64,000 nucleotides of DNA from Gammaproteobacteria bacterium (GTDB lineage: Bacteria > Pseudomonadota > Gammaproteobacteria > UBA4575), in assembly GCA_965221955.1 (NCBI GenBank), contig CBDCTA010000029.1, positions 288,001-352,000 on the forward strand, written 5' to 3'. The translations under genes and the position numbers were made by a program. Numbering within the stretch: position 1 is the stretch's first letter; each line of letters opens with the position of its first letter. Positions 1-64,000 of the stretch are shown one piece after another. The notes below the pieces were generated by a model. It did no database searches, was not told the DNA's origin, and saw nothing but the letters and a program-made list of their open reading frames with translations.

Positions 1-522
1 ATCTAATATTTCTTGTGAACAAGGAATAATGCTTACGGGAATGGTTTGTTGTTGATTCGAATTTTTATCTTTAGGTAACTCAGGGTGTCGATTACTAAAC
101 TCATTATTTAATCCAATTTCGGAGATAAGAGAGCAGGTGTTTTTATCAGATTTTAAATATACCGTTGCAGCATGGGCATTTGCCAATTCGGTCATGGTAT
201 GCAAAAAGTGCGTAAGTAAAGTATGCACATCGCGTGTCATATTGATACTGGTAACGACATCATAAAGTGTTTCCAGTGATTTATTCTTATCTGCGATATG
301 TTCAGTATGGCGTTGTAATTGTAATTCTGCTCCACGAGATAACGACTCCAGCATTTCTGCTACGAAATTGATATCTTGGCTTAACTCAGAAATTTCATCA
401 TGATTTGAAATAGGGATGCGTGCAGAAAGTTCACCTGCGCGTATTTTTAGAATCCACTGACGTAATGAATTTAAAAAACTACTTAAGTCTTGCTTAGATA
501 AACTATCGAGTTCGCTCTGCAT
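1..522 (-). CDS. N-terminal part of a NarX/NarQ-like sensor histidine kinase (HAMP followed by GAF), runs off the window edge
   Basis: Manual translation from ATG at 522: MQSELDSLSKQDLSSFLNSLRQWILKIRAGELSARIPISNHDEISELSQDINFVAEMLESL...KNKSLETLYDVVTSIN. HAMP signature (GELSARIP...DEISELSQDIN), then a signalling helix and GAF start. Not in the ORF track because it is truncated. Confidence 0.7.
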   Translation of the reverse strand, partial: MQSELDSLSKQDLSSFLNSLRQWILKIRAGELSARIPISNHDEISELSQDINFVAEMLESLSRGAELQLQRHTEHIADKNKSLETLYDVVTSINMTRDVHTLLTHFLHTMTELANAHAATVYLKSDKNTCSLISEIGLNNEFSNRHPELPKDKNSNQQQTIPVSIIPCSQEILD

Positions 523-593
523 GGGATTGTTATTATGTTATTTCATTATGAGCACTTTATTATACGCAATACGCATAACAAATAATGCTGAAG

Positions 594-1394
594 TCATTGC
601 CAAATACTTTTTAGATATGCAGGACCCCCAAGCGACTCTGCTTGATTGGATATATGAGCAGCGCGTTGCTGCACATAGTTTGAGGGTTTTGAAGCATGCA
701 TTTTGTGTGGGTTTGGTAGTACTGCTGCAAGAATACTAGCTTCATTTTGTGTGAGTTGCCCGGCAGATTTTTTGAAATGCGTATATGCTGCATTTTGTAC
801 ACCAAAAATGTTTGGTCCGAATTCCGCCACATTTAAATAAACTTCTAAAATACGCCACTTGGGCCATAGCGTTTCGATCAGTAATGCGAAATAGGCTTCC
901 AAACCTTTTCTAAATAGACTTTTTTTTGGCCAGAGAAAAACATTTTTTGCAACTTGTTGAGTAATCGTGCTTGCTCCACGTAAGGTTTTATTTTTTTTAT
1001 TTTCTTCAAATGCAGATTGAATAGCTTTAAGATCAAACCCATAGTGGTGTGGAAATTTCTGATCTTCTGCAGCAACTGCTGAAATTAATAAATTAGGCGA
1101 AATATTTTCTAACGATACCCAATTAATTTTATATGGAACAAAATCAGTTGCGAGTCTTTGTGTAACCATAAAACTTGTATAAGGTGGATTGATCCAGCGC
1201 ATTGTTAGTGTTGCAAGTAAAGTGATGCCAATAAAAATAAAAGCAAAATTTCTAATCCATTTAACGGCCCATTTAAATATCTGCTTAAAAGCCAACCATG
1301 GTGATGAGAAAATAATTTTCCAAGCGGCCGATTTTCTTTTTCGCCTGGTTCTTCTTTTGGGTTTTCTGCGTTCTGTAAAGATATGAAGGCTCAT
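594..1394 (-). CDS. mtgA: Monofunctional biosynthetic peptidoglycan transglycosylase
   Basis: GT51 motifs AEDQKFPHHYGFD, RGASTITQQVAKN, RKGLE, LEVYLN, LPNP; single N-terminal TM segment. Confidence 0.93.
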   Translation of the reverse strand: MSLHIFTERRKPKRRTRRKRKSAAWKIIFSSPWLAFKQIFKWAVKWIRNFAFIFIGITLLATLTMRWINPPYTSFMVTQRLATDFVPYKINWVSLENISPNLLISAVAAEDQKFPHHYGFDLKAIQSAFEENKKNKTLRGASTITQQVAKNVFLWPKKSLFRKGLEAYFALLIETLWPKWRILEVYLNVAEFGPNIFGVQNAAYTHFKKSAGQLTQNEASILAAVLPNPHKMHASKPSNYVQQRAAHISNQAESLGGPAYLKSIWQ

Positions 1395-1633
1395 GGGGCT
1401 AGAGAGATAGGAAATATGCTAAATGCCTATGTGGTACGATTCAGACTACAGTATATGTAGTTAAATAGGATTGAAAACAATGGATTAATGGTATTCTTGT
1501 GACCTAGTTTGGCTTTAGCGCTACTGGAGTCAGTGGTATAATACAGCACAGATAGGGTCTGCCAGAGAGGCGCAAATCCTAGAAATATTATATAGAGAAA
1601 CCCATATAAGAAATATTCATAGGAGTAAGAATA

Positions 1634-1723
1634 ATGAATGAATTTGTAAAAACGATGTTAGTTGTAGCTGTAATGGTGATTCCTTGCATCGTTCTTGCGG
1701 TAGCAATTATCGGCAAATTTTAG
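1634..1723 (+). CDS. Unannotated 29-aa small membrane protein (MNEFVKTMLVVAVMVIPCIVLAVAIIGKF)
   Basis: AGGAG at 1621-1625, 8 nt before the ATG; one hydrophobic helix; hairpin TAGGCGCG...CGCGCCTA just downstream. Confidence 0.6.
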   Translation: MNEFVKTMLVVAVMVIPCIVLAVAIIGKF

Positions 1724-1832
1724 CCGTCGACCCAGTTCTGTACTAGGCGCGGTATTCTTTCGCGCCTAAGTCACAGATAATTATTCCTCTCAAAATTTTT
1801 CTCTCGACTTTATAAATATTACTGGTCTTATT

Positions 1833-2165
1833 TTGAATTATCAGGTTTTTCGGTTGGTTGCTGTGTGCATACTTAGTATGAGTATAGGCGCGTGCCTTTC
1901 ATTGCCGAAATCGAATGAAGAAGTTCAAGCAAAGTATAGTCATACTCAACTGAGCGCAGGAAAGCACTACTTAGCTTATAGCGGTGTACTCGAGATGACT
2001 TTAGAAATCGCTGCAGAAAAATGGCTGGCTAAAGCGGAGAAGTTATGTAAATCGCGTGAATTTGATTATGAATTTGATAAAGAGGAATTTCGCGGTAAAG
2101 ATTTCTCTGAAAATAAATACCCATATATCGAAGGGAAACTATTCTGTAATAAACCCAAGTCATAG
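1833..2165 (+). CDS. Hypothetical lipoprotein
   Basis: Signal peptide with lipobox-like IGAC; TTG start uncertain. Confidence 0.55.
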   Translation: MNYQVFRLVAVCILSMSIGACLSLPKSNEEVQAKYSHTQLSAGKHYLAYSGVLEMTLEIAAEKWLAKAEKLCKSREFDYEFDKEEFRGKDFSENKYPYIEGKLFCNKPKS

Positions 2166-2366
2166 TTTTTGATTTTTTATTCAATAAAGAAGTTACTGTT
2201 CTGTAACAATTTTCATAATATTTTAGTTCTTGCTAAATAAACTGATCTCCGACATAAGTAATTTATGGTCGAAACATCAGATATTTTGATTTACAATTAA
2301 TTGACACTTTTGAGTATGAGTGTCTGAGTTGGTAATAATAATTATTTAGAGAGTTGGAGTTGGGTA

Positions 2367-2723
2367 ATGGCTATTTGGTCGACGCGTTCGAGTAAAAAAG
2401 ATTCACTTAAGCGTTCGCAGGATAAAACTGCGGCAAAGCTAAAAGCTAATCCCTATCATTGTGTAGAAATCAAGATGTCATATAATGCTTGTGAAGCCGT
2501 ATTAAAGCTTCATGGAAAGCGTTTTCTATCTGCAGATGCGCCGATGTTGCCTGTTGCTGAATGTGATCAGTCTTGTAGATGTACCTTCAAGCACTATGAA
2601 GATCGTCGTCAAGATGAGCGCCGTGATGCGTTTAATTCTAGTGGTATACATTTCAGTGGAGAAAAAAATCGTCGCTTGGGAGGAGACCGGCGTCGAAGCA
2701 CAGTTCCACGTGCAGGTCTTTAA
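2367..2723 (+). CDS. Hypothetical Cys-rich protein (C..C..CDQSCRC..HYEDRR..ERR type)
   Basis: GGAG RBS upstream; clustered Cys/His residues suggest metal binding. Confidence 0.65.
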   Translation: MAIWSTRSSKKDSLKRSQDKTAAKLKANPYHCVEIKMSYNACEAVLKLHGKRFLSADAPMLPVAECDQSCRCTFKHYEDRRQDERRDAFNSSGIHFSGEKNRRLGGDRRRSTVPRAGL

Positions 2724-2729
2724 ATAGTT

Positions 2730-3521
2730 TTAACTATCTTCAGCCTCTAAGCTCGACAGCTTTTCTGTGTGATTATCCACATTCTGGTGGTTTGAAGTTT
2801 CGAAATTTTCATCTAACTCAATTTTATCGATATCAAAATCAATAGGCCGTAGATTTAAATCATTCGAGATCTCAGCAAATGCAGACTCAAAAGCAAGTAC
2901 CATGGCTTGATAAATAGCTTGCCCATAAATATCTTGCGTTTCACGCTTGTTGCGCAAAATCTCACCTTCCCGACCTTTACCTTCTGCAGTGAAGACACTT
3001 TCATAAATACGTTGTTTATCAGAATCGGTTAAAAATACTTCGATCTTGGTTTTTGTGATCGGTTGCATGCGACCTTTAACTACACGAATCGAATGATCTA
3101 ATTTATAGATGCGCGCATGTACATTGAGTAATGGTACATCAGTATGTTTACCATCATCTTGAAACCAACGAAATATACTTGCATGACCAGCTAGATTTAA
3201 CATCTCATCTTCTGGGAAGATGATTTTGTTTAAATTACGTTGATCCGCATTATCTGCTTCGGCTTTACCGCTTTTGCTACGCACTTCAGGGTAAAAATAT
3301 ACTTTTGCAAGATAAGGTTTAACCGCTGGCAGATCTTGCATTGCGGCAACGAGTTGATCGGCATCGGCATCTGCTTCATATTGCGTTGCGCATGCAGACA
3401 ATATGAGCAGTACAAATAATAATGTAGTTGTGTAGAGTTTATTGATATGGATGTGACACATACCCACCTCGCTTTCTTGAACCCCTGTAAATAAGAGTGT
3501 AACGAGATCACCTGCGAACAC
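2730..3521 (-). CDS. Hypothetical lipoprotein (true start probably later, near MCHIHIN)
   Basis: Lipobox LSAC after a hydrophobic stretch; long ORF. Confidence 0.65.
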   Translation of the reverse strand: MFAGDLVTLLFTGVQESEVGMCHIHINKLYTTTLLFVLLILSACATQYEADADADQLVAAMQDLPAVKPYLAKVYFYPEVRSKSGKAEADNADQRNLNKIIFPEDEMLNLAGHASIFRWFQDDGKHTDVPLLNVHARIYKLDHSIRVVKGRMQPITKTKIEVFLTDSDKQRIYESVFTAEGKGREGEILRNKRETQDIYGQAIYQAMVLAFESAFAEISNDLNLRPIDFDIDKIELDENFETSNHQNVDNHTEKLSSLEAEDS

Positions 3522-3604
3522 GTATATGCAAGTAGACCGTTAGTACGCTAGAAACTACGAACGGTCAGGAACTGACGTATGAGACTTGGATGTAGATACG
3601 GTAT

Positions 3605-4129
3605 TTATTTGTCTTGTTCGACAATAGCCTTAAGCTGATTTAAATTTTCTTGGAACATATTGCCAATTGAATATTTCATCAATAGCGCCAAATAGCCTCC
3701 AATAATAGGCATATTCATATCGCCATCAAGTGCCCAGCTCACACGTGTTCGCGTTGTAGAGCTGCTATCATATTGAATAGCGCTTTTACTTTTATACTTT
3801 CCGCCTTGAAAAAATAAGTCATATTCAATGCCTTTTTCCGGTGACCAGGAAGTAAAAGTAAGCGAGCCGCCACCATGTTTATCTTTCCAACTTTGGCTGG
3901 CGCCAATTCCTGTAGTTTTTTCACCAATTGTGATTTCAATTTCTGGGTCACTACCTCTCCAAACTGTCCAGGATTGCCAGGTACTTAAATCACCTACATA
4001 TTCGTGAATATGTGCAGGGGTGGAGGATATGGTTGCAGTTTTGTTAATTGTGAAACTTGTAGGTAAAAAATTCCCCACCACACCTAAAACGATGATCAGT
4101 AATAACAGAAGGCCGAGGAGTTTTTTCAT
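3605..4129 (-). CDS. SRPBCC/polyketide cyclase-like family protein with N-terminal anchor
   Basis: Typical pattern V.DL..W..W.VW...DP, GIGASQSW, C-terminal L..LK..VE. Confidence 0.8.
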   Translation of the reverse strand: MKKLLGLLLLLIIVLGVVGNFLPTSFTINKTATISSTPAHIHEYVGDLSTWQSWTVWRGSDPEIEITIGEKTTGIGASQSWKDKHGGGSLTFTSWSPEKGIEYDLFFQGGKYKSKSAIQYDSSSTTRTRVSWALDGDMNMPIIGGYLALLMKYSIGNMFQENLNQLKAIVEQDK

Positions 4130-4147
4130 AAGCTTTTGATAATTGTG

Positions 4148-4558
4148 TTATGCAGATTTATTTCTATAAATTAAAGCGACAATAATTCCTGCCAAAATTA
4201 ATTGAATGGTTACTCCTATACTCCAATTAATGATCATGCTCATAGGATAAGGTGCTACGGCATACATAATTAAGTGATTACCAATAAATATTATTGCAAC
4301 CAATAGACCATAGATAGCGCCTTCAGCAATGCCACCTCGTTTAAATGCTTTTGTAAACAAAGCAACAAAGCCTATAGCGATCACTATTTGTCCGATCATT
4401 ATCCAAATACCATGATTTTGCATATCCGCATCTGGTCGCCATAAATGCATAGTGCTTTTATATGCATCTGTCATGATCATGCCGTGGAATACGTAATCAA
4501 AAGCCATAATAAAAATAATGACTGCGATACAAGCGATAATAAATTTTTTTGCATTCAT
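4148..4558 (-). CDS. 4-TM membrane protein (DUF1761-like)
   Basis: Four hydrophobic helices; GGAG RBS. Confidence 0.65.
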   Translation of the reverse strand: MNAKKFIIACIAVIIFIMAFDYVFHGMIMTDAYKSTMHLWRPDADMQNHGIWIMIGQIVIAIGFVALFTKAFKRGGIAEGAIYGLLVAIIFIGNHLIMYAVAPYPMSMIINWSIGVTIQLILAGIIVALIYRNKSA

Positions 4559-4583
4559 GATGATCTCCTCACTTATAACTATT

Positions 4584-4910
4584 TTATGTTTCTGTTGGAG
4601 GCACGTAGCTGGGATCGTTTGGATTTAAAAAAACGAAATGAAATTGTTTAGGTTCTAATTCAATATAATCAAGCGTAGTACCATTTAATAATTCAAAACT
4701 AGAATCTGCAACTACAATTTCTACACCATTGGATTCAAATGCATGGTCTTTTTCTCTTCCGCTGCCAATATCATCGAAACCTAAACCGTAATGAAACGAA
4801 TCATCATCTTGACGTGTAGCCGCAATACGTAATGGGGTGTTTTCAAGTTTAGATTCTAGAGCAGCTTTTTTAATTTGTTCAGCTGCTGCCTCTGTTACTT
4901 CAATGGTCAT
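4584..4910 (-). CDS. dsrR: DsrR, IscA/HesB-like protein lacking the Fe-S cysteines
   Basis: IscA-like motifs (IEVTEAAAEQI, YGLGFDD, LNGTTLDY, FVFLNPN), no Cys, directly after dsrN. Confidence 0.88.
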   Translation of the reverse strand: MTIEVTEAAAEQIKKAALESKLENTPLRIAATRQDDDSFHYGLGFDDIGSGREKDHAFESNGVEIVVADSSFELLNGTTLDYIELEPKQFHFVFLNPNDPSYVPPTET

Positions 4911-4970
4911 GGAGCCTCACGTGTCCTTATTATTAGACTTTTATTTTTTTGAGTTCTAATTGTAGTACAT

Positions 4971-6344
4971 CTATTTGTTAGTTTTTACAAATTCTAGAAA
5001 GTTTGAAATCCATTGATTTTGTTGTGTATTCCGTTGGTGCGCATAGCAGGCTAATAGATTTTTATATTGAAATCCGTCATTTTGCCCATCTATTCCGTAG
5101 CCCCTGTTTACCTGGTATGCAAATTTAGAATCATTAAGTGGCTGGGCCAATTTTGAGTAATGAAATTCATGCCCAGGTAATTCGCCCATAGGTAGTTCAT
5201 TTTGTTCAACCTGGCTCCAGAGATGTTGAGCCGTTTTTTGTAATAAGGTGTAGCCACGACCGATAGGTTTTTCATGCATCTCGCAGTCGACTTTTATAAT
5301 GCCAACCATCTCAGCATGCTGTGTTTTATATTGAATAGATTTACATAAATACATTAAGCCGCCACATTCGGCATAACAGGGCATGCCCTTTTCTATGGCT
5401 GAATGGATTGCAGCTTTCATACTTGAATTACTTGCGAGTTCTTGCATGCGCTTTTCAGGAAAACCGCCACCGATAAATAACGCATCTGCTTCAGGTAAAG
5501 ACGTATCATTAAGTGTGTCAAAAGGGATGAGTAGTGCGCCGAGTTCTCGAAAAGTATCTAAATCATCTGCGTAGTAAAAGCCAAAAGCTTCATCTTTTGC
5601 GTATGCAATTTTTAATTCATAAGAAGCACTACGTTTTTCTTTTTTGTGGAGAGGAATAGGTTTAGCTGTATTTGCTATTTCAACAATCTTATTTAAGTTG
5701 ACTTGATCAGCAATGATTTTGGCAATGTGATTAATTTTATTGTCTGCTAATTGGTCTTCATTGCTGGGCATCAATCCCAAATAACGTTCGACTAATTCAA
5801 GCGCTTTATTGCGTTGCACCACACCTAGAATAGGAATATTTGTATAACGCTCTATCACGGTTTGCAGTTTAGCAGCATGACGGCCACCACCAACAAAATT
5901 TAGAATCACACCCGCAATGTTTACTTCAGGATCAAATTGTTGATAACCCAACAGTAAAGGTGCAACCCCGCGTATTGTACCGCGTGTATCTAAAACAAGA
6001 ATGACTGGAGCTCCAGTAAGCTTGGCTAAAGCTGCATTACTGTTGCTACCATCTGCAGCTAAGCCATCATGTAAACCTTTATTGCCTTCGATGACACTAA
6101 TATCCGCGTCTTGGCTGTGGTGACTCAGTGTAGTGAGAATTTCGGATTCACTTTGAGTCCAATAGTCTAGGTTATAGCAGTTACGTCGTGTGGCTTTTGC
6201 TAGCCACATCGGGTCGATGTAGTCAGGGCCTTTTTTGAATGCTTGAACCTTGTGCCCTTGTGAGCGTAAAGCGGCAGTGATGCCGATGCTTAAAACGGTT
6301 TTTCCAGAAGATTTATGTGCGGCGGAAAGGAGTATGTTAGACAC
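4971..6344 (-). CDS. dsrN: DsrN, siroheme amidase (cobyrinate a,c-diamide synthase family)
   Basis: AHKSSGKT, FKKGPDYIDP, AECGGLMYL, GHEFHYS; position in the dsr operon. Confidence 0.93.
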   Translation of the reverse strand: MSNILLSAAHKSSGKTVLSIGITAALRSQGHKVQAFKKGPDYIDPMWLAKATRRNCYNLDYWTQSESEILTTLSHHSQDADISVIEGNKGLHDGLAADGSNSNAALAKLTGAPVILVLDTRGTIRGVAPLLLGYQQFDPEVNIAGVILNFVGGGRHAAKLQTVIERYTNIPILGVVQRNKALELVERYLGLMPSNEDQLADNKINHIAKIIADQVNLNKIVEIANTAKPIPLHKKEKRSASYELKIAYAKDEAFGFYYADDLDTFRELGALLIPFDTLNDTSLPEADALFIGGGFPEKRMQELASNSSMKAAIHSAIEKGMPCYAECGGLMYLCKSIQYKTQHAEMVGIIKVDCEMHEKPIGRGYTLLQKTAQHLWSQVEQNELPMGELPGHEFHYSKLAQPLNDSKFAYQVNRGYGIDGQNDGFQYKNLLACYAHQRNTQQNQWISNFLEFVKTNK

Positions 6345-6380
6345 GCTGTATTTAAAGCACGTCTGTGCTACATGTTAGCT

Positions 6381-7592
6381 TTAAGCTTTCGCTGAATTAA
6401 GTTCTAAGGCTTGGTCTGAAAGACTCTCTGGTAAAAAGTCTAATACTGCAATAGCTACGGTAACAATCAACAGCGCGATACAGGTTCCACCAATGCCAAG
6501 TAAAATTTCCCAAACACTAGGCGAGTATTCAGCGACTACACCGTCAAAAAAGCTGCTACTGACTTCATAACCCGGGAACATGTCTAATGGATAGGCTTGT
6601 CCACCAATAATGATGACATATAGTTGCGCTAAACCGCCCACAATGACAAGTAGCGATGCAATTGTTAAACAATTACGGCACTGGCTCATGGGTTTAATAA
6701 ACACTAAGGCAAGAGGAATTAAACAACCCAAAATGATTTGTACACCCCAAAACAAATAAGTGTAGATACCACCGTTCATTAATATGAATGCTTCAATTCC
6801 ATGATGTTCGGTTGCATATAAATTTGTTAGATGTTGCGCAATTACAAAGTACAATACTGCGGCAATGAATATACCGAGCAACTTGCGTAGTTTATCCAGC
6901 ATGGCATCGCCTAAATTTCGATTCGTCCATGCATAACTCGCTTGCAGAACTAATATAAAAACCGCTAAACCAAATGAAAATGACATGATAATAAACATAG
7001 GTGCCATGATGGCTGCATCATAGGCTTGACGAGCCACGAGGAAACCAAAGATAGAACCGGTACCTGTAGTAAGGATCAGTCGCCAAATAAAGGCGAAAAA
7101 GCCTGCAGATTTAGTGAATTTGTTCATTTTGCGTTCCATCATCATCCATAAATAAATACCTGTGATAATGATGAAGCCGGTATATAAGAAAATATTCCAT
7201 GCAAAAATAGATTTAAAATTATAAACCGTCATTGCAACAATCAAGCGGTCAGGTCGACCTAGATCTAGAACTAAGATGGCTAAGCCTCCTGCTAATAAGG
7301 CAATCGCTAATAATGCCGACAGCCTCGCGAGAGGTTTGTAATCATACTTTCCAAACACAGACGAAATAGATGCTACGTTGAGTGCTCCTGAAGCTGCGAC
7401 GATTAAGAAAATCGCAATAACGTGTGGGAATCCCCAAACAATTTGATTACTCATGCCTGAAATATAGTGTCCTTCAACATCCATATGATGTGAAGACAAA
7501 TAACCCACTAATGCGGCAAGCCCTAATGCACCAAGCAAAATCCAATATTGAATGGATTTTGCATCGATTGAACTAAAGCGTGTTGTTTCCAT
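6381..7592 (-). CDS. dsrP: DsrP, NrfD/PsrC-family membrane subunit (ORF track extends to 7628; likely start METTRF at 7592)
   Basis: Polytopic membrane protein with WGFPH, LDLGRPDRL, NFKSIFAWN motifs. Confidence 0.93.
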   Translation of the reverse strand: METTRFSSIDAKSIQYWILLGALGLAALVGYLSSHHMDVEGHYISGMSNQIVWGFPHVIAIFLIVAASGALNVASISSVFGKYDYKPLARLSALLAIALLAGGLAILVLDLGRPDRLIVAMTVYNFKSIFAWNIFLYTGFIIITGIYLWMMMERKMNKFTKSAGFFAFIWRLILTTGTGSIFGFLVARQAYDAAIMAPMFIIMSFSFGLAVFILVLQASYAWTNRNLGDAMLDKLRKLLGIFIAAVLYFVIAQHLTNLYATEHHGIEAFILMNGGIYTYLFWGVQIILGCLIPLALVFIKPMSQCRNCLTIASLLVIVGGLAQLYVIIIGGQAYPLDMFPGYEVSSSFFDGVVAEYSPSVWEILLGIGGTCIALLIVTVAIAVLDFLPESLSDQALELNSAKA

Positions 7593-7605
7593 AATTTTAA
7601 ATTTT

Positions 7606-8433
7606 TTATAAGCCTTGGTATCGAACACCGGTATTTAAATTCAAATCAGCGCGAATTTGTACGCCACCGTGTTTTTCTAATTGTTTTGAAATTTCACTAT
7701 TTGGGTCATTTAAGTCACCAAACAAAAGTGCCTTGTGGCCATCTTTATTACATGCTTCAGCACACGCTGTATTGTTATCACCACGATCAACTTTGTGCAC
7801 GCATAAAGTACAACTTTCTACACAACCTTTGCCTCGTGGTGCGTGCGGGAGTTGGTCGACTAATACCTCATGAATAAAAGATCGAGCTTTATATGGGCAC
7901 GCCATCATGCAATAACGGCAGCCAATACAAGTATGTGCATTGACTAAAACAATTCCATCAGCACGTTTAAAAGAAGCACCTGTTGGGCAAACATCAACAC
8001 AAGGAGGATGTTCGCAGTGTTGGCACATCATCGGCAGTGAGGTGACATGTCCGGTTTGTTTATCTTTAACGTTTAGCTTGCGTATCCACTGTGCATCGGT
8101 TGTAGGTCGACCTAAATCCCAAAGGCCATGCTCTTCATTACAGGCTGTCACGCATGCGTCGCAATTTTCCTGGCATAAATTTGTATTGATTAACATGCCC
8201 CAGCGCTGTTGACTGGTAACTGCTTCATCCACAGGCTTAGCGGATGCGGTTTGGTACAGCATGACTCCCGGCGCAATGGTTAATCCACCCACTGCAGTAG
8301 CACTGCGTAAAAAATCACGTTTGCTTTTATCAATTTTATGGTCTACTTCATGTTCTACCTCATAAGCAACATTGTCTGATGTAGTGTTGAGGACATTATC
8401 AATATTGGTATCAATGTCTAGTTTATAGCGCAT
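7606..8433 (-). CDS. dsrO: DsrO, periplasmic Fe-S protein
   Basis: Tat-like SKRDFL; CQHCEHPPCVDVCP, CIGCRYCMMACP, CTLC ferredoxin motifs. Confidence 0.95.
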   Translation of the reverse strand: MRYKLDIDTNIDNVLNTTSDNVAYEVEHEVDHKIDKSKRDFLRSATAVGGLTIAPGVMLYQTASAKPVDEAVTSQQRWGMLINTNLCQENCDACVTACNEEHGLWDLGRPTTDAQWIRKLNVKDKQTGHVTSLPMMCQHCEHPPCVDVCPTGASFKRADGIVLVNAHTCIGCRYCMMACPYKARSFIHEVLVDQLPHAPRGKGCVESCTLCVHKVDRGDNNTACAEACNKDGHKALLFGDLNDPNSEISKQLEKHGGVQIRADLNLNTGVRYQGL

Positions 8434-8447
8434 GATGGTTCGTTACT

Positions 8448-8948
8448 TTATTGATGTTCTACATTACTAAATTGTAAGTAATGTTTTATTTTTTCTTCGT
8501 CTGATTGGCGGTCAACCGTTTGATTGGGATTCATTGCTTTGCGTATCGCTTCTTCAGGTCGATCAGCATGGCACTGGAAACAATCTATATTTACCGCAGC
8601 ATACTGGTGGCAGCTGGCACAAAAATGTGTTTCTTCTGAATAACGCGCATATTCACCTTGCTCGTTTGCAGTGATATGACATTCAATGCATTCGTTTAAG
8701 CTGTATTTTTTAGTACGAATACCTTCAATTACGGTCGCATCGCGATGGTCTAATACGAATTCGAAATGTTGTTTACGCATAATCTCGACCGGCTCAACAC
8801 ATAGTGTTTCTTCGCTGTAATTTGCTTTTGGAGCAGGAATGTCAGCATGATCACCATTGGCATATGCAATCGTGATCCCAATCGCACAGAATACGAGTGT
8901 GATTACTAGTAACAAGTAAACGAGGTATTTTTTTAAAAATTTTCTCAT
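8448..8948 (-). CDS. dsrJ: DsrJ, triheme cytochrome c
   Basis: Three CxxCH motifs (CIECH, CASCH, CFQCH), MRKQH motif, signal peptide. Confidence 0.93.
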   Translation of the reverse strand: MRKFLKKYLVYLLLVITLVFCAIGITIAYANGDHADIPAPKANYSEETLCVEPVEIMRKQHFEFVLDHRDATVIEGIRTKKYSLNECIECHITANEQGEYARYSEETHFCASCHQYAAVNIDCFQCHADRPEEAIRKAMNPNQTVDRQSDEEKIKHYLQFSNVEHQ

Positions 8949-8982
8949 CAGAAGAAATGCTAATAGACTTTAGTGGCCCTTA

Positions 8983-10935
8983 TTAATGACCAAGGGCCAT
9001 ATCGATGTACCCAGTCGGACATACATCTGCACAGATGTGACAACCTATACATTTGTTGTAGTTGGTATCCACATAACGTCCAGTTGTAGATTCATCCTTC
9101 TTAACGCGGAATACTGCGTCTTGTGGGCAGTACACTACGCAATTGTCGCATTCAAAGCACATGCCACAACTCATACAACGACCGGCTTCTTCTACTGCTT
9201 GTTCTTCTGTGAAGTTTTTCATGCGTTCTTCAAAGTGACCCAACACTTGTTCAGCATCTGGTCCATGTTCTTCACGTAATAAGCGAGGCGTATATGGGAA
9301 GTGGCCTAGGAATAATTCATCGTAAGAAATAATTTCCTGTTCAGCACGATCCTCAAAATTATGTACAGAGAATTTTGCTGAATCTGTGCCACGTGTTTCG
9401 CCTACATTATAGTTTTCAGGTTCAAGCCCTGATTCTTGTAATTTTTCTAATAAATCAAAATGATGTACATCTACTTTCGGACGCTTCTTAATTTCAGTTT
9501 TATTAAAGTAGTAATCAATACTTTCAGCAGCGATAGATGCTTGGCCAATTGCAGTGGTTAATAAGTGAGGGCGAATGATGTCACCACAAACAAAATGACC
9601 TTCACGTTCAGGTACAGCATAAAATTTATCGGCATCGATAAGCCCACGACCATTATCGAATTCTTCTAAACCTTCGAGATCACCACCTTGACCAATTGCA
9701 GAAACAATTAAGTCACATTCAATATCAAATTCTGTGCCTTCAACAGGTACCGGGCGATTATCTTCCATTTTGCATTCCGCCATGCGCAATGCAGTAGCGC
9801 GTCCATCTTCTCCAAGAACTACTTTGACTGGCATTACACCATCTTTAATGGTTACACCCTCACGCTGTGCATCATGTACTTCATGTTCTGCCGCAGTCAT
9901 TTCCGCTTTTGGGAACAAAGAGGTCAAAGTAACTTCAGCGCCCTCACGCGCAGCAGCGTAAGCCGCATCATGTGCCACATAACCGCCAATGACATGCTCT
10001 GGCGCCTCTTCTTTATTGAGTTTTCCAATTTTTCCGAGACGACGTGCAACGGATACTACGTCAATAGAAGTATCACCACCGCCTACACATACCACTCGAT
10101 CTGCGGTTACTTGTAAACGCCCAGTATTAAACGCCTCTAAGAATTTCACGCCCGATACACAGTTAGGTGCATCGCCCCCTTCTACCGGAAGACCGCGGCC
10201 AGACTGACAACCTAGCGCCCATAAAACTGCATCAAATTCTTTTTCGACATCAGCAACCGAAACATCTTTACCCACGCGCGTATTCATACGGGTTTCAATG
10301 TTGCCCATATCGAGAATGCGTTGAATTTCATGATTTAGAAAATCACGTGGCGTTCGATAGCCTGGAATACCGTAACGGAACATACCGCCTAACTCTTCAT
10401 GATCATCAAAAATAACACTGGCATGGCCCATACGACGTAACTGGTAAGCAGCTGCAAGCCCTGCGGGTCCACCGCCAATAATTGCAACCGTTTTGCCCGT
10501 TAATTTTTCAGGTGCTTCAAATTTAAAGCCTTGTTCAAAAGCTGTATCACCTATGTACTGTTCAACTGCATTAATTCCAACGAAGTCTTCTACGTGATTA
10601 CGATTGCAGCCATCTTGACATGGTGCAGGGCAAACACGGCCCATCATAGAAGGGAATGGATTGGCATCGGTTGAGCGTAAAAATGCATATTCTTGCATGC
10701 TCATACCTTCTTCTTGTGGTTTTTCAATGCCTCTAACAATTTGCAACCAGCCACGAATATCTTCACCTGAAGGACAGCTACCTTGGCAAGGAGGTGTACG
10801 ATGTACATAGGTCGGACATTTATGTGACGTGTCTTCATTAAAGATTTGGTCTCCAAAATTTCCCCAGGTGTGATCACCATCTTCAAACTTTCTGAACGTT
10901 AGTTTGTGGGTCATTTCTTCTTTAGAAGTTGCCAT
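8983..10935 (-). CDS. dsrL: DsrL, iron-sulfur flavoprotein NAD(P)H oxidoreductase
   Basis: PPCQGSCP, GRVCPAPCQDGCNR, GGGPAG, GGGDTSID and C-terminal ferredoxin motifs. Confidence 0.96.
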   Translation of the reverse strand: MATSKEEMTHKLTFRKFEDGDHTWGNFGDQIFNEDTSHKCPTYVHRTPPCQGSCPSGEDIRGWLQIVRGIEKPQEEGMSMQEYAFLRSTDANPFPSMMGRVCPAPCQDGCNRNHVEDFVGINAVEQYIGDTAFEQGFKFEAPEKLTGKTVAIIGGGPAGLAAAYQLRRMGHASVIFDDHEELGGMFRYGIPGYRTPRDFLNHEIQRILDMGNIETRMNTRVGKDVSVADVEKEFDAVLWALGCQSGRGLPVEGGDAPNCVSGVKFLEAFNTGRLQVTADRVVCVGGGDTSIDVVSVARRLGKIGKLNKEEAPEHVIGGYVAHDAAYAAAREGAEVTLTSLFPKAEMTAAEHEVHDAQREGVTIKDGVMPVKVVLGEDGRATALRMAECKMEDNRPVPVEGTEFDIECDLIVSAIGQGGDLEGLEEFDNGRGLIDADKFYAVPEREGHFVCGDIIRPHLLTTAIGQASIAAESIDYYFNKTEIKKRPKVDVHHFDLLEKLQESGLEPENYNVGETRGTDSAKFSVHNFEDRAEQEIISYDELFLGHFPYTPRLLREEHGPDAEQVLGHFEERMKNFTEEQAVEEAGRCMSCGMCFECDNCVVYCPQDAVFRVKKDESTTGRYVDTNYNKCIGCHICADVCPTGYIDMALGH

Positions 10936-10987
10936 AGTTAGCTCCTAGCTCTTATATATCTAAATAGTTCCAAATTAAAAATGCTCA

Positions 10988-12541
10988 TCAAGCTGCTTCA
11001 ACCTGATCTTCGTTATCTGTTGTGTCTTCCTCATCACCTTCTGATGCATTTTCAGGCTCAAGCACAATTGCGTTACTGACTAATTGGTGCAGACTGACAA
11101 TTTGATCCATACGGAAGTCGTAATAAGGAAATACTTTTGAAAACTGACTTTTACAAATGGCACAGATCGCTGCCATATGCGTTACGCCATAATCATCCAC
11201 TACATTTTTCAAAGCTTCCATGCGTGGCATTGCACCTTTAACACGTAATTCAATTAAATCATCCGTTAACAAACCACCGCCGCCGCCGCAACAATAAGTG
11301 CCTTCTTTAATGGCATAACTTGGCATGTCGACATAGTTGTTACACACCGCTTTAATAATTTCTCTTGGGATCTCGAACTGACCTCCAGGAACGTCTCCCA
11401 TGCGTGATGCGCGCGCAACGTTACAAGAATCATGATAAGTAACGACCATGTCGTCATTCTCAGATGGATCGAGTGTTAGTTTGCCTTCTTTAATTAAGCT
11501 ATGGGTCACTTCGCAAATATGCTGAGGCACAGGATAATTAGGGTCTAGAAAATCAAAAGGCCCGGCCAGTGTATTTAAGAATGAATAGGCTACTCGCCAA
11601 GCATGCCCACACTCACCGAATACAATTCTTTTAACACCTAATTCAATTGCAGCTTCACGAATACGTAGTGCAAGTTTTTGCATGTTTTCATAACTGCCGA
11701 TAAACATGCCAAAGTTAGCGGCTTCGCTTGCATATGAACTTAAGGTCCAAGAGATACCTGCTTGGTGGAATACTTTACCGTAACCAATTAAACCATCGAT
11801 GTGTGGCTCTGCAAAAAAATCTGCAGAAGGCGTAATGAGTAATACTTCGGCACCTTTTTCATCTACTGGGAAGCGAACTTTAACTCCTGTGTCTTCTTCT
11901 ACGTCTTCTTCTAATCCCTCTAAAGTATCGATCAATGCTGGTTCGGGTAAGCCCAAGTTGTTACCAATGGTTTGTGCTTTACCGATAATTTCATTGCAAT
12001 ATTTTTGTCCTTTACCAACCGCATCCATTACTTCACGTGCGGCCATGGAAATTTCTGCGGTATCAATGCCATATGGGCAGTAAACTGAACAACGACGACA
12101 CTGAGAACATTGATGAAAATAGCTATACCAGTCGTCTAATACTTCTTCGGTTAAATCTTCAGCACCAACGAGTTTTGGAAATAACTTTCCAGAAAGGGTG
12201 TAATAACGACGATAAACTTTTCTAAATAGATCTTGGCGTGCCACTGGCATGTTTTTAGGGTCTGTGGTGCCAAGGTAGTAGTGGCACTTATCGGTGCATG
12301 CGCCACACTTCACACAGGAATCTAGGAAAACTTGTAGTGAGCGATATTTATCTTTGAGCTCACCCATTTTATCGATCGCAACTTGTTGCCAGTTATCAAC
12401 CAGCTCACCTGGGAAACCTAGTTTTTCTTGAAACTCAGCTTTGGCAACATAGGGTTGACTGTGTTTCATCACACCTTCTTGTAGGCGTGGAATAACAGGA
12501 TATTCTTTAAGTTCGGGAGTATCGAATTCTGCAGCAGCCAT
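10988..12541 (-). CDS. dsrK: DsrK, HdrD-like Fe-S subunit
   Basis: CVKCGACTDKC, CSQCRRCSVYCP, CCG domain (HDSC, CCGGGGG). Confidence 0.97.
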   Translation of the reverse strand: MAAAEFDTPELKEYPVIPRLQEGVMKHSQPYVAKAEFQEKLGFPGELVDNWQQVAIDKMGELKDKYRSLQVFLDSCVKCGACTDKCHYYLGTTDPKNMPVARQDLFRKVYRRYYTLSGKLFPKLVGAEDLTEEVLDDWYSYFHQCSQCRRCSVYCPYGIDTAEISMAAREVMDAVGKGQKYCNEIIGKAQTIGNNLGLPEPALIDTLEGLEEDVEEDTGVKVRFPVDEKGAEVLLITPSADFFAEPHIDGLIGYGKVFHQAGISWTLSSYASEAANFGMFIGSYENMQKLALRIREAAIELGVKRIVFGECGHAWRVAYSFLNTLAGPFDFLDPNYPVPQHICEVTHSLIKEGKLTLDPSENDDMVVTYHDSCNVARASRMGDVPGGQFEIPREIIKAVCNNYVDMPSYAIKEGTYCCGGGGGLLTDDLIELRVKGAMPRMEALKNVVDDYGVTHMAAICAICKSQFSKVFPYYDFRMDQIVSLHQLVSNAIVLEPENASEGDEEDTTDNEDQVEAA

Positions 12542-12543
12542 GA

Positions 12544-13308
12544 TTAACTTGCCTTTGCTTTATTAGATTCAAGTTTAGCAGCCCAATCAGCGATGTGGCG
12601 TTGCTCGCGAGGATTGTCTACTTGATTACGAGTAGGGCTGAAAAATACACCTGGTGCATGCAATAATTTGCTGAATGGGAAAATAATCATAAGTGTGACC
12701 ACCAAGCCTAAATGCACTATTAAGATAATGTCATTAGGCATGTTTGTTAAACCTGCTTCAGAGGTCCAAGCAAACGTCATTAAACCGATTAGAAAAGATT
12801 TCAATGCAACGATATCGGTGTGTTCAACAAAGGTCATTAATGCTCCCGTTACACCGATAGCGATTAATAATAAAAGCATTAAGTGGTCAGAAGGTGAGGA
12901 GATATAACGCACGCGATCTACAAAAAGTCTACGTGCCCATAAACCCGCTAGACCTGCGAGCATCATAAATGCAGCGTATTTGCCAAACGGTTGTAAAAAG
13001 ACCACCCATCCCCATACAGGGTCTGTGAAATAGCGAAGGTGTCGGAGTAAAACTAAAAGTAAACCAAAATGGAACATCCAACCAAATAACCAAATCCATT
13101 TATTCGACTTAAACAAGCTTTCAAATACAGTAAGTTCTTTTACCATTCGGAAAGCAACTCCAGCGCGTGTTGTAGGAGCTGGTGTGGTTGGAATTTTTAA
13201 AGGTGCAGGGGTTTTTTTGTAGATCCAGACTTTACGCGCAACAAAAACAACTAATATAGCGGTGGCTATATAAAATAAAATTGCAAATGTTATGGTTAAT
13301 GTTGACAT
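12544..13308 (-). CDS. dsrM: DsrM, NarI-like cytochrome b
   Basis: TM helices with FH..RHLRYF and PFSKLLH...SPTRNQ. Confidence 0.96.
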   Translation of the reverse strand: MSTLTITFAILFYIATAILVVFVARKVWIYKKTPAPLKIPTTPAPTTRAGVAFRMVKELTVFESLFKSNKWIWLFGWMFHFGLLLVLLRHLRYFTDPVWGWVVFLQPFGKYAAFMMLAGLAGLWARRLFVDRVRYISSPSDHLMLLLLIAIGVTGALMTFVEHTDIVALKSFLIGLMTFAWTSEAGLTNMPNDIILIVHLGLVVTLMIIFPFSKLLHAPGVFFSPTRNQVDNPREQRHIADWAAKLESNKAKAS

Positions 13309-13391
13309 GTATTTGTTTTAAATAAACATGTTATTACAAACATGTTTTAGATATGAGAAGTGGTATAAAACCACCTCTCACCATTCTCAAA

Positions 13392-13508
13392 GAATGTTTG
13401 ATTTGATTTGTAACGAGGCAAAAAACTTTTTGAATGCACAGTGTATGTATCAATACATGAGCAATTCAAAATATTTTTAAACGAAGTTACATGACAAATC
13501 AGGCATTC
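13392..13508 (-). repeat. Structured palindromic repeat (MITE/REP-like), copy 1, just after the dsrC stop codon
   Basis: Terminal arms GAATGTTTGATTTG/CAAATCAGGCATTC. The minus strand reads CGTT..TGCTCATGTA..TACACTGTGC..TTTTGCCTC, matching copies at 29358 and 30561. Confidence 0.75.
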
Positions 13509-13513
13509 AAACT

Positions 13514-13846
13514 CTATACGCAGCCTGTTGGTTTTGGTAACCCTGCATACTTACAAGCTTGCTTTGCTGGTCCATAAGGAAACAACTCATACAAATATTT
13601 ACTGTTACCTTTGTCTTTACCAAGCTTTTTGCCAATTGCTTTTGTAAGCACGCGTACCGCTGGTGCAATTTGATACTCTTCATAGTATTCGCGAAGGAAA
13701 TTAATCACTTCCCAATGGTTATCGCTTAATTCAGCACCGTCTGCTGCAGCCATTGCTTCAGCTAGGTCAGGTTGCCAATCATTAAGGTTCGCTAAGTAAC
13801 CTTCTTCATCAGTTTCAAAAGACTGACCGTTTACTTCTAAAGGCAT
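13514..13846 (-). CDS. dsrC: DsrC sulfur carrier
   Basis: C-terminus KQACKYAGLPKPTGCV with both conserved Cys. Confidence 0.98.
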   Translation of the reverse strand: MPLEVNGQSFETDEEGYLANLNDWQPDLAEAMAAADGAELSDNHWEVINFLREYYEEYQIAPAVRVLTKAIGKKLGKDKGNSKYLYELFPYGPAKQACKYAGLPKPTGCV

Positions 13847-13883
13847 ATGACTCTCCTATTTACCTTACAAATAATAAAAATTA

Positions 13884-14192
13884 TTAAAGCCAAGACTGAA
13901 CAGTTTCATGTTCGGTCGTTAAATCTACAAAGCCGTCATAATCAATGACTTTAATACCATTGATTACATTGCCATCATTCAGGCCACGGGCTTTGATATC
14001 GGGGCCTAAGACATAAAAATTGATATCACTCATTGCACTAGCAACAGTGTCGGAATGTTTGGTGTTTTGCATTGCACCGATAACACCGTCTTCAAAAAGG
14101 AGTACAGAGCTGCCTTTAGAAGCTAGACGCAAGCAAGATTCTAAAGAGTTACGTTCAAATGGGGATTTATTGACTATATGTAAAGATGACAT
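13884..14192 (-). CDS. dsrH: DsrH (TusB family)
   Basis: LHIVNKSPF, LLFEDGV, ARG, YDGFVDLT..QSW. Confidence 0.96.
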   Translation of the reverse strand: MSSLHIVNKSPFERNSLESCLRLASKGSSVLLFEDGVIGAMQNTKHSDTVASAMSDINFYVLGPDIKARGLNDGNVINGIKVIDYDGFVDLTTEHETVQSWL

Positions 14193-14203
14193 TTTTGATT
14201 CCT

Positions 14204-14620
14204 TTAAAAACTCAATACAACATCTTGTTCGTCGATGATTTTTGAAAGTTCATCACGATCCACAACAAACAATGAATCCTTTTCAGCCCAGTCATCATCT
14301 TCGTCTTCATATTTTAAAGCTTGAAGATCATCAGTAGTTAAGCCGCGCTCTTCTAAAGATTCTTTCTCTACGTAAACTTTCTTAATATCGTAATCACCAA
14401 GAGCAGTATAGGTTTTAGAGAAATTCTTCATACCAATTGCATCGGTGTCTTGGTTTTTTGTTAGTTGGTATACACCATCGTCTGCAAATACTAAGCTGAT
14501 GTCTTGATCAAATGCTGCGGCAATGAGTACCACTTCTAAAGATTCTAGTGCGTAGATTGTGCCGTAAGGAGCCTTACGGTTCATATAACAAAACTTTTTG
14601 ACGATGCCTTCTTCTGACAT
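14204..14620 (-). CDS. dsrF: DsrF (TusC family)
   Basis: RKAPYGTIYALESLE, FADDGVYQL. Confidence 0.96.
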   Translation of the reverse strand: MSEEGIVKKFCYMNRKAPYGTIYALESLEVVLIAAAFDQDISLVFADDGVYQLTKNQDTDAIGMKNFSKTYTALGDYDIKKVYVEKESLEERGLTTDDLQALKYEDEDDDWAEKDSLFVVDRDELSKIIDEQDVVLSF

Positions 14621-14622
14621 TC

Positions 14623-15015
14623 TTAATCTCCAAAAGTGACTAGGCGATCCGCTTGGATGCCAGCTTCAATAAGTTGTCCTAAACCAGAAATCCGAAAGCC
14701 TTTGGTTAGGTTATTTGAGGTTTTACCATTACGCTTACTTTCGTCTTCATCCAACATGCCACGACGTTGTGCTGCAGCTACACAAACCACTAAGTCCAAG
14801 TCATGTTTTTCAGCTAGATCTGACCATTCTTTTGGAAGGTTGCGATCATCTTGAGGGGGTACCCCTAAGTCTGTGCCATTATTCACACCATCGTGATAGA
14901 AAAACACGCGAAATATTTCGTGGCCTTTCGCAAGTGCCGATTTTGTAAATTGCAGTGCCGAATCAGATGCTTGATGCGTATACGGTCCTTCGTTAATTAC
15001 GATTCCAAATTTCAC
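14623..15015 (-). CDS. dsrE: DsrE (TusD family), GTG start
   Basis: FFYHDGV, active-site VCVAAAQRRG, ISGLGQL. Confidence 0.96.
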   Translation of the reverse strand: MKFGIVINEGPYTHQASDSALQFTKSALAKGHEIFRVFFYHDGVNNGTDLGVPPQDDRNLPKEWSDLAEKHDLDLVVCVAAAQRRGMLDEDESKRNGKTSNNLTKGFRISGLGQLIEAGIQADRLVTFGD

Positions 15016-15032
15016 ATGAACTCCTAATCAAG

Positions 15033-16106
15033 TTAGAAGCGAATGTGGGTCGAAGCATTTAAGCTGCGACGTGCACCACGCCAGTTATCAATATGGAATT
15101 TAGTGAAAGGCAGTCCTGTTACTTCAAAGAAACGTGGCCAACCAATGCGCTCTACCCAATCATTAATACGCTCCCAATCTTTTGCGTCATCGCGATACGC
15201 ACGCAGGATGCGTTTAACAATGGCAGTTGCTTCAGGCCAACGTGGAGGATTATTTGGAATACCGGCAGCAACTAATTTTTGGAAAGTTGGTTTGCCGCGT
15301 GCATTGGAGTGATTACCACCTACCCAAACTGCAAGTTTTGTATGTTCAGCATCGTTAATTTGCATTGGTGGGCATGGTGGGAAACATGCACCACAGCAGA
15401 TGCATTTTTTCTCATCCACTTCTAGCGAAGGTTTGCCATTTACCATTGCTGGGCGAATCGCTGCAACAGGGCAACGTGCTACAACTGATGGTCGCTCACA
15501 AACATTGGATACTAAGTCGTGGTTAATCTTTGGTGGTTTAGTGTGTTGCACATTAATTGCAATATCACCTTGACCACCACAGTTAATTTGGCAACAAGAA
15601 GTCGTAATGTGTACACGGTTAGGCATGTTATTTTCTTTGAACTCATCTATAAGTTCATCCATCATTGCCTTAACAACACCCGATGCATCGGTACCAGGAA
15701 TATCACAGTGCAACCAACCTTGAGTATGCGAAATCATTGCCACTGAGTTTTTAGTTCCGCCTACCACAAAACCTTCAGACTCAAGTTTGTCAATTAGAGG
15801 TTGTACTTTAGCTTCATCCGCAACCATGTATTCAATGTTGCTACGAATGGTGAAGCGCACATAGCCATCTGCAAACTCATCACCAATGTCACATAAAGTG
15901 CGTAAGGTAAACACATCAAGAATACGTTGCGTACCTGCACGTACAGTCCAAATTTTATCGCCGTTATCGGCAACGTGTAGCAATACACCTGGGCGTGGGT
16001 GTTCGTGATAATCCCACATACCATAATTTTTTCGCATCAAAGGATGCATGTATTGAAATCCGTCTGGGCATCCTGATTCAATTGGTGGACGATGCTCTTG
16101 CGCCAT
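15033..16106 (-). CDS. dsrB: Reverse dissimilatory sulfite reductase beta subunit
   Basis: HTQGWLHC, SCCQINCG, CICCGAC, NNPPRWP, ERIGW. Confidence 0.98.
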   Translation of the reverse strand: MAQEHRPPIESGCPDGFQYMHPLMRKNYGMWDYHEHPRPGVLLHVADNGDKIWTVRAGTQRILDVFTLRTLCDIGDEFADGYVRFTIRSNIEYMVADEAKVQPLIDKLESEGFVVGGTKNSVAMISHTQGWLHCDIPGTDASGVVKAMMDELIDEFKENNMPNRVHITTSCCQINCGGQGDIAINVQHTKPPKINHDLVSNVCERPSVVARCPVAAIRPAMVNGKPSLEVDEKKCICCGACFPPCPPMQINDAEHTKLAVWVGGNHSNARGKPTFQKLVAAGIPNNPPRWPEATAIVKRILRAYRDDAKDWERINDWVERIGWPRFFEVTGLPFTKFHIDNWRGARRSLNASTHIRF

Positions 16107-16178
16107 TTATGTTCTCCTACGCTTAATTCTTATTTACTTTGAAGTTTTTACTTTGAAGTTAGATTTTGGTGTTTTTGA

Positions 16179-17438
16179 TTAACCAGCAGCAGCTTGTTCT
16201 GCTTTTTTCTGGAACCATTGCTCTGCTTCTTCATCCCAACCATCCATACGAACGTAAGAACTTTGTCGAGGTTCGTTGACCATATTTGGATCAACATCTA
16301 CATCAACACCTTCTAGGAAGTTGACTAAACCAATACGTTCAATCATTTCACCGCAGCGCTCATGTTCTAGACCGTTTTCTGCCCAGAAGTCGATGGTTTC
16401 TTCTGCAAGCTCTACAATCTTTTCATAGTCTTCTTCGGTTTCTAGTTTCATGAATGGAATTACAACCGTTCCCATCAAGTCACCAATTTTAAGGGTACGT
16501 TTACCACCCATAAGAATTGATACACCTTTGTCATCACCAGGAGACAATGCTTTCACCATAACGTTTAAGCAGTGCATGCAACGAACGCAATCTTTATTGT
16601 TTACATCTAAGGTGTCGTCATCTTTTAACGCTAATGCTTTCGTTGGGCAACGTGTAATTACATTATCAATTACATATTGACGACCTTTGCGCTCAACGAA
16701 TTTTTTCACTTCTTCTTGGTCAACTTTCATGTCATCACGCCAAGTACCAATAATGGCAAAGTCGGCACGTTCAATTGCGTTCATGCAATCATTCGGGCAA
16801 CCAGAAACTTTGAATTTAAATTTGTAAGGTAAGGCGGGGCGGTGAACATCATCAGTGAAGTTATTGAGAAGTGTGCGATGAATTTTCATTTCATCTGCAT
16901 TAGACATTTCACAGCGTGCAGCACCTACACAAGACATTCCTGTACGTACGCATGGTCCTGCACCCCCAAGATCCCATCCGTATTCGTTAATTTCGTCGAA
17001 AAAGTGTTGTGTGTTTTCTGTTGTCGCACCGATGAACATAATGTTACCGGTTTGACCGTGGAAAGTGACTAGGCCTGAACCATGTTTTTCCCAGCTATCG
17101 CCAAGTTGACGTAGCATATCTGTCGAGTAGTAATTGCCTGCAGGCGGTTGTACGCGCAGCGTGTGAAATTCTTTTGATTCTGGAAATGCTGCACCGACTT
17201 CTGAAAAGCGAGGAATGATTCCACTACCGTATCCAAATACAGAAACGGTTCCACCTTTCCAATACCCTTTGCGCGTCTCGTATGAATGTTCGAGCTGACC
17301 TAACAAAGAATTGGCTACACCTTGAATTCTTTCGTCAGGATGCTGGTCGCGCAGACGTTTAAAACCAGAAATGAAACTTGGCCATGGGCCTTTCTCTAGC
17401 TCATCAAGCATGGGGGTAGGATGATGCTTATCAGCCAT
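16179..17438 (-). CDS. dsrA: Reverse dissimilatory sulfite reductase alpha subunit
   Basis: GPWPSF, WKGG, CVGAARC, YKFKFKVSGCPNDC, CVRCMHC. Confidence 0.98.
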   Translation of the reverse strand: MADKHHPTPMLDELEKGPWPSFISGFKRLRDQHPDERIQGVANSLLGQLEHSYETRKGYWKGGTVSVFGYGSGIIPRFSEVGAAFPESKEFHTLRVQPPAGNYYSTDMLRQLGDSWEKHGSGLVTFHGQTGNIMFIGATTENTQHFFDEINEYGWDLGGAGPCVRTGMSCVGAARCEMSNADEMKIHRTLLNNFTDDVHRPALPYKFKFKVSGCPNDCMNAIERADFAIIGTWRDDMKVDQEEVKKFVERKGRQYVIDNVITRCPTKALALKDDDTLDVNNKDCVRCMHCLNVMVKALSPGDDKGVSILMGGKRTLKIGDLMGTVVIPFMKLETEEDYEKIVELAEETIDFWAENGLEHERCGEMIERIGLVNFLEGVDVDVDPNMVNEPRQSSYVRMDGWDEEAEQWFQKKAEQAAAG

Positions 17439-17769
17439 AGTGGAATCTCCTAAAAATTGTTGTCAAAAAGTCGTTAATTTTGGAATTTGCTGAGCAAATC
17501 TAGGTCGACAGAAAACATATTCCGTTACATTCCAGAACCTAATAGAAAAGTCCTAAAAACATAATGTTAGAAGTGTAGAAGTAGGGCTAAAAAGGCTAAA
17601 TCCCTACCATTGGGTGCCGGCTTAAATACAACTTATCCCAATAGAGATACGATTTATTACAGTCATGAGATAAGTAATTTTAAGGGGTTTGCGAGTAGTC
17701 TAGATCCATGTTCATAACCAACAATAGAACCATGTGTTTACACCATTTTGCTGATATAGCTCATAAGAA

Positions 17770-18660
17770 ATGCAGCCCTATCCCATAAAAGAAAAGCATG
17801 CCTATGAGGCGTGGCGTGAGCAAAAATTAAATAATTATCCAAAGCAGGTGGATGAGTTAATTATTGAGCTAAATAACCCTATAAAATTAATGGATACTGA
17901 GATAAATGCATTAAAATCTATTTGTGCAAAATCCAATTTGGTCATCTACAAATGCATAACAGATGACGATCCAAAGCAAACTGTAATGTCTCTAGCTCAA
18001 CAATTAGGTTTGCAACAACTCGATGCAAACATTTGTGCGGACGAAGACCGCATTTCTGCTATACAAGTTTCTGATGAAAGCAATGCTTATTACATCCCTT
18101 ATACCAACAAGGCACTAAATTGGCATACCGATGGTTATTACAATTTACCTCAACAGCGCATACATGCTTTTTTAATGCATTGTGTGCGACCTGCAGGTTG
18201 TGGGGGTGAAAATACATATTTAGATCCTGAAATTGCATATATTTTATTACGAGATGAAAACTCAGAATATATTGCTGCACTGATGGATGAACAAGTGATG
18301 ACGATTCCGGCAAATGAACAAGATAAAAAAAATATTCGCCCTGAACAAAGTGGGCCAGTGTTTTACTTCGATGCGATGAATAATTTATGTATGCGTTACA
18401 CCGCGCGCAAACGCAATGTTGTTTGGAAGCAGGAAAAAAATGTGCAAAACGCTTTAGCTTGTTTGCAAGAGATTCTGCAGAACAATCCGTATTTGTTTCG
18501 TTATCGACTCAACGCAAAAGAAGGTGTGGTGTGTAATAACGTTTTACATTGTCGCACAGCATTTGAAGATGATGACCAAAGTAAACGTTTGCTGTATCGA
18601 GGGCGTTTTTATAATCGTGTTACGAATGGTGATGCGCTGCAAAAAGTGGTGAATCAATAA
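17770..18660 (+). CDS. TauD/TfdA-family 2-oxoglutarate/Fe(II) dioxygenase
   Basis: WHTDGYY (HxD) and NNVLHCR facial triad, RLLYR motif. Confidence 0.85.
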   Translation: MQPYPIKEKHAYEAWREQKLNNYPKQVDELIIELNNPIKLMDTEINALKSICAKSNLVIYKCITDDDPKQTVMSLAQQLGLQQLDANICADEDRISAIQVSDESNAYYIPYTNKALNWHTDGYYNLPQQRIHAFLMHCVRPAGCGGENTYLDPEIAYILLRDENSEYIAALMDEQVMTIPANEQDKKNIRPEQSGPVFYFDAMNNLCMRYTARKRNVVWKQEKNVQNALACLQEILQNNPYLFRYRLNAKEGVVCNNVLHCRTAFEDDDQSKRLLYRGRFYNRVTNGDALQKVVNQ

Positions 18661-18857
18661 TGTTGTGGTTGAGTGAACTTCTCATGCAGCATCATGAGCT
18701 GAAGTCTTTTGAAGAATTAAAAGAAAAACTTTCTGAGCAAGTTTCACAAGGTGAAATGTTTTTTCGCATGGATGTGCGACCACCCTTTCAAGATACCCCA
18801 GAAAATTGGGAAGATATTTTAGAAGCTGTGTTTACTTCTGCAAATAAGGCTGAGTAA
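18660..18857 (+). CDS. Small acidic hypothetical protein in the dsr-divergent operon
   Basis: Start overlaps the upstream stop (TAATG); DVRPPFQDTPENWED motif. Confidence 0.75.
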   Translation: MLWLSELLMQHHELKSFEELKEKLSEQVSQGEMFFRMDVRPPFQDTPENWEDILEAVFTSANKAE

Positions 18858-18863
18858 TTAAAA

Positions 18864-19553
18864 ATGTATTGGCAAGATCAAGAGGAAAAGAAGCAACAAT
18901 ATGTTGTTCCCGATGACGTTGTTGATTTGTCATTTAAAGTTCAGTGTAAGCAGCTTCCCTTGGATCACGCCTATGAATTATCACAAGCGATTCAACAAGT
19001 ATTGCCTTGGATGAAAGATGAAGCCCACGCTGGGATCCATTTAATACATGGTGCGGAGTCTGGAAACGGTTGGATGCGCCCTGAAGAACCGGATGCCATT
19101 TTAAGTTTGTCACGACGAACACGGTTCATGTTACGTATCCCAAAACATCGTATCGATGAGGCAATTAAACTTGTCGATCAAACCTTAAATGTAGCAGGTA
19201 ATGAGTTAACCTTGAGTACGCCTAACCAAAAATCACTTTCTGCATTAACCACTATATTTGCAAGATATGTCGTCACAGATGATGTTGAAGATGAAGAAGT
19301 ATTTTTAAATCAAACTGCAGAATTATTAAAAGAACAGGGCATAAAAGTTAAGAAAATGATGAGTGGTCGTGCGCATCTGTTACGTATGCCTGATGACGAT
19401 TTATTCACTCGTAGTCTGATGATTGATGGCTTAGAAGTGGAAGAATCTGTTTACTTGCAGCAACATGGGCTAGGCGCAGGCCGATTGTTTGGTTGTGGAT
19501 TGTTTCTACCTCATAAGGGGATAGATGCCGTGGGCGAAGCTCAGCAAAAATAG
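18864..19553 (+). CDS. cas6: Orphan Cas6-family (type I-MYXAN Cas6/Cmx6-like) RAMP endoribonuclease
   Basis: N-terminal VDLSF...LPLDHAYEL, IHGAESGNGW, and the C-terminal G-rich loop QQHGLGAGRLFGCGLF (GhGxxxxxGhG) diagnostic of Cas6. Confidence 0.85.
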   Translation: MYWQDQEEKKQQYVVPDDVVDLSFKVQCKQLPLDHAYELSQAIQQVLPWMKDEAHAGIHLIHGAESGNGWMRPEEPDAILSLSRRTRFMLRIPKHRIDEAIKLVDQTLNVAGNELTLSTPNQKSLSALTTIFARYVVTDDVEDEEVFLNQTAELLKEQGIKVKKMMSGRAHLLRMPDDDLFTRSLMIDGLEVEESVYLQQHGLGAGRLFGCGLFLPHKGIDAVGEAQQK

Positions 19554-19667
19554 TTTTTTAGTGTTAGCAGATGAAAAATCTCCCTTTATGGGAATAAAAA
19601 TACTGTTTAGATTGAAATAACTTAAATGTTCGAACTATCGATATTTTTCAAAAACTAGGAGTGATAT

Positions 19668-19997
19668 ATGAGCTTGAGTGATATCGAAACTACACCGTCT
19701 GGGTTTTTAGTAAACATTGAAGATTGGAATGAAGATCTTGCCAATGAAATTGCCAAGGACGAAGGTGTGGAGCTGACTGAAAAGCATTGGGATGTAATCA
19801 ACTACCTGCGTGATGAATTTATTAATAATGCAGGCAATCAACCTAATACCCGCAACATGACTAAGGCTATGGCCAAAGCCTGGGGTGAGAAGAAAATTGA
19901 TGCCAAAGTTTTGTATGACCTTTTTCCTGGTGATCCAAGTAAGCAAGCAGGACGTATAGGTGGTTTACCAGAGAGCCGACGTAAAGGTGGTTATTAA
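19668..19997 (+). CDS. DsrC/TusE-family paralogue lacking both C-terminal cysteines (RspA type)
   Basis: DsrC-fold motifs (GFL..EDW, LTEKHWDVINYLR, LYDLFP), but ends KQAGRIGGLPESRRKGGY; no Cys in the protein. Confidence 0.88.
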   Translation: MSLSDIETTPSGFLVNIEDWNEDLANEIAKDEGVELTEKHWDVINYLRDEFINNAGNQPNTRNMTKAMAKAWGEKKIDAKVLYDLFPGDPSKQAGRIGGLPESRRKGGY

Positions 19998-20091
19998 TCT
20001 ATTTGCACACAATGGGCACCCAAAAGGGTATACAGACTGTTTTGCCTAAATCATTAAATTAATAATTACATTTGATTGAAAAGGATTCACT

Positions 20092-20295
20092 ATGAGTTCC
20101 AAGCAAGAAAAAATTGCAAGAATGCTTGAGATGCAAAAAAAGTTTATTGAACTTGAGCAAAGTGGGCAAGTAACTGCAGAAAGTTATTTTGTACCAGAGC
20201 CTGGTTCTGATCTTGATGGTTATAGAGAAGAATATATGAAACTTGCCATGGAAGTAGTTGATGAAGCACACGAAGATAAAGGCTCACATCGATAA
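20092..20295 (+). CDS. Small hypothetical protein in the dsr-divergent unit
   Basis: AAGGA RBS; helical acidic protein; ends just before a bidirectional terminator. Confidence 0.7.
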   Translation: MSSKQEKIARMLEMQKKFIELEQSGQVTAESYFVPEPGSDLDGYREEYMKLAMEVVDEAHEDKGSHR

Positions 20296-20315
20296 ATATA
20301 GAAATTATCTCTACT

Positions 20316-20343
20316 AAAAAAGGCCGCTATAGCGGCCTTTTTT
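20316..20343. terminator. Bidirectional intrinsic terminator
   Basis: Perfect palindrome AAAAAAGGCCGCTATAGCGGCCTTTTTT between convergent genes. Confidence 0.85.
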
Positions 20344-20355
20344 ATTGCATCTAAT

Positions 20356-21027
20356 TTAAACTTCGCTCCACATACGTACCAAATTCACATACGTGTTATC
20401 AATTCGTTTTGTGTCTTCTGATTGAGGGTCTTTGCGTAGCATTTTTTCACGCGTTTTACTAAGTTGATAGAGTAAATCACGTTGTTCGTTACTACGGACT
20501 AAACTTTGAATCCAAGTAACCGCGACGAAACGCTCACCTTTGGTTACTTTGTTGACGCGGTGCCTTGTAGTAGCAGGGTATAGCACTGCATCACCTGCGT
20601 TGAATTTTATACTTTGTTCTCCGTAAGGTGTTTGTATAACAAGTTCTCCGCCATTATATTGGTCTGGTGAATTTAAAAAAATGGTCATTGCAAGATCAGA
20701 ACGGTATCGCTCATTCATCGCACCCATAACAGGGTCGTCAATATGTTCACCATATTCCATTCCAGTTTCATAACGCGCATAAAAAGGTGCAGCAATACGA
20801 TGGGGTAAAGCCGCTTGTTGATAATCTGGGTGTCGAACAACATTATTCATTACAATGCTATTTAGTGATGAAATAATATTTTCATCAGCCACTTCTTGAT
20901 TATTTTTAACCTGCTGAGCAGCCAAACCCGCAGAGAGCTTTCCTTCTCTAAATTTTGCATTTTTTAAAATTGCTTGAACATTTGATAATTCAGCATCACC
21001 AAGAATATGTTTAATATGCACTAACAT
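20356..21027 (-). CDS. PKHD-type Fe(II)/2OG hydroxylase (YbiX/PiuC family)
   Basis: G..SAG..A..VKNNQE, YGEHIDD, RSDLAMTIFL..P..Y.GGEL, HRV..VT.G.R, NLVRMWSE. Confidence 0.9.
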   Translation of the reverse strand: MLVHIKHILGDAELSNVQAILKNAKFREGKLSAGLAAQQVKNNQEVADENIISSLNSIVMNNVVRHPDYQQAALPHRIAAPFYARYETGMEYGEHIDDPVMGAMNERYRSDLAMTIFLNSPDQYNGGELVIQTPYGEQSIKFNAGDAVLYPATTRHRVNKVTKGERFVAVTWIQSLVRSNEQRDLLYQLSKTREKMLRKDPQSEDTKRIDNTYVNLVRMWSEV

Positions 21028-21085
21028 TTTTTGTTTTCTCGCTACACGTTATACTGGATTACAAATTATAGAGAATCGAAGACTG

Positions 21086-21409
21086 ATGATACTTAAAGTT
21101 ACGATAGATGAAAAAACATTTCCTCTAGAATTAGATGCAGATATGATTTCTAGTGGACAAGAAATGTTTGCAAAAATGGATGCTGACATGGATCAAGGTT
21201 GGCAAATGAGTCGCACCTGGGTAGAGGCACCGAATGATGCTCAGCGCTGTCAAATTGCAGCAGATAAGATGTTAACTGCCATTCAACAAGAGAAAACTGC
21301 GACAGTTGGACTGATGGCGGCGTATATCTTAAATAAATTACCTGGTATTCAGGCAGTGGATATTGATACCTCTGGGGATATGAACCTTACAGAATTGATA
21401 ATGAGCTAA
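21086..21409 (+). CDS. Hypothetical protein
   Basis: Clean ORF with FAKMDADMDQGWQMSRTWV..RCQIAADK motif. Confidence 0.7.
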   Translation: MILKVTIDEKTFPLELDADMISSGQEMFAKMDADMDQGWQMSRTWVEAPNDAQRCQIAADKMLTAIQQEKTATVGLMAAYILNKLPGIQAVDIDTSGDMNLTELIMS

Positions 21410-21419
21410 AGACAATGGG

Positions 21420-21851
21420 CTAGAAATGTTTTGCCATTCTTAAATGTTTAATTTCTAAATCAGAATCTGCTTCACCTTCAATTTTGTAATTATTTTTTAA
21501 ATAAAAATCTACTGCGGTTTCTCTAGCAAGTAACCAGCATATTTTTGTGTTTTCTTTTTTGGCAATGGTTTCCAATTGTGCGAGCAGCTTGCTACCAATA
21601 CCTTGTCTTCTAAATGAATCTTCTACGGCCATGTAGCGAATCCGTGCAGTAAAATCTTTTTCGATTTGCAGGCGACCTACGGCAATAATTTTTTCACCAT
21701 TAAGCGCTGCAACATGAAAAGCAGTGCTTTCTAGTTCATCTTGTTCACTGCCGCGTTCAAGACCTAAGGGTTTTCGTAGTTGTTCCCAGCGAAATTTAAA
21801 GTATTCCTTAAACTCTTTTTCGGTTTGTGGTGCGCGGTAAGAAATGGTCAT
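21420..21851 (-). CDS. GNAT-family N-acetyltransferase
   Basis: IRYMAV..FRRQGIG acetyl-CoA motif; AR..AV.FY. Confidence 0.9.
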   Translation of the reverse strand: MTISYRAPQTEKEFKEYFKFRWEQLRKPLGLERGSEQDELESTAFHVAALNGEKIIAVGRLQIEKDFTARIRYMAVEDSFRRQGIGSKLLAQLETIAKKENTKICWLLARETAVDFYLKNNYKIEGEADSDLEIKHLRMAKHF

Positions 21852-21893
21852 TGCGAGCGAAGAGAAGCAATCTAGTTAAAAGAGGCTAGGTGA

Positions 21894-22487
21894 TTAGGCA
21901 AATACAACCCAAGTAGTTGCAATATACTTCACACCTTCTTCAAGCGTTACACCGCGATGTTCATGTGTCCAAAAGGGAGGAAATAGAATTAATTTTCCAA
22001 GTTCAGGTTTAATTTTTATGTCTTGAAATAAAAACTCTGTTTCGCCGCCAGGACCTTGAACGTTATTCAAATACCAAATTGCGACAAGTTGGCGATGGCT
22101 AAAATCATGACTGCCACCATCAATATGCCAGTGATAGTGCTCACCTGGATTCGTGCGTTGCACGCCATAACCCATGTCTTTGAATGGTCCTTTAAAAAAA
22201 GGGTAGCTTTCCCGAAATTCTAAAATAGCTCGGCCTAAAGACTGGAATAATTCTTTATCCACATCTTTCCAATGCGCTTTGCCACTGACTACAAGGTCGG
22301 TAGATTTTTTTATGCTGTCATCTTCATTGGCCAGTTGGCCTATACGACCTTTGTATTGTCCTTCTTTATCTTGTTCGAATCGAGTAATTACACTTTCACA
22401 AAATTCTTTATCAAGTGCATTTTGTTTTTCAAATACAAAACTATTCGCTTTGACCTCTTGGATGGTCTGTAAGGGTTTGTTTGGCAT
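21894..22487 (-). CDS. 2OG-Fe(II) oxygenase (prolyl-hydroxylase-like)
   Basis: YHWHID, IWYLN, GGETEF, FPPFWTHEHRG, KY. Confidence 0.88.
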   Translation of the reverse strand: MPNKPLQTIQEVKANSFVFEKQNALDKEFCESVITRFEQDKEGQYKGRIGQLANEDDSIKKSTDLVVSGKAHWKDVDKELFQSLGRAILEFRESYPFFKGPFKDMGYGVQRTNPGEHYHWHIDGGSHDFSHRQLVAIWYLNNVQGPGGETEFLFQDIKIKPELGKLILFPPFWTHEHRGVTLEEGVKYIATTWVVFA

Positions 22488-22489
22488 GC

Positions 22490-23533
22490 TTATAATGTAT
22501 TTTTTTGAACAAGATGTTCGAGTTTTTCTAAATCAAGCTCTTTATTAGTTTGATAATACGCTAACATTTCTTTCGCAAGCCTTGACCAGTGTTGTACCCC
22601 TTGAGCGACTAATGCTTTCATGGGTTTAATATCATCCATATCTACCCATGCTTGATAAGCTTCTTGAAAGCTGGGAAACAATTCTTTTCGCATCGCAACG
22701 AGGTTTGCTGAGTAGAAATGCAATGATGCTGGATTATAGTTTTCAATTAAGCCGGGCAGTGTAGATAGACAATCTGCTAGTAAATCTTTCACCGCTCTTG
22801 CCATAAATTCTGCGCGAGAGCGCGGTAAGTTCACAATCATTTCGCGCCAATCATTTCCTAATTCTTTTGTGGCAATGAATTCACCAATCTCATGCAGGGT
22901 AACGGCTTCGAGTTCGTTATCTGTCATTTGATCAAGCGCTTGATCGACGTCATTCTCAAAATCATAAAATGATAATGCTCGTGACATGGCGTTTTCATAT
23001 CTGTGCCATTGCCATTCGGTAAACTTTTCCCAAAGATAACGACGTAAGGCTTCGCGGCGAATAAAAACGTTTTTACCTTGTGTCATGGCAGGGGGTGCGG
23101 TTAAGTCGCGTGCACATTCATCTGCAGACACATACATAGTGAAGTCGCTATACACTTCTTTTTCTTCTAATTTGGCTAAAAAAAAGTGCGGAGCAGAGCG
23201 AACGCCAATGCCGCCACTATAGACATAACCTTTAGGGGCTAAAACTTTATTGATATTTTCAGTATCAAACGGATCATACTCTTTGCCATCAATTTTTAGA
23301 GGTATAAACATTTTATCCTCTAACGTCTCCCATAAACTTTCACGTTCTTGTACCCAATTACCAACATCTTCTTTGGGTAAAACATCGTTATAAGAAAACC
23401 CATTTTCCCAGCGATAGTATTCACGCATTTTGAGCAAATACACACATAAGGTGTAATTCGCTGCGTGATGTGCATCAGAGATATCGCAGTTCTTTTGCAC
23501 GATCTCGCAAAGAGGGTGAGTCGTCTTTTGCAT
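22490..23533 (-). CDS. Sfum_1244-family protein
   Basis: VQKNCDISDA...YTLCVYLLKMREYYRWE N-terminus; LHEIGE motif; family recalled from sulfur-metabolism loci. Confidence 0.7.
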   Translation of the reverse strand: MQKTTHPLCEIVQKNCDISDAHHAANYTLCVYLLKMREYYRWENGFSYNDVLPKEDVGNWVQERESLWETLEDKMFIPLKIDGKEYDPFDTENINKVLAPKGYVYSGGIGVRSAPHFFLAKLEEKEVYSDFTMYVSADECARDLTAPPAMTQGKNVFIRREALRRYLWEKFTEWQWHRYENAMSRALSFYDFENDVDQALDQMTDNELEAVTLHEIGEFIATKELGNDWREMIVNLPRSRAEFMARAVKDLLADCLSTLPGLIENYNPASLHFYSANLVAMRKELFPSFQEAYQAWVDMDDIKPMKALVAQGVQHWSRLAKEMLAYYQTNKELDLEKLEHLVQKNTL

Positions 23534-23656
23534 AAGCCTATTATACGAGGTCTATGTTAGGATCTAAAAATAAACACTATTATCATTATTAAATAAGGGT
23601 TAAATGGCGAGATTAAAAACCAATGGAATCTATGGAGTGCATATTAAAGGTCCAAT

Positions 23657-24268
23657 ATGGCTAGGTTAAAGACTAAATGGAACCAAAAGGATAGAAAACG
23701 CAAACCCGAAGAAATTGCAGGTGTGATTGGTTTCAATTTATGGGTATTAGCAGGTGAGTCTTGTTTATATCTAGAGAATGAGGGTTTTGAAACGGCCTCT
23801 CGATTCCAACGCTTAGATGTCATTGCAGAATTTGTTGCATTCGGTGCCCACGTTGCTGATCGAATGGTATTCGATGAAATGACTGCGGCGGAACGTGAGA
23901 TTTTTATTAATGCGTTGGGCCAACATCTGGCGGATACCATGCAAAGTAATCGCGCAGACGTAAAAGAAGGCGAATACCGTACTGATTTTATTAATTTACT
24001 CAACGAGAGAATGAGTGAATATTCAGAGTGTTCCTATACACATGAAGATGGACCCAGTTTTTCCATGCGACGTTTAGCTGGCAATCATGTGCAAGAAGTA
24101 ATGGGTGAAAAAGATAGTAAATGGATTCCGGACTATGTAATTGATTCCGAAATTCCAAAAATGCTACTCGCACTAAAACGCGTATTCAAAGGTCAATGCA
24201 CATCTTTAAATGAAGCTGACTTTGCACCACCACCAATACCAGAAAGTGGTGTATGGGGCGAGGAGTGA
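23657..24268 (+). CDS. Hypothetical protein
   Basis: 203-aa ORF with AAAGG RBS and normal composition. Confidence 0.75.
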   Translation: MARLKTKWNQKDRKRKPEEIAGVIGFNLWVLAGESCLYLENEGFETASRFQRLDVIAEFVAFGAHVADRMVFDEMTAAEREIFINALGQHLADTMQSNRADVKEGEYRTDFINLLNERMSEYSECSYTHEDGPSFSMRRLAGNHVQEVMGEKDSKWIPDYVIDSEIPKMLLALKRVFKGQCTSLNEADFAPPPIPESGVWGEE

Positions 24269-24415
24269 TTGTACTTGTGCACAATCACTCCTCGGCCCTG
24301 GGGCGTAAGCGCAGGGATGCGCGAATATGATGTCCATCAGGGATGATGCAACAGATTAAAGTTAGGTTGGTTTAAAATGAAGAACACGTTGGGAAATTCA
24401 AATCAGATTATTAAT

Positions 24416-24443
24416 ATGACCGCTAACGACGCAAAGCGGACAT
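24416..24443. repeat. 28-bp imperfect palindromic site, left of the 24474 gene
   Basis: ATGACCGCTAA-CGACGC-AAAGCGGACAT; direct-repeat partner at 24860. Confidence 0.55.
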
Positions 24444-24473
24444 CTTAATATTTTTAATTAGTCCAGTTCAACT

Positions 24474-24863
24474 ATGCAAATACCATTCATAGCTAGTGCG
24501 TCACTGATTATTTTAATTCTGACTCAAGCAGTATTAGTGCCTTTATTGATGAAGAATTTGAATAATGAGGAGAAGCAAAAATATGAGCAATCGCACAAAC
24601 TGTATTTGAATATCACGGAAGTAATTTTAGCGTTTGGTATTATATTTGCCTATATTTTTATTCAAAATAGCAACTTAGTATATTTACTAGGCTTACTTCT
24701 TTTGGCGATAACTTTTTATGAATCATTTAGCAGTAGTGCAAAAGTTAGAGTCTTAGACATAAATGAGGATGCAAAAAGAATTGTATTAATTAAAAATACT
24801 ATATACGTAATATTTGCAATAATCTTTGTTGGCTCGCTTGTATATCAACAGAGTTTGAGATGA
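24474..24863 (+). CDS. AT-rich 4-TM hypothetical membrane protein (cassette-like)
   Basis: Hydrophobic helices; stop codon overlaps the right 28-bp site. Confidence 0.65.
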   Translation: MQIPFIASASLIILILTQAVLVPLLMKNLNNEEKQKYEQSHKLYLNITEVILAFGIIFAYIFIQNSNLVYLLGLLLLAITFYESFSSSAKVRVLDINEDAKRIVLIKNTIYVIFAIIFVGSLVYQQSLR

Positions 24864-24887
24864 CCGCTATTAGCCGATAGTGGAAAT
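24860..24887. repeat. 28-bp imperfect palindromic site, right of the 24474 gene
   Basis: ATGACCGCTAT-TAGCCG-ATAGTGGAAAT; first 10 nt identical to the site at 24416. Confidence 0.5.
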
Positions 24888-24956
24888 CAAGATCAATTAA
24901 CTTAAATCCGAAACAACATCCATGTTGCAACTCATAATCACCACCCTTGCGCTCAT

Positions 24957-25679
24957 TCAAATCTCCAAAGAAACAAATGTTCCATGCGCTCGATGAAAGC
25001 GCAGCGTTAAAAATTCAAGTCCGTAACGCCATTCATTATCCATTTGATAAAGATTCATTACTCTAGCCACTGAAAAAAGTTCATTGCTGGTAATTTTTAT
25101 TACTTGATTTTCATCTAGTTGAGCGGCGGTAATTAATTGCATTCCATTTAAAGATACATCTTTCGTTTTTCCAGAAAAGGATTCAGTGTGTGGCCAGGAT
25201 GTATAAAATCGCAACGGCCATTCTTTATTAATACGTTGAATGGTGCGTTTACCACAAATTTCTACAGTTTGTTTGGCTGCAGGGAATAGTGGGCTTTCGC
25301 ATTTTGGGCATACATCATCAGGCTCAATGTTGTTTCCCATGTAATGAGGTTGATTACAGAAAGTGCAATTTTCCTCACTGCTTTCTTGGTAGAACTGGTT
25401 AGTTTGTTTGGGTGGTTCAGTCTGTTTTGTTTTGTGTGCAGGTTTTGGTTTTTCGGTTTCTAGGCTAATTTTTAATCGAGCATCGTACTCAGCGCGTTTA
25501 GTAGGGTTGGTGAGCACGTTATAGGCTTCATTTACTTCTGTAGCATTTTGATGACTGCCGCCAAGATCCGGATGCATTTTGAGTTTTTGCATCATGGTTC
25601 GATAGCTCGACCGAATAACTTCCAGGGGAGCATCTGCCTGAACGTGAAGGATTTGGTAATAGGTTTTTTGATTCTTCAT
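24957..25679 (-). CDS. J-domain protein with Zn-ribbon-like linker and C-terminal PilZ domain
   Basis: YYQIL..HPD J domain; CTFC/CPKC; RTIQR and DVSLNG PilZ motifs. Confidence 0.85.
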   Translation of the reverse strand: MKNQKTYYQILHVQADAPLEVIRSSYRTMMQKLKMHPDLGGSHQNATEVNEAYNVLTNPTKRAEYDARLKISLETEKPKPAHKTKQTEPPKQTNQFYQESSEENCTFCNQPHYMGNNIEPDDVCPKCESPLFPAAKQTVEICGKRTIQRINKEWPLRFYTSWPHTESFSGKTKDVSLNGMQLITAAQLDENQVIKITSNELFSVARVMNLYQMDNEWRYGLEFLTLRFHRAHGTFVSLEI

Positions 25680-25731
25680 GATCGCACTTTAAAAAGGCTT
25701 AATGTAGCCTACGCATTGAGATTCTGTTTGA

Positions 25732-25758
25732 GTATCGGCGATCTAGCTGGTTACTTTA
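25732..25758 (-). promoter_or_regulatory. Sigma-28 (FliA)-type promoter for the J-PilZ gene
   Basis: Minus strand reads TAAA-N15-GCCGATAC, about 50 nt before the ATG. Confidence 0.7.
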
Positions 25759-25977
25759 GTAATCTACACAAGTATCAATGAGTTAAAGATCTTGGTTGCT
25801 ATATTTGTAGGAGTTTTGTAGAAGTTGATAACGGTCTGAATTGGTAATTTTGTCGCGACCATGTATCTGATATCAGTAATGAACTATGTAGACAAGCTCG
25901 GCTAAAAATGAGCGGCCAGATGTGTGGTCTGGCCACAGATGGAGTCACAGATAAGAAAATATCTGATTGGCTAATGT

Positions 25978-26208
25978 CTATGAGTATTGTTTTTTAATTA
26001 GGTAATAAAATGTAGCTCCTGCCTTTGATGTCTCAATAAGTTTGTTTCCGGTTTCTTCGCAATAAGTCTCAAAGTATTCAGTTGAACTTGAGTCCGCGGA
26101 AACTTTAAGAGTTTGGCCAGGATAAAGTTTTCCTACAAGCTTTCGTATGCGAGCTATTTGACGAGGAATTTCTAAGTTCCTTACATCTAGTTTAATTTCA
26201 GTATTCAT
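25978..26208 (-). CDS. TusA/SirA-family protein lacking the CPxP cysteine
   Basis: LDVRNLEIPRQ in place of LDxxGLxCPxP; GQTLKVSAD, CEETGN, YYLIKK are TusA-like. Confidence 0.75.
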   Translation of the reverse strand: MNTEIKLDVRNLEIPRQIARIRKLVGKLYPGQTLKVSADSSSTEYFETYCEETGNKLIETSKAGATFYYLIKKQYS

Positions 26209-26444
26209 AATAAAAAAATCTTTCTTAATAATTATGTTTAATATAGAAGTTTGTTGGTTAAGAACTGTAATGAAAATTTAGCTCGATGAATATTAGATTT
26301 TTCTTAGGATATGTATAACGAATTGCTTATGCTAAAGCTTTTCTCTATTGGTCCTATAAGTAAATGCAAACACTGAAAAATAAAGTATTGATTATCTACA
26401 GTCATTTTTTTTTAATGAGTGCACTAATCTAAGAATCTAATTCA

Positions 26445-27344
26445 ATGAGTTACACACTGCGTCAAATTCAGATCTTTCGTCATGTAGGTAAACAGCTAAG
26501 TTTTACTAAAGCAGCTGAAGAGCTTTTTTTATCTCAACCTGCTGTATCAGGACAAATTAAACAATTAGAAAAGGAAGTAGGCCTTCCTTTGTATGAGCAA
26601 CTGGGGAGGAAGATATTTTTAACTGAAGCTGGGAAGCAAATGTATGAGTTTTCTACTGAAATACAATCTTTATTGAAAGAATTTGATAAAAAAATAAATG
26701 ATCTAAAAGGAGTTGAAGGAGGGTTGTTAAAAATTTCGATTGCTTCTACTGTAAATTATTTTGCAGCACAACTTTTATCAGAGTTTTGTAAATATCATAC
26801 AGAAGTTCACATACATCTAGATGTTACAAATCGTGCTACTTTGCTTTCACAGCTAGAAAACAATGAAACAGATTTAGTATTAATGGGTTCAGTGCCAGAT
26901 GATTTAGATGTGGTAGTGGAACCGTTTATGGATAATCCTTTAGTAATTATTGCGCCGCCTAATCACCCGTTTGTGGGTGAGGAAGAAATTCCTTTACGGA
27001 ACTTAAAGAATGACAAGTTGCTTATGAGGGAGGTTGGTTCAGGTACAAGATTGGCAATGGAGCAATTTTTTCTTGAAAAGAAAAATTTTAAGTTAATTAG
27101 TACAATTGAAATGAATAGCAATGAAGCGATTAAAAAAAGTGTTGAGGCTGGTTTAGGTTTAGGAATTGTTTCGGAGCATACGATCAAACTAGAAAAAGAA
27201 GCAGGGAAGCTTAAGGTGCTGAATGTAAGGCGCTTCCCAATCATGAGAAAGTGGAATATCGTTCATCGAAAAGGTAAGCGCCTTTCGGTTTCAGCTGAAT
27301 TATTTAAAAATTATATTTTAGATAAGAGTGCTAAGTATGTTTGA
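26445..27344 (+). CDS. LysR-family regulator (CbbR/CmpR-like)
   Basis: TLRQ..SFTKAAEEL.LSQPAVS.QIKQLE HTH; REVGSGTR and SNEAIK motifs. Confidence 0.9.
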   Translation: MSYTLRQIQIFRHVGKQLSFTKAAEELFLSQPAVSGQIKQLEKEVGLPLYEQLGRKIFLTEAGKQMYEFSTEIQSLLKEFDKKINDLKGVEGGLLKISIASTVNYFAAQLLSEFCKYHTEVHIHLDVTNRATLLSQLENNETDLVLMGSVPDDLDVVVEPFMDNPLVIIAPPNHPFVGEEEIPLRNLKNDKLLMREVGSGTRLAMEQFFLEKKNFKLISTIEMNSNEAIKKSVEAGLGLGIVSEHTIKLEKEAGKLKVLNVRRFPIMRKWNIVHRKGKRLSVSAELFKNYILDKSAKYV

Positions 27345-27347
27345 GGA

Positions 27348-27542
27348 TTATTTTTTCCAATTATCAAAATTACTATCATTTTTTTCTTGACCATCTTCAT
27401 AACCTGCTGTGTAGGCATCCGTAACGCGCTGTTCTTCGCGCTCTGGGTGACCTAAGTAGCCGCCTTGCCAGCCTAATACGTATTCGGGGTCTACGTTTGC
27501 AGATTCCATTTTTGTGATTGCGTCTCTATATGTTTGGTCCAT
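27348..27542 (-). CDS. Alvin_2107-family small sulfur-globule oxidation protein
   Basis: Y.DA.TKME...VDPEY..GWQGGYL.HP.REEQR..AY.AGYEDG pattern recalled for this family; AGGAG RBS. Confidence 0.75.
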   Translation of the reverse strand: MDQTYRDAITKMESANVDPEYVLGWQGGYLGHPEREEQRVTDAYTAGYEDGQEKNDSNFDNWKK

Positions 27543-27568
27543 TGTTGTCTCCTTATATAAATCTTGAA

Positions 27569-28705
27569 TTAATGTAATGTATTTTTTTGAAAGTGTTTAT
27601 AGGCTTTTCCCGAGTCGATGACTGCGCTCACTTTTTCAGAAGAAGCTTGTAAATCTTTTTCTATACCCATGTGTGTAAGCATGATGGCAGATGAATAAAT
27701 TAAACTATCTCGTGCTGGTCCTTGTTTGCCCTGCAAAGCTGCAATTCCAACTTTTGCTGCTTCTGTTGCAAGTTGGTCGGTATCAATCTTTGCGGCCGTC
27801 TCATCCCCAATAGATTTTGCTGCACCCAGTTCTGGTAATGGTACTGCGCGAACATCTTGCTGAATATCGACTTGATCTGGGTGAATCTCAACTTCAGTGA
27901 GTTCACCTTTTTCTAAATACTGAAAATATTTTGATTCTTGTTTTAAAGAAGGAATAACACCTCCTTCAACGCCACGCACTAACACTGCAGAATTAAAACC
28001 CGATAACTTTGCGAGGTGTTCATAAACAGGTGGGTAAGGTTTATGCACATAACCTGTCATCAAAGTTGTACTTTTTTTGCCTCGCACCGGACCTATTAAA
28101 ACTTCCACGGTAGTAATTACTGGGCGTTTTACAATTTGTGTGCGTAAAGGAATTAAATTATGCAACTCTGGACAAATTGTTTTTTGATCGAGGTAAGCCC
28201 AGGCAACTTCAGCATTATTGATTTGTGCGAGTGCTTGTTGCATATCAAAATCAACGTTAATACCTGCTGCACGTAACACTTTTCGGTGTGTAGCCCCGTA
28301 CTTAGGTCCAACCGCTTCTGCGCCATGCGATACAGATGGCAAGCCACATGCTGCGAGTACTGCAGGTATAAAGGGTGAAACAGGTAAACCACGTGTGTAA
28401 CCATCATAGGGGTCGGCCACGTCAATCACATGATCAACATCTGCTGTAACGATATTAGAAGCATCAATGATCGCTTGTAAGCAGCCACCGTTTTCGTCCA
28501 ACGTTTCACGCTTCATGCGTAAAGCTATTAAAAAGATACCTGCTTGCACAGGATCAGCTGAGCCATCCAATATATGGCGCATGGCATCTCGTGCTTCTTC
28601 AAATGAGATGTCTTTACTATATTCCGGTCCAGTTGCTACACGTTGAATATAAGAACGCATGGCAAGCTTGGCATCAGGATTGATTTCTTGTGTTGCGGCT
28701 GACAT
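27569..28705 (-). CDS. Anthranilate phosphoribosyltransferase-like (TrpD/YbiB fold) protein
   Basis: QAGIFLIALRMKRET N-domain; SHG, LRTQIVKR, VRGVEG; no GTGGD PRPP loop. Confidence 0.75.
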   Translation of the reverse strand: MSAATQEINPDAKLAMRSYIQRVATGPEYSKDISFEEARDAMRHILDGSADPVQAGIFLIALRMKRETLDENGGCLQAIIDASNIVTADVDHVIDVADPYDGYTRGLPVSPFIPAVLAACGLPSVSHGAEAVGPKYGATHRKVLRAAGINVDFDMQQALAQINNAEVAWAYLDQKTICPELHNLIPLRTQIVKRPVITTVEVLIGPVRGKKSTTLMTGYVHKPYPPVYEHLAKLSGFNSAVLVRGVEGGVIPSLKQESKYFQYLEKGELTEVEIHPDQVDIQQDVRAVPLPELGAAKSIGDETAAKIDTDQLATEAAKVGIAALQGKQGPARDSLIYSSAIMLTHMGIEKDLQASSEKVSAVIDSGKAYKHFQKNTLH

Positions 28706-28916
28706 GAATTGAATAATGCCACTTTAGAAATGGCCTGGCAGGATACAAAAGGTGGTATTTCACTCTATATATCCCTATCGAGAGGATAATTTTCAAGGTA
28801 TTCCTGATAAATCCTTACTTGCACTGGATATATTTAGGGTTATTCCTACTCATTTAATGTTTCGCGTATCATCTTTACCATTAAATAACCCTCAATAATT
28901 GAAGTTTGGAGACCCT

Positions 28917-29360
28917 ATGTCTGCACAAGATGAAATGGATTTTAATAGCGGCATGATGGCGTTTGAGGCCAAACATTTTTCTCGTGCCATGCAGATTCTT
29001 TCTCCTCTTGCGGAAAAAGGAAATACAGAAGCGATGCACCGCTGTGCCATCATGTATCAAAATGGACTGGGAGTTGCCGTGAATAAAGAAGCTGCATTTA
29101 TGTGGATGGAAAAAGCAGCTGAACTTGGGCATGAGCTTGCACAACATGGTTTAGGGTTTATGTATATGGAAGGAGATTGTACGGATCAAAATGGCGAGCT
29201 CGCAGTGAAATGGTTTACCGCTGCTGCAGAACAAGGTTTGCAAGGTTCGCAAACGACACTAGGCATGATGTATGAGCAAGGTACTGCAGGAATTGAGAAA
29301 GACCCTGAAAAAGCTAAACAGTGGTATGCCAAAGCTGGCTTTTCACCAGAAGAAATCTAA
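28917..29360 (+). CDS. Sel1-repeat (TPR-like) protein (ORF track start 28899)
   Basis: Repeats AEKGNTEA, MYQNGLGV, AAELGH..AQ..LG.MY.EG, A.KWF..AAEQG. Confidence 0.9.
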   Translation: MSAQDEMDFNSGMMAFEAKHFSRAMQILSPLAEKGNTEAMHRCAIMYQNGLGVAVNKEAAFMWMEKAAELGHELAQHGLGFMYMEGDCTDQNGELAVKWFTAAAEQGLQGSQTTLGMMYEQGTAGIEKDPEKAKQWYAKAGFSPEEI

Positions 29361-29484
29361 GGAAACTCTGATTTATCCTGATATGTCGTTAAAATGAGTT
29401 TTCAAAATGCTCATGTATTTATAAATGCAATCCGCTTTTTCAAATTCATTTTGCCTAATCTCAAATTAATTCAGAGCTCCCTTA
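29358..29484 (+). repeat. Structured palindromic repeat, copy 2, starting at the sel1 stop codon
   Basis: Terminal IR TAAGGAAACTCTGATTTAT/ATTAATTCAGAGCTCCCTTA; core CGTT..TGCTCATGTA..ATCCGC..TTTTGCCT. Confidence 0.78.
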
Positions 29485-29515
29485 AACAAACGGAAAGAAT
29501 AAATTATAAATAATT

Positions 29516-30565
29516 ATGCGCCCTGCACATCTATTAACAGTTTTAGAAAAAGAATTTCATGGCGCTGCTTCTGGGCACCATACACCTGTTATGTTATGGG
29601 GTCCTCCAGGTGTTGGAAAGTCGCAGATGGTTTCACAGGTTGCGGAGAAGAATAATGTTGAAGTGATTGATATTCGTCTGTCGCAAATGGAGCCGAGTGA
29701 TTTACGCGGGATTCCTTTTCGCGAAAACGGTTCAGTAGAGTGGGCTGTGCCTGCCATGCTTCCTAATGAAGAACGTCATGGTAAAAGTGGAATACTTTTT
29801 TTAGATGAAATTACTTCCGCTGCACCGAGTGTGTCTGCTGCGGCATATCAGCTTATTCTTGATCGTCGACTTGGACAATATACTGTACCAAATGGATGGG
29901 CCATTTTTGCTGCAGGTAATCGTCAAGGGGATCGCGGTGTTACTTATACGATGCCAGCACCACTTGCGAATCGTTTTTCTCACTTTGAAGTGGATTTAAA
30001 TTTAGATGACTGGGTGGCTTGGGCATACGCAAATGATATTGATGAAAGAATTATTGCGTTTTTACGTTTTCGCCCAGATTTATTATTTGATTTTGATCCC
30101 GCACATAATCCTGTAGCATTTCCTTCACCGCGTTCCTGGGAGTTTGCGCATCGTGCGTTACAAAAATTTTCTGAACGACCAGATTTATTGGTTGGTGCAT
30201 TACAAGCCTGTGTGGGACCAGCGGCTGGTGTTGAGTTAAATGCATTTATTGCAAATCTTGATCAAATGCCAGATCTTGAAGCCATTGTGCGTGGCGAAGA
30301 TATTGCCGCACCGCAAGAAATCGATTTGCAGTATGCAGTTGCTTCTGCATTAGTAGGTCATGCAATTCGTGCCAAAAAAGAAAGTAAGTCTGGAGAAGTC
30401 CAAGGCAATATTTTGAATTACGCAAATAAATTCCCGCAACGTGAAATGGGTGTGATGATGGTATCCGATATGCATCGTGCGATTGGCGAAGACTTATTTG
30501 CTTTGCCAGAGTTTGCTATATGGGCGGATAAGATTGCCGATATTATGATTTTTCAGAGCGGGTAA
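29516..30565 (+). CDS. MoxR-like AAA+ ATPase
   Basis: Walker A GPPGVGKS, Walker B LFLDE, AAGN, LANRF, PSPRSW. Confidence 0.92.
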   Translation: MRPAHLLTVLEKEFHGAASGHHTPVMLWGPPGVGKSQMVSQVAEKNNVEVIDIRLSQMEPSDLRGIPFRENGSVEWAVPAMLPNEERHGKSGILFLDEITSAAPSVSAAAYQLILDRRLGQYTVPNGWAIFAAGNRQGDRGVTYTMPAPLANRFSHFEVDLNLDDWVAWAYANDIDERIIAFLRFRPDLLFDFDPAHNPVAFPSPRSWEFAHRALQKFSERPDLLVGALQACVGPAAGVELNAFIANLDQMPDLEAIVRGEDIAAPQEIDLQYAVASALVGHAIRAKKESKSGEVQGNILNYANKFPQREMGVMMVSDMHRAIGEDLFALPEFAIWADKIADIMIFQSG

Positions 30566-30680
30566 CCCTAATTTATCCCGACATTTCGTTAAAAAAATGT
30601 TCAAAGATGCTCATTTACTAGTATGTAAACTCCGCTCTTTAAACATTTTTTGCCTCATTTCGTAATAAATTAGAGCCACT
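30561..30680 (+). repeat. Structured palindromic repeat, copy 3, starting at the AAA gene stop codon
   Basis: Arms CTAATTTAT/ATAAATTAG; core CGTT..TGCTCATTTAC..GTAAACTCCGC..TTTTGCCTC. Confidence 0.78.
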
Positions 30681-30729
30681 TTAAGCTCTCGCAGAATTTA
30701 TAAATGAATCTAAGTTTTTCACTTTCAAA

Positions 30730-31983
30730 TTGAATATAGTTGCAGTGACTGATTCTGAAATTCAAAACAAACTTGCCGCTGCTAGGACACGGTTAATTTT
30801 AGACAAACCTTTTTTAGGGGCACTTGTGTTGCGCCTTCCTCTCGTTGCTGCAGATCCGCAATGGTGTAAAGCTGCAGCAACCGATGCCAAAAAACTTTAT
30901 TACAATCAGGACTACATCAACGCACTAGATATTCAACAAACTCAGTTTGTTTTAGCTAAACAAGCATTACATTGTGCGCTTTCGCATTTCGCGCGTCGAC
31001 AGCATCGTATCAAACATCGTTGGGATTTAGCCTGTGATTATGCAGTGAACCCTTTGCTCATTGAAGATGGATTAAAAGCACCACCTGAAACATTGGTAGA
31101 TGATGGTTACCAAGGGATGACTGCTGAAGAAATTTATCACTATATTGGTGACCTTGATAATGAGGATTCTGAATTAGATAAACAAGAAGAAGAAAATAAT
31201 AAAGATGATGGAGACTCACAAGATTCTTCGATCAATTCAAATCAGCAAATAGAGCCTTCTTCTATCTCGAACTCTTCAGATGAAAGTCAAAATTCAGAAG
31301 AAGAAAATGAACAAGAATTGGCACAGCAGCCAGCTGAACTTACTCCACAAGAACAAGAAGAGTTATCGATTCAATGGCAGCAACGTCTAGCGGGTGCCGC
31401 GCAACAAGCCATGCAAGCTGGGAAGATGGGTGGCGCTATGCAACGCATGGTGAACTTTATGTTACAACCTAGGTTGCCATGGCGAATGTTATTGGCTCGT
31501 TACATGACTGCGAGTGCACGAGATGATTACAGTTACTCTAGACCTTCTTCGCGTCGGGGAGATCCTGCAATTTTTCCAAGTTTGCGCAGTGCTCAAATTA
31601 ATATTGCGGTTGGAATTGATACAAGTGGTTCTGTGGATGATAAAGAAATGAGTGAATTTCTTTCAGAAGTCAATGCAATAAAAGGCAACATGCGAGCTAG
31701 GATCACATTATTGCCTTGTGATGCTGAGTTAGCTGAAGGTGCACCTTGGATATTTGAACCTTGGGAAGAAATTAATTTGCCCGATTCACTAAAAGGTGGA
31801 GGTGGTACCAATTTTTGCCCCGTGTTTGAATGGTTAGATTTACAAGATCAAAATCCAGATTTGTTGGTTTATTTCACCGACTGCAAAGGAAGATTTCCTG
31901 AAGTCATTCCTAGTTACCCTGTGATTTGGTTGGTTAAAGGTAAAGATGAGATTCCTTGGGGCCAAAGAGTACAGCTAAACTAG
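30730..31983 (+). CDS. DUF2201-type protein: degenerate metallopeptidase-like N-domain plus VWA domain
   Basis: AATDA...LAKQALHCAL.H..RR..W..ACDYAVN; acidic linker; MIDAS DTSGS, GGGGTNF, YFTD. Confidence 0.88.
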   Translation: MNIVAVTDSEIQNKLAAARTRLILDKPFLGALVLRLPLVAADPQWCKAAATDAKKLYYNQDYINALDIQQTQFVLAKQALHCALSHFARRQHRIKHRWDLACDYAVNPLLIEDGLKAPPETLVDDGYQGMTAEEIYHYIGDLDNEDSELDKQEEENNKDDGDSQDSSINSNQQIEPSSISNSSDESQNSEEENEQELAQQPAELTPQEQEELSIQWQQRLAGAAQQAMQAGKMGGAMQRMVNFMLQPRLPWRMLLARYMTASARDDYSYSRPSSRRGDPAIFPSLRSAQINIAVGIDTSGSVDDKEMSEFLSEVNAIKGNMRARITLLPCDAELAEGAPWIFEPWEEINLPDSLKGGGGTNFCPVFEWLDLQDQNPDLLVYFTDCKGRFPEVIPSYPVIWLVKGKDEIPWGQRVQLN

Positions 31984-31984
31984 T

Positions 31985-33091
31985 ATGCAATTATCTAGTG
32001 AAGATCAGCTGCGTCTAAACGTTTTAGTTGCGCAACCTCTCCAAGCGGTCCGCATCGATGAGTCTCGTATGTGTGTACATGTATTATCTGAAAAAGGGGA
32101 TGCAAGTGTGCAATTAAATCCAACATGTAAGGATGAAAAATATGTGCGTTTGGTACGTCAATTTTTATCAACATATTATTTAGGTTCACCCGGGGGTTAT
32201 CCTGTATTTTTGCGTCGCTGGACACGTATGGGTCAAGCGCGTGATGATAGTTTAGAAAAGTTATTGTTAATAGGAGAACCAGAAGCGGTTGCTGCGGTTG
32301 TGCATGCTTCGGGCCTAACTGATGAGCTTGCTAGGCGTGCTTGGTGGTCTAGTGCCACCGCGGAAAATGCTAGGCGCATGCTTGAAAAAGAATGTGTTGT
32401 AAAAGGTTTAATGGGAAAAGAATTGGCACAGTTTTTAATTGAATTTTTACCTTTCGAAGAACAACAAAAAGCAATTATTGATAGTGTACGTTTAGTGCTA
32501 CAACCTGGATTGATAACAGATGAAACGCGCATGGAAATATGGAAGCGTGGAAAAAGAAAAAATACCTACTACATTGGATTTCTTCAACAAACCCCTAACG
32601 ACTTGCCAATAGAGGTTAATGCGCATGAAAGCTATGGAAAAATTAGTGAAATAATAAAAACCGAAATAGAACAAGGTAATGAAGTAGCTGACTTATTAAG
32701 CTTGGCGTTAAGTCCTGCTGGGCAAGCATTCCTAGAAACGATAGAGCTGGTATTGAAAAAACCAAATGATCAAGAAGCTGTAGCGGCTATACTAAACGCA
32801 ATCGGACAGTATTTTGATAAATTTGGTATCGATCAATTGAAATGGCGTGATATTCAAGATTTAACAAGTTATGCCGAAGTGCATTACCAACAACATTGGG
32901 CCGTACAAAAACTGCTAGTAATAGATGAAGCTTTAGCTTCTAAGCTAAAAGCATTATTCAATTTATCAATGATTTCTGAAACACTTGTTGATCCAATTTT
33001 TGGTATGACAGATGCCATAGGTTCTGTGATGAGAAAAAAAATAGCACACGTTGTAAATCCAATTACAGAAAATCTGCAGTTGCTTAGGTAA
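31985..33091 (+). CDS. dsrS: DsrS
   Basis: LSSEDQLRLNVL, GSPGGYPVFLRRWTRMGQ, LLLIGEPEAV, TDAIGSVMRKK match my recollection of DsrS. Confidence 0.8.
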   Translation: MQLSSEDQLRLNVLVAQPLQAVRIDESRMCVHVLSEKGDASVQLNPTCKDEKYVRLVRQFLSTYYLGSPGGYPVFLRRWTRMGQARDDSLEKLLLIGEPEAVAAVVHASGLTDELARRAWWSSATAENARRMLEKECVVKGLMGKELAQFLIEFLPFEEQQKAIIDSVRLVLQPGLITDETRMEIWKRGKRKNTYYIGFLQQTPNDLPIEVNAHESYGKISEIIKTEIEQGNEVADLLSLALSPAGQAFLETIELVLKKPNDQEAVAAILNAIGQYFDKFGIDQLKWRDIQDLTSYAEVHYQQHWAVQKLLVIDEALASKLKALFNLSMISETLVDPIFGMTDAIGSVMRKKIAHVVNPITENLQLLR

Positions 33092-33103
33092 TAAATAAAG
33101 CAT

Positions 33104-34534
33104 ATGGATTATCTGCCACTATTTCTCGATATTAAAAACAAGCCCTGTTTGATTGTGGGGGGTGGTGTAATTGCTGAACGCAAAGTAACTATTCTGTCGC
33201 GTGCGCAAGCAGCCATTACGGTTATTGCTCCTGAAATTACCGCAGAGATACAACGTAAACTCGATAATAAGATCATATGGAAACAAAAAGAGTTTGCAGC
33301 AGAAGATTTAAAAGACTACCAAATTGTTATCGCAGCGACTGATGACCGAGAGGTTAATGCAAAAGTTGCTTCACTTTGCCGAGAAAAAAATATTTTAGTG
33401 AATGCTGCTGACGACACTAAAAACTGTGACTTCATTCTGCCTTCTATTATTGATCGTTCACCAGTGCAAATTGCAGTTTCAACTGGAGGCGCTTCGCCTG
33501 TATTGGCAAGAATGCTGCGTACGAAACTAGAAAATTGCACGCCTGCATCTTATGGTGATTTGGCAAGGCTTATTGAAGATAATCGTATAAAAGTTAAAGA
33601 AAAATTCTCCACCGTTGATCAAAGACGAAAATTTTGGGAACAAGTATTGCAAGGACCCATTGCAGAATTAGTATTTGCTAACCAATTAAGTGCTGCGCAG
33701 AAATTATTAGAAGATGCTATTCATCAAGCGGATAATAATGAGTTGCCGCAAGGAGAGGTGTACTTAGTAGGAGCAGGCCCTGGCGACCCAGATCTTTTAA
33801 CCTTCCGAGCTTTGCGATTGATGCAACAAGCAGACGTAGTCGTATATGACCGTTTAGTTTCTCAAGAAATCATGGATTTAGTTCGAAAAGATGCTGAACA
33901 TATTTATGCAGGGAAAGAGCGTGCGCAACATACTTTACAACAGGAAACGATCAACGAACTTCTAGTGCGATTGGCGAAAGAAGGGAAGCGTGTCTTGCGT
34001 CTAAAAGGGGGGGATCCCTTTATTTTTGGCCGTGGTGGTGAAGAGATTGCTTCACTTATTGATGAAAGTATTCCATTTCAAATTGTTCCCGGTATTACTG
34101 CGGCAGCAGGTTGTGCGGCATACGCGGGAATCCCGCTTACACATCGTGAATATTCACAAGCTGCAATTTTTGCAACAGGACATTTAAAAGATGGTACGGT
34201 GGATTTGAACTGGGAAATGTTAGCGCATGCTAATCAGACCTTAGTATTTTATATGGGTCTACATGGGTTGCAGATCATCTGTAATAATTTAATCAAACAT
34301 GGGCTAAGCACTACAACACCAGCAGCTTTAGTAATGCAAGGCACCACAGCAAATCAAAAAAACATTATCGGCAATCTTGAAAATCTACCGGAATTAGTCA
34401 AGCGACATGATGTCAAACCACCAACACTTGTGATCGTTGGCGATGTTGTGCGGCTGCATGAAAAATTAAACTGGTTTAATCCTGAAGAAGATGTCACTGC
34501 AGGAGCAGTAAAAGCTTTCGGCGCTAAAACGTAG
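33104..34534 (+). CDS. cysG: Siroheme synthase
   Basis: N-terminal dehydrogenase/chelatase (VGGG..AERK, STGGASP) plus SUMT domain (VGAGPGDPDLLT, RLKGGDPFIFGRGGEE). Confidence 0.96.
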   Translation: MDYLPLFLDIKNKPCLIVGGGVIAERKVTILSRAQAAITVIAPEITAEIQRKLDNKIIWKQKEFAAEDLKDYQIVIAATDDREVNAKVASLCREKNILVNAADDTKNCDFILPSIIDRSPVQIAVSTGGASPVLARMLRTKLENCTPASYGDLARLIEDNRIKVKEKFSTVDQRRKFWEQVLQGPIAELVFANQLSAAQKLLEDAIHQADNNELPQGEVYLVGAGPGDPDLLTFRALRLMQQADVVVYDRLVSQEIMDLVRKDAEHIYAGKERAQHTLQQETINELLVRLAKEGKRVLRLKGGDPFIFGRGGEEIASLIDESIPFQIVPGITAAAGCAAYAGIPLTHREYSQAAIFATGHLKDGTVDLNWEMLAHANQTLVFYMGLHGLQIICNNLIKHGLSTTTPAALVMQGTTANQKNIIGNLENLPELVKRHDVKPPTLVIVGDVVRLHEKLNWFNPEEDVTAGAVKAFGAKT

Positions 34535-34545
34535 TTTTATATTAG

Positions 34546-35202
34546 TTAGTCATGCATGGCAGATTCTTTTATATTAATCTTGCCATTTTTAACTTGAATA
34601 AATCCGTCACGCTTTAAATCGTGAATTACACGACTTACTGTTTCTCTTGATGATGCTACAAGATTAGCAATATCTTTATGAGTCAAGCCTTTTACAACTC
34701 TACGACCATCTATATTAATAGAATGATCTAATAACGCACGTACCACTCTACGGTGTACATTATTAAGAGCAAAATTTTCTAGATCCTTAGTTAATTTTTT
34801 AATAGTAGTAGCCATGCTAAGCACAATTTTTTGTGCAGCTTTAGGATTGTGGCTATAAAAGTCAATAAAGTCATTTTTATTTATGATTAAAACTTTGCAC
34901 TTTTCTTTCGCAAGCACACTCGCCGTACGCGGTGTATTGCAAAATAACGAGAGTTCGCCAAAAGAATCACCTTCATTTATTTCGTTGAGCGTTACTTCTC
35001 TTCCTTGCTCATTTTCAATATAAACGCGCACACTACCTTCAAGAATAAAGTATACAGAGGTAGATTCATCTCCTTCCGTAAGAATGATTGTATTTTTTGC
35101 ATAGTTTTTAATGCGTGACTTATTCGATAGTGGTTCGAGATCTTCTTTAGAAAATTCTAAAAAGAAAGGTATTTGTTGTAGTGCAAAGAGTTTTGCATTC
35201 AT
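34546..35202 (-). CDS. Crp/Fnr-family regulator (cNMP-binding)
   Basis: FGELSL...PRTASV cNMP pocket; HTH LTHKDIANLVASSRETVSR. Confidence 0.92.
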   Translation of the reverse strand: MNAKLFALQQIPFFLEFSKEDLEPLSNKSRIKNYAKNTIILTEGDESTSVYFILEGSVRVYIENEQGREVTLNEINEGDSFGELSLFCNTPRTASVLAKEKCKVLIINKNDFIDFYSHNPKAAQKIVLSMATTIKKLTKDLENFALNNVHRRVVRALLDHSINIDGRRVVKGLTHKDIANLVASSRETVSRVIHDLKRDGFIQVKNGKINIKESAMHD

Positions 35203-37067
35203 AGTTCTACTTCCGAAGTAACAATGTTATTCAACGCTAAATCAACAATCGAATGTACTTGTGAATTAAATGAATCTAATGTCGAAGGTGTTAAATACAG
35301 CCCGCCGTTATCTTTCCATGAGTCCGATAAGAGGTATCTTGAGTCCCTTTTTAATACAGAATCCGTTTTACAATTATGTATAACAAGCGCACTAGACATC
35401 GGCCAATTAGTTTGAATTTCATTTAAGCGAACACTTGCGATGTAGTCCGCCCCATAAATATTGCAGTGTTCATTGTCAATGCTTTTAAAATCTTTAGAAT
35501 TTAGAGGTGAGCTGAGGAGTACAAAATTTGTTTTGTATGACTGTAACGAAGAGTCAGATAATGCTTTTTTATATAATTCAACAATATTCTTGCTAATTAG
35601 CCTTGCATGTTTACCAGTTTGATGTGGCAGTTTAGGTATATACGCATAAACAACTACTTTTTTTTCTTTAGGGCTTAAATCACTTTTAAAAGTTTCTGGT
35701 TCGGCCAGCTTGCTTTGGGGGATTGGTGTATTTTCATCAGTTTCGGGCGCGCAAAATAGCTCTTCTCTTATAGTCCCCTTGCTGCTTTCTAGTGAATGAG
35801 GTTTTACTGCATCATTAGAGTATATAGAGCAATTTGTGAATTGTTTTTCTTCGTTCAGTGTCTCTGATTGTGGTTGTGATTCAATAATATCGATTATCTG
35901 CTGTCTTACAGGGTTATATTCTGCATACAAGTTTTCATAAGTATTGAGTGTTTGTTGAGAGATCACTTCATCTAGACGAGAGAGCAATGTTTTGTTTGCC
36001 TCAATTAGATTTATGTTTTTTGCTGCATAATCATCAATTAGGATATTTTTGAGACTTAGCTCTTTCTCAATACGATCAAATCGAGCACTCATGCTCTCCT
36101 GTTGAGAAATAAGCTTGTGGTTTAGTCGTTTAAGACCATCAAGAGCTTTTCTTTGGTTTTCGTACTTATTAACTAAAAATTCCTGATTTTTTTCATATGT
36201 CAGTATTTTCTCATGTGCCTGTGCTAGTAAACTCTCGTCAATTTTACTTTGTTGGTTCAGGTTTAAATCATTCTCATGGAGATGTTCTATGTGTTTAGAT
36301 TTATATAAAACTATCTCGCTATTTTTTTTATTTCTTAAGCTTATATCAGGCTTAATTTCGCTAATTTTGTCCGTGAAAGAAATCTTAGTATTGTTATTTA
36401 ATTGTGCAGTACCAATGTGATAAGCGAAGAATAATGCACATGCTGTTGAAAATGCGTATGTAAAAATGGGGAATAGAGGTTTTTTTATCCTACAGTTAAA
36501 AAATGTGGTATTGCTGATGTAAGAGCCTTTTTGATTTAAGCATACTTTGTATGCTTTTATAGAGTTGTGTAGATTTTTTAATCGATGTTGACCTAAGCAT
36601 TTATACTTATATGGAAGAGTACGATGAACGTGGGAAAATAAAGATTCCGAAAAAACAATTCCGCCTGGTTCTGCTAACGATTCCAACCTTTTAGTAATAT
36701 TTACACAATTGCCAAAAGTTTCACCACTATCGATAATGACCTCTCCGCAATTTATTCCAATACGAAAACTTAAGTTTTCCTCTTTTTGTAAAGTTTCATT
36801 TTGTTCAAATGACGATGTTTGAATGTCTACTGCACATTGCAAGGCCTTTGTAGGAGAGGCAAAAGTAGCTAGAACACTGTCACCTTCGGTTCTATGGATC
36901 ACACCATTATGGTGACGAACAAGATTTGAAATAAGTGAAAAACGCACACATAAATTACTGTGTGTCAGTTCCTCATTTGTTTCAGTCAAACGAGCATACT
37001 CAGCAACATCTGCAAACAGTATTGTTTTCAGTTCGCGATAAGTAGTTCCTTGTGGTGCCCCATTCAC
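35199..37067 (-). CDS. Class III nucleotidyl cyclase with TM segment, coiled coil and C-terminal domain
   Basis: ILFADV, EGDS, FRIGINCGEV, FGNCVN..KRLE, LG..RLKN; overlaps the crp start (ATGA). Confidence 0.85.
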   Translation of the reverse strand: MNGAPQGTTYRELKTILFADVAEYARLTETNEELTHSNLCVRFSLISNLVRHHNGVIHRTEGDSVLATFASPTKALQCAVDIQTSSFEQNETLQKEENLSFRIGINCGEVIIDSGETFGNCVNITKRLESLAEPGGIVFSESLFSHVHRTLPYKYKCLGQHRLKNLHNSIKAYKVCLNQKGSYISNTTFFNCRIKKPLFPIFTYAFSTACALFFAYHIGTAQLNNNTKISFTDKISEIKPDISLRNKKNSEIVLYKSKHIEHLHENDLNLNQQSKIDESLLAQAHEKILTYEKNQEFLVNKYENQRKALDGLKRLNHKLISQQESMSARFDRIEKELSLKNILIDDYAAKNINLIEANKTLLSRLDEVISQQTLNTYENLYAEYNPVRQQIIDIIESQPQSETLNEEKQFTNCSIYSNDAVKPHSLESSKGTIREELFCAPETDENTPIPQSKLAEPETFKSDLSPKEKKVVVYAYIPKLPHQTGKHARLISKNIVELYKKALSDSSLQSYKTNFVLLSSPLNSKDFKSIDNEHCNIYGADYIASVRLNEIQTNWPMSSALVIHNCKTDSVLKRDSRYLLSDSWKDNGGLYLTPSTLDSFNSQVHSIVDLALNNIVTSEVEL

Positions 37068-37327
37068 GCTACTCTGTCTCTTTTGTTATTTGTTCACGTT
37101 CTTTATTGTATCACTAGGTGTTTGATTTATTTAGTTTTCAATCACTAAATGTAGTTTTTATGTTAACAAATATTCCGAACTCTCTAATTTTCTTGGCTAT
37201 TAGTCTTACTAAAGCTTTCTATAAGTGGTTTTAATCCATTTCAAGAAGCTAGACAGCAACTGCATAGAAATTTCCAAGCGAATAGTGCAAGGCTGTTAAT
37301 TAGCTGCTTTTTCGAATTCTATTTTTG

Positions 37328-37421
37328 TGTAATAAAAATCACGTTTTTAATTAACATTAGAATTCACTCCTGATTAATCTGCAAAATAATTAATCACAAT
37401 TACTTTGTAATTAATATCACA
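37328..37421. promoter_or_regulatory. Two CRP-box-like sites in the cyclase/porin divergent region
   Basis: TGTAA-N6-TCACG (37328-37343) and TGTAA-N6-TCACA (37406-37421). Confidence 0.5.
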
Positions 37422-37511
37422 TTTGATCCGTATGTATTTTCACTGATGCGTATTTATTAATTCGATTAAATATTTTCACGGCGAACATACAGAAATGCGC
37501 GAAGCATTTTT

Positions 37512-37793
37512 ATGAAAAACGTGAAAAATTTTTATCAATTGACTCTATTTATATTCGTTATTTTTTTGTTTTTGCAGCCAGTAAATTCATCTGATACAGA
37601 AATAGCAACTATAAATGAGAGTTCAGAAGTAGCTAGAAAAAATCTAATCATCTGTAGTAATGATTATTTCTCAAATTCTAAGTTTGAGTACAAAACACAT
37701 TTCGTAACTAGCTTTAGATTCACGCTTTCTGAAAAAGACTGTTTGCCAACATATTCAGAGTCACTTGAAAACAAAAGACTGTATTCAAAGTGA
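37512..37793 (+). CDS. Small secreted hypothetical protein
   Basis: Signal-peptide-like N-terminus; two Cys. Confidence 0.45.
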   Translation: MKNVKNFYQLTLFIFVIFLFLQPVNSSDTEIATINESSEVARKNLIICSNDYFSNSKFEYKTHFVTSFRFTLSEKDCLPTYSESLENKRLYSK

Positions 37794-37845
37794 ATCGTAC
37801 TGATTCGGGGAACCTAGTCATTAAACATAAAGCGGAGAGAGGAAA

Positions 37846-39246
37846 ATGAAAAAAATAGGATTTTTAGTATTGCTAATATCAATGATGATGCCATTTATAG
37901 TGAATGCTGGTGGTGTTTCTGGAGGGAATGCAAATTCAAATTGGACAATTTATGGTTGGCAAAATTGGTCACTCAATTTTCAATCCATTGATGAAACGAG
38001 TATTGATCCTACAGACACGGTTAATACGGGATTTGGTGGACCTAATGAACGAGAAGTCGATTTTATCAGTATGGATAATGAAGCGGCAAACATTGGTTTC
38101 GCTTCATCAATTGACACAGGCGTATCGGTTGCAGGCCAAGCAGTAAAAGCGAACTTCCAATGTGAAATGTTTACCTATTTCAATCGGTTCAGTGATTTCA
38201 CTTTTAATAATCTTTGTAGTCGTAACAGTAAGCTTGGGATAAGTGGTCCTTGGGGTGAAGTGATGTTTTCTGCTTGGCTAACTCCCTACAACGAAATTAC
38301 GGCACAATGGATAGATCCTTTCTATGATGCGGGTAACCAAACACATTCAACCTTAATGGGTTTGTCTGGTTTTGGTTCATCTTATGGAAACGGCGGATTT
38401 GACACTGCTTTCGGAGCAGGTATGGCAAACATTGGTTTCATGCGCCGCAAACCTGAACTATGGCAATGGTGGTCACCCAATTGGGGTGGATTACAGTTGC
38501 GCGTAGGCTGGTCAAATTCTAACTCTGCAGTAGGCTTTGGTCACGAAGAGCAACAAGTCGCTGATATCAATGGAGCAATTCAAGAGCATGACCCTTCAAT
38601 GCTGTCTATAGGAGCTGCGTATACACACAACTTCGGCAACGATGAATTATGGATTGGTTTTGGTTACCAACAACATGATGAATGGGCTGCGGTTGATTTT
38701 GAATGTTCTGATTCAGATGATGATACATGGCGTCTTGCGGGGCGCTACATTCATGACTGGGGCAATGGTCATAACACTCGTATATCTCTCGCTTATGAAG
38801 AAATGTCATGGGAATGGGATGAGTGTGCCGATACTGGTGGTGGTGCAGGCGCACTTGCAAATGGTCCTTTTCAAGCTGCATTGACTACTGATGGAAACAT
38901 CGATGTCGAGCGGGATGTTTGGTTAATTTCAGGCAAACACGATTTCCCTGGCCCACTGGATTTCAGATTCATGTATGCGGAAGCAGATGATTTTGATTGC
39001 AGTAACAATAGTACAGTAGCTGGCCAAAGTTGTGGTGGAATTGATGAGTCCAGCTCAGGTGCTGAACAGCTGTCTCTGGGTTTGTATTACACCTTGCCAG
39101 CTGGAACAGAACTACGTCTTGTTTATGGTGAAGTGGATAATGACCGGAACTCTGCAAACTCTTGGGGCATCAATGCTTCTGGCCATACTGTTGTACAAGG
39201 TGGTAAAGCAGAAACCATTCAAGTCGGTGTCGTACAATGGTTCTAG
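37846..39246 (+). CDS. Outer-membrane porin (Gram-negative porin family)
   Basis: Signal peptide; TIYG, SRNSKLGISGPWG, WSPNWGG; C-terminal aromatic F. Confidence 0.85.
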   Translation: MKKIGFLVLLISMMMPFIVNAGGVSGGNANSNWTIYGWQNWSLNFQSIDETSIDPTDTVNTGFGGPNEREVDFISMDNEAANIGFASSIDTGVSVAGQAVKANFQCEMFTYFNRFSDFTFNNLCSRNSKLGISGPWGEVMFSAWLTPYNEITAQWIDPFYDAGNQTHSTLMGLSGFGSSYGNGGFDTAFGAGMANIGFMRRKPELWQWWSPNWGGLQLRVGWSNSNSAVGFGHEEQQVADINGAIQEHDPSMLSIGAAYTHNFGNDELWIGFGYQQHDEWAAVDFECSDSDDDTWRLAGRYIHDWGNGHNTRISLAYEEMSWEWDECADTGGGAGALANGPFQAALTTDGNIDVERDVWLISGKHDFPGPLDFRFMYAEADDFDCSNNSTVAGQSCGGIDESSSGAEQLSLGLYYTLPAGTELRLVYGEVDNDRNSANSWGINASGHTVVQGGKAETIQVGVVQWF

Positions 39247-39306
39247 TGTGAATAATCGAAATACTCCTCAATAATAACTAAAACATAGGGATTTACTCGA
39301 GCATTG

Positions 39307-39336
39307 ACCGGGCTTCTTTTGAAGCCCGGTTTTTTT
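39307..39336 (+). terminator. Intrinsic terminator after the porin gene
   Basis: ACCGGGCTTC-TTTT-GAAGCCCGGT followed by a T-run. Confidence 0.85.
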
Positions 39337-39354
39337 ATGTTCTGAAAAATTCTT

Positions 39355-40524
39355 TTGGGACTTGATAAAATTGCAGCTTGTACTATAAAGAGCTGTGAGA
39401 TGATTTATTACGATCGTTTATTAATTATATTAGTAGCAAGCTATTGTGTTTTATTTGATGCAGCAGCAATTGAATTAGAGCCATATATAGAGGGTTTACA
39501 CAAGCCTATACTCCTTACACACATTCCTGAAATAAAGGCACAAAATATTGTTGTTGAAAAAACAGGTAAAATATTTTCCTTTAATAATAAAAAAGAAAAG
39601 CATCTTTATCTCGATGCATCTTCGCTGGTTACCTCGCGCGGAAGTGAGCAAGGTTTATTGTCCATTGCATTTCATCCGAAATTTTCTGAAAACGGCTATC
39701 TATTCATCTTTTATACCGCAAAAAATGGCGACAACACTTTGGCACGATTAACAGTCACTCCGCCATACGCAAGTCAAACTAATTTGCAAACTCTTGAAGT
39801 ATTAATTGCACAAGAAGATCCCGCATCAAATCATAATGGAGGTATGTTGGCGTTTGGATATGATGGCTATTTGTATTTAGGTATTGGTGATGGCGGAAGT
39901 GGTGGAGACCCCTGGAACAATGCACAAAATCTTGAGAATTTTCTGGGAAAAACTTTACGTATTGATGTCAATGACAGTAGAGGTTATTCAATTCCAAAAG
40001 ATAATCCCTTTGTTGGACAAGACAACACCTTGCCTGAAATTTGGGCGTATGGATTGCGTAACCCATGGCGGCATTCTTTTGATCGAGAAACGGGTGATTT
40101 ATGGATTGCCGATGTAGGGCAAAATAAATGGGAAGAAATTCATTGGCAATCAGTGGATAGCACGGGTGGAGAGAACTACGGTTGGCGCTTAATGGAAGGG
40201 AATCATTGTTTCTTGCCAAAAAAAGATTGCCAGAATAAAAAATATGGAGACTTGGTAAAACCTGTTGCAGAATATTCACATAAACAGGGTTGTTCTGTTA
40301 CAGGAGGCTATGTTTATCGTGGCGAAAATATTAAAGAATTGTATGGCAAATATATTTTCGGTGATTTTTGTACAGGCATGATCTGGACAATTGATAAATA
40401 TAATAACTTTTCTATGCAAGAATTAATGAAAACAGATCTAAAAATCAGTTCCTTCGGTGAAGATGCCGTTGGAGAGCTTTATGTAATAGACTATCGAGGT
40501 AAAATTTTTAAATTTGTGCCTTAG
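39355..40524 (+). CDS. PQQ-dependent glucose/sorbosone dehydrogenase-family protein (start probably near 39400)
   Basis: EQGLLSIAFHP.F, NHNGG, GDGG, YGLRNPWR.SFD, ISSFGED. Confidence 0.9.
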   Translation: MGLDKIAACTIKSCEMIYYDRLLIILVASYCVLFDAAAIELEPYIEGLHKPILLTHIPEIKAQNIVVEKTGKIFSFNNKKEKHLYLDASSLVTSRGSEQGLLSIAFHPKFSENGYLFIFYTAKNGDNTLARLTVTPPYASQTNLQTLEVLIAQEDPASNHNGGMLAFGYDGYLYLGIGDGGSGGDPWNNAQNLENFLGKTLRIDVNDSRGYSIPKDNPFVGQDNTLPEIWAYGLRNPWRHSFDRETGDLWIADVGQNKWEEIHWQSVDSTGGENYGWRLMEGNHCFLPKKDCQNKKYGDLVKPVAEYSHKQGCSVTGGYVYRGENIKELYGKYIFGDFCTGMIWTIDKYNNFSMQELMKTDLKISSFGEDAVGELYVIDYRGKIFKFVP

Positions 40525-40531
40525 TATTTGA

Positions 40532-41059
40532 ATGCTATATAAAGTTAACGTACTCATAGCGATTATAGTTTTAATGGGGTTATTCAATACTACTTCTGCC
40601 AATGAACTCGATGTTGGCATAGCAGCGCCATCATTTAAATTAGCTGATCAAACAAACACAACGCATAAATTAAGTGACTATCTAGGAAAATGGGTAGTGC
40701 TTTATTTTTATCCTAAAGATGACACACCTGGTTGTACGAAAGAGGCTTGTGCATTTCGTGATGACATCGCTACATTACAAAATCTTAATGTTCAGATTTT
40801 TGGTGTTAGCGTTGATGATTCGGAGAGTCATGCAAAGTTTGCAGAAAAGTATAGTTTACAATTCCCGTTATTAGCTGATATTGGTGGCGATGTTGCGGGC
40901 CGATACGGGTCATTGACAAAAATTGGCCCATTAAAGTTCGCAAAACGTCACACTTTTATTATTGATCCTGAAGGTAAGTTAGCTAAGATCTATCGTAGTG
41001 TGAAGCCTGCTGCACATAGTGATGAGGTAATTGCAGATATCAAACTGCTGCAAAAATAA
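40532..41059 (+). CDS. Peroxiredoxin (BCP/PrxQ) with signal peptide
   Basis: YFYPKDDTPGCTKEAC. Confidence 0.92.
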   Translation: MLYKVNVLIAIIVLMGLFNTTSANELDVGIAAPSFKLADQTNTTHKLSDYLGKWVVLYFYPKDDTPGCTKEACAFRDDIATLQNLNVQIFGVSVDDSESHAKFAEKYSLQFPLLADIGGDVAGRYGSLTKIGPLKFAKRHTFIIDPEGKLAKIYRSVKPAAHSDEVIADIKLLQK

Positions 41060-41095
41060 ACTCTTATGATCTGATATAATCCAATCTTACAACCT

Positions 41096-41278
41096 CACTA
41101 AAGGTGTCCTTGCTCACTTTGTGCCAAGGATGAAACAGGGAAGTCTGTGAAAGACAGACGCTGCCCCCGCAACGGTGATTGGGTTTCAGTAGTTCGAAAA
41201 CCACTGTGTTCTAAGAACATGGGAAGGTGAACCACTAAGTCTTTGACTGCTCATCAGCCCGGAGACCGGCCTTATGTG
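41096..41278 (+). ncRNA. Cobalamin (B12) riboswitch
   Basis: AAACAGGGAAGTCTGTGAAA..CTGCCCCCGCAACGGT..CCACTG..GGGAAGG..AGCCCGGAGACCGGCC B12 box; TATAAT at 41075; upstream of btuB. Confidence 0.93.
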
Positions 41279-41379
41279 AATCAGGAAACTGCGGCGGGCG
41301 GTTCTAGCTGAAGTCTTATCACAAGCTTGCTTGTGCACTTAGCTGTGTGTCCGTTACGTAAATTTATATAGGATACATC

Positions 41380-43287
41380 ATGCAAATATTATTTCGTTGT
41401 TTATTATTAATTATTTTTACTCATAGTGCCGTCGTTGCATCGAGTGACGATATCGTCGTGTTAAGCGCTGCAAAAGTTGCTGTACCTGAGAAAGAAGTTG
41501 GTGGGTCTATATCGATTATTTCCAGAAAAGAAATTGAAGATCATAATGCTTTGTCAGTGGTTGATTTATTGCGAATTATTCCGGGAGTTGCGATTAGCCA
41601 ATCAGGGCCATTTGGCTCATTAACACAAGTCCGTATAAGAGGGTCTGAGGCGAATCATGTGCTTGTATTGATTGATGGTGTTGAGGCAAATGACCCTGCT
41701 AATGGCTCAGAGTTTAATTTTTCCTATTTAAATCCAGAGAGCATCGAGCGTATTGAAGTTATACGTGGATCGCAAAGCTCAATATGGGGCAGTGATGCGC
41801 TTGCAGGAGTGATTAATATTATTACTCGAACCGGCAGTGACGATACTAAATTTACAAGTTTAGCTGAAATCGGCACACACGATTTTTTTCGTAGTTCAGC
41901 ATCTATGTCAGGTCGTTTGAGCAAACTAAAATATTATTTGCAGGGTGCTTATACAGATACGAATGGCGCAAATATTTCAGAACTAGGTTCCGAAAAAGAT
42001 GAATATGATCAGTCTGAATTCGTATTTAATGCACAGTATGAAATCAAACCGGAAGTAGTATTTGGATTGAATGTTAGACAGATTGACTCAGCTAATGACT
42101 TTGATGATTTTTCAATTATCACTGGTAAGCCTACGGATGCAGATAATAAAACCAATACAGAGCAATTTTATGGAATATCCTACTTAAAATTTTCCATGCT
42201 TGAAAATCATTGGAACCAAAAATTAGCAATTAGCCTTACCGATACACGTAATCAAAATGAAGATGGTTTTGGCAAAAGAAGAACAGAAGGAGAAAAATTA
42301 AAATTTGATTATTTGTCCGAAATAATTTGGGATACAAATCTGTTTTCTGGCGAGTCACACAAAATACTTTTTTCAGTCGAGCGAGAAAAAGAACATTATA
42401 AGCAAAGAGGCGTTATTTCATTTAATGATCCAAATCAAAATCAAAATATTACCAACTTTGGTTATGCAGCAGAATATCATCTAGGTCTATGGGAGCGGTT
42501 GTTTTTATCAGCTTCGTTAAGAAAGGATGATAATGATGAGTTCAAAGATCGTGATACGATGCGATTTTCCGCAGCTTATAATTTTTCAGATTTAGGCACA
42601 AAATTGCGTGCTTCTTATGGAACAGGTGTAAAAAATCCGAGCTTTACAGAGTTATTTGGTTTTTTCCCTGATTCATTTGTAGGCAATCCTGATTTAAAAC
42701 CTGAAAAGTCAGAATCGTGGGAGTTTGGATTTGACCAATCTTTAGTGGCGGATACCGTTCATATTGGAGCAACATTTTTTTGGGAAGACTTAAAAGATGA
42801 AATTGCAATCCAAAGCTTAGGATTTCCTTTAAGTACTGCAGAAAATTTGGATGAAAGAAGTGAACGAAATGGTGTGGAAGTTTATTTTGATGCGAATGTA
42901 AATCATCAGATAGATATTAGAGGTTCATATACATATACTGACTCTACAGCCCCAGACACAAATGGTGTTCAAATTCGGGAAATTCGTCGGCCGAAAACAA
43001 TCGCTAGTTTGCAATTAAATTATGAATTGTTACCAGGAAAATCAAATTTTAATGCTTCGTTGAATTATGTCGATGAACAAATTGATTCTGATTTTTCGAC
43101 TTTCCCTGCTGGTGAGGTAGAGCTAGATGACTATTATTTGTTTAATCTCAGTGGGTCATATCACTTAACTGATAATTTTAATTTATATTTAAGAGTTAAT
43201 AATTTGTTTGATAAGTCTTATCAGGACGTATATGGATTTGAAACGCTTGGTCAAACTATATATGCAGGGCTTAGAGTAAATTTGTAA
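41380..43287 (+). CDS. btuB: TonB-dependent cobalamin receptor
   Basis: Plug motifs IRGSEANHVLVLIDGV and IERIEVIRGSQSSIWGSDALAGVINIIT; NLFD..Y; under a B12 riboswitch. Confidence 0.88.
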   Translation: MQILFRCLLLIIFTHSAVVASSDDIVVLSAAKVAVPEKEVGGSISIISRKEIEDHNALSVVDLLRIIPGVAISQSGPFGSLTQVRIRGSEANHVLVLIDGVEANDPANGSEFNFSYLNPESIERIEVIRGSQSSIWGSDALAGVINIITRTGSDDTKFTSLAEIGTHDFFRSSASMSGRLSKLKYYLQGAYTDTNGANISELGSEKDEYDQSEFVFNAQYEIKPEVVFGLNVRQIDSANDFDDFSIITGKPTDADNKTNTEQFYGISYLKFSMLENHWNQKLAISLTDTRNQNEDGFGKRRTEGEKLKFDYLSEIIWDTNLFSGESHKILFSVEREKEHYKQRGVISFNDPNQNQNITNFGYAAEYHLGLWERLFLSASLRKDDNDEFKDRDTMRFSAAYNFSDLGTKLRASYGTGVKNPSFTELFGFFPDSFVGNPDLKPEKSESWEFGFDQSLVADTVHIGATFFWEDLKDEIAIQSLGFPLSTAENLDERSERNGVEVYFDANVNHQIDIRGSYTYTDSTAPDTNGVQIREIRRPKTIASLQLNYELLPGKSNFNASLNYVDEQIDSDFSTFPAGEVELDDYYLFNLSGSYHLTDNFNLYLRVNNLFDKSYQDVYGFETLGQTIYAGLRVNL

Positions 43288-43853
43288 TGTCAAATAGATT
43301 AACAAAAATTTATACCAAAACAGGTGATAAAGGCGATACTGGGTTATCGACTGGGTTACGTGTTCGTAAAGATTGTCCACAAATACATGCGATCGGCGAT
43401 GTTGACGAGTTGAATTCAGTGTTGGGCATGGTTATGGCTCATGATATACCTAAAAAATTAAAAGAAACGTTTATAACTATTCAACATCAATTATTCAATT
43501 TGGGCGCAGAGCTAAATAATGCTGAACTAACCTTTATGAATAAACATATTGTTAAAGAATTAGAAGATAAAATTGATGAACTCAACCAAACACTTCCGCA
43601 GCTAAAGAATTTTATTTTACCAGGAGGTGGGCGTGCGGCCGCGACATGTCATTTAGCGCGCGCAGTATGTCGTCGTGCAGAACGTAGCGTAGTCATGTTA
43701 AGTGAAAAAAATGACCTCAACCCTCAGCTACAAATTTATCTAAATCGTCTTTCTGATTTTCTATTTGTTGCATGTCGAGTGTTAGCCAAGCATGCAGGTG
43801 AGAAAGAAACCCTTTGGTCAAGCAAAACAATAGCGCAGGGGACATATTATTAA
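43287..43853 (+). CDS. PduO-type ATP:cob(I)alamin adenosyltransferase
   Basis: KIYTKTGDKGDT, GDVDELNS, FILPGG, RAVCRRAER, YLNRLSD. Confidence 0.93.
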   Translation: MSNRLTKIYTKTGDKGDTGLSTGLRVRKDCPQIHAIGDVDELNSVLGMVMAHDIPKKLKETFITIQHQLFNLGAELNNAELTFMNKHIVKELEDKIDELNQTLPQLKNFILPGGGRAAATCHLARAVCRRAERSVVMLSEKNDLNPQLQIYLNRLSDFLFVACRVLAKHAGEKETLWSSKTIAQGTYY

Positions 43854-43854
43854 C

Positions 43855-44745
43855 TTGGGAATTGATTTAGGCGGCACAAAGATTGAAGTCTTGGTGATTG
43901 ATAGTGGAGGTCAGGAGGTGCTAAGAAATCGAGTTGTTACTCCTAAAGATAATTATCAAGAAATTATTTCATCAATAGTAGGTTTAGTGGATGATGCAGA
44001 AAAACAATTAGAACAAGAATGTTCTGTAGGCATTTGCACACCAGGTTCTTTATCTCCAGTTTCGGGTTTGTTGCGAAATTCCAATACAACTTGTCTTAAT
44101 GGCCAGCCATTCAAAAAAGATCTCGAAACAAATTTAAACAAAGAAATACGAATTGCGAATGATGCAAATTGTTTTGCCTTATCTGAAGCTATGGATGGTG
44201 CAGCACAAGATGCGGGTACTGTTTTCGGTGTAATCGTGGGTACAGGTACAGGTGGTGGGATTGTTATTGATAAGAAAGTACTAATGGGAGGGAATGCAAT
44301 TGCAGGTGAGTGGGGGCATAACCCCTTGCCATGGCCAGAGAAAAGTGAGCATGGTTTATCGAAGTGTTGGTGTGGACAAGAAAACTGTATTGAAACGTTT
44401 CTATCGGGCCCGGGTTTGGCGAAAGATTACCAACGTTCCACGGAAAAAATAATTAGTGCAGAACAAATTGTTGAATTAGCGGAACAAGGAGATTCTGCTG
44501 CGGAAGAGGCCTTAAAACGTTATGAGCATCGCATGGCAAGAAGTTTTGCACATGTCATTAATATAGTTGATTCTGATGTCATCGTCTTAGGAGGTGGCAT
44601 GTCGAATGTAATGCGTTTGTATGAGAATGTACCTAAGTTATGGAAGCGGTGGATTTTTTCTGATTGTGTAAATACTAAGTTAATGCCACCGAATTATGGT
44701 GATTCCAGTGGAGTTAGGGGTGCCGCATGGCTATGGAACAATTGA
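43855..44745 (+). CDS. ROK-family sugar kinase (Mak/fructokinase-like)
   Basis: GIDLGGTKIE, NDANCFALSEA, GEWGHNPLP, CWCG..NCIE, GDSSGVRGAAWLW. Confidence 0.9.
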   Translation: MGIDLGGTKIEVLVIDSGGQEVLRNRVVTPKDNYQEIISSIVGLVDDAEKQLEQECSVGICTPGSLSPVSGLLRNSNTTCLNGQPFKKDLETNLNKEIRIANDANCFALSEAMDGAAQDAGTVFGVIVGTGTGGGIVIDKKVLMGGNAIAGEWGHNPLPWPEKSEHGLSKCWCGQENCIETFLSGPGLAKDYQRSTEKIISAEQIVELAEQGDSAAEEALKRYEHRMARSFAHVINIVDSDVIVLGGGMSNVMRLYENVPKLWKRWIFSDCVNTKLMPPNYGDSSGVRGAAWLWNN

Positions 44746-44763
44746 GTAAGCTATAATTTAATT

Positions 44764-45279
44764 ATGATTCAAAACCGTATTCAGCCAAGCTATTTAATTG
44801 GGATTGTGTTGGTGCTAGCGCTGTCTCGCTTAGTGCCACATCCGCCTAATGCAGTACCTATTGCAGCGATGGCCTTATTTGCGGGTGCTTTTTTTACCCA
44901 TCGTCCTTTGGCGTATCTTGTGCCTATTGCAGCCATGTTTATTAGCGATGCACTCATTGGTTTTCATAGTACGGTTTGGTATGTGTATTTGGGTATGGCG
45001 TTGATTGTACTGATAGGAAGCCAGTTAAAACGAATCAGTATTATAAGTGTTGGGGTAAGCGCATTATTGGCATCAATTGTTTTTTTTCTAATTACAAATT
45101 TTGGCGCTTGGTTGCACCATGATATGTATACACAAGACCTAAATGGCTTGCTACATGCTTATGTGGCAGGTCTACCATTCTTGCGGAATGCAGTAATTGC
45201 TAATCTTCTATTTTCTTATCTCATATTTTACGGCTTAAGTGGTCTTTTTGACATAAAAACTGCAGCAAAATCTACTTAA
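44764..45279 (+). CDS. DUF6580-like putative transport membrane protein
   Basis: SRLVPHPPN..PIAAMALFAGA, FFLITNF..W, Y.AGLPF. Confidence 0.7.
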   Translation: MIQNRIQPSYLIGIVLVLALSRLVPHPPNAVPIAAMALFAGAFFTHRPLAYLVPIAAMFISDALIGFHSTVWYVYLGMALIVLIGSQLKRISIISVGVSALLASIVFFLITNFGAWLHHDMYTQDLNGLLHAYVAGLPFLRNAVIANLLFSYLIFYGLSGLFDIKTAAKST

Positions 45280-45340
45280 ACATCTCAATTTAGACTCACT
45301 CTAATCGTGTGACGTTCTGTTGCATATGATCAGTACGAAA

Positions 45341-45491
45341 TGTGTGCTGTATCACAAACAATCCTATCGTGCTATTTAAAATATACATACAGATTTTATT
45401 TCGACAGATTAACTTTCTGATATGGATTGAAAGTTCATCTCCTGGCAAGGATGCCTTGACCCGCAGTTGTTAGTTCGACTGCGGGTTTTTT
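45341..45491 (+). ncRNA. Candidate CRP-dependent small RNA (CRP site, -10 box, ~100-nt body, terminator)
   Basis: TGTGT-GCTGTA-TCACA (45341-45356), TAAAAT (45377-45382), GGA-loop hairpins, terminator ACCCGCAGT..ACTGCGGGT-T-run on the + strand. Confidence 0.45.
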
Positions 45492-46257
45492 ATTTTTTAA
45501 TTCCTAAAATTATATCTTTTGTACGTAGCAGCTTTAATGTCTGTGCACCACCTATATACACAGTTTCTGGGTTTGGGTGGTTGGTTTGTTTAATAATTTC
45601 GTCCAGTAATTCTTGGCCGGTTTTAGTGTTATCTTCCGAAAGCATGCTGATTAACATCGCAGTTATAGGATTCAGTTCCATAAAATTGACTTTGTCTTGT
45701 TTATCTCTGTACATCATTAGAAAGTTTGGTTGCTCATCAGCTTGTGTAGGATGAAAGCTGGGTTTTAGTCGATGCACTGGAAAGTGATAGCTGTGCATTT
45801 GGACGAGGGGGGATAATATAGGCACCCCATTTAATAAATCGCCCGCGACATCAATGTTCGACAAATCTGGTTCGACATCAGTAAAGGTTAGATGTATTTC
45901 AATCCATTCATAGTGAGCGAGTTCTTGAATAAAAATCGGGTCTTCGGGCTGAGGCTCACGCTCATTTTGTATGTAGTGTAAGAATTCTTTAGAAATATCT
46001 TTGAAATAGGGTGAAACAGATTGATGATTTGCAAAAAAAGCACGCACCATTTTGTGCCAATCTTCTTCACTATAAAATTTATGTAACACTGGGAAGGCGT
46101 TGTCGATAAAGCCTTTAACGTTGCGGTAGAAAAGACCACGGTAAACCTCCATACGGCGGTCTTCAATATCGCTTGGTGCACTTGCGTGTTCCGGATCTCT
46201 TAAATGTGCAGTAAATTCGTACTGGACTTTTTTGAATTCAGAATTCTCGCTAGTCAT
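45490..46257 (-). CDS. DUF2063 RiPP-recognition partner (HvfC/BufC-like)
   Basis: Q..FTAHLRDP, RRMEVYR.LFY.N, FPVL, SPYF..IS.EF, ELAHYEWIE. Confidence 0.88.
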   Translation of the reverse strand: MTSENSEFKKVQYEFTAHLRDPEHASAPSDIEDRRMEVYRGLFYRNVKGFIDNAFPVLHKFYSEEDWHKMVRAFFANHQSVSPYFKDISKEFLHYIQNEREPQPEDPIFIQELAHYEWIEIHLTFTDVEPDLSNIDVAGDLLNGVPILSPLVQMHSYHFPVHRLKPSFHPTQADEQPNFLMMYRDKQDKVNFMELNPITAMLISMLSEDNTKTGQELLDEIIKQTNHPNPETVYIGGAQTLKLLRTKDIILGIKK

Positions 46258-46271
46258 TTTTCCATTCTCGA

Positions 46272-47135
46272 CTAGCTTGCTTTTGCAACCGCTTGATTAG
46301 AAATGTCCCATTTATTTTGTAAATCACGTATGGTGTGAACTTCTTGCATAAGTTCATTCAGTGGTGGGAAGTTAAAATCTCGTTCGAGTAACGTCGGCAT
46401 ATTGCCAAATAATTCATAGGCCTTATCTAAAATATTCCAAACAGGGTCAATTACATTTGCACCGTGCGTATCGATAATCAAATCTTCCGCTTCATTGTAA
46501 TGGCCTGCTACATGACAGTATGCGACACGATCTCGAGGGAGTGACGCTAAAAACTCCATTGGGTTATAGCGATGGTTAATCGAATTTACATAAATATTAT
46601 TAACATCTAATAACAAATCGCAATCAGCCTCTTCTAAAACAGCATTGACGAAATCAATTTCATCCATTTCTTTACCAGGTGCAGCATAGTAAGAAACATT
46701 TTCAATCGCTATCCGTCTTTCTAGTATTTCTTGTACTTTTTTGATTCGGTCAGCAACGTAATGTGTCGCTTCTTCTGTAAAAGGAATGGGCATTAAGTCA
46801 TATAGGTGACCTTGGTCGGAGCAATAACTCAGATGTTCGCTGTAACAACGAATATCATGTTCATCTAAAAACTTTTTTACTTCTAAAATAAATTTTTCAT
46901 CTAATGGTGCGGGGCTGCCTAAAGATAACGATAAACCATGTGTGACAAATGGAACTTTTTCAGTAAATGCACGAAAGCGTTTACCGAGTTTCCCACCCAT
47001 GCCGATCCAATTTTCTGGAGCAACTTCCATAAAGTCGATTTCAGCAGGAAAAGCAGTTTCCAATTCATCCATGAGGTCTCGGCGTAAACCAAGACCTGAA
47101 CCTGAAACTGGATAAGTTTTTTGTGTTGTTTGCAT
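46272..47135 (-). CDS. DUF692 multinuclear non-heme iron oxidase (MNIO; HvfB/BufB-like)
   Basis: GLGLRR, EVAPENW, HGLSLSLG, SEHLS, ENVSYY, LLLDVNNIYVN, HVAGH, IDTHG, LLERD. Confidence 0.95.
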   Translation of the reverse strand: MQTTQKTYPVSGSGLGLRRDLMDELETAFPAEIDFMEVAPENWIGMGGKLGKRFRAFTEKVPFVTHGLSLSLGSPAPLDEKFILEVKKFLDEHDIRCYSEHLSYCSDQGHLYDLMPIPFTEEATHYVADRIKKVQEILERRIAIENVSYYAAPGKEMDEIDFVNAVLEEADCDLLLDVNNIYVNSINHRYNPMEFLASLPRDRVAYCHVAGHYNEAEDLIIDTHGANVIDPVWNILDKAYELFGNMPTLLERDFNFPPLNELMQEVHTIRDLQNKWDISNQAVAKAS

Positions 47136-47161
47136 AATAATCAGTTTACCTTAGCAGAAGA

Positions 47162-47188
47162 GACCGCACTACAGTTCCAGTACTTACA
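47162..47188 (-). promoter_or_regulatory. Putative ECF-sigma promoter upstream of the MNIO gene
   Basis: Minus strand TGTAA-N17-CGGTC; same motif and spacing upstream of the precursor gene. Confidence 0.55.
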
Positions 47189-47310
47189 AATTATGTGCTT
47201 ACATAATTAAGCATAACTAACTGTAAAGGACTTGTATCTTAGATGTTCTGGGTTTGTATGTTAGAAAGCAGGTTCTAGTATTTGTTCCCTAGGCAAAGTA
47301 TGTATTTTAT

Positions 47311-47964
47311 TTATTCTTGTCGAAATGCTCGATGCAGCCAATAATCAATACTGAAATACTTGCCTGCGCCAATGAAAAATAAAACCAGCAACATAATTAA
47401 ATAGGTTGTGGCAAATTCGATACCATTATTCAAAACGACAAAATTTCCTTTTTCCGTTAACCATGAATAGTTACCATGTTTTTTAAGTAAAGACTTCGCT
47501 GCACTAACACGCTTTCCAACTTCTTCACTGTTTTCTAAACTACGTTTTGCGGCGGGGATTCCAATTGCAGCAAGCGGTTTTGCAGTACTTGTGGATGGAT
47601 CACCTGGAGCAATTGCAAACCAACCATCATCCCAGTGCACAGCGAAAATCGCTACTAACATGGTAATCATGAGAGGAATGGCAAACCAACGGACTGCAAC
47701 ACCAAACAATAATGCAAAGCCGCCAATTAATTCCGTTAAAGCCGCAAGGTATGCAAGAAGCGTGGGTGCAGGTAGCCCTAAGCCCCAATCCGGATTGCCT
47801 AACCAATTGGCAAAGTCTTCGATACCCGTAATTTTAGTTAAACCTGCTGCGATAAAAATAGGTGCGAGATAAAGGCGTAATGCAAGTGGTCCAAGAAAAT
47901 CGATGCCACGAAATTTATCTAAAATATTTTGTAACGAGTTTGCTGTGCCAATTAATGCCGACAT
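47311..47964 (-). CDS. DoxX-family membrane protein (HvfX-like)
   Basis: LRLYLAPIF..AG..K, WGLGLP.P, VAIFAVHW..GW, LNNGIEF, GAGKYFSID. Confidence 0.9.
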   Translation of the reverse strand: MSALIGTANSLQNILDKFRGIDFLGPLALRLYLAPIFIAAGLTKITGIEDFANWLGNPDWGLGLPAPTLLAYLAALTELIGGFALLFGVAVRWFAIPLMITMLVAIFAVHWDDGWFAIAPGDPSTSTAKPLAAIGIPAAKRSLENSEEVGKRVSAAKSLLKKHGNYSWLTEKGNFVVLNNGIEFATTYLIMLLVLFFIGAGKYFSIDYWLHRAFRQE

Positions 47965-48009
47965 GTGTCGCTCCTTAAGTATTGATTATTTATTTTATTT
48001 ACTCGAGCC

Positions 48010-49506
48010 CTATGAAGTTACAGGGTCAGGATATAATTCATTCAATGGGACTGATTTACCATCTGGTCGAACCATGCGCGCATGGAACCGACGTAACTGA
48101 CGTGGTTCATGTACTCCACAAGAATGTGCAATCACTCCTACTTCATGGACCATGTTCTGGGCGTAATTTCTTACACGCTCGGCTTTAATTTTTGGATCTA
48201 AACCGGTTTGAAGCTTTTTATTGTGAGTGGTGATGCCAGTTGGGCAAGTGTTTTTATTGCATTGTAGAGCTTGTATGCATCCTAAGGAAAACATAAACCC
48301 ACGAGCAGAATTTACAAAATCTGCACCGACTGCAAAAGCCCAGGCCACTTCAGCGGGTGTGATGAGTTTTCCAGAGGCAGCAACTTTTATACGATCACGT
48401 AAGGCATGCATTTTTAGGCGGTCCACCACTAGTGGGAGGCTTTCTTCAATTGGTAAACCCATGTAGTCAATTAAACTCATCGGTGCTGCACCCGTTCCAC
48501 CGTCTGCACTGTCAATAGTAATAAAATCAGGAGCGGACTCTTTTCCGCGTTTATTAATGGCTTCAAATAGTTCATCGAGCCAACCGTATGCACCGATAAC
48601 ACATTTGAACCCAACCGGTTTTCCTGTTACATCGCGTATGTGATTCAACACATTCAATAAATCATCTGTGCTATCAATTTCAGGATGACGATTGGGGCTA
48701 ATTGAATCTGAACCTACAGGTATACCTCTTATTTTTGAGATTTCTTCGGTCACTTTATTGCCCGGTAAAATTCCACCTTTTCCAGGTTTTGCGCCTTGAC
48801 TTAGTTTGAGTTCGAACATTTTTACTTGATCAAGAGCCGCTACTTCGCGCAATTTTTCATCACTTAAATTTCCTTCAGCATCACGCACTCCATATTTTGC
48901 TGTGCCAATTTGAAATACGATATCTGCACCACCTTCTATATGGAAAGGGGATAAACCGCCTTCACCCGTGTTCATCCAACAACCTGCCATGCGCGCACCA
49001 TTTGAAAGTGCAAGTACAGCAGGCTTTGAAATCGCGCCATAGCTCATACCTGAAATATTAAAAATCGAGTCAGTTGTATAGGGATGAGTAGTATATGGAC
49101 CGATGGTGACATTACTTGTTGGTGCTGCATCTCGATCCAGAGTGGGATACGGACAATTAACAAATAACACTGTGCCAGTAGGGCGCAAATCTCGTGTAGA
49201 GCCAAATGCTACGGTGTTATCGATATTTTTTGCTGCACGATATACCCATGAACGCTCAGCGCGATTAAACGGCAGTTCTTCGCGATCCATGGCGAAAAAA
49301 TATTGACGGAAGAACTCTCCTAATTCTTCAAAGAAATAGCGAAATCGGCCGATAACAGGGAAATTATGCCGAATTGCGTGCGCAGTCTGAGATTTATCTA
49401 TGATGTATAGAACAGCAATGATGACAACAAGCAGCCCTAAAGTAAAAATAAATAGTAAGGCGGCGATTTCTAAAAATCGGATGACAAAAATAGGTAATTC
49501 GGACAT
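48010..49506 (-). CDS. FMN-binding glutamate synthase-family protein
   Basis: SGMSYGAIS, NTGEGG, ELKLSQGAKPGKGG, DGGTGAAP, CIQALQCNKNTCPTG. Confidence 0.92.
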   Translation of the reverse strand: MSELPIFVIRFLEIAALLFIFTLGLLVVIIAVLYIIDKSQTAHAIRHNFPVIGRFRYFFEELGEFFRQYFFAMDREELPFNRAERSWVYRAAKNIDNTVAFGSTRDLRPTGTVLFVNCPYPTLDRDAAPTSNVTIGPYTTHPYTTDSIFNISGMSYGAISKPAVLALSNGARMAGCWMNTGEGGLSPFHIEGGADIVFQIGTAKYGVRDAEGNLSDEKLREVAALDQVKMFELKLSQGAKPGKGGILPGNKVTEEISKIRGIPVGSDSISPNRHPEIDSTDDLLNVLNHIRDVTGKPVGFKCVIGAYGWLDELFEAINKRGKESAPDFITIDSADGGTGAAPMSLIDYMGLPIEESLPLVVDRLKMHALRDRIKVAASGKLITPAEVAWAFAVGADFVNSARGFMFSLGCIQALQCNKNTCPTGITTHNKKLQTGLDPKIKAERVRNYAQNMVHEVGVIAHSCGVHEPRQLRRFHARMVRPDGKSVPLNELYPDPVTS

Positions 49507-49802
49507 GCGATCTTCCCTTAATTATTGTTTTAGTGAGCTTGGGATAGATGAACGGATTTTAACACAATATATTTCACTAATATTTATGAATAGAAAGAGT
49601 AATGTACAAGCTGTTTAAAGTGTATATGTTAGTGAATGCTTATATTCATGAAAAATTGCAGCGTGCTTAATTGATGCAGCGTACACTTTGTATTTAGCTG
49701 TAATAATAAAACTTAATCACGGTTCTAATGAGCAAGACGGACTACAAAGCAAGATAAATTTAAAAAATAGTTGGTAGAAATATTTTTTTATAGGGGTTAT
49801 TC

Positions 49803-51455
49803 ATGAAAGCGTCAGATCTTTTTGTTAAATGTTTAGAAGAAGAAAATATTGAATATATTTTTGGCGTACCAGGAGAAGAAAATGCCGATTTTATGATTTC
49901 ATTAGAAGATTCTAAAAAAATAAAATTTATTCTTACGCGACATGAGCAAGGCGCGGCTTTCATGGCAGAAATATACGGCCGTCTTACCGGTAACCCTGCA
50001 GGTTGTTTAGGCACATTAGGGCCGGGTGCAACAAATTTAATTACTGGTGTTGCGGATTCAAACATGGATCGAGCACCGATGCTGGTATTAACTGGACAAG
50101 GCTCAACACAACGTTTGCATAAGGAATCACACCAGATCATGGATGTGGTGAAAATGTTTGAACCAGTAACTAAGTGGGCAACTACTGTGTTACATCCGGA
50201 GACCATTCCTGAAATCGTACGTAAAGCAGTACGTGTTGCGCGCACTGAAAAACCTGGGGCTGTACATATAGAGCTGCCGGAAGACCTCGCTAAAGAAGAA
50301 ACTGCTAGCAAACCCATAAAGCCACAACGTTATATGCGTTCGGTGCCGGATGAAGAAGTCATTGATAATGCCTTTGAAGTCATTGCAAGCAGTAAACGTC
50401 CAATTATATTGGCAGGCAACGGTGTCGTTCGAAAAAATGCGAGTAAGCAACTACGTAAATTTTGTGAGCTCACAGATATCGGCGTCATGAGTACTTTTAT
50501 GGCAAAAGGATGTGTAGATAAAGATTCCGAACATTGTTTATTTACCATCGGTTTAGGAAGTCGTGATCGCATGTCATTTTTGATTGATGATGCAGATGTC
50601 GTCATTACATTGGGGTTTGATATGGTCGAATACCATCCCAGTTTATGGAACCCAAACTGTGATAAAAAAATCATCCATGCAGATTTCTTACCAGCAGAAA
50701 TAGATCAACATTATCATCCGCAAATCGAGTTAATTGGCGACCTTGAACATACACTTGAAGAATTGAATGTTCGCGCAAAGGCACGCGCGAAATTTTTGTA
50801 TGACACTTCTAAACAAAAACAAGTGCGTCAAGACATGCTGGAAGATCTTGCTGAGTATAAAGATGACGATACAAAAGGAAGTGTAAGACCGCAGAAAGCA
50901 CTTTGGGATGCACGCCAAGTATTAGGCCCGGATGATATTTTGTTATCCGATGTAGGTGCACATAAAATGTGGATTGCACGTTATTTTCATTGTCATGAGC
51001 CAAATACTTGTTTAATTCCAAATGGATTTTGTTCTATGGGTTTTGCATTACCTGGAGCGATAGCAGCCAATATGGTTTATCCAGACCGTCGTATTCTCGG
51101 GATTGCTGGAGATGCGGGTTTCTTGATGAATGTGCAGGAAATGGAAACGGCTAAGCGACTTAATAGTAATATCGTGATGATGGTGTGGGAAGACCATGAA
51201 TATGGCTTAATCGCATGGAAACAACAAAATGAGTTTGGTAAGCACACGGATCTTGCATTTGAAAACCCTGATTGGGAGTTGTTGGCTAAATCATTTGGTT
51301 GGAATGGTTATCTAGTAGAAAACAGTAAAGTTTTACAATCTACTTTAGAAACTGCTTTCAATGATGGCTCGCCGAGTTTAGTTGTAGTGCCCATTGATTA
51401 TCGAGAAAACATGCTGCTTACTAAACGCCTTGGTGAATTAACGCTGCATATGTAG
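49803..51455 (+). CDS. ThDP-dependent acetolactate-synthase-like enzyme, probably 2-oxoglutarate decarboxylase
   Basis: FG.PGEEN, RHEQGAAFMA, TLGPGATN, HKESHQ, SDVGAHKMW, GDAGFLMN; no ilvH partner; followed by an ALDH gene. Confidence 0.8.
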   Translation: MKASDLFVKCLEEENIEYIFGVPGEENADFMISLEDSKKIKFILTRHEQGAAFMAEIYGRLTGNPAGCLGTLGPGATNLITGVADSNMDRAPMLVLTGQGSTQRLHKESHQIMDVVKMFEPVTKWATTVLHPETIPEIVRKAVRVARTEKPGAVHIELPEDLAKEETASKPIKPQRYMRSVPDEEVIDNAFEVIASSKRPIILAGNGVVRKNASKQLRKFCELTDIGVMSTFMAKGCVDKDSEHCLFTIGLGSRDRMSFLIDDADVVITLGFDMVEYHPSLWNPNCDKKIIHADFLPAEIDQHYHPQIELIGDLEHTLEELNVRAKARAKFLYDTSKQKQVRQDMLEDLAEYKDDDTKGSVRPQKALWDARQVLGPDDILLSDVGAHKMWIARYFHCHEPNTCLIPNGFCSMGFALPGAIAANMVYPDRRILGIAGDAGFLMNVQEMETAKRLNSNIVMMVWEDHEYGLIAWKQQNEFGKHTDLAFENPDWELLAKSFGWNGYLVENSKVLQSTLETAFNDGSPSLVVVPIDYRENMLLTKRLGELTLHM

Positions 51456-51469
51456 TAGCGAATTAAATC

Positions 51470-52912
51470 ATGAGTAATAAGAAATATTCATTGATGTTGC
51501 ACAATGCTTCTGATGCAGCGGGTGTGCTAGAAGTCCATGCGCCTTATGATCTTTCTATCATTGCTGAGGTAGAAACTGTCAACGCAGAGCACATTGAACA
51601 AGCGATGAGTGTAGCGTATTCGCTTTACCGCGATAAAAGTTGCTGGCTGCCTTTGCATAAACGCATCGAAATCCTTGAGAAAACAGCGCAAATCATGTCT
51701 CAAGATCAAGAGCGATTAGCAGTAGAGGCAGCAAGAGAGGGAGGCAAGCCATTGCTTGATTCCAAAGTTGAAGTTGCACGTGCAATTGATGGGATTCACT
51801 TATGCATTGAAACGTTAAAGACTGAGCAAGGTGATGTGATTCCTATGGGCATGTCGCCATCATCTGAAAAACGGATCGCATTTACACAAAAAGAGCCTAT
51901 AGGAGTAGTAGTTGCGGTAAGTGCTTTTAATCACCCGTTAAACTTAATCGTTCATCAAGTTGCCGCTGCAATTGCTGCAGGCTGTCCAGTAATTGTAAAA
52001 CCTGCTGAAGATACTCCACTCTCGTGTCTAAATTTTGTAGAAATTTTATGGAAGGCAGGTCTACCCACCGAGTGGTGCCAAGCGGTTGTACCAGAAGATA
52101 TAACTGTTGCGGAAAAGTTAGTTACCGATGAAAGAGTTGGTTTTTTTAGTTTTATAGGCAGCGCAAAAGTAGGTTGGATGTTGCGTTCAAAATTAGCGCC
52201 GGGTGTGCGTTGTGCGTTAGAGCATGGAGGTGCAGCGCCCGTTATCGTTGCTCAAGATGCTGACTTAAATATGATGATTCCAAAATTAGGTAAGGGTGGT
52301 TTTTATCATGCAGGTCAGGTTTGTGTTTCTGTACAGCGAATTTTTGCGCATAAAAATGCATTTAAATCTGTTGTAGAGCAACTTTCTTCTTATGCGCAAC
52401 AACAACGTATAGGTGATCCAACTTTGGCTGAAACAGAAGTAGGGCCTTTAATTCGTCCAGTAGAAGTTCAACGCATTGAGACTTGGGTGAACGAAGCGAA
52501 GTCTGAAGGAGCGGAATGTGTTGTGGGTGGCAATTCAATGAACGATACTTGTTATGAATGCACGGTTTTAGCTAAACCAGCATACGAAAGTAAAGTGAGT
52601 TCAGCAGAAATATTTGGTCCAGTTATTTGTGTGTATGAGTTTGATGAGCTTGATCAAGCGTTAATACAAGCAAACTCATTGCCTTTTTCATTTCAAGCCG
52701 CAGTATTTACTAGCAATATTGACACGGCTATGCGTGTATACAAACGTATTGATGCATCTGCAGTCATGTTAAATGACCATACGGCTTTTCGTGTAGACGG
52801 AATGCCGTTTGCAGGATTAAAACAATCAGGACTTGGTGTAGGTGGTATCCCTTATACCATTGAAGATATGCAAGTGAATAAAATGCTTGTGATGAACTCA
52901 CCTGAGCTCTAA
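51470..52912 (+). CDS. Aldehyde dehydrogenase (possible succinic semialdehyde dehydrogenase)
   Basis: AFNHP, VKPA, FIGS, LEHGG, AGQVCVS, EIFGP, PFAG.K.SG. Confidence 0.88.
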   Translation: MSNKKYSLMLHNASDAAGVLEVHAPYDLSIIAEVETVNAEHIEQAMSVAYSLYRDKSCWLPLHKRIEILEKTAQIMSQDQERLAVEAAREGGKPLLDSKVEVARAIDGIHLCIETLKTEQGDVIPMGMSPSSEKRIAFTQKEPIGVVVAVSAFNHPLNLIVHQVAAAIAAGCPVIVKPAEDTPLSCLNFVEILWKAGLPTEWCQAVVPEDITVAEKLVTDERVGFFSFIGSAKVGWMLRSKLAPGVRCALEHGGAAPVIVAQDADLNMMIPKLGKGGFYHAGQVCVSVQRIFAHKNAFKSVVEQLSSYAQQQRIGDPTLAETEVGPLIRPVEVQRIETWVNEAKSEGAECVVGGNSMNDTCYECTVLAKPAYESKVSSAEIFGPVICVYEFDELDQALIQANSLPFSFQAAVFTSNIDTAMRVYKRIDASAVMLNDHTAFRVDGMPFAGLKQSGLGVGGIPYTIEDMQVNKMLVMNSPEL

Positions 52913-52931
52913 CTGGAGTCGCTAGTGGGAT

Positions 52932-52963
52932 AAAAAAACGGCGAACATATGTTCGCCGTTTTT
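52932..52963. terminator. Bidirectional intrinsic terminator
   Basis: AAAAAAACGGCGAACATATGTTCGCCGTTTTT between convergent genes. Confidence 0.85.
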
Positions 52964-52988
52964 CTTTATTTACGAGTAAAGGTGTAAA

Positions 52989-53513
52989 TTACTTCTCGCC
53001 GCATTTTCCTTCGCCGCACTTGCCTTCACCACAAGAGCCTTCTGCTTTGTTTTTGCTTTCACCGCATTTACCTTCGCCACATTTTCCTTCTTTGTGCTTC
53101 TTCATTTCATCTTTACTTAAAACACCGTCGTTATTGGCGTCTTTTTTATCAAAGCGTTGTTCTTTATGCTTCATGAACTCGTCTTTGCTGATCGATCCGT
53201 CGCCATCTGCATCCATCTTGCTCATATCACATTTACTTTTACCTTCGCCGCATTTTCCTTCACCGCACTTACCTTCGGCTTTCTTTTCGCCTTCACCGCA
53301 TTTACCTTCACCACATTTTCCTTCACCGCACTTGCCTTCACCACAAGAGCCTTCGGCATGGTTATCTGCAACCATGTAGCCAGATGATAAGGTTTTGATT
53401 TCAAAAGGATTCTCTTCAGCATTTGCAGCTGTCATAGTGAATGCGCTGGCAGCGAGTGCCGCACCGACTGCAGCAGCTAAAGGTTTAAGTTCATTTTTTT
53501 TCGACATATACAA
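52989..53513 (-). CDS. HvfA/oxazolin-type RiPP precursor with 11 EG[KS]CG repeats and two EF-hand motifs
   Basis: Sec signal, NPF...L.SGY motif, EGKCG repeats, DADGDGSISKDEF and DANNDGVLSKDEM. Confidence 0.88.
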   Translation of the reverse strand: MYMSKKNELKPLAAAVGAALAASAFTMTAANAEENPFEIKTLSSGYMVADNHAEGSCGEGKCGEGKCGEGKCGEGEKKAEGKCGEGKCGEGKSKCDMSKMDADGDGSISKDEFMKHKEQRFDKKDANNDGVLSKDEMKKHKEGKCGEGKCGESKNKAEGSCGEGKCGEGKCGEK

Positions 53514-53571
53514 TCTCCTATATGAGTTTTGTTGATATTGTTTAGAAACTAGAGTGGTTCTATTCCTTAAG

Positions 53572-53598
53572 GACCAGTTCTTATACTTATTTATTACA
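53572..53598 (-). promoter_or_regulatory. Putative ECF-sigma promoter upstream of the precursor gene
   Basis: Minus strand TGTAA-N17-TGGTC. Confidence 0.55.
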
Positions 53599-53713
53599 CT
53601 GATACAAAAACATTAAGTAGTGATTGAGTGTTTGGGTGTTTGAACGCTTAGAGGCAATATGGTTCAGAGGTATCCGTAATTCTTAAATTAAATTAATTTA
53701 ATTATTTTGTTAC

Positions 53714-54346
53714 TTATACTATCTTATGTTTGTACTCACAGAGGTCAATTATCGAGCACTCACCACATTTTGGATTTCGTGCTAAGCAGGTATATCGACC
53801 ATGTAGAATCAACCAATGGTGAGCATGTAATTTATATTCATCAGGTACAAATTTTTCTAACGCGAGCTCTACCTTGAGTACGTCTTTACCTGGTGCAATA
53901 CCGGTGCGGTTAGAGACTCGAAAAATATGTGTATCGACAGCTATCGTCGGTTGCCCAAAGGCATTATTAAGTATCACATTCGCAGTTTTTCGACCGACTC
54001 CAGGTAACTTTTGCAGTGTTTTGCGATCACGTGGTATGCGGCATTTATGTTCATCGATCAAAATCTTACATGTTTTGATGATGTTTTTAGCTTTGCTGTT
54101 ATAAAGCCCTATTGATTTAATATATTTTTTAAGTCCTGTTTCACCTAGGTCTAGTATTTTTTGCGGCGTATTCGCAACTTTATATAATTCTTTTGTGGCT
54201 TTGTTAACGCTGACATCGGTTGCTTGAGCAGAAAGTATTACTGCAATTAATAATTCAAAGTTGGATTTATGCACCAATTCAGTTCGAGGCGCAGGGTTTG
54301 CTTTTTTTAAGCGTCGAAAAATTTCGCTACGTTTTTCTTTGTTCAT
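53714..54346 (-). CDS. nth: Endonuclease III
   Basis: LLIAVILSAQATD, HhH LPGVGRKTANV, AVDTHIFRV, C-X6-C-X2-C-X5-C. Confidence 0.97.
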   Translation of the reverse strand: MNKEKRSEIFRRLKKANPAPRTELVHKSNFELLIAVILSAQATDVSVNKATKELYKVANTPQKILDLGETGLKKYIKSIGLYNSKAKNIIKTCKILIDEHKCRIPRDRKTLQKLPGVGRKTANVILNNAFGQPTIAVDTHIFRVSNRTGIAPGKDVLKVELALEKFVPDEYKLHAHHWLILHGRYTCLARNPKCGECSIIDLCEYKHKIV

Positions 54347-54354
54347 AACTAAGC

Positions 54355-54747
54355 TTAACGACTAAGTAATTCATTTTTTTTACGTTCAAATGCGTGCTGT
54401 TTTGCAATTTTTTCAGCATTGAGTCGTTGTTTGCGGCACTTTTTATTATTGCGCGAAAAAACTGCAAAGGTTTTTTTTAACTCAGTTATTTGATCAGCAG
54501 TTGAATTTTTACATACTAGTTGGAATTCGGTATTCACATTCAAGTCTATGCAATCTACCGGGCAGGGAGGTAAGCATAGTTTACAGCCTGTACAATATTG
54601 ACTGATGACAGTATGTAAATGTTTTGATGCACCGATTATGGCATCAAAAGGGCAAGCATTTATGCAAAGTGTACACCCTATGCATTCTTCTTCTCTTATG
54701 TAGGCGATATATTTGCCCGTTGGAATAATTTCGGTATTCGTTGCCAC
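54355..54747 (-). CDS. Short RnfB/RsxB-like 2x[4Fe-4S] ferredoxin
   Basis: [28 protein letters not shown]...[16 protein letters not shown]; lacks the RnfB N-terminal domain. Confidence 0.8.
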
Positions 54748-54750
54748 TTG

Positions 54751-56769
54751 TTACTTAACACGCATTCCAGGTTTAGCACCTGTGTCGGGCTGTAATAAGA
54801 ATATGTCCTTCTCACCTGGTCCGGCTGCCAGTACCATGCCTTCTGACATACCAAAACGCATTTTACGTGGTGCAAGGTTAGCAACGACTATTGTGAGCCG
54901 TCCTTCTATATCTTCGGGAGCATAGGCAGATTTAATACCGGTGAACACATTTTTTTGCACTCCACCAGTGGGTTCGCCCAAATCTAAAGTGAGTTGTAAT
55001 AGTTTGTCAGCGCCTTCTACATGCTCGGCTTTGAGGATTTTGGCCACTCTAAAGTCAAGCTTTGCAAAATCATCAAAGGTGATTTCCTCACTGATTGGAT
55101 CGCTAGCAACGGGTGTGGCATCTTGTTTTGAATCTTCAATCATTTTATCTATTGACTCTTTTTCAATTCGAGTTATCAAAGGTTTAAATTTATTAATCTC
55201 GTGTCCTTCGGGAAGAGGGTTTCCGTTGTAGAGTTTTTCCCAAGTAAATTCTGTGTTTAGAAATGTTTCTGATTTGGAGGCGAGTTCGGGTAATACAGGT
55301 TTTAAGTAGCCAATCAATAAACAAAACATGTTTAAGCCAAAGCTGCAGACTTGGTGTACTTCGGTTCGATTCTCATCTGCTTTAATTTTCTCCCACGGTT
55401 TATGAGCATCGATAATCTGATTGGCAATGTCTGCAACAGACATAATTACACGCATTGCTTCTGAATATTTACGCGACTCATAGTACATTTTGATTTGATT
55501 GTTTTTTTCTACAGCAAGATCAAAAGCGTGAGCGCATTCTTCATTAAAACTTGCAGTGAGTTTGGCGTCATATTTTTTAGTGATAAAGCCCGCACAGCGG
55601 CTGGCGATATTGACGAGTTTACCCACAACGTCGCTGTTTACACGTTGTTGAAAGTCTTCTAAATTTAAATCGATATCATTAACACCAGGTCCTAGCTTTG
55701 CAGCAAAGTAATAGCGCAAGTACTCTGGATTTAAATGCTCTAAATAAGTGCGGGCTTTGATAAAGGTACCGCGAGACTTCGACATTTTCTTTCCATCTAC
55801 AGTAAGAAAACCATGACAATAAACGGCCGTTGGAATTCGGTATTTTGCGCCATGTAACATCGCGGGCCAAAACAACATATGAAAGTAAGCGATGTCTTTA
55901 CCAATGAAGTGATACACTTCAGCATCGCTGTCTGGATTCCAATAGTGATTAAAATCCTTGCCAGTGCGATCACAGTATTGCTGTAGGCTGGCCATGTAAC
56001 CAATGGGCGCATCTAACCAGACATAAAAGTATTTGCCTGGTGCATCAGGAATTTCAAATCCAAAGTAAGGTGCATCGCGAGAGATGTCCCAATCTTGTAG
56101 GCCAGAATCAAACCATTCTTTTAGTTTGTTGGTAATTTCTGGTTGCAAGTTTTCTTGATTGATCCATTCTCCAAGCATGTCTTTAAAATCATTTAGTTTG
56201 AAAAAATAATGTAGATTTTCTTTTTGTATAGGAGTTGCGCCACTTACGGAAGAATATGGATTAATTAAATCTGCTGGAGTGTAGGTGGCACCACAGACCT
56301 CACAATTATCACCATACTGGTCTTTAGCATTGCACTTTGGGCATTCGCCTTTAACAAAGCGGTCAGGTAGAAAAACATTTTCTTTTGGGTCAAATAGATC
56401 CGTTACGGTTTTGGTAATGATGTGACCGTTTTCATTTAAACGCTGATAAATTGTTGAAGCGTGTTTTTTGTTTTCTTCAGAATGAGTGGAGTGATAGTTG
56501 TCAAATTCGATCAAAAAATCTGCGAAGTCTTTTTCATGTTCTAATTTTACTTTTGCGATGAGCTCTTCTGGTGTAATACCTTCTTGTTGTGCACGGAGCA
56601 TAATGGGTGTGCCATGCGCATCATCTGCGCAGATATAAATGCAATCATTTCCAGACATTTTTTGAAAACGTGACCAAATATCGGTTTGGATGTATTCGAC
56701 TAAATGGCCGATATGTATAGGGCCATTCGCATAGGGCAATGCGCTAGTGACGAGGATTGTTTTGTTCAA
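54751..56769 (-). CDS. metG: Methionyl-tRNA synthetase
   Basis: [18 protein letters not shown], Zn knuckle, C-terminal tRNA-binding domain. Confidence 0.98.
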
Positions 56770-56990
56770 AATAATTCTTATTCGTTTATGTAAATTGCTT
56801 GTTTCTTAGCTTGCAATTTCTAAGGCGCTGGCTACCTTAACAGCTCCTCAATAAAACCGCTATTTTGCTTACGATTCCTTAGTAGTTAGCTACTCAAATA
56901 GGGATCTTTGCTGCTTATCCTGGCGTGATATAGTACAGATAATTCATAAGGGTTCCCCATATACCCCATAAATTCAGGAGAATTATAAGC

Positions 56991-58079
56991 ATGGCCGAGC
57001 TTACCAAAGAGCAAGTAGAAGCTGTACTCAAAGAGATTCAAGACCCCAATATCGACAAAAATCTTATGGCTGCAAATGTGGTTAAAAATATTGATGTTGA
57101 TTCTGGCAATGTGCATGTTGAAGTTAAATTAGGTTATCCGGCAAAGAGTATTGTTGCCGACCTTGCTGAAGAGATTGAGGGTGAGTTAACTCAGGCCGGT
57201 GCGGAAACTGTGAAAGCAGATGTAAGTTGGGAAATTGAAGCGCACTCAGTACAAAAAAGTCTCAAGCCACTCGAGAACATAAAAAATGTTATTGCGGTTG
57301 CATCAGGTAAGGGTGGCGTGGGTAAATCCACCACGGCAATTAATTTAGCTTTAGCACTGTCTATGGAAGGGGCTACAGTTGGAATATTGGATGCGGATAT
57401 CTATGGGCCAAGCCAGCCCCGCATGCTTGGCATAAGTGGGCAGCCAAAATCTACAGATGGAAAAAGTTTAGAACCCATGGAAGCGCATGGTTTACAAGCC
57501 ATGTCGATTGGGTTCTTGATTGACGAAGAGACACCTATGATTTGGCGTGGACCGATGGTCACTCAAGCGTTAGAACAGCTTTTAAACGATACACAATGGC
57601 GTGGACTTGATTACTTAATTGTGGATTTGCCACCTGGCACAGGTGATGTGCAATTAACCTTAGCGCAAAAAATTCCTGTCAGTGGTGCGATTATTGTCAC
57701 TACACCTCAAGACATTGCATTGCTGGATGCACGTAAGGGTTTAAAGATGTTTGAAAAAGTAGAAGTACCCGTACTTGGTGTGGTTGAAAATATGAGCATT
57801 CATATTTGTAGTAAGTGCGGACATGAAGAACATATATTTGGAGAAGGTGGCGGTAAAGCCATGGCAGATGAATCAGGTGTTGAAATGCTAGGTGCCCTAC
57901 CATTGGATATTCGTATACGTGAACAAGTGGACGGTGGTAACCCTAGTGTAGTGGCTATGCCAGAAACCCGTATTGCAGAAATTTATCAAGAAATTGCGCG
58001 AAAAGCGGCAGCAAAACTTGCAGTGAAAAGTAAAGATTACAGCGCTAAATTTCCTAAAATTGTTATTCAGAACACCTAG
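56991..58079 (+). CDS. apbC: Fe-S cluster carrier ApbC/Mrp
   Basis: SGKGGVGKST, DADIYGPS, WRGPM, DLPPGTGD, ENMS..CSKC. Confidence 0.95.
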   Translation: MAELTKEQVEAVLKEIQDPNIDKNLMAANVVKNIDVDSGNVHVEVKLGYPAKSIVADLAEEIEGELTQAGAETVKADVSWEIEAHSVQKSLKPLENIKNVIAVASGKGGVGKSTTAINLALALSMEGATVGILDADIYGPSQPRMLGISGQPKSTDGKSLEPMEAHGLQAMSIGFLIDEETPMIWRGPMVTQALEQLLNDTQWRGLDYLIVDLPPGTGDVQLTLAQKIPVSGAIIVTTPQDIALLDARKGLKMFEKVEVPVLGVVENMSIHICSKCGHEEHIFGEGGGKAMADESGVEMLGALPLDIRIREQVDGGNPSVVAMPETRIAEIYQEIARKAAAKLAVKSKDYSAKFPKIVIQNT

Positions 58080-58102
58080 AATTTTTACAGCCGTACTTTG
58101 TA

Positions 58103-58576
58103 GTGAGCATGCGTTTTTTCTTAATCCTTATTACCTCTTTACTGCTGTTTGCATTCCAAGGTTGCGGGACTTTAGACAAACGTTTAAATCCAATTCAGCC
58201 CAAAGTATTCATTGATGCCATTGAAATAGAGGATGCAAATCTGTCAGGGCTAACTGCCTTGCTTACTTTAAACGTTGAAAACCCAAATGATTTTGCACTA
58301 AAAGCAAAAGGTTTAGACTACACTATGAGTTTGGCGGGTACGAATATTCTAAGCGGTGAAAGTCAGAGTAACCTGTCTGTTCCAGCATTAGGCAGTGGTA
58401 AAATTGAAGTGCCGGTGCGAATTTCATATGCATCTATATTAGAAACGATTCCTAAAGTGCTGGAAACAGGTGTGGCTTCGTATAATTTTTCCGGTAGCAT
58501 TCACACTCGTTTATTTAATATTCCATTTGATAAGACCGATGAATTGAAGTTGCCTTATATCGGTAGCGCGAACTAG
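58103..58576 (+). CDS. LEA type 2 / WHy-domain lipoprotein
   Basis: Lipobox FQGC; V.NPN.F.L...GL.Y; VPA.G. Confidence 0.82.
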
Positions 58577-58596
58577 AATTTATTATTAAGTTATTT

Positions 58597-59163
58597 ATGG
58601 CGATTAAATCAGATCGTTGGATTCGTAAAATGGCGGAACAACACGGCATGATCGAACCCTTTGAGAGCGGACAAGTTCGTGAGAACGGCCATGGTCGTAT
58701 GATTTCCTATGGTACATCAAGTTATGGTTACGATGTACGTTGCGCGGATCATTTTAAAATTTTTACCAACATTAATTCCGCAGTTGTTGATCCTAAAGCT
58801 TTTGATGAAAATAGTTTTGTTGATGTGAGGGGTAATGAATGTGTTATTCCACCGAATTCGTTTGCACTTGCAAGCACGGTTGAATACTTTCGTATTCCAC
58901 GTTCTGTGCTTACGGTATGCCTAGGTAAATCGACTTATGCGCGTTGCGGCATCATAGTGAATGTCACACCTCTTGAACCCGAATGGGAAGGGCATGTCAC
59001 GCTAGAATTTTCCAATACAACACCGTTACCAGCTAAAATTTATGCTAACGAAGGTGTTGCGCAAATGTTGTTCTTTGAGTCCGATGAGGTTTGTGAAACT
59101 TCATACAAAGATCGTGGTGGTAAATACCAAGGGCAAAAGGGTGTAACGCTTCCTAAAGCATAA
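58597..59163 (+). CDS. dcd: dCTP deaminase
   Basis: [38 protein letters not shown]. Confidence 0.96.
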
Positions 59164-59286
59164 GTTTTGTCATCATTTCTGCTTAAAAACAGTATTAAAT
59201 GATTAATTAAGCTAATTATTCTACTTTTGAATTAACTTTCACATGTGTTAACAACACAAGCGCTCAGGTTGTAGCATGATATTTGA

Positions 59287-59418
59287 GTGGATAAATTATC
59301 AGATGGTATCAAGACAGACCAACAGCGCATCAGAGAGGATGATGTAAATATTGTTGGTGTGATTGTTTCCATTATTATTCTTCTCATCTTGTTTGCTACA
59401 TATTACTTTTTTGGCTAA
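59287..59418 (+). CDS. Possible 43-aa small protein with C-terminal TM helix
   Basis: GTG start; MDKLSDGIKTDQQRIREDDVNIVGVIVSIIILLILFATYYFFG; no clear RBS. Confidence 0.3.
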   Translation: MDKLSDGIKTDQQRIREDDVNIVGVIVSIIILLILFATYYFFG

Positions 59419-59542
59419 ATTTTTAGAATTGCAGTGAAAACTCCATTATTTTAAGTATATATAAATTTAAATTGAATAGTCTTGGGTTGGTTTCTAAAGT
59501 TTCTGTTTTGAGAGATCTATGGTTTAGAGAAATCTACGAGGG

Positions 59543-62131
59543 TTATGCGATTTTAAGGCTGCTTTTTCGTATCAATTCAGTCATTTCATCTGCTGCGACT
59601 GGGCGACTAAAAAAGTAACCTTGCAATTGATCGCAAGATAATTTCATCAGCTGGGTCATTTGAAATTCATTTTCTACACCTTCTGCTACTACTTTTAAGT
59701 TCAAACCATGTGCCATACTAATGATAGCTGAAACTAAAGGAGGGAATTTATTCGTTTTACTGATCTCACTAGTAAATTGGCGATCTATCTTTAATACATC
59801 TATGGGGAATTTTTGTAAATAACTTAGAGATGAGTACCCAGTTCCAAAATCATCGAGGGAAATTTTTATCCCTAATGATTTTAAATCCTTAAGCTTGTCC
59901 GTAATTTTATTACTAGAGGACATTAAAATAGATTCAGTGATCTCTATATGTAAAGAATTTGGATTGATCTTATAATGTCGTAATTGATTCGATATTACTT
60001 CTCGTAGATTTTGTTTGCTAAATTGTATACTTGATACATTTACTGAAATGGATAAATCAGTATTAAAATTATTGTTCCAATAATGTATTTGTTTGCAAGC
60101 TTCTTTAATCACCCACTCGCCAATTTGTATTATTGAACCTGATTCTTCAGCTAACGGTATAAATGCATCTGGTGACACAACTCCAAGTTCTGGATCGTTC
60201 CAACGAATTAGTGCTTCAGCTCCTACAATTTCATGGTTAGTAGAATTTAGAATTGGTTGATAGTATAGCTCTAACTGATTTTCATTAACCGCTTTATGAA
60301 GCTTGTTTTCTAAAGTTAGGATTCTAAATATAGCGGTGTTCATTGAGTTTGAATAATATTGATATATACCTTTACCGTTTTCTTTAGCTTCATACATAGC
60401 AATATCTGCGTATTTAACTAACTCATCTGCGTCATTTGAATCATCAGGATAGACTGCAATACCTATGCTAGCGTGGGTGCGAATAGATTCACCATTGATC
60501 TCGTATGTTTCGCTAAGTTTCTTAAGCAGACGATTTGCAATGGTGCTTGGTTGAAATGAATCGTGTAGATGGCTAAATAATAATATAAATTCATCTCCTC
60601 CAATTCGCGCAACAATTGAGTTATTTTTTTCTGCTCGTTCTCTTATTGCAGTGTCAGTCTTTCTAATGCTCTTTGATATTCTGCTCGCAACAATTTTTAA
60701 CAACTCATCTCCAATATCATGACCAAGCGAATCATTAATTCTTTTGAAGTTGTCCAAATCTAAAAACATGACAGCAAGATTCTCGCTATTACGTTCAGCT
60801 TCAACAAGGGCAGTCTTTAAATAATTATTAAATAATCTTCTATTTGGTAGTCCTGTCAATGTGTCATGATAAGCTAGATACTGAATTTGATCGTTTGAGT
60901 CTTTTAAGTTAATCGCCATGAGATTAAATGACTTCGCAAGTTCACCGATTTCATCATTTGTATCAATATTTATTTGATAATCCAGATTACCTTTTCCTAT
61001 TTCTTTCGTAGCTTTCAATAATTTATACAAAGGATTTGTTACTCTTCTAACAGCTACTAACATTAGTATGATTCCAACTAATGTCGCCATAATAGTAACG
61101 GTATAAATCATAGCTTTGCCGTAGTTAATCATATTCTTGAGATATTGAGCAGAGTGATCAGTTTTATTTTTCACTTCGTTGCTTAAAGCTGCTACAGACG
61201 AGTTTAAAATATTGGTCAGCTCAATATTCCTGTTATCAATTAGATTGAGTCTTTTTTGAAGTTCTACAAGTTTCTTTCTATGGCTAAAAATATCTGGATT
61301 GTCCTGACCATGCTTAATCAACAATAAAATTTTTGAAGAAAATTCGTTACGAAACCTTTTGTTAGTATAATTAACAATTGCTCTGGTAATTATACGAACG
61401 GCATGGTCAAACTCTTGTTCTGCAAAGAGTATGCTTTCGTTGGTATTAGCTTTGTTTAATATTTGTAATGTATTTTGTATTTCATTAATGCGATTAACAA
61501 TTTCTAATGATTTCTCTTTTTCAAATAATATTTCCTGTACAAATTTTTCAAGGTTTTTGTAGTTTTGTTTGTTTAATTTAGGATGTATTGAATCATATTT
61601 ATTATGTACTAAAGTATTTGCTTCAACTTTCATGATAGAGGCTAGGTCTGAAAGAGCTTCAGTGGAATCAATTAAAATGCGATTAGCTTTATTATAATTA
61701 TTTACTGTATTTATTTTGATGCTCAATATCTCATGATATTTGTATACGTTTTCTTCCAAATCATGAAGAATATTTTCAATTTCACTAATAAAATTATTTG
61801 GGAAGTTGTAGTTCTTTAATCCATCCAATTGATATTTTAATTTGTTATTCAATGCAGTTGAATTATCTCTCTTGGTGTCTAGTTCGTTAATACTTTCGGC
61901 ACTTTTCATTAACGATGCACTTTGAATAAGGTTAAAAGAGGTTGTGGATAACTGGTTAACAAAAATTAATGCGGGGATTGAACTACGAGTTAAATTAGAT
62001 TGAGAAGTATCGATGTTGCTTATGGCAACATTTGCAACAATAACTGATGCTATTGAAAAAAATAACACCGTAGATAAGGAGATAACGATTAGTTTACCAA
62101 TGCTGATATTTTTAGCTATTTTTAAGTGCAT
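59543..62131 (-). CDS. Membrane-bound diguanylate cyclase/phosphodiesterase (periplasmic helical sensor, HAMP, GGDEF, EAL)
   Basis: Two TM segments; HAMP DEIGELAKSFN; HDTLTGLPNR, RIGGDEF; YQP, EALIRW, DDFGTGYSSL. Confidence 0.93.
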   Translation of the reverse strand: MHLKIAKNISIGKLIVISLSTVLFFSIASVIVANVAISNIDTSQSNLTRSSIPALIFVNQLSTTSFNLIQSASLMKSAESINELDTKRDNSTALNNKLKYQLDGLKNYNFPNNFISEIENILHDLEENVYKYHEILSIKINTVNNYNKANRILIDSTEALSDLASIMKVEANTLVHNKYDSIHPKLNKQNYKNLEKFVQEILFEKEKSLEIVNRINEIQNTLQILNKANTNESILFAEQEFDHAVRIITRAIVNYTNKRFRNEFSSKILLLIKHGQDNPDIFSHRKKLVELQKRLNLIDNRNIELTNILNSSVAALSNEVKNKTDHSAQYLKNMINYGKAMIYTVTIMATLVGIILMLVAVRRVTNPLYKLLKATKEIGKGNLDYQINIDTNDEIGELAKSFNLMAINLKDSNDQIQYLAYHDTLTGLPNRRLFNNYLKTALVEAERNSENLAVMFLDLDNFKRINDSLGHDIGDELLKIVASRISKSIRKTDTAIRERAEKNNSIVARIGGDEFILLFSHLHDSFQPSTIANRLLKKLSETYEINGESIRTHASIGIAVYPDDSNDADELVKYADIAMYEAKENGKGIYQYYSNSMNTAIFRILTLENKLHKAVNENQLELYYQPILNSTNHEIVGAEALIRWNDPELGVVSPDAFIPLAEESGSIIQIGEWVIKEACKQIHYWNNNFNTDLSISVNVSSIQFSKQNLREVISNQLRHYKINPNSLHIEITESILMSSSNKITDKLKDLKSLGIKISLDDFGTGYSSLSYLQKFPIDVLKIDRQFTSEISKTNKFPPLVSAIISMAHGLNLKVVAEGVENEFQMTQLMKLSCDQLQGYFFSRPVAADEMTELIRKSSLKIA

Positions 62132-62133
62132 CT

Positions 62134-62198
62134 TAAAGTTATGTGTGTCGCAGCCGATATTTATAGATATTTTTGTCTAGTTAATAAATATCGGCTGC
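62134..62198. promoter_or_regulatory. Sigma-28-type promoter(s) within a 15-bp perfect inverted repeat between divergent genes
   Basis: + strand TAAA-N15-GCCGATAT (62134-62160); GCAGCCGATATTTAT (62150-62164) is mirrored at 62184-62198. Confidence 0.6.
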
Positions 62199-62222
62199 AT
62201 AGCCATAATATTAAGGTGTGAA

Positions 62223-63698
62223 ATGGAGAAAATTATTTCGATCTCTAAAAGAAATCTTTTAAAAAATACAGCAATAATGACACTTGGTGTGTATTTACCT
62301 ACCAATTATCTTTTGGCAAATACTAGTGTTGAGCAGGACACTACATATAGGCTAGACCAGAAAATAATCGATATCGTAAAAAAATTGGTGGGAAACAAAG
62401 AGATAAGTATTTCAATCTTGCAGCCTAAGGGCTCACTAGGGAATGTTAAGCCCGTGGGTGATATTTTTAGTGAAAAATCGGGTGTGCAAGTAAAGTATAT
62501 CGAAGCATCACTTGATGAAATTAATGCCAAAATCATGGCGCAGTCTTTATCTAACAAATCCGATTTTGATGTAGCGTTACCAGCAACTTTTGGGTTACCT
62601 GATTTAATAGAAGCAGGGGCAATAAGAGATTTAGACGAGTTCGTAAAAAAATATGAACCAAATGGATTTAATAAAAATATGCTCTATCCAGTTGGCGATT
62701 TCTATAAAGGTAAATTTTATGGTTATCAGACTGACGGCGATACATATTTGATGTTTTATAATAAAAGCTGGTTAGAGAATGAAAAAGAAAAAAAGAAATT
62801 TAGGAGTGAATATGGATACCCGTTAGATATCCCAAATACGTGGGAACAGCTTGACCAGATGATTAAATATTTTCATCGTCCTGGTCAGAATAAATTTGGT
62901 GGTGCATTGTATCGCAATAAAGATTATATAGCGTGGGAATGGTGGGTTCGGTTTCATGCCAAAGGTTATTTTCCTTTTGATGATTCATTAAGACCACAAA
63001 TTAACAATCAAGCAGGAGTAAATGCTTTAAGTGAGTTGATATCCACAACAAAATACTTGTACCCATATGCTAAAACTAATGGATTGTTTGAAAATTGGGA
63101 AGCGTTCGCCAAAGGAAATATTTTTTGTAATATTGGTTGGGGCGGCACACAAAAGTACTTAAATGGAGAAGGCTCAAGTATTCGAGATAATCTTGCCTTT
63201 GGTTCGACGCCAGGAGGTTACCTAAACGATACATTGTTACATACACCATATTTTAACTGGGGTTGGAACTATACGGTTTCAAGTTTTTCCAAAGAACCAG
63301 AAATTTCTTACCTATTTACTTTGTTTGCATGTTGTCCTGATATGTCGACCAAAGCAGTACAATATTCAAGCGGTTACTTTGATCCATTTCGTGTTGAACA
63401 TTATGACGACCAAGAGATACAGGCTACATATTCAAAAAGTTTTTTAAAGGCTCATAAATATAGCATGCAAAATAGTATTCCCGATTTATATTTAACAGGG
63501 CAAGGAGAGTATTGGGATGTGCTGAAGGAATATATTGAACTTGCAGATCGAGGCAAAATGAGTCCGAAATTTGCGTTGGACGCTACAGCAGATTCTTGGA
63601 ATCAAATCAGCAAGAGATACGGCATAGATAATCAACTCGAACAGTGGAAGTTTCTTAAAACACGATATCCTGCTCAAATTAGAGCGTTATTAGCATAA
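62223..63698 (+). CDS. Extracellular solute-binding protein (family 1) with Tat-like signal
   Basis: SKRNLLK signal; DL..AG.I.DL, D.D...MFYN, P.TW, F..G motifs; no adjacent permease genes. Confidence 0.8.
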   Translation: MEKIISISKRNLLKNTAIMTLGVYLPTNYLLANTSVEQDTTYRLDQKIIDIVKKLVGNKEISISILQPKGSLGNVKPVGDIFSEKSGVQVKYIEASLDEINAKIMAQSLSNKSDFDVALPATFGLPDLIEAGAIRDLDEFVKKYEPNGFNKNMLYPVGDFYKGKFYGYQTDGDTYLMFYNKSWLENEKEKKKFRSEYGYPLDIPNTWEQLDQMIKYFHRPGQNKFGGALYRNKDYIAWEWWVRFHAKGYFPFDDSLRPQINNQAGVNALSELISTTKYLYPYAKTNGLFENWEAFAKGNIFCNIGWGGTQKYLNGEGSSIRDNLAFGSTPGGYLNDTLLHTPYFNWGWNYTVSSFSKEPEISYLFTLFACCPDMSTKAVQYSSGYFDPFRVEHYDDQEIQATYSKSFLKAHKYSMQNSIPDLYLTGQGEYWDVLKEYIELADRGKMSPKFALDATADSWNQISKRYGIDNQLEQWKFLKTRYPAQIRALLA

Positions 63699-63809
63699 CA
63701 AAAGCGTAGTGGTTAGATAGATAATACCAACTCGCGCAAAAATTTATTAATTTTAATGTTAAGCTGGTGAAATAAGGTCTATTTAAAACATATTTATAAA
63801 AGTTTGTAT

Positions 63810-64000
63810 CTATCTTTGTAAATCGGTTCCTTTGAATTTAAATTCATAATCAAAACTAGGTGTTCCCTCAACTAATTCTTCTGCGTTTGTATAGATTTTT
63901 TTTGCCATTACTCTTAAGGTTTTAACTATCTTGTAGTCAACAGGTTTTCTGTTAGTTTTTGCTAATGAAATGTGCGTAATGTTTGATTCAATATCTTTGA
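63810..64000 (-). CDS. C-terminal end of a hypothetical protein entering from the right edge
   Basis: Open frame KDIESNITHISLAKTNRKPVDYKIVK...FKGTDLQR* ending at 63810. Confidence 0.4.
   Translation of the reverse strand, partial: KDIESNITHISLAKTNRKPVDYKIVKTLRVMAKKIYTNAEELVEGTPSFDYEFKFKGTDLQR

Follow-up and report, generated by a model that had tools for sequence, protein, structure and literature searches.

Organization of the locus

The window, meaning the whole 64 kb stretch of DNA that was analyzed, contains a dsr operon on the minus strand and, divergent from it, five open reading frames on the plus strand, the third of which encodes a relative of the CRISPR RNA-processing protein Cas6. 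The features concerned are listed with window coordinates and strand.

13514..16106, minus: dsrB, dsrE, dsrF, dsrH and true dsrC (C-terminus GLPKPTGCV), from open reading frames, syntenic in related loci
16179..17438, minus: dsrA, first gene of the divergent dsr operon (TIGR02064, 631.8 bits)
17439..17769, no strand: divergent control region between dsrA and the TauD-like gene, 331 nt from the reading frame coordinates
17572..17705, no strand: non-coding block of ~130 nt containing the palindrome, conserved only in family-level relatives
17634..17649, no strand: copy, with one mismatch, of the palindrome TATCCC-N4-GGGATA, 16 bp, probable operator
17770..18660, plus: TauD/TfdA-family Fe(II)/2-oxoglutarate dioxygenase-like protein, 296 aa (PF02668)
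18660..18857, plus: s65, conserved acidic 65-aa protein, no family match
18864..19553, plus: dsr-type Cas6/Cmx6 paralogue, CRISPR-independent, 229 aa (PF09559, TIGR02807, predicted fold)
19668..19997, plus: Cys-less DsrC/TusE-family paralogue, C-terminus GLPE[ST][RK]RKGGY (PF04358)
20092..20295, plus: s67, conserved 67-aa protein, no family match
20316..20343, no strand: A-run, GC hairpin and T-run between the convergent s67 and YbiX-like genes, read in the sequence
20356..21027, minus: YbiX-like Fe(II) dioxygenase
21086..21409, plus: 107-aa protein
21420..21851, minus: GNAT
21894..22487, minus: 2OG-Fe(II) oxygenase
22490..23533, minus: DUF6866/Sfum_1244-family protein

The layout is as an earlier note, made from the sequence of the window, had described it. 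All five plus-strand reading frames are where it placed them, the TauD-like and 65-aa frames overlapping by 1 nt with a 6-nt gap then preceding the Cas6-like frame, and with dsrA starting at 17438 on the minus strand the divergent region is indeed 331 bp long. It is plausible that the five genes form a single transcription unit. The single terminator that the same note saw at the end of the unit fared less evenly: a hairpin, GGCCGC-TATA-GCGGCC, with a T run is visible at 20322-20343, 3' of the 67-aa frame, but it is absent from the list returned by a consensus terminator scan. From its sequence, the element at 20316-20343 is probably a bidirectional terminator.

A Cas6/Cmx6 protein without CRISPR

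By sequence and predicted fold the product of 18864-19553 is a true member of the Cas6/Cmx6 family. The profile search that had been called for gives 207 bits against PF09559 (cut-off 26.7) and 143.9 bits against TIGR02807 (cut-off 98.85); PADLOC Cas6 models match at 202 bits, and the sole clusters matched in the ESM Atlas are Cas6-named and from Pseudomonadota. The G-rich loop (GLGAGRLFGCGLF) and N-terminal histidine (in LPLDHAY) already remarked on are present in the translation. H35, G202, G210 and G212 are invariant in alignment A1, and in the dsr-linked proteins, here termed dsr-type, H35 is present in 99% of 91 sequences, G202, G204, G210 and G212 in 97-99% and C211 in 87%. The AF2 model (pLDDT 89.4, pTM 0.85) predicts the two-domain ferredoxin-like (RAMP) fold of Cas6; its top PDB match is the Cas6 chain 8fcj_B (TM 0.75/0.79, E 3e-16), and among the matches listed, of 46 at E <= 0.001, all are Cas6/Cse3 or Cascade complex chains. 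Model and alignment together also indicate that the N-terminal tail is acidic and disordered and carries an invariant Trp3. The gene is single copy in its own genome.

Could this be an ordinary Cas6 that works for a CRISPR array located elsewhere, or the decaying remnant of a CRISPR-Cas locus since lost? Its scores above the curated Cas6/Cmx6 cut-offs, and the Cas6/Cmx6 name given by NCBI, are what such a reading would lead one to expect. Against it, neither Cas1 nor, in a k-mer scan, any CRISPR-like array was found in the host genome, which is 96.64% complete, and none of four tblastn queries taken from a genuine type I-B locus (Cas3, Cas8b, a putative Cas7, a WYL protein) matched that genome. 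The combination of array and type I effector genes that the earlier note had named as fatal to its proposal did not, then, come to light, and its statement that the 64 kb are free of CRISPR arrays holds. So does its statement on mobile-element genes, as far as the three families searched in the window go (Phage_integrase, rve and DDE_Tnp_1, none of them matched). Three weak k-mer repeat matches in the genome were rejected as arrays, being low-complexity coding repeats on inspection, as were two in related loci that are coding or plain tandem repeats.

The wider picture is similar. Cas genes with an array occur in just one of 91 fetched loci (L092), the other 90 being without cas genes, and Cas1 is absent from 61 of 125 genomes carrying PF09559; an example of PF09559 adjoining Cas1 comes from one unpublished genome (G308). 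The relatives listed (n=119) are 61-86% identical to it and the frames are intact, dsr synteny is kept across the sampled families, and the proteins form a separate clade with invariant residues of its own. A CRISPR function, present or lost, is already contradicted and deserves next to no credence.

That clade is well marked. In the tree, which had been suggested as a check, 91 dsr-type and 61 CRISPR-type sequences split with support 1.0 and a branch length of 1.12, the dsr-linked proteins standing apart from CRISPR-linked Cmx6, and one genome (G307) has a copy of each type. The window protein is a member of a distinct Cas6/Cmx6 clade unrelated to CRISPR. It is homologous by sequence and predicted fold to the Cas6/Cmx6 of type I-B 'Myxan' and I-B CAST systems (Cas6b; PF09559, TIGR02807; 8fcj_B; L092), with which it has in common D21, D34-H35, R91 and the G-rich loop GxG...GCGxF. 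Whereas the CRISPR-linked proteins adjoin cas3/cas8b, the dsr-type is linked to dsrAB; it is ~30 residues longer, with the acidic Trp3 tail, a 10-residue insertion at 70-79 and a C-terminal tail as extras. At eight positions (H51, R62, K106, R146, R170, K178, R206 and K208), 82-100% of CRISPR-type sequences have a basic residue that the dsr-type does not conserve, and its median pI is 6.0-6.1 with a net charge of -4 to -5, against 9.5 and +6; by this sequence-level proxy of pI and lost basic positions, the dsr-type is without a basic RNA-binding surface like that of the CRISPR-linked members. It keeps the DH motif and the G-rich loop and has new invariant residues of its own: W3, W49, W70, R72, R85, R134, K164, R183 and K218.

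Linkage to dsr across the class

An even sample of 401 genomes from the class has PF09559 and DsrA together in 120, PF09559 only in 5, DsrA only in 7 and neither in 269, so that DsrA was found in 120 of 125 PF09559 genomes and PF09559 in 120 of 127 DsrA genomes (the unpublished genomes G308, G039 and G141 are counted in these tallies). Ninety of 128 PF09559 matches are 677-4511 bp from dsrA, all divergent, and a second sample added three further genomes with the same divergent placement and gaps of 435-615 nt. DsrA and Cas6 distances correlate (Spearman r 0.40, a value reached by 0 of 500 permutations). The statement in the earlier note that I-MYXAN-type Cas6 homologues recur beside dsr genes in sulfur oxidizers was thus right, and the co-occurrence with dsrAB that it wished to see checked is conserved across the class. 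A single-protein scan of genome contigs gave 7 loci only. Carriers include SUP05/Thioglobus and uncultured marine Gammaproteobacteria; a phylum-wide sample matched in 5 of 391 genomes, all of the same class, and is therefore uninformative on Alphaproteobacteria and Chlorobia.

There are exceptions. One genome (G293, 99% complete) has DsrA without PF09559 and in another (G167, 100% complete) the unit is present but a true DsrA is not. The Cas6-like gene is far from dsrA in the Thioglobus-like lineage and in five other loci; in that lineage it divergently adjoins the RNase III gene (rnc-era) in 4 of 4 loci, which amount to one event.

No paper linking Cas6 to dsr was found, though mention in supplementary gene tables or subscription journals is possible. 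The accessible portions of PMC7540712, PMC10952691, PMC8477390, PMC11096372 and PMC3397948 yielded no such link, that of PMC5944118 has Cas6 in a CRISPR context only, and that of PMC11406059 does not mention CRISPR, Cas6 or TauD. Since a CRISPR-free Cas6 relative is beside dsr in most of the sulfur-oxidizing gammaproteobacteria examined, it probably serves sulfur oxidation, in a way so far undescribed.

The partners

The Cas6-like gene travels with fixed partners, namely the TauD-like gene, s65, p225 (a helical-repeat protein of ~225 aa), the RKGGY DsrC paralogue and s67. Their frequencies, which may be inflated by the choice of the 91 loci fetched out of 128 PF09559 matches (partial matches, short contigs with little flank and the unpublished G308 were left out), are 63/91 for the TauD-like gene upstream on the same strand, 72/91 for s65 upstream, 67/91 for the DsrC-like gene directly downstream, 40/91 for s67 downstream and half of the loci for p225; within 7.2 kb downstream come the YbiX-like gene (42/91), the DUF6866/Sfum_1244 gene (29/91) and those of the 107-aa protein and the 2OG-Fe(II) oxygenase (26/91 each), with GNAT also among the genes frequently co-located. 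An assignment of p347 as DsrS was dropped, NCBIfam giving it as 'Sfum_1244 family'. Most persistent of all as a divergent neighbour of dsrA is the Cas6-like gene itself, which remains where the TauD-like, s65 and DsrC-like genes are absent.

The TauD-like protein scores 68.8 bits against PF02668 (cut-off 27), and WHTDG and, later, LHCR can be read in its translation as candidates for the His-x-Asp...His iron triad. Neither s65 nor s67 matches anything in Pfam, NCBIfam or PADLOC; s65 has a median pI of 4.5 and the conserved motif FFRMDVKPPF..DTP..WE, and all the small partner proteins are acidic. The p225 model is a confident all-helical repeat (pLDDT 94.7), whose weak PDB look-alikes are TPR-like adaptors, with no match at E <= 0.001.

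The DsrC-like protein is a full-length family match (115.2 and 100.8 bits; PF04358, TIGR03342) that falls below the TusE equivalog cut-off (85.9 vs 191). As had been claimed, its translation has no cysteine, and 62 of 67 orthologues are likewise Cys-less. It shares the arm core FP..P.KQ...GLP with the DsrC/TusE/RspA family ('RspA' being a group name in the accessible part of PMC8477390) but lacks both of the C-terminal arm cysteines of DsrC, the penultimate one of which is, according to the part of PMC3397948 available, strictly conserved there. In place of PTGCV it ends in an invariant RKGGY, with K106, G107, G108 and Y109 unchanged in 35 sequences.

The divergent control region

The region 17439-17769 can be aligned end to end in 5 family-level relatives. 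Its 130-nt block has five full-length matches plus a 60-nt core in L061, with none in other families, and was rejected as a general RNA partner when an iterated nhmmer profile matched 6 of 98 loci, family-level relatives only. What does recur more widely is the palindrome: with up to 2 mismatches, it occurs no more than 450 nt upstream of dsrA in 62 of the 69 loci for which the fetched stretch reaches dsrA, compared with ~5/69 in shuffles, and the whole genome has 2 sites only with <=1 mismatch.

Is it a site in DNA or a hairpin in RNA? In the 58 of those 69 loci that have a spacer-4 site with <=2 mismatches, plus the window, 91.2% of cells are paired against 90.5% in shuffles, even though picking the set by likeness to the consensus favours pairing; there is no covariation, and 30 of 43 one-sided changes break pairing, as neutral drift of two half-sites would give. 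On this sequence evidence TATCCC-N4-GGGATA behaves as a DNA operator and not as an RNA hairpin, and a probable operator is what we take it to be. Nor was a conserved RNA hairpin found elsewhere in cis, two recurrent inverted repeats having been examined: the other, GGAAGT...ACTTCC (26 of 84 loci), is not an RNA element since in 25 of the 26 it is inside the dsrC coding sequence and encodes a conserved peptide. Between the Cas6-like and DsrC-like genes the spacer is not conserved, the closest relative included; the spacers flanking s67 match weakly and in the closest relatives only, and the one match in an Rfam search is a far-away cobalamin riboswitch.

These results bear on two readings that put the palindrome at the center. 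Were it transcribed in a 5' leader, it would form a hairpin with a 6-bp stem and 4-nt loop, which fits typical Cas6 substrates in size and shape, and the Cas6-like protein could recognize it as a special case of an RNA mechanism; no other conserved non-coding motif was found in the loci, moreover, and this one is unique to this region of the genome. The broken pairs, the formal count without excess pairing or covariation and the chance that the palindrome is not transcribed at all make this improbable. Alternatively the Cas6-like protein might, on its own or jointly with the DsrC paralogue, bind the site as DNA and control the divergent dsr and cas6-unit promoters. The layout would be classic, with a regulator divergent from its target and a palindromic site, confined to this genome region, in between; the conserved unit has no gene for a conventional transcription factor, the Cas6-like gene is the neighbour that persists, and DsrC of Allochromatium vinosum reportedly binds DNA upstream of dsrA. 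Yet we know of no Cas6 or RAMP protein that binds double-stranded DNA, the charge is acidic to neutral, and the gene is far from dsrA in the Thioglobus-like lineage and the five other loci, so that regulation of this kind is a long shot.

RNA or protein partner?

We infer that the Cas6-like protein is co-regulated with dsr and contributes the Cas6 fold, as one of the subunits, to an accessory module dedicated to sulfur oxidation. The likeliest single mechanism, held tentatively, is that its Cas6 cleft binds, and perhaps cuts, a specific cellular RNA. The cleft, formed by Asp34-His35 and the G-rich loop, would still be in use and be lined by the clade's own invariant Trp, His, Arg and Lys residues; its ligand would be a cellular transcript and not a CRISPR repeat, and the outcome would be post-transcriptional control of sulfur-oxidation genes, possibly by a ribonucleoprotein that includes the partners. 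The near-universal H35 and the loop favour this, as do the aromatic or basic nature of the newly invariant residues and the RNase III gene beside the Cas6-like gene in the Thioglobus-like lineage. The loss of the eight basic positions and of positive charge, the lack of a conserved RNA hairpin in cis and partners that look like parts of a protein complex count against it. In 8fcj_B, a family member of solved structure, Asn takes the place of His35, which makes a catalytic role of His35 in the Cas6/Cmx6 family an assumption. Of the earlier proposal, a domesticated, CRISPR-independent and dsr-linked Cas6 is well supported by the CRISPR-free genome, the conserved linkage and the Cas6/RAMP fold that it had wanted checked; its further idea, cleavage or binding of dsr transcripts, would have to contend with some contrary evidence, namely the lost basic surface and the DNA-like palindrome.

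Only slightly less likely is that the protein acts without RNA, its fold serving as a binding subunit. Together with the helical-repeat protein, the small acidic partners and the Cys-less DsrC paralogue it would form a module that modulates rDsrAB or the DsrEFH-DsrC sulfur relay; alternatively, its ligand could be small and anionic, for instance a nucleotide-sulfur compound. The vanished basic surface, the acidity of the small partners, the invariant basic RKGGY arm, which looks as if recognized by a partner, the adaptor-like p225 and the Trp3 tail would all suit such a role. There is a precedent in the accessible part of PMC8794893, where DsrD, a small protein likewise encoded in the dsr cluster, is an allosteric activator of DsrAB in sulfate reducers; unlike DsrD, the Cas6-like protein is of an unrelated fold and family and occurs in oxidizers, and its contact with DsrAB is hypothetical. 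Joint action with the Cys-less DsrC, as previously suggested, draws some encouragement from a predicted complex of the two that scores 0.40 (best of 3 controls 0.02), the runs agreeing in at least 64% of contacts with partner pLDDT at least 83. The pass is nevertheless weak: among 80 solved complexes 58 passed the mark, as did 2 of 110 mismatched pairs, passing scores of <=0.60 came from 7 of the 80 and from both mismatches, and by this calibration, whose counts hold only roughly as own alignments were used, such a pass is more often wrong than right unless the pair is likely beforehand. Near-invariant Asp34-His35 and G-rich loop are hard to explain with an unused cleft, one genome (G080, 99% complete) has the Cas6-like gene and a perfect palindrome with no RKGGY paralogue found, and no fused forms of at least 402 aa were found, which is weak evidence.

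A fuller version of this protein-level role, somewhat unlikely as it stands, has the Cas6 fold exapted as the core of a dsr-specific complex in which a TPR-like scaffold would hold the Trp-acidic N-terminal tail and the former RNA cleft would grip either a Cys-less DsrC decoy, by its RKGGY arm, or a nucleotide-sulfur ligand, so tuning rDsrAB; the TauD-like dioxygenase might modify the arm. If true, such a core would be the oxidizers' counterpart of DsrD.

Perspective

For CRISPR biology, the clade would represent a Cas6 lineage that lives wholly outside CRISPR, and a common one. As the dsr-type query returned 2532 relatives and a CRISPR-linked sister 223, database labels of 'type I-MYXAN Cas6/Cmx6' may be largely misnamed, and counts of 'orphan cas genes' in sulfur oxidizers may be inflated. 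For sulfur microbiology, a conserved but unstudied gene set (the Cas6-like protein, a TauD-like dioxygenase, three family-less proteins and the RKGGY DsrC paralogue) and a probable operator are attached to the best-known sulfur-oxidation operon, in carriers as ecologically important as SUP05/Thioglobus and the uncultured marine Gammaproteobacteria, and they offer concrete knock-out targets for the control of dsr expression and of DsrAB activity in oxidizers.

A Cas6-like gene in a unit divergent from dsrA

Five plus-strand ORFs stand opposite the dsr operon, with the coordinates, 1-base overlap, 6-base gap and Cys-less DsrC that an earlier note had read from the sequence, and the assignment of the third to Cas6 is borne out by family profiles (the TIGR02807 cut-off being 98.85 bits).

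Features of the unit (positions in the window)
17770-18660, +, TauD-like ORF; TauD profile 68.8 bits
18660-18857, +, 65-aa ORF (s65); no profile match; shares 1 base with the TauD-like ORF
18864-19553, +, Cas6-like ORF; PF09559 Cas6 207 bits, TIGR02807 Cas6/Cmx6 143.9 bits; 6 bases past s65
19668-19997, +, DsrC-like ORF without Cys; DsrC profile 115.2 bits; 114 nt past the Cas6-like ORF
20092-20295, +, 67-aa ORF (s67); no profile match; 94 nt past the DsrC-like ORF
20322-20343, GC hairpin and T run, 3' of s67

The dsrA start is 331 nt from the TauD-like ORF, on the opposite strand, and dsrA heads an operon whose identified members are dsrA, B, E, F, H and C. Part of the 72-nt dsrA/dsrB spacer consists of two perfect tandem copies of a 14-nt sequence (16133-16160). 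At 20356-23533 are genes that often accompany the unit, for YbiX-like and 2OG-FeII_Oxy_3 Fe(II)/2OG oxygenases, a GNAT protein, a 107-aa protein and a DUF6866/Sfum_1244-family protein; together with the TauD-like ORF this makes three oxygenases adjoining the dsr operon, an operon which occurs in anaerobes too. Elsewhere in the window a 635-aa ORF is preceded by a cobalamin riboswitch (41085-41288, 102 bits), and tandem repeats of 15 nt and 30 nt, in arrays at 52996-53354 within the overlapping ORFs 52989-53513 (-) and 53020-53379 (+), probably represent a repetitive Cys/Gly-rich protein.

Linkage to dsr, and absence of CRISPR

Searches for PF09559, Cas1 and DsrA covered one evenly drawn set of 401 genomes from the class, and the results were cross-tabulated. 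PF09559 was present in 125 and DsrA in 127, with both in 120, PF09559 only in 5, DsrA only in 7 and neither in 269; since related genomes are not independent, counts are given without P values. Of the 125 carriers, which span about a hundred family-level groups, just 64 have Cas1. On the same contig as dsrA, and 677-4511 bp from it, are 90 of the 128 PF09559 matches, all 90 divergent, with the remainder mostly on short contigs. Three more carriers came from a further, phylum-level sample of 391 genomes; in all three the gene is divergent from dsrA at a distance of 435-615 nt. The dsr link of the gene, which the earlier note had given as background, is general in the class, and it is with dsr rather than CRISPR that the gene keeps company.

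There are exceptions. Three of the seven DsrA-only genomes are 55-81% complete; another, G293, is 99% complete and has DsrA without PF09559. Among the five PF09559-only genomes the copies in G021 and G308 are CRISPR-linked; in G167, which is 100% complete, the unit is there in full, at the end of a contig (C40, locus L109), and a true DsrA is nowhere in the genome. Pairwise distances of DsrA and Cas6 correlate (r 0.40; none of 500 permutations as high), consistent with inheritance together, and a mean pairwise identity of 43% for Cas6 vs 74% for DsrA points to faster evolution of Cas6.

The window's genome (2.69 Mb, 29 contigs, 96.64% complete) contains a single PF09559 gene. Cas1 was not found in it, nor was any homologue of Cas3, Cas8b, the putative Cas7 or WYL as encoded at a genuine type I-B locus, and the 64-kb window has no match to integrase, rve or DDE transposase. 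The lack of a CRISPR array, noticed earlier for the 64 kb, extends to the whole genome on a k-mer scan; three weak hits turned out on inspection to be low-complexity coding repeats, and the same kind of scan recovered an 18-copy array at the real CRISPR locus L092. ORF 18864-19553 encodes a Cas6 paralogue that is independent of CRISPR and linked to rDsr. Databases (NCBI, JGI) name such proteins 'CRISPR-associated' Cas6/Cmx6; by sequence the protein belongs to the Cas6 family, but by function it does not qualify as CRISPR-associated. In the full texts that were searched, no description of a dsr-linked Cas6 was found.

A separate clade with the Cas6 fold

A long branch with support 1.0 parts the 91 dsr-type from the 61 CRISPR-type sequences in a tree of both. 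In one genome, G307 (contigs C149, C112 and C93), PF09559 occurs twice, as a dsr-type gene adjoining dsrA and as another copy ~7 kb from Cas1, so the two types coexist as paralogues. A dsr-type query found 2532 relatives vs 223 with a CRISPR-type query, and 119 relatives among the 120 matches listed have 61-86% identity to the former.

Both types have D21, D34-H35, R91 and the G-rich loop. The dsr-type no longer conserves H51, R62, K106, R146, R170, K178, R206 and K208, positions that are 82-100% basic in the CRISPR-type. Gained are an acidic N-terminal tail with an invariant W3, a 10-residue insertion at 70-79 (GW.RP), and W49, H59, H62, N68, R85, R134, E144, K164, T182, R183, H217 and K218. 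The median pI is 6.0-6.1 and the net charge -4 to -5, vs pI 9.5 and +6 for the CRISPR-type. The RAMP fold that the earlier note had presumed is supported by an AF2 model (pLDDT 89.4, pTM 0.85; the dsr-specific loop 53-80 being its low-confidence part) with the Cas6 fold, whose closest PDB match is 8fcj_B, the Cas6 chain of a type I-B CAST (E 3e-16, TM 0.75/0.79), followed by many Cas6 and Cse3 structures. The same chain is found by phmmer (E 2e-11) and has Asn where the protein here has His35.

Neighbours and the DsrC paralogue

Synteny was taken from 91 of the 128 PF09559 matches, with 7 kb fetched per side and the window's proteins mapped onto them. A divergent dsrA is present in 69 of these loci, s65 in 72, the TauD-like gene in 63 and s67 in 40, with the YbiX-like dioxygenase in 42, the DUF6866/Sfum_1244-family protein in 29, and the second 2OG oxygenase and the 107-aa protein in 26 each. 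Profile searches, PADLOC included, gave no match for s65 or s67. Between s65 and Cas6 in 37 loci (e.g. L062:6274-6945) is a gene for a protein of ~225 aa, p225, of which the window's genome has a copy ~100 kb off (C29:203473-204192). No family match for it was found in Pfam, NCBIfam or PADLOC; its confident model (pLDDT 94.7) is an all-helical repeat with only weak TPR-like look-alikes in the PDB, none at E <= 0.001. One possible ligand of p225 is the acidic, Trp-bearing N-terminal tail of the Cas6-like protein.

None of these neighbours is present in seven loci. Among them is a genuine type I-B locus, L092, with array, WYL, Cas6, Cas3 and Cas8b, whose genome lacks dsrA; the other six have housekeeping genes around them and no cas genes. 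In a Thioglobus-like lineage (L006, L007, L127 and L129) the Cas6-like gene is away from dsrA and divergent beside rnc-era in all four loci, where a conserved 294-aa gene, which we take to be era, adjoins that for RNase III, and a thioredoxin-like gene is on the other side of the Cas6-like gene.

Directly 3' of Cas6 in 67 of the 91 loci is the DsrC-like gene, with no Cys in 62 of the 67 orthologues. Its arm ends GLPE[ST][RK]RKGGY, with K106, G107, G108 and Y109 of the arm invariant, whereas that of true DsrC ends GLPKPTGCV. Lack of Cys together with an invariant arm makes this a conserved subfamily rather than a decayed DsrC. Four genomes without this 'RKGGY' paralogue beside Cas6 have a stand-alone gene elsewhere; it was not found in G080 (99% complete). 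A predicted complex of the two proteins scores 0.40, against 0.02 for the best control, and lends weak support to the proposal that Cas6 acts with the Cys-less DsrC. The window's genome has at least six DsrC/TusE-family loci, among which the matches C29:136453-136776 and C10:1896-2219 have identical scores and lengths and may come from one segment that was duplicated or assembled twice.

A palindrome in the divergent region

When perfect 6-bp inverted repeats were listed in 84 loci, two recurred far above shuffled sequence (maximum 8 loci). The first, which in 25 of its 26 loci is within the dsrC coding sequence, was rejected. The second is a 16-bp palindrome, TATCCC-N4-GGGATA, which in many families stands 110-343 nt 5' of the dsrA start, between the divergent genes. 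Allowing two or fewer mismatches, 62 of 69 loci have it: the match is perfect in 21, one base off in 29 and two off in 12. In shuffles, ~0.2 loci reach one mismatch or fewer and 5.1 have two. The window's copy (17634-17649) has one mismatch, and its genome has only one more site with at most one, inside a long ORF.

Is the palindrome an RNA hairpin? Pairing is 91.2%, vs 90.5 +/- 0.4% in independently shuffled half-sites (matched or exceeded in 38 of 500 shuffles), with no excess of pairing or covariation over these, and 30 of 43 one-sided changes break pairing. It is probably a DNA operator of a dedicated dsr regulator. The window's copy is inside a non-coding block of ~130 nt (17572-17705), which is ~90% conserved among relatives whose Cas6 is only 69-80% identical; the block, found in family-level relatives only and absent from other families, may be part of the promoter architecture, or else a leader or small RNA particular to the lineage.

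What might the protein do?

The unit and the surroundings of the cluster encode no conventional transcription factor; the closest gene for one is LysR-type (26445-27344). That the Cas6-like protein itself binds the palindrome as DNA is improbable in our estimate. Tentatively, we lean to a protein still directed at RNA, though with a new target, because the DH motif and G-rich loop are kept, the newly invariant residues are aromatic and basic, and in one lineage RNase III adjoins the gene. Possible, and almost as likely, is a role purely at the protein level or with a small ligand. In its favor are loss of the basic surface, the acidity of the partners, a scaffold of TPR-like type, the invariance of the RKGGY arm, the weak support from complex prediction and the precedent of DsrD. 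The RNA-directed role and the protein-level one are compatible, as a ribonucleoprotein would satisfy both. We infer that the Cas6-like protein is co-regulated with dsr and is part of a multi-protein accessory module.
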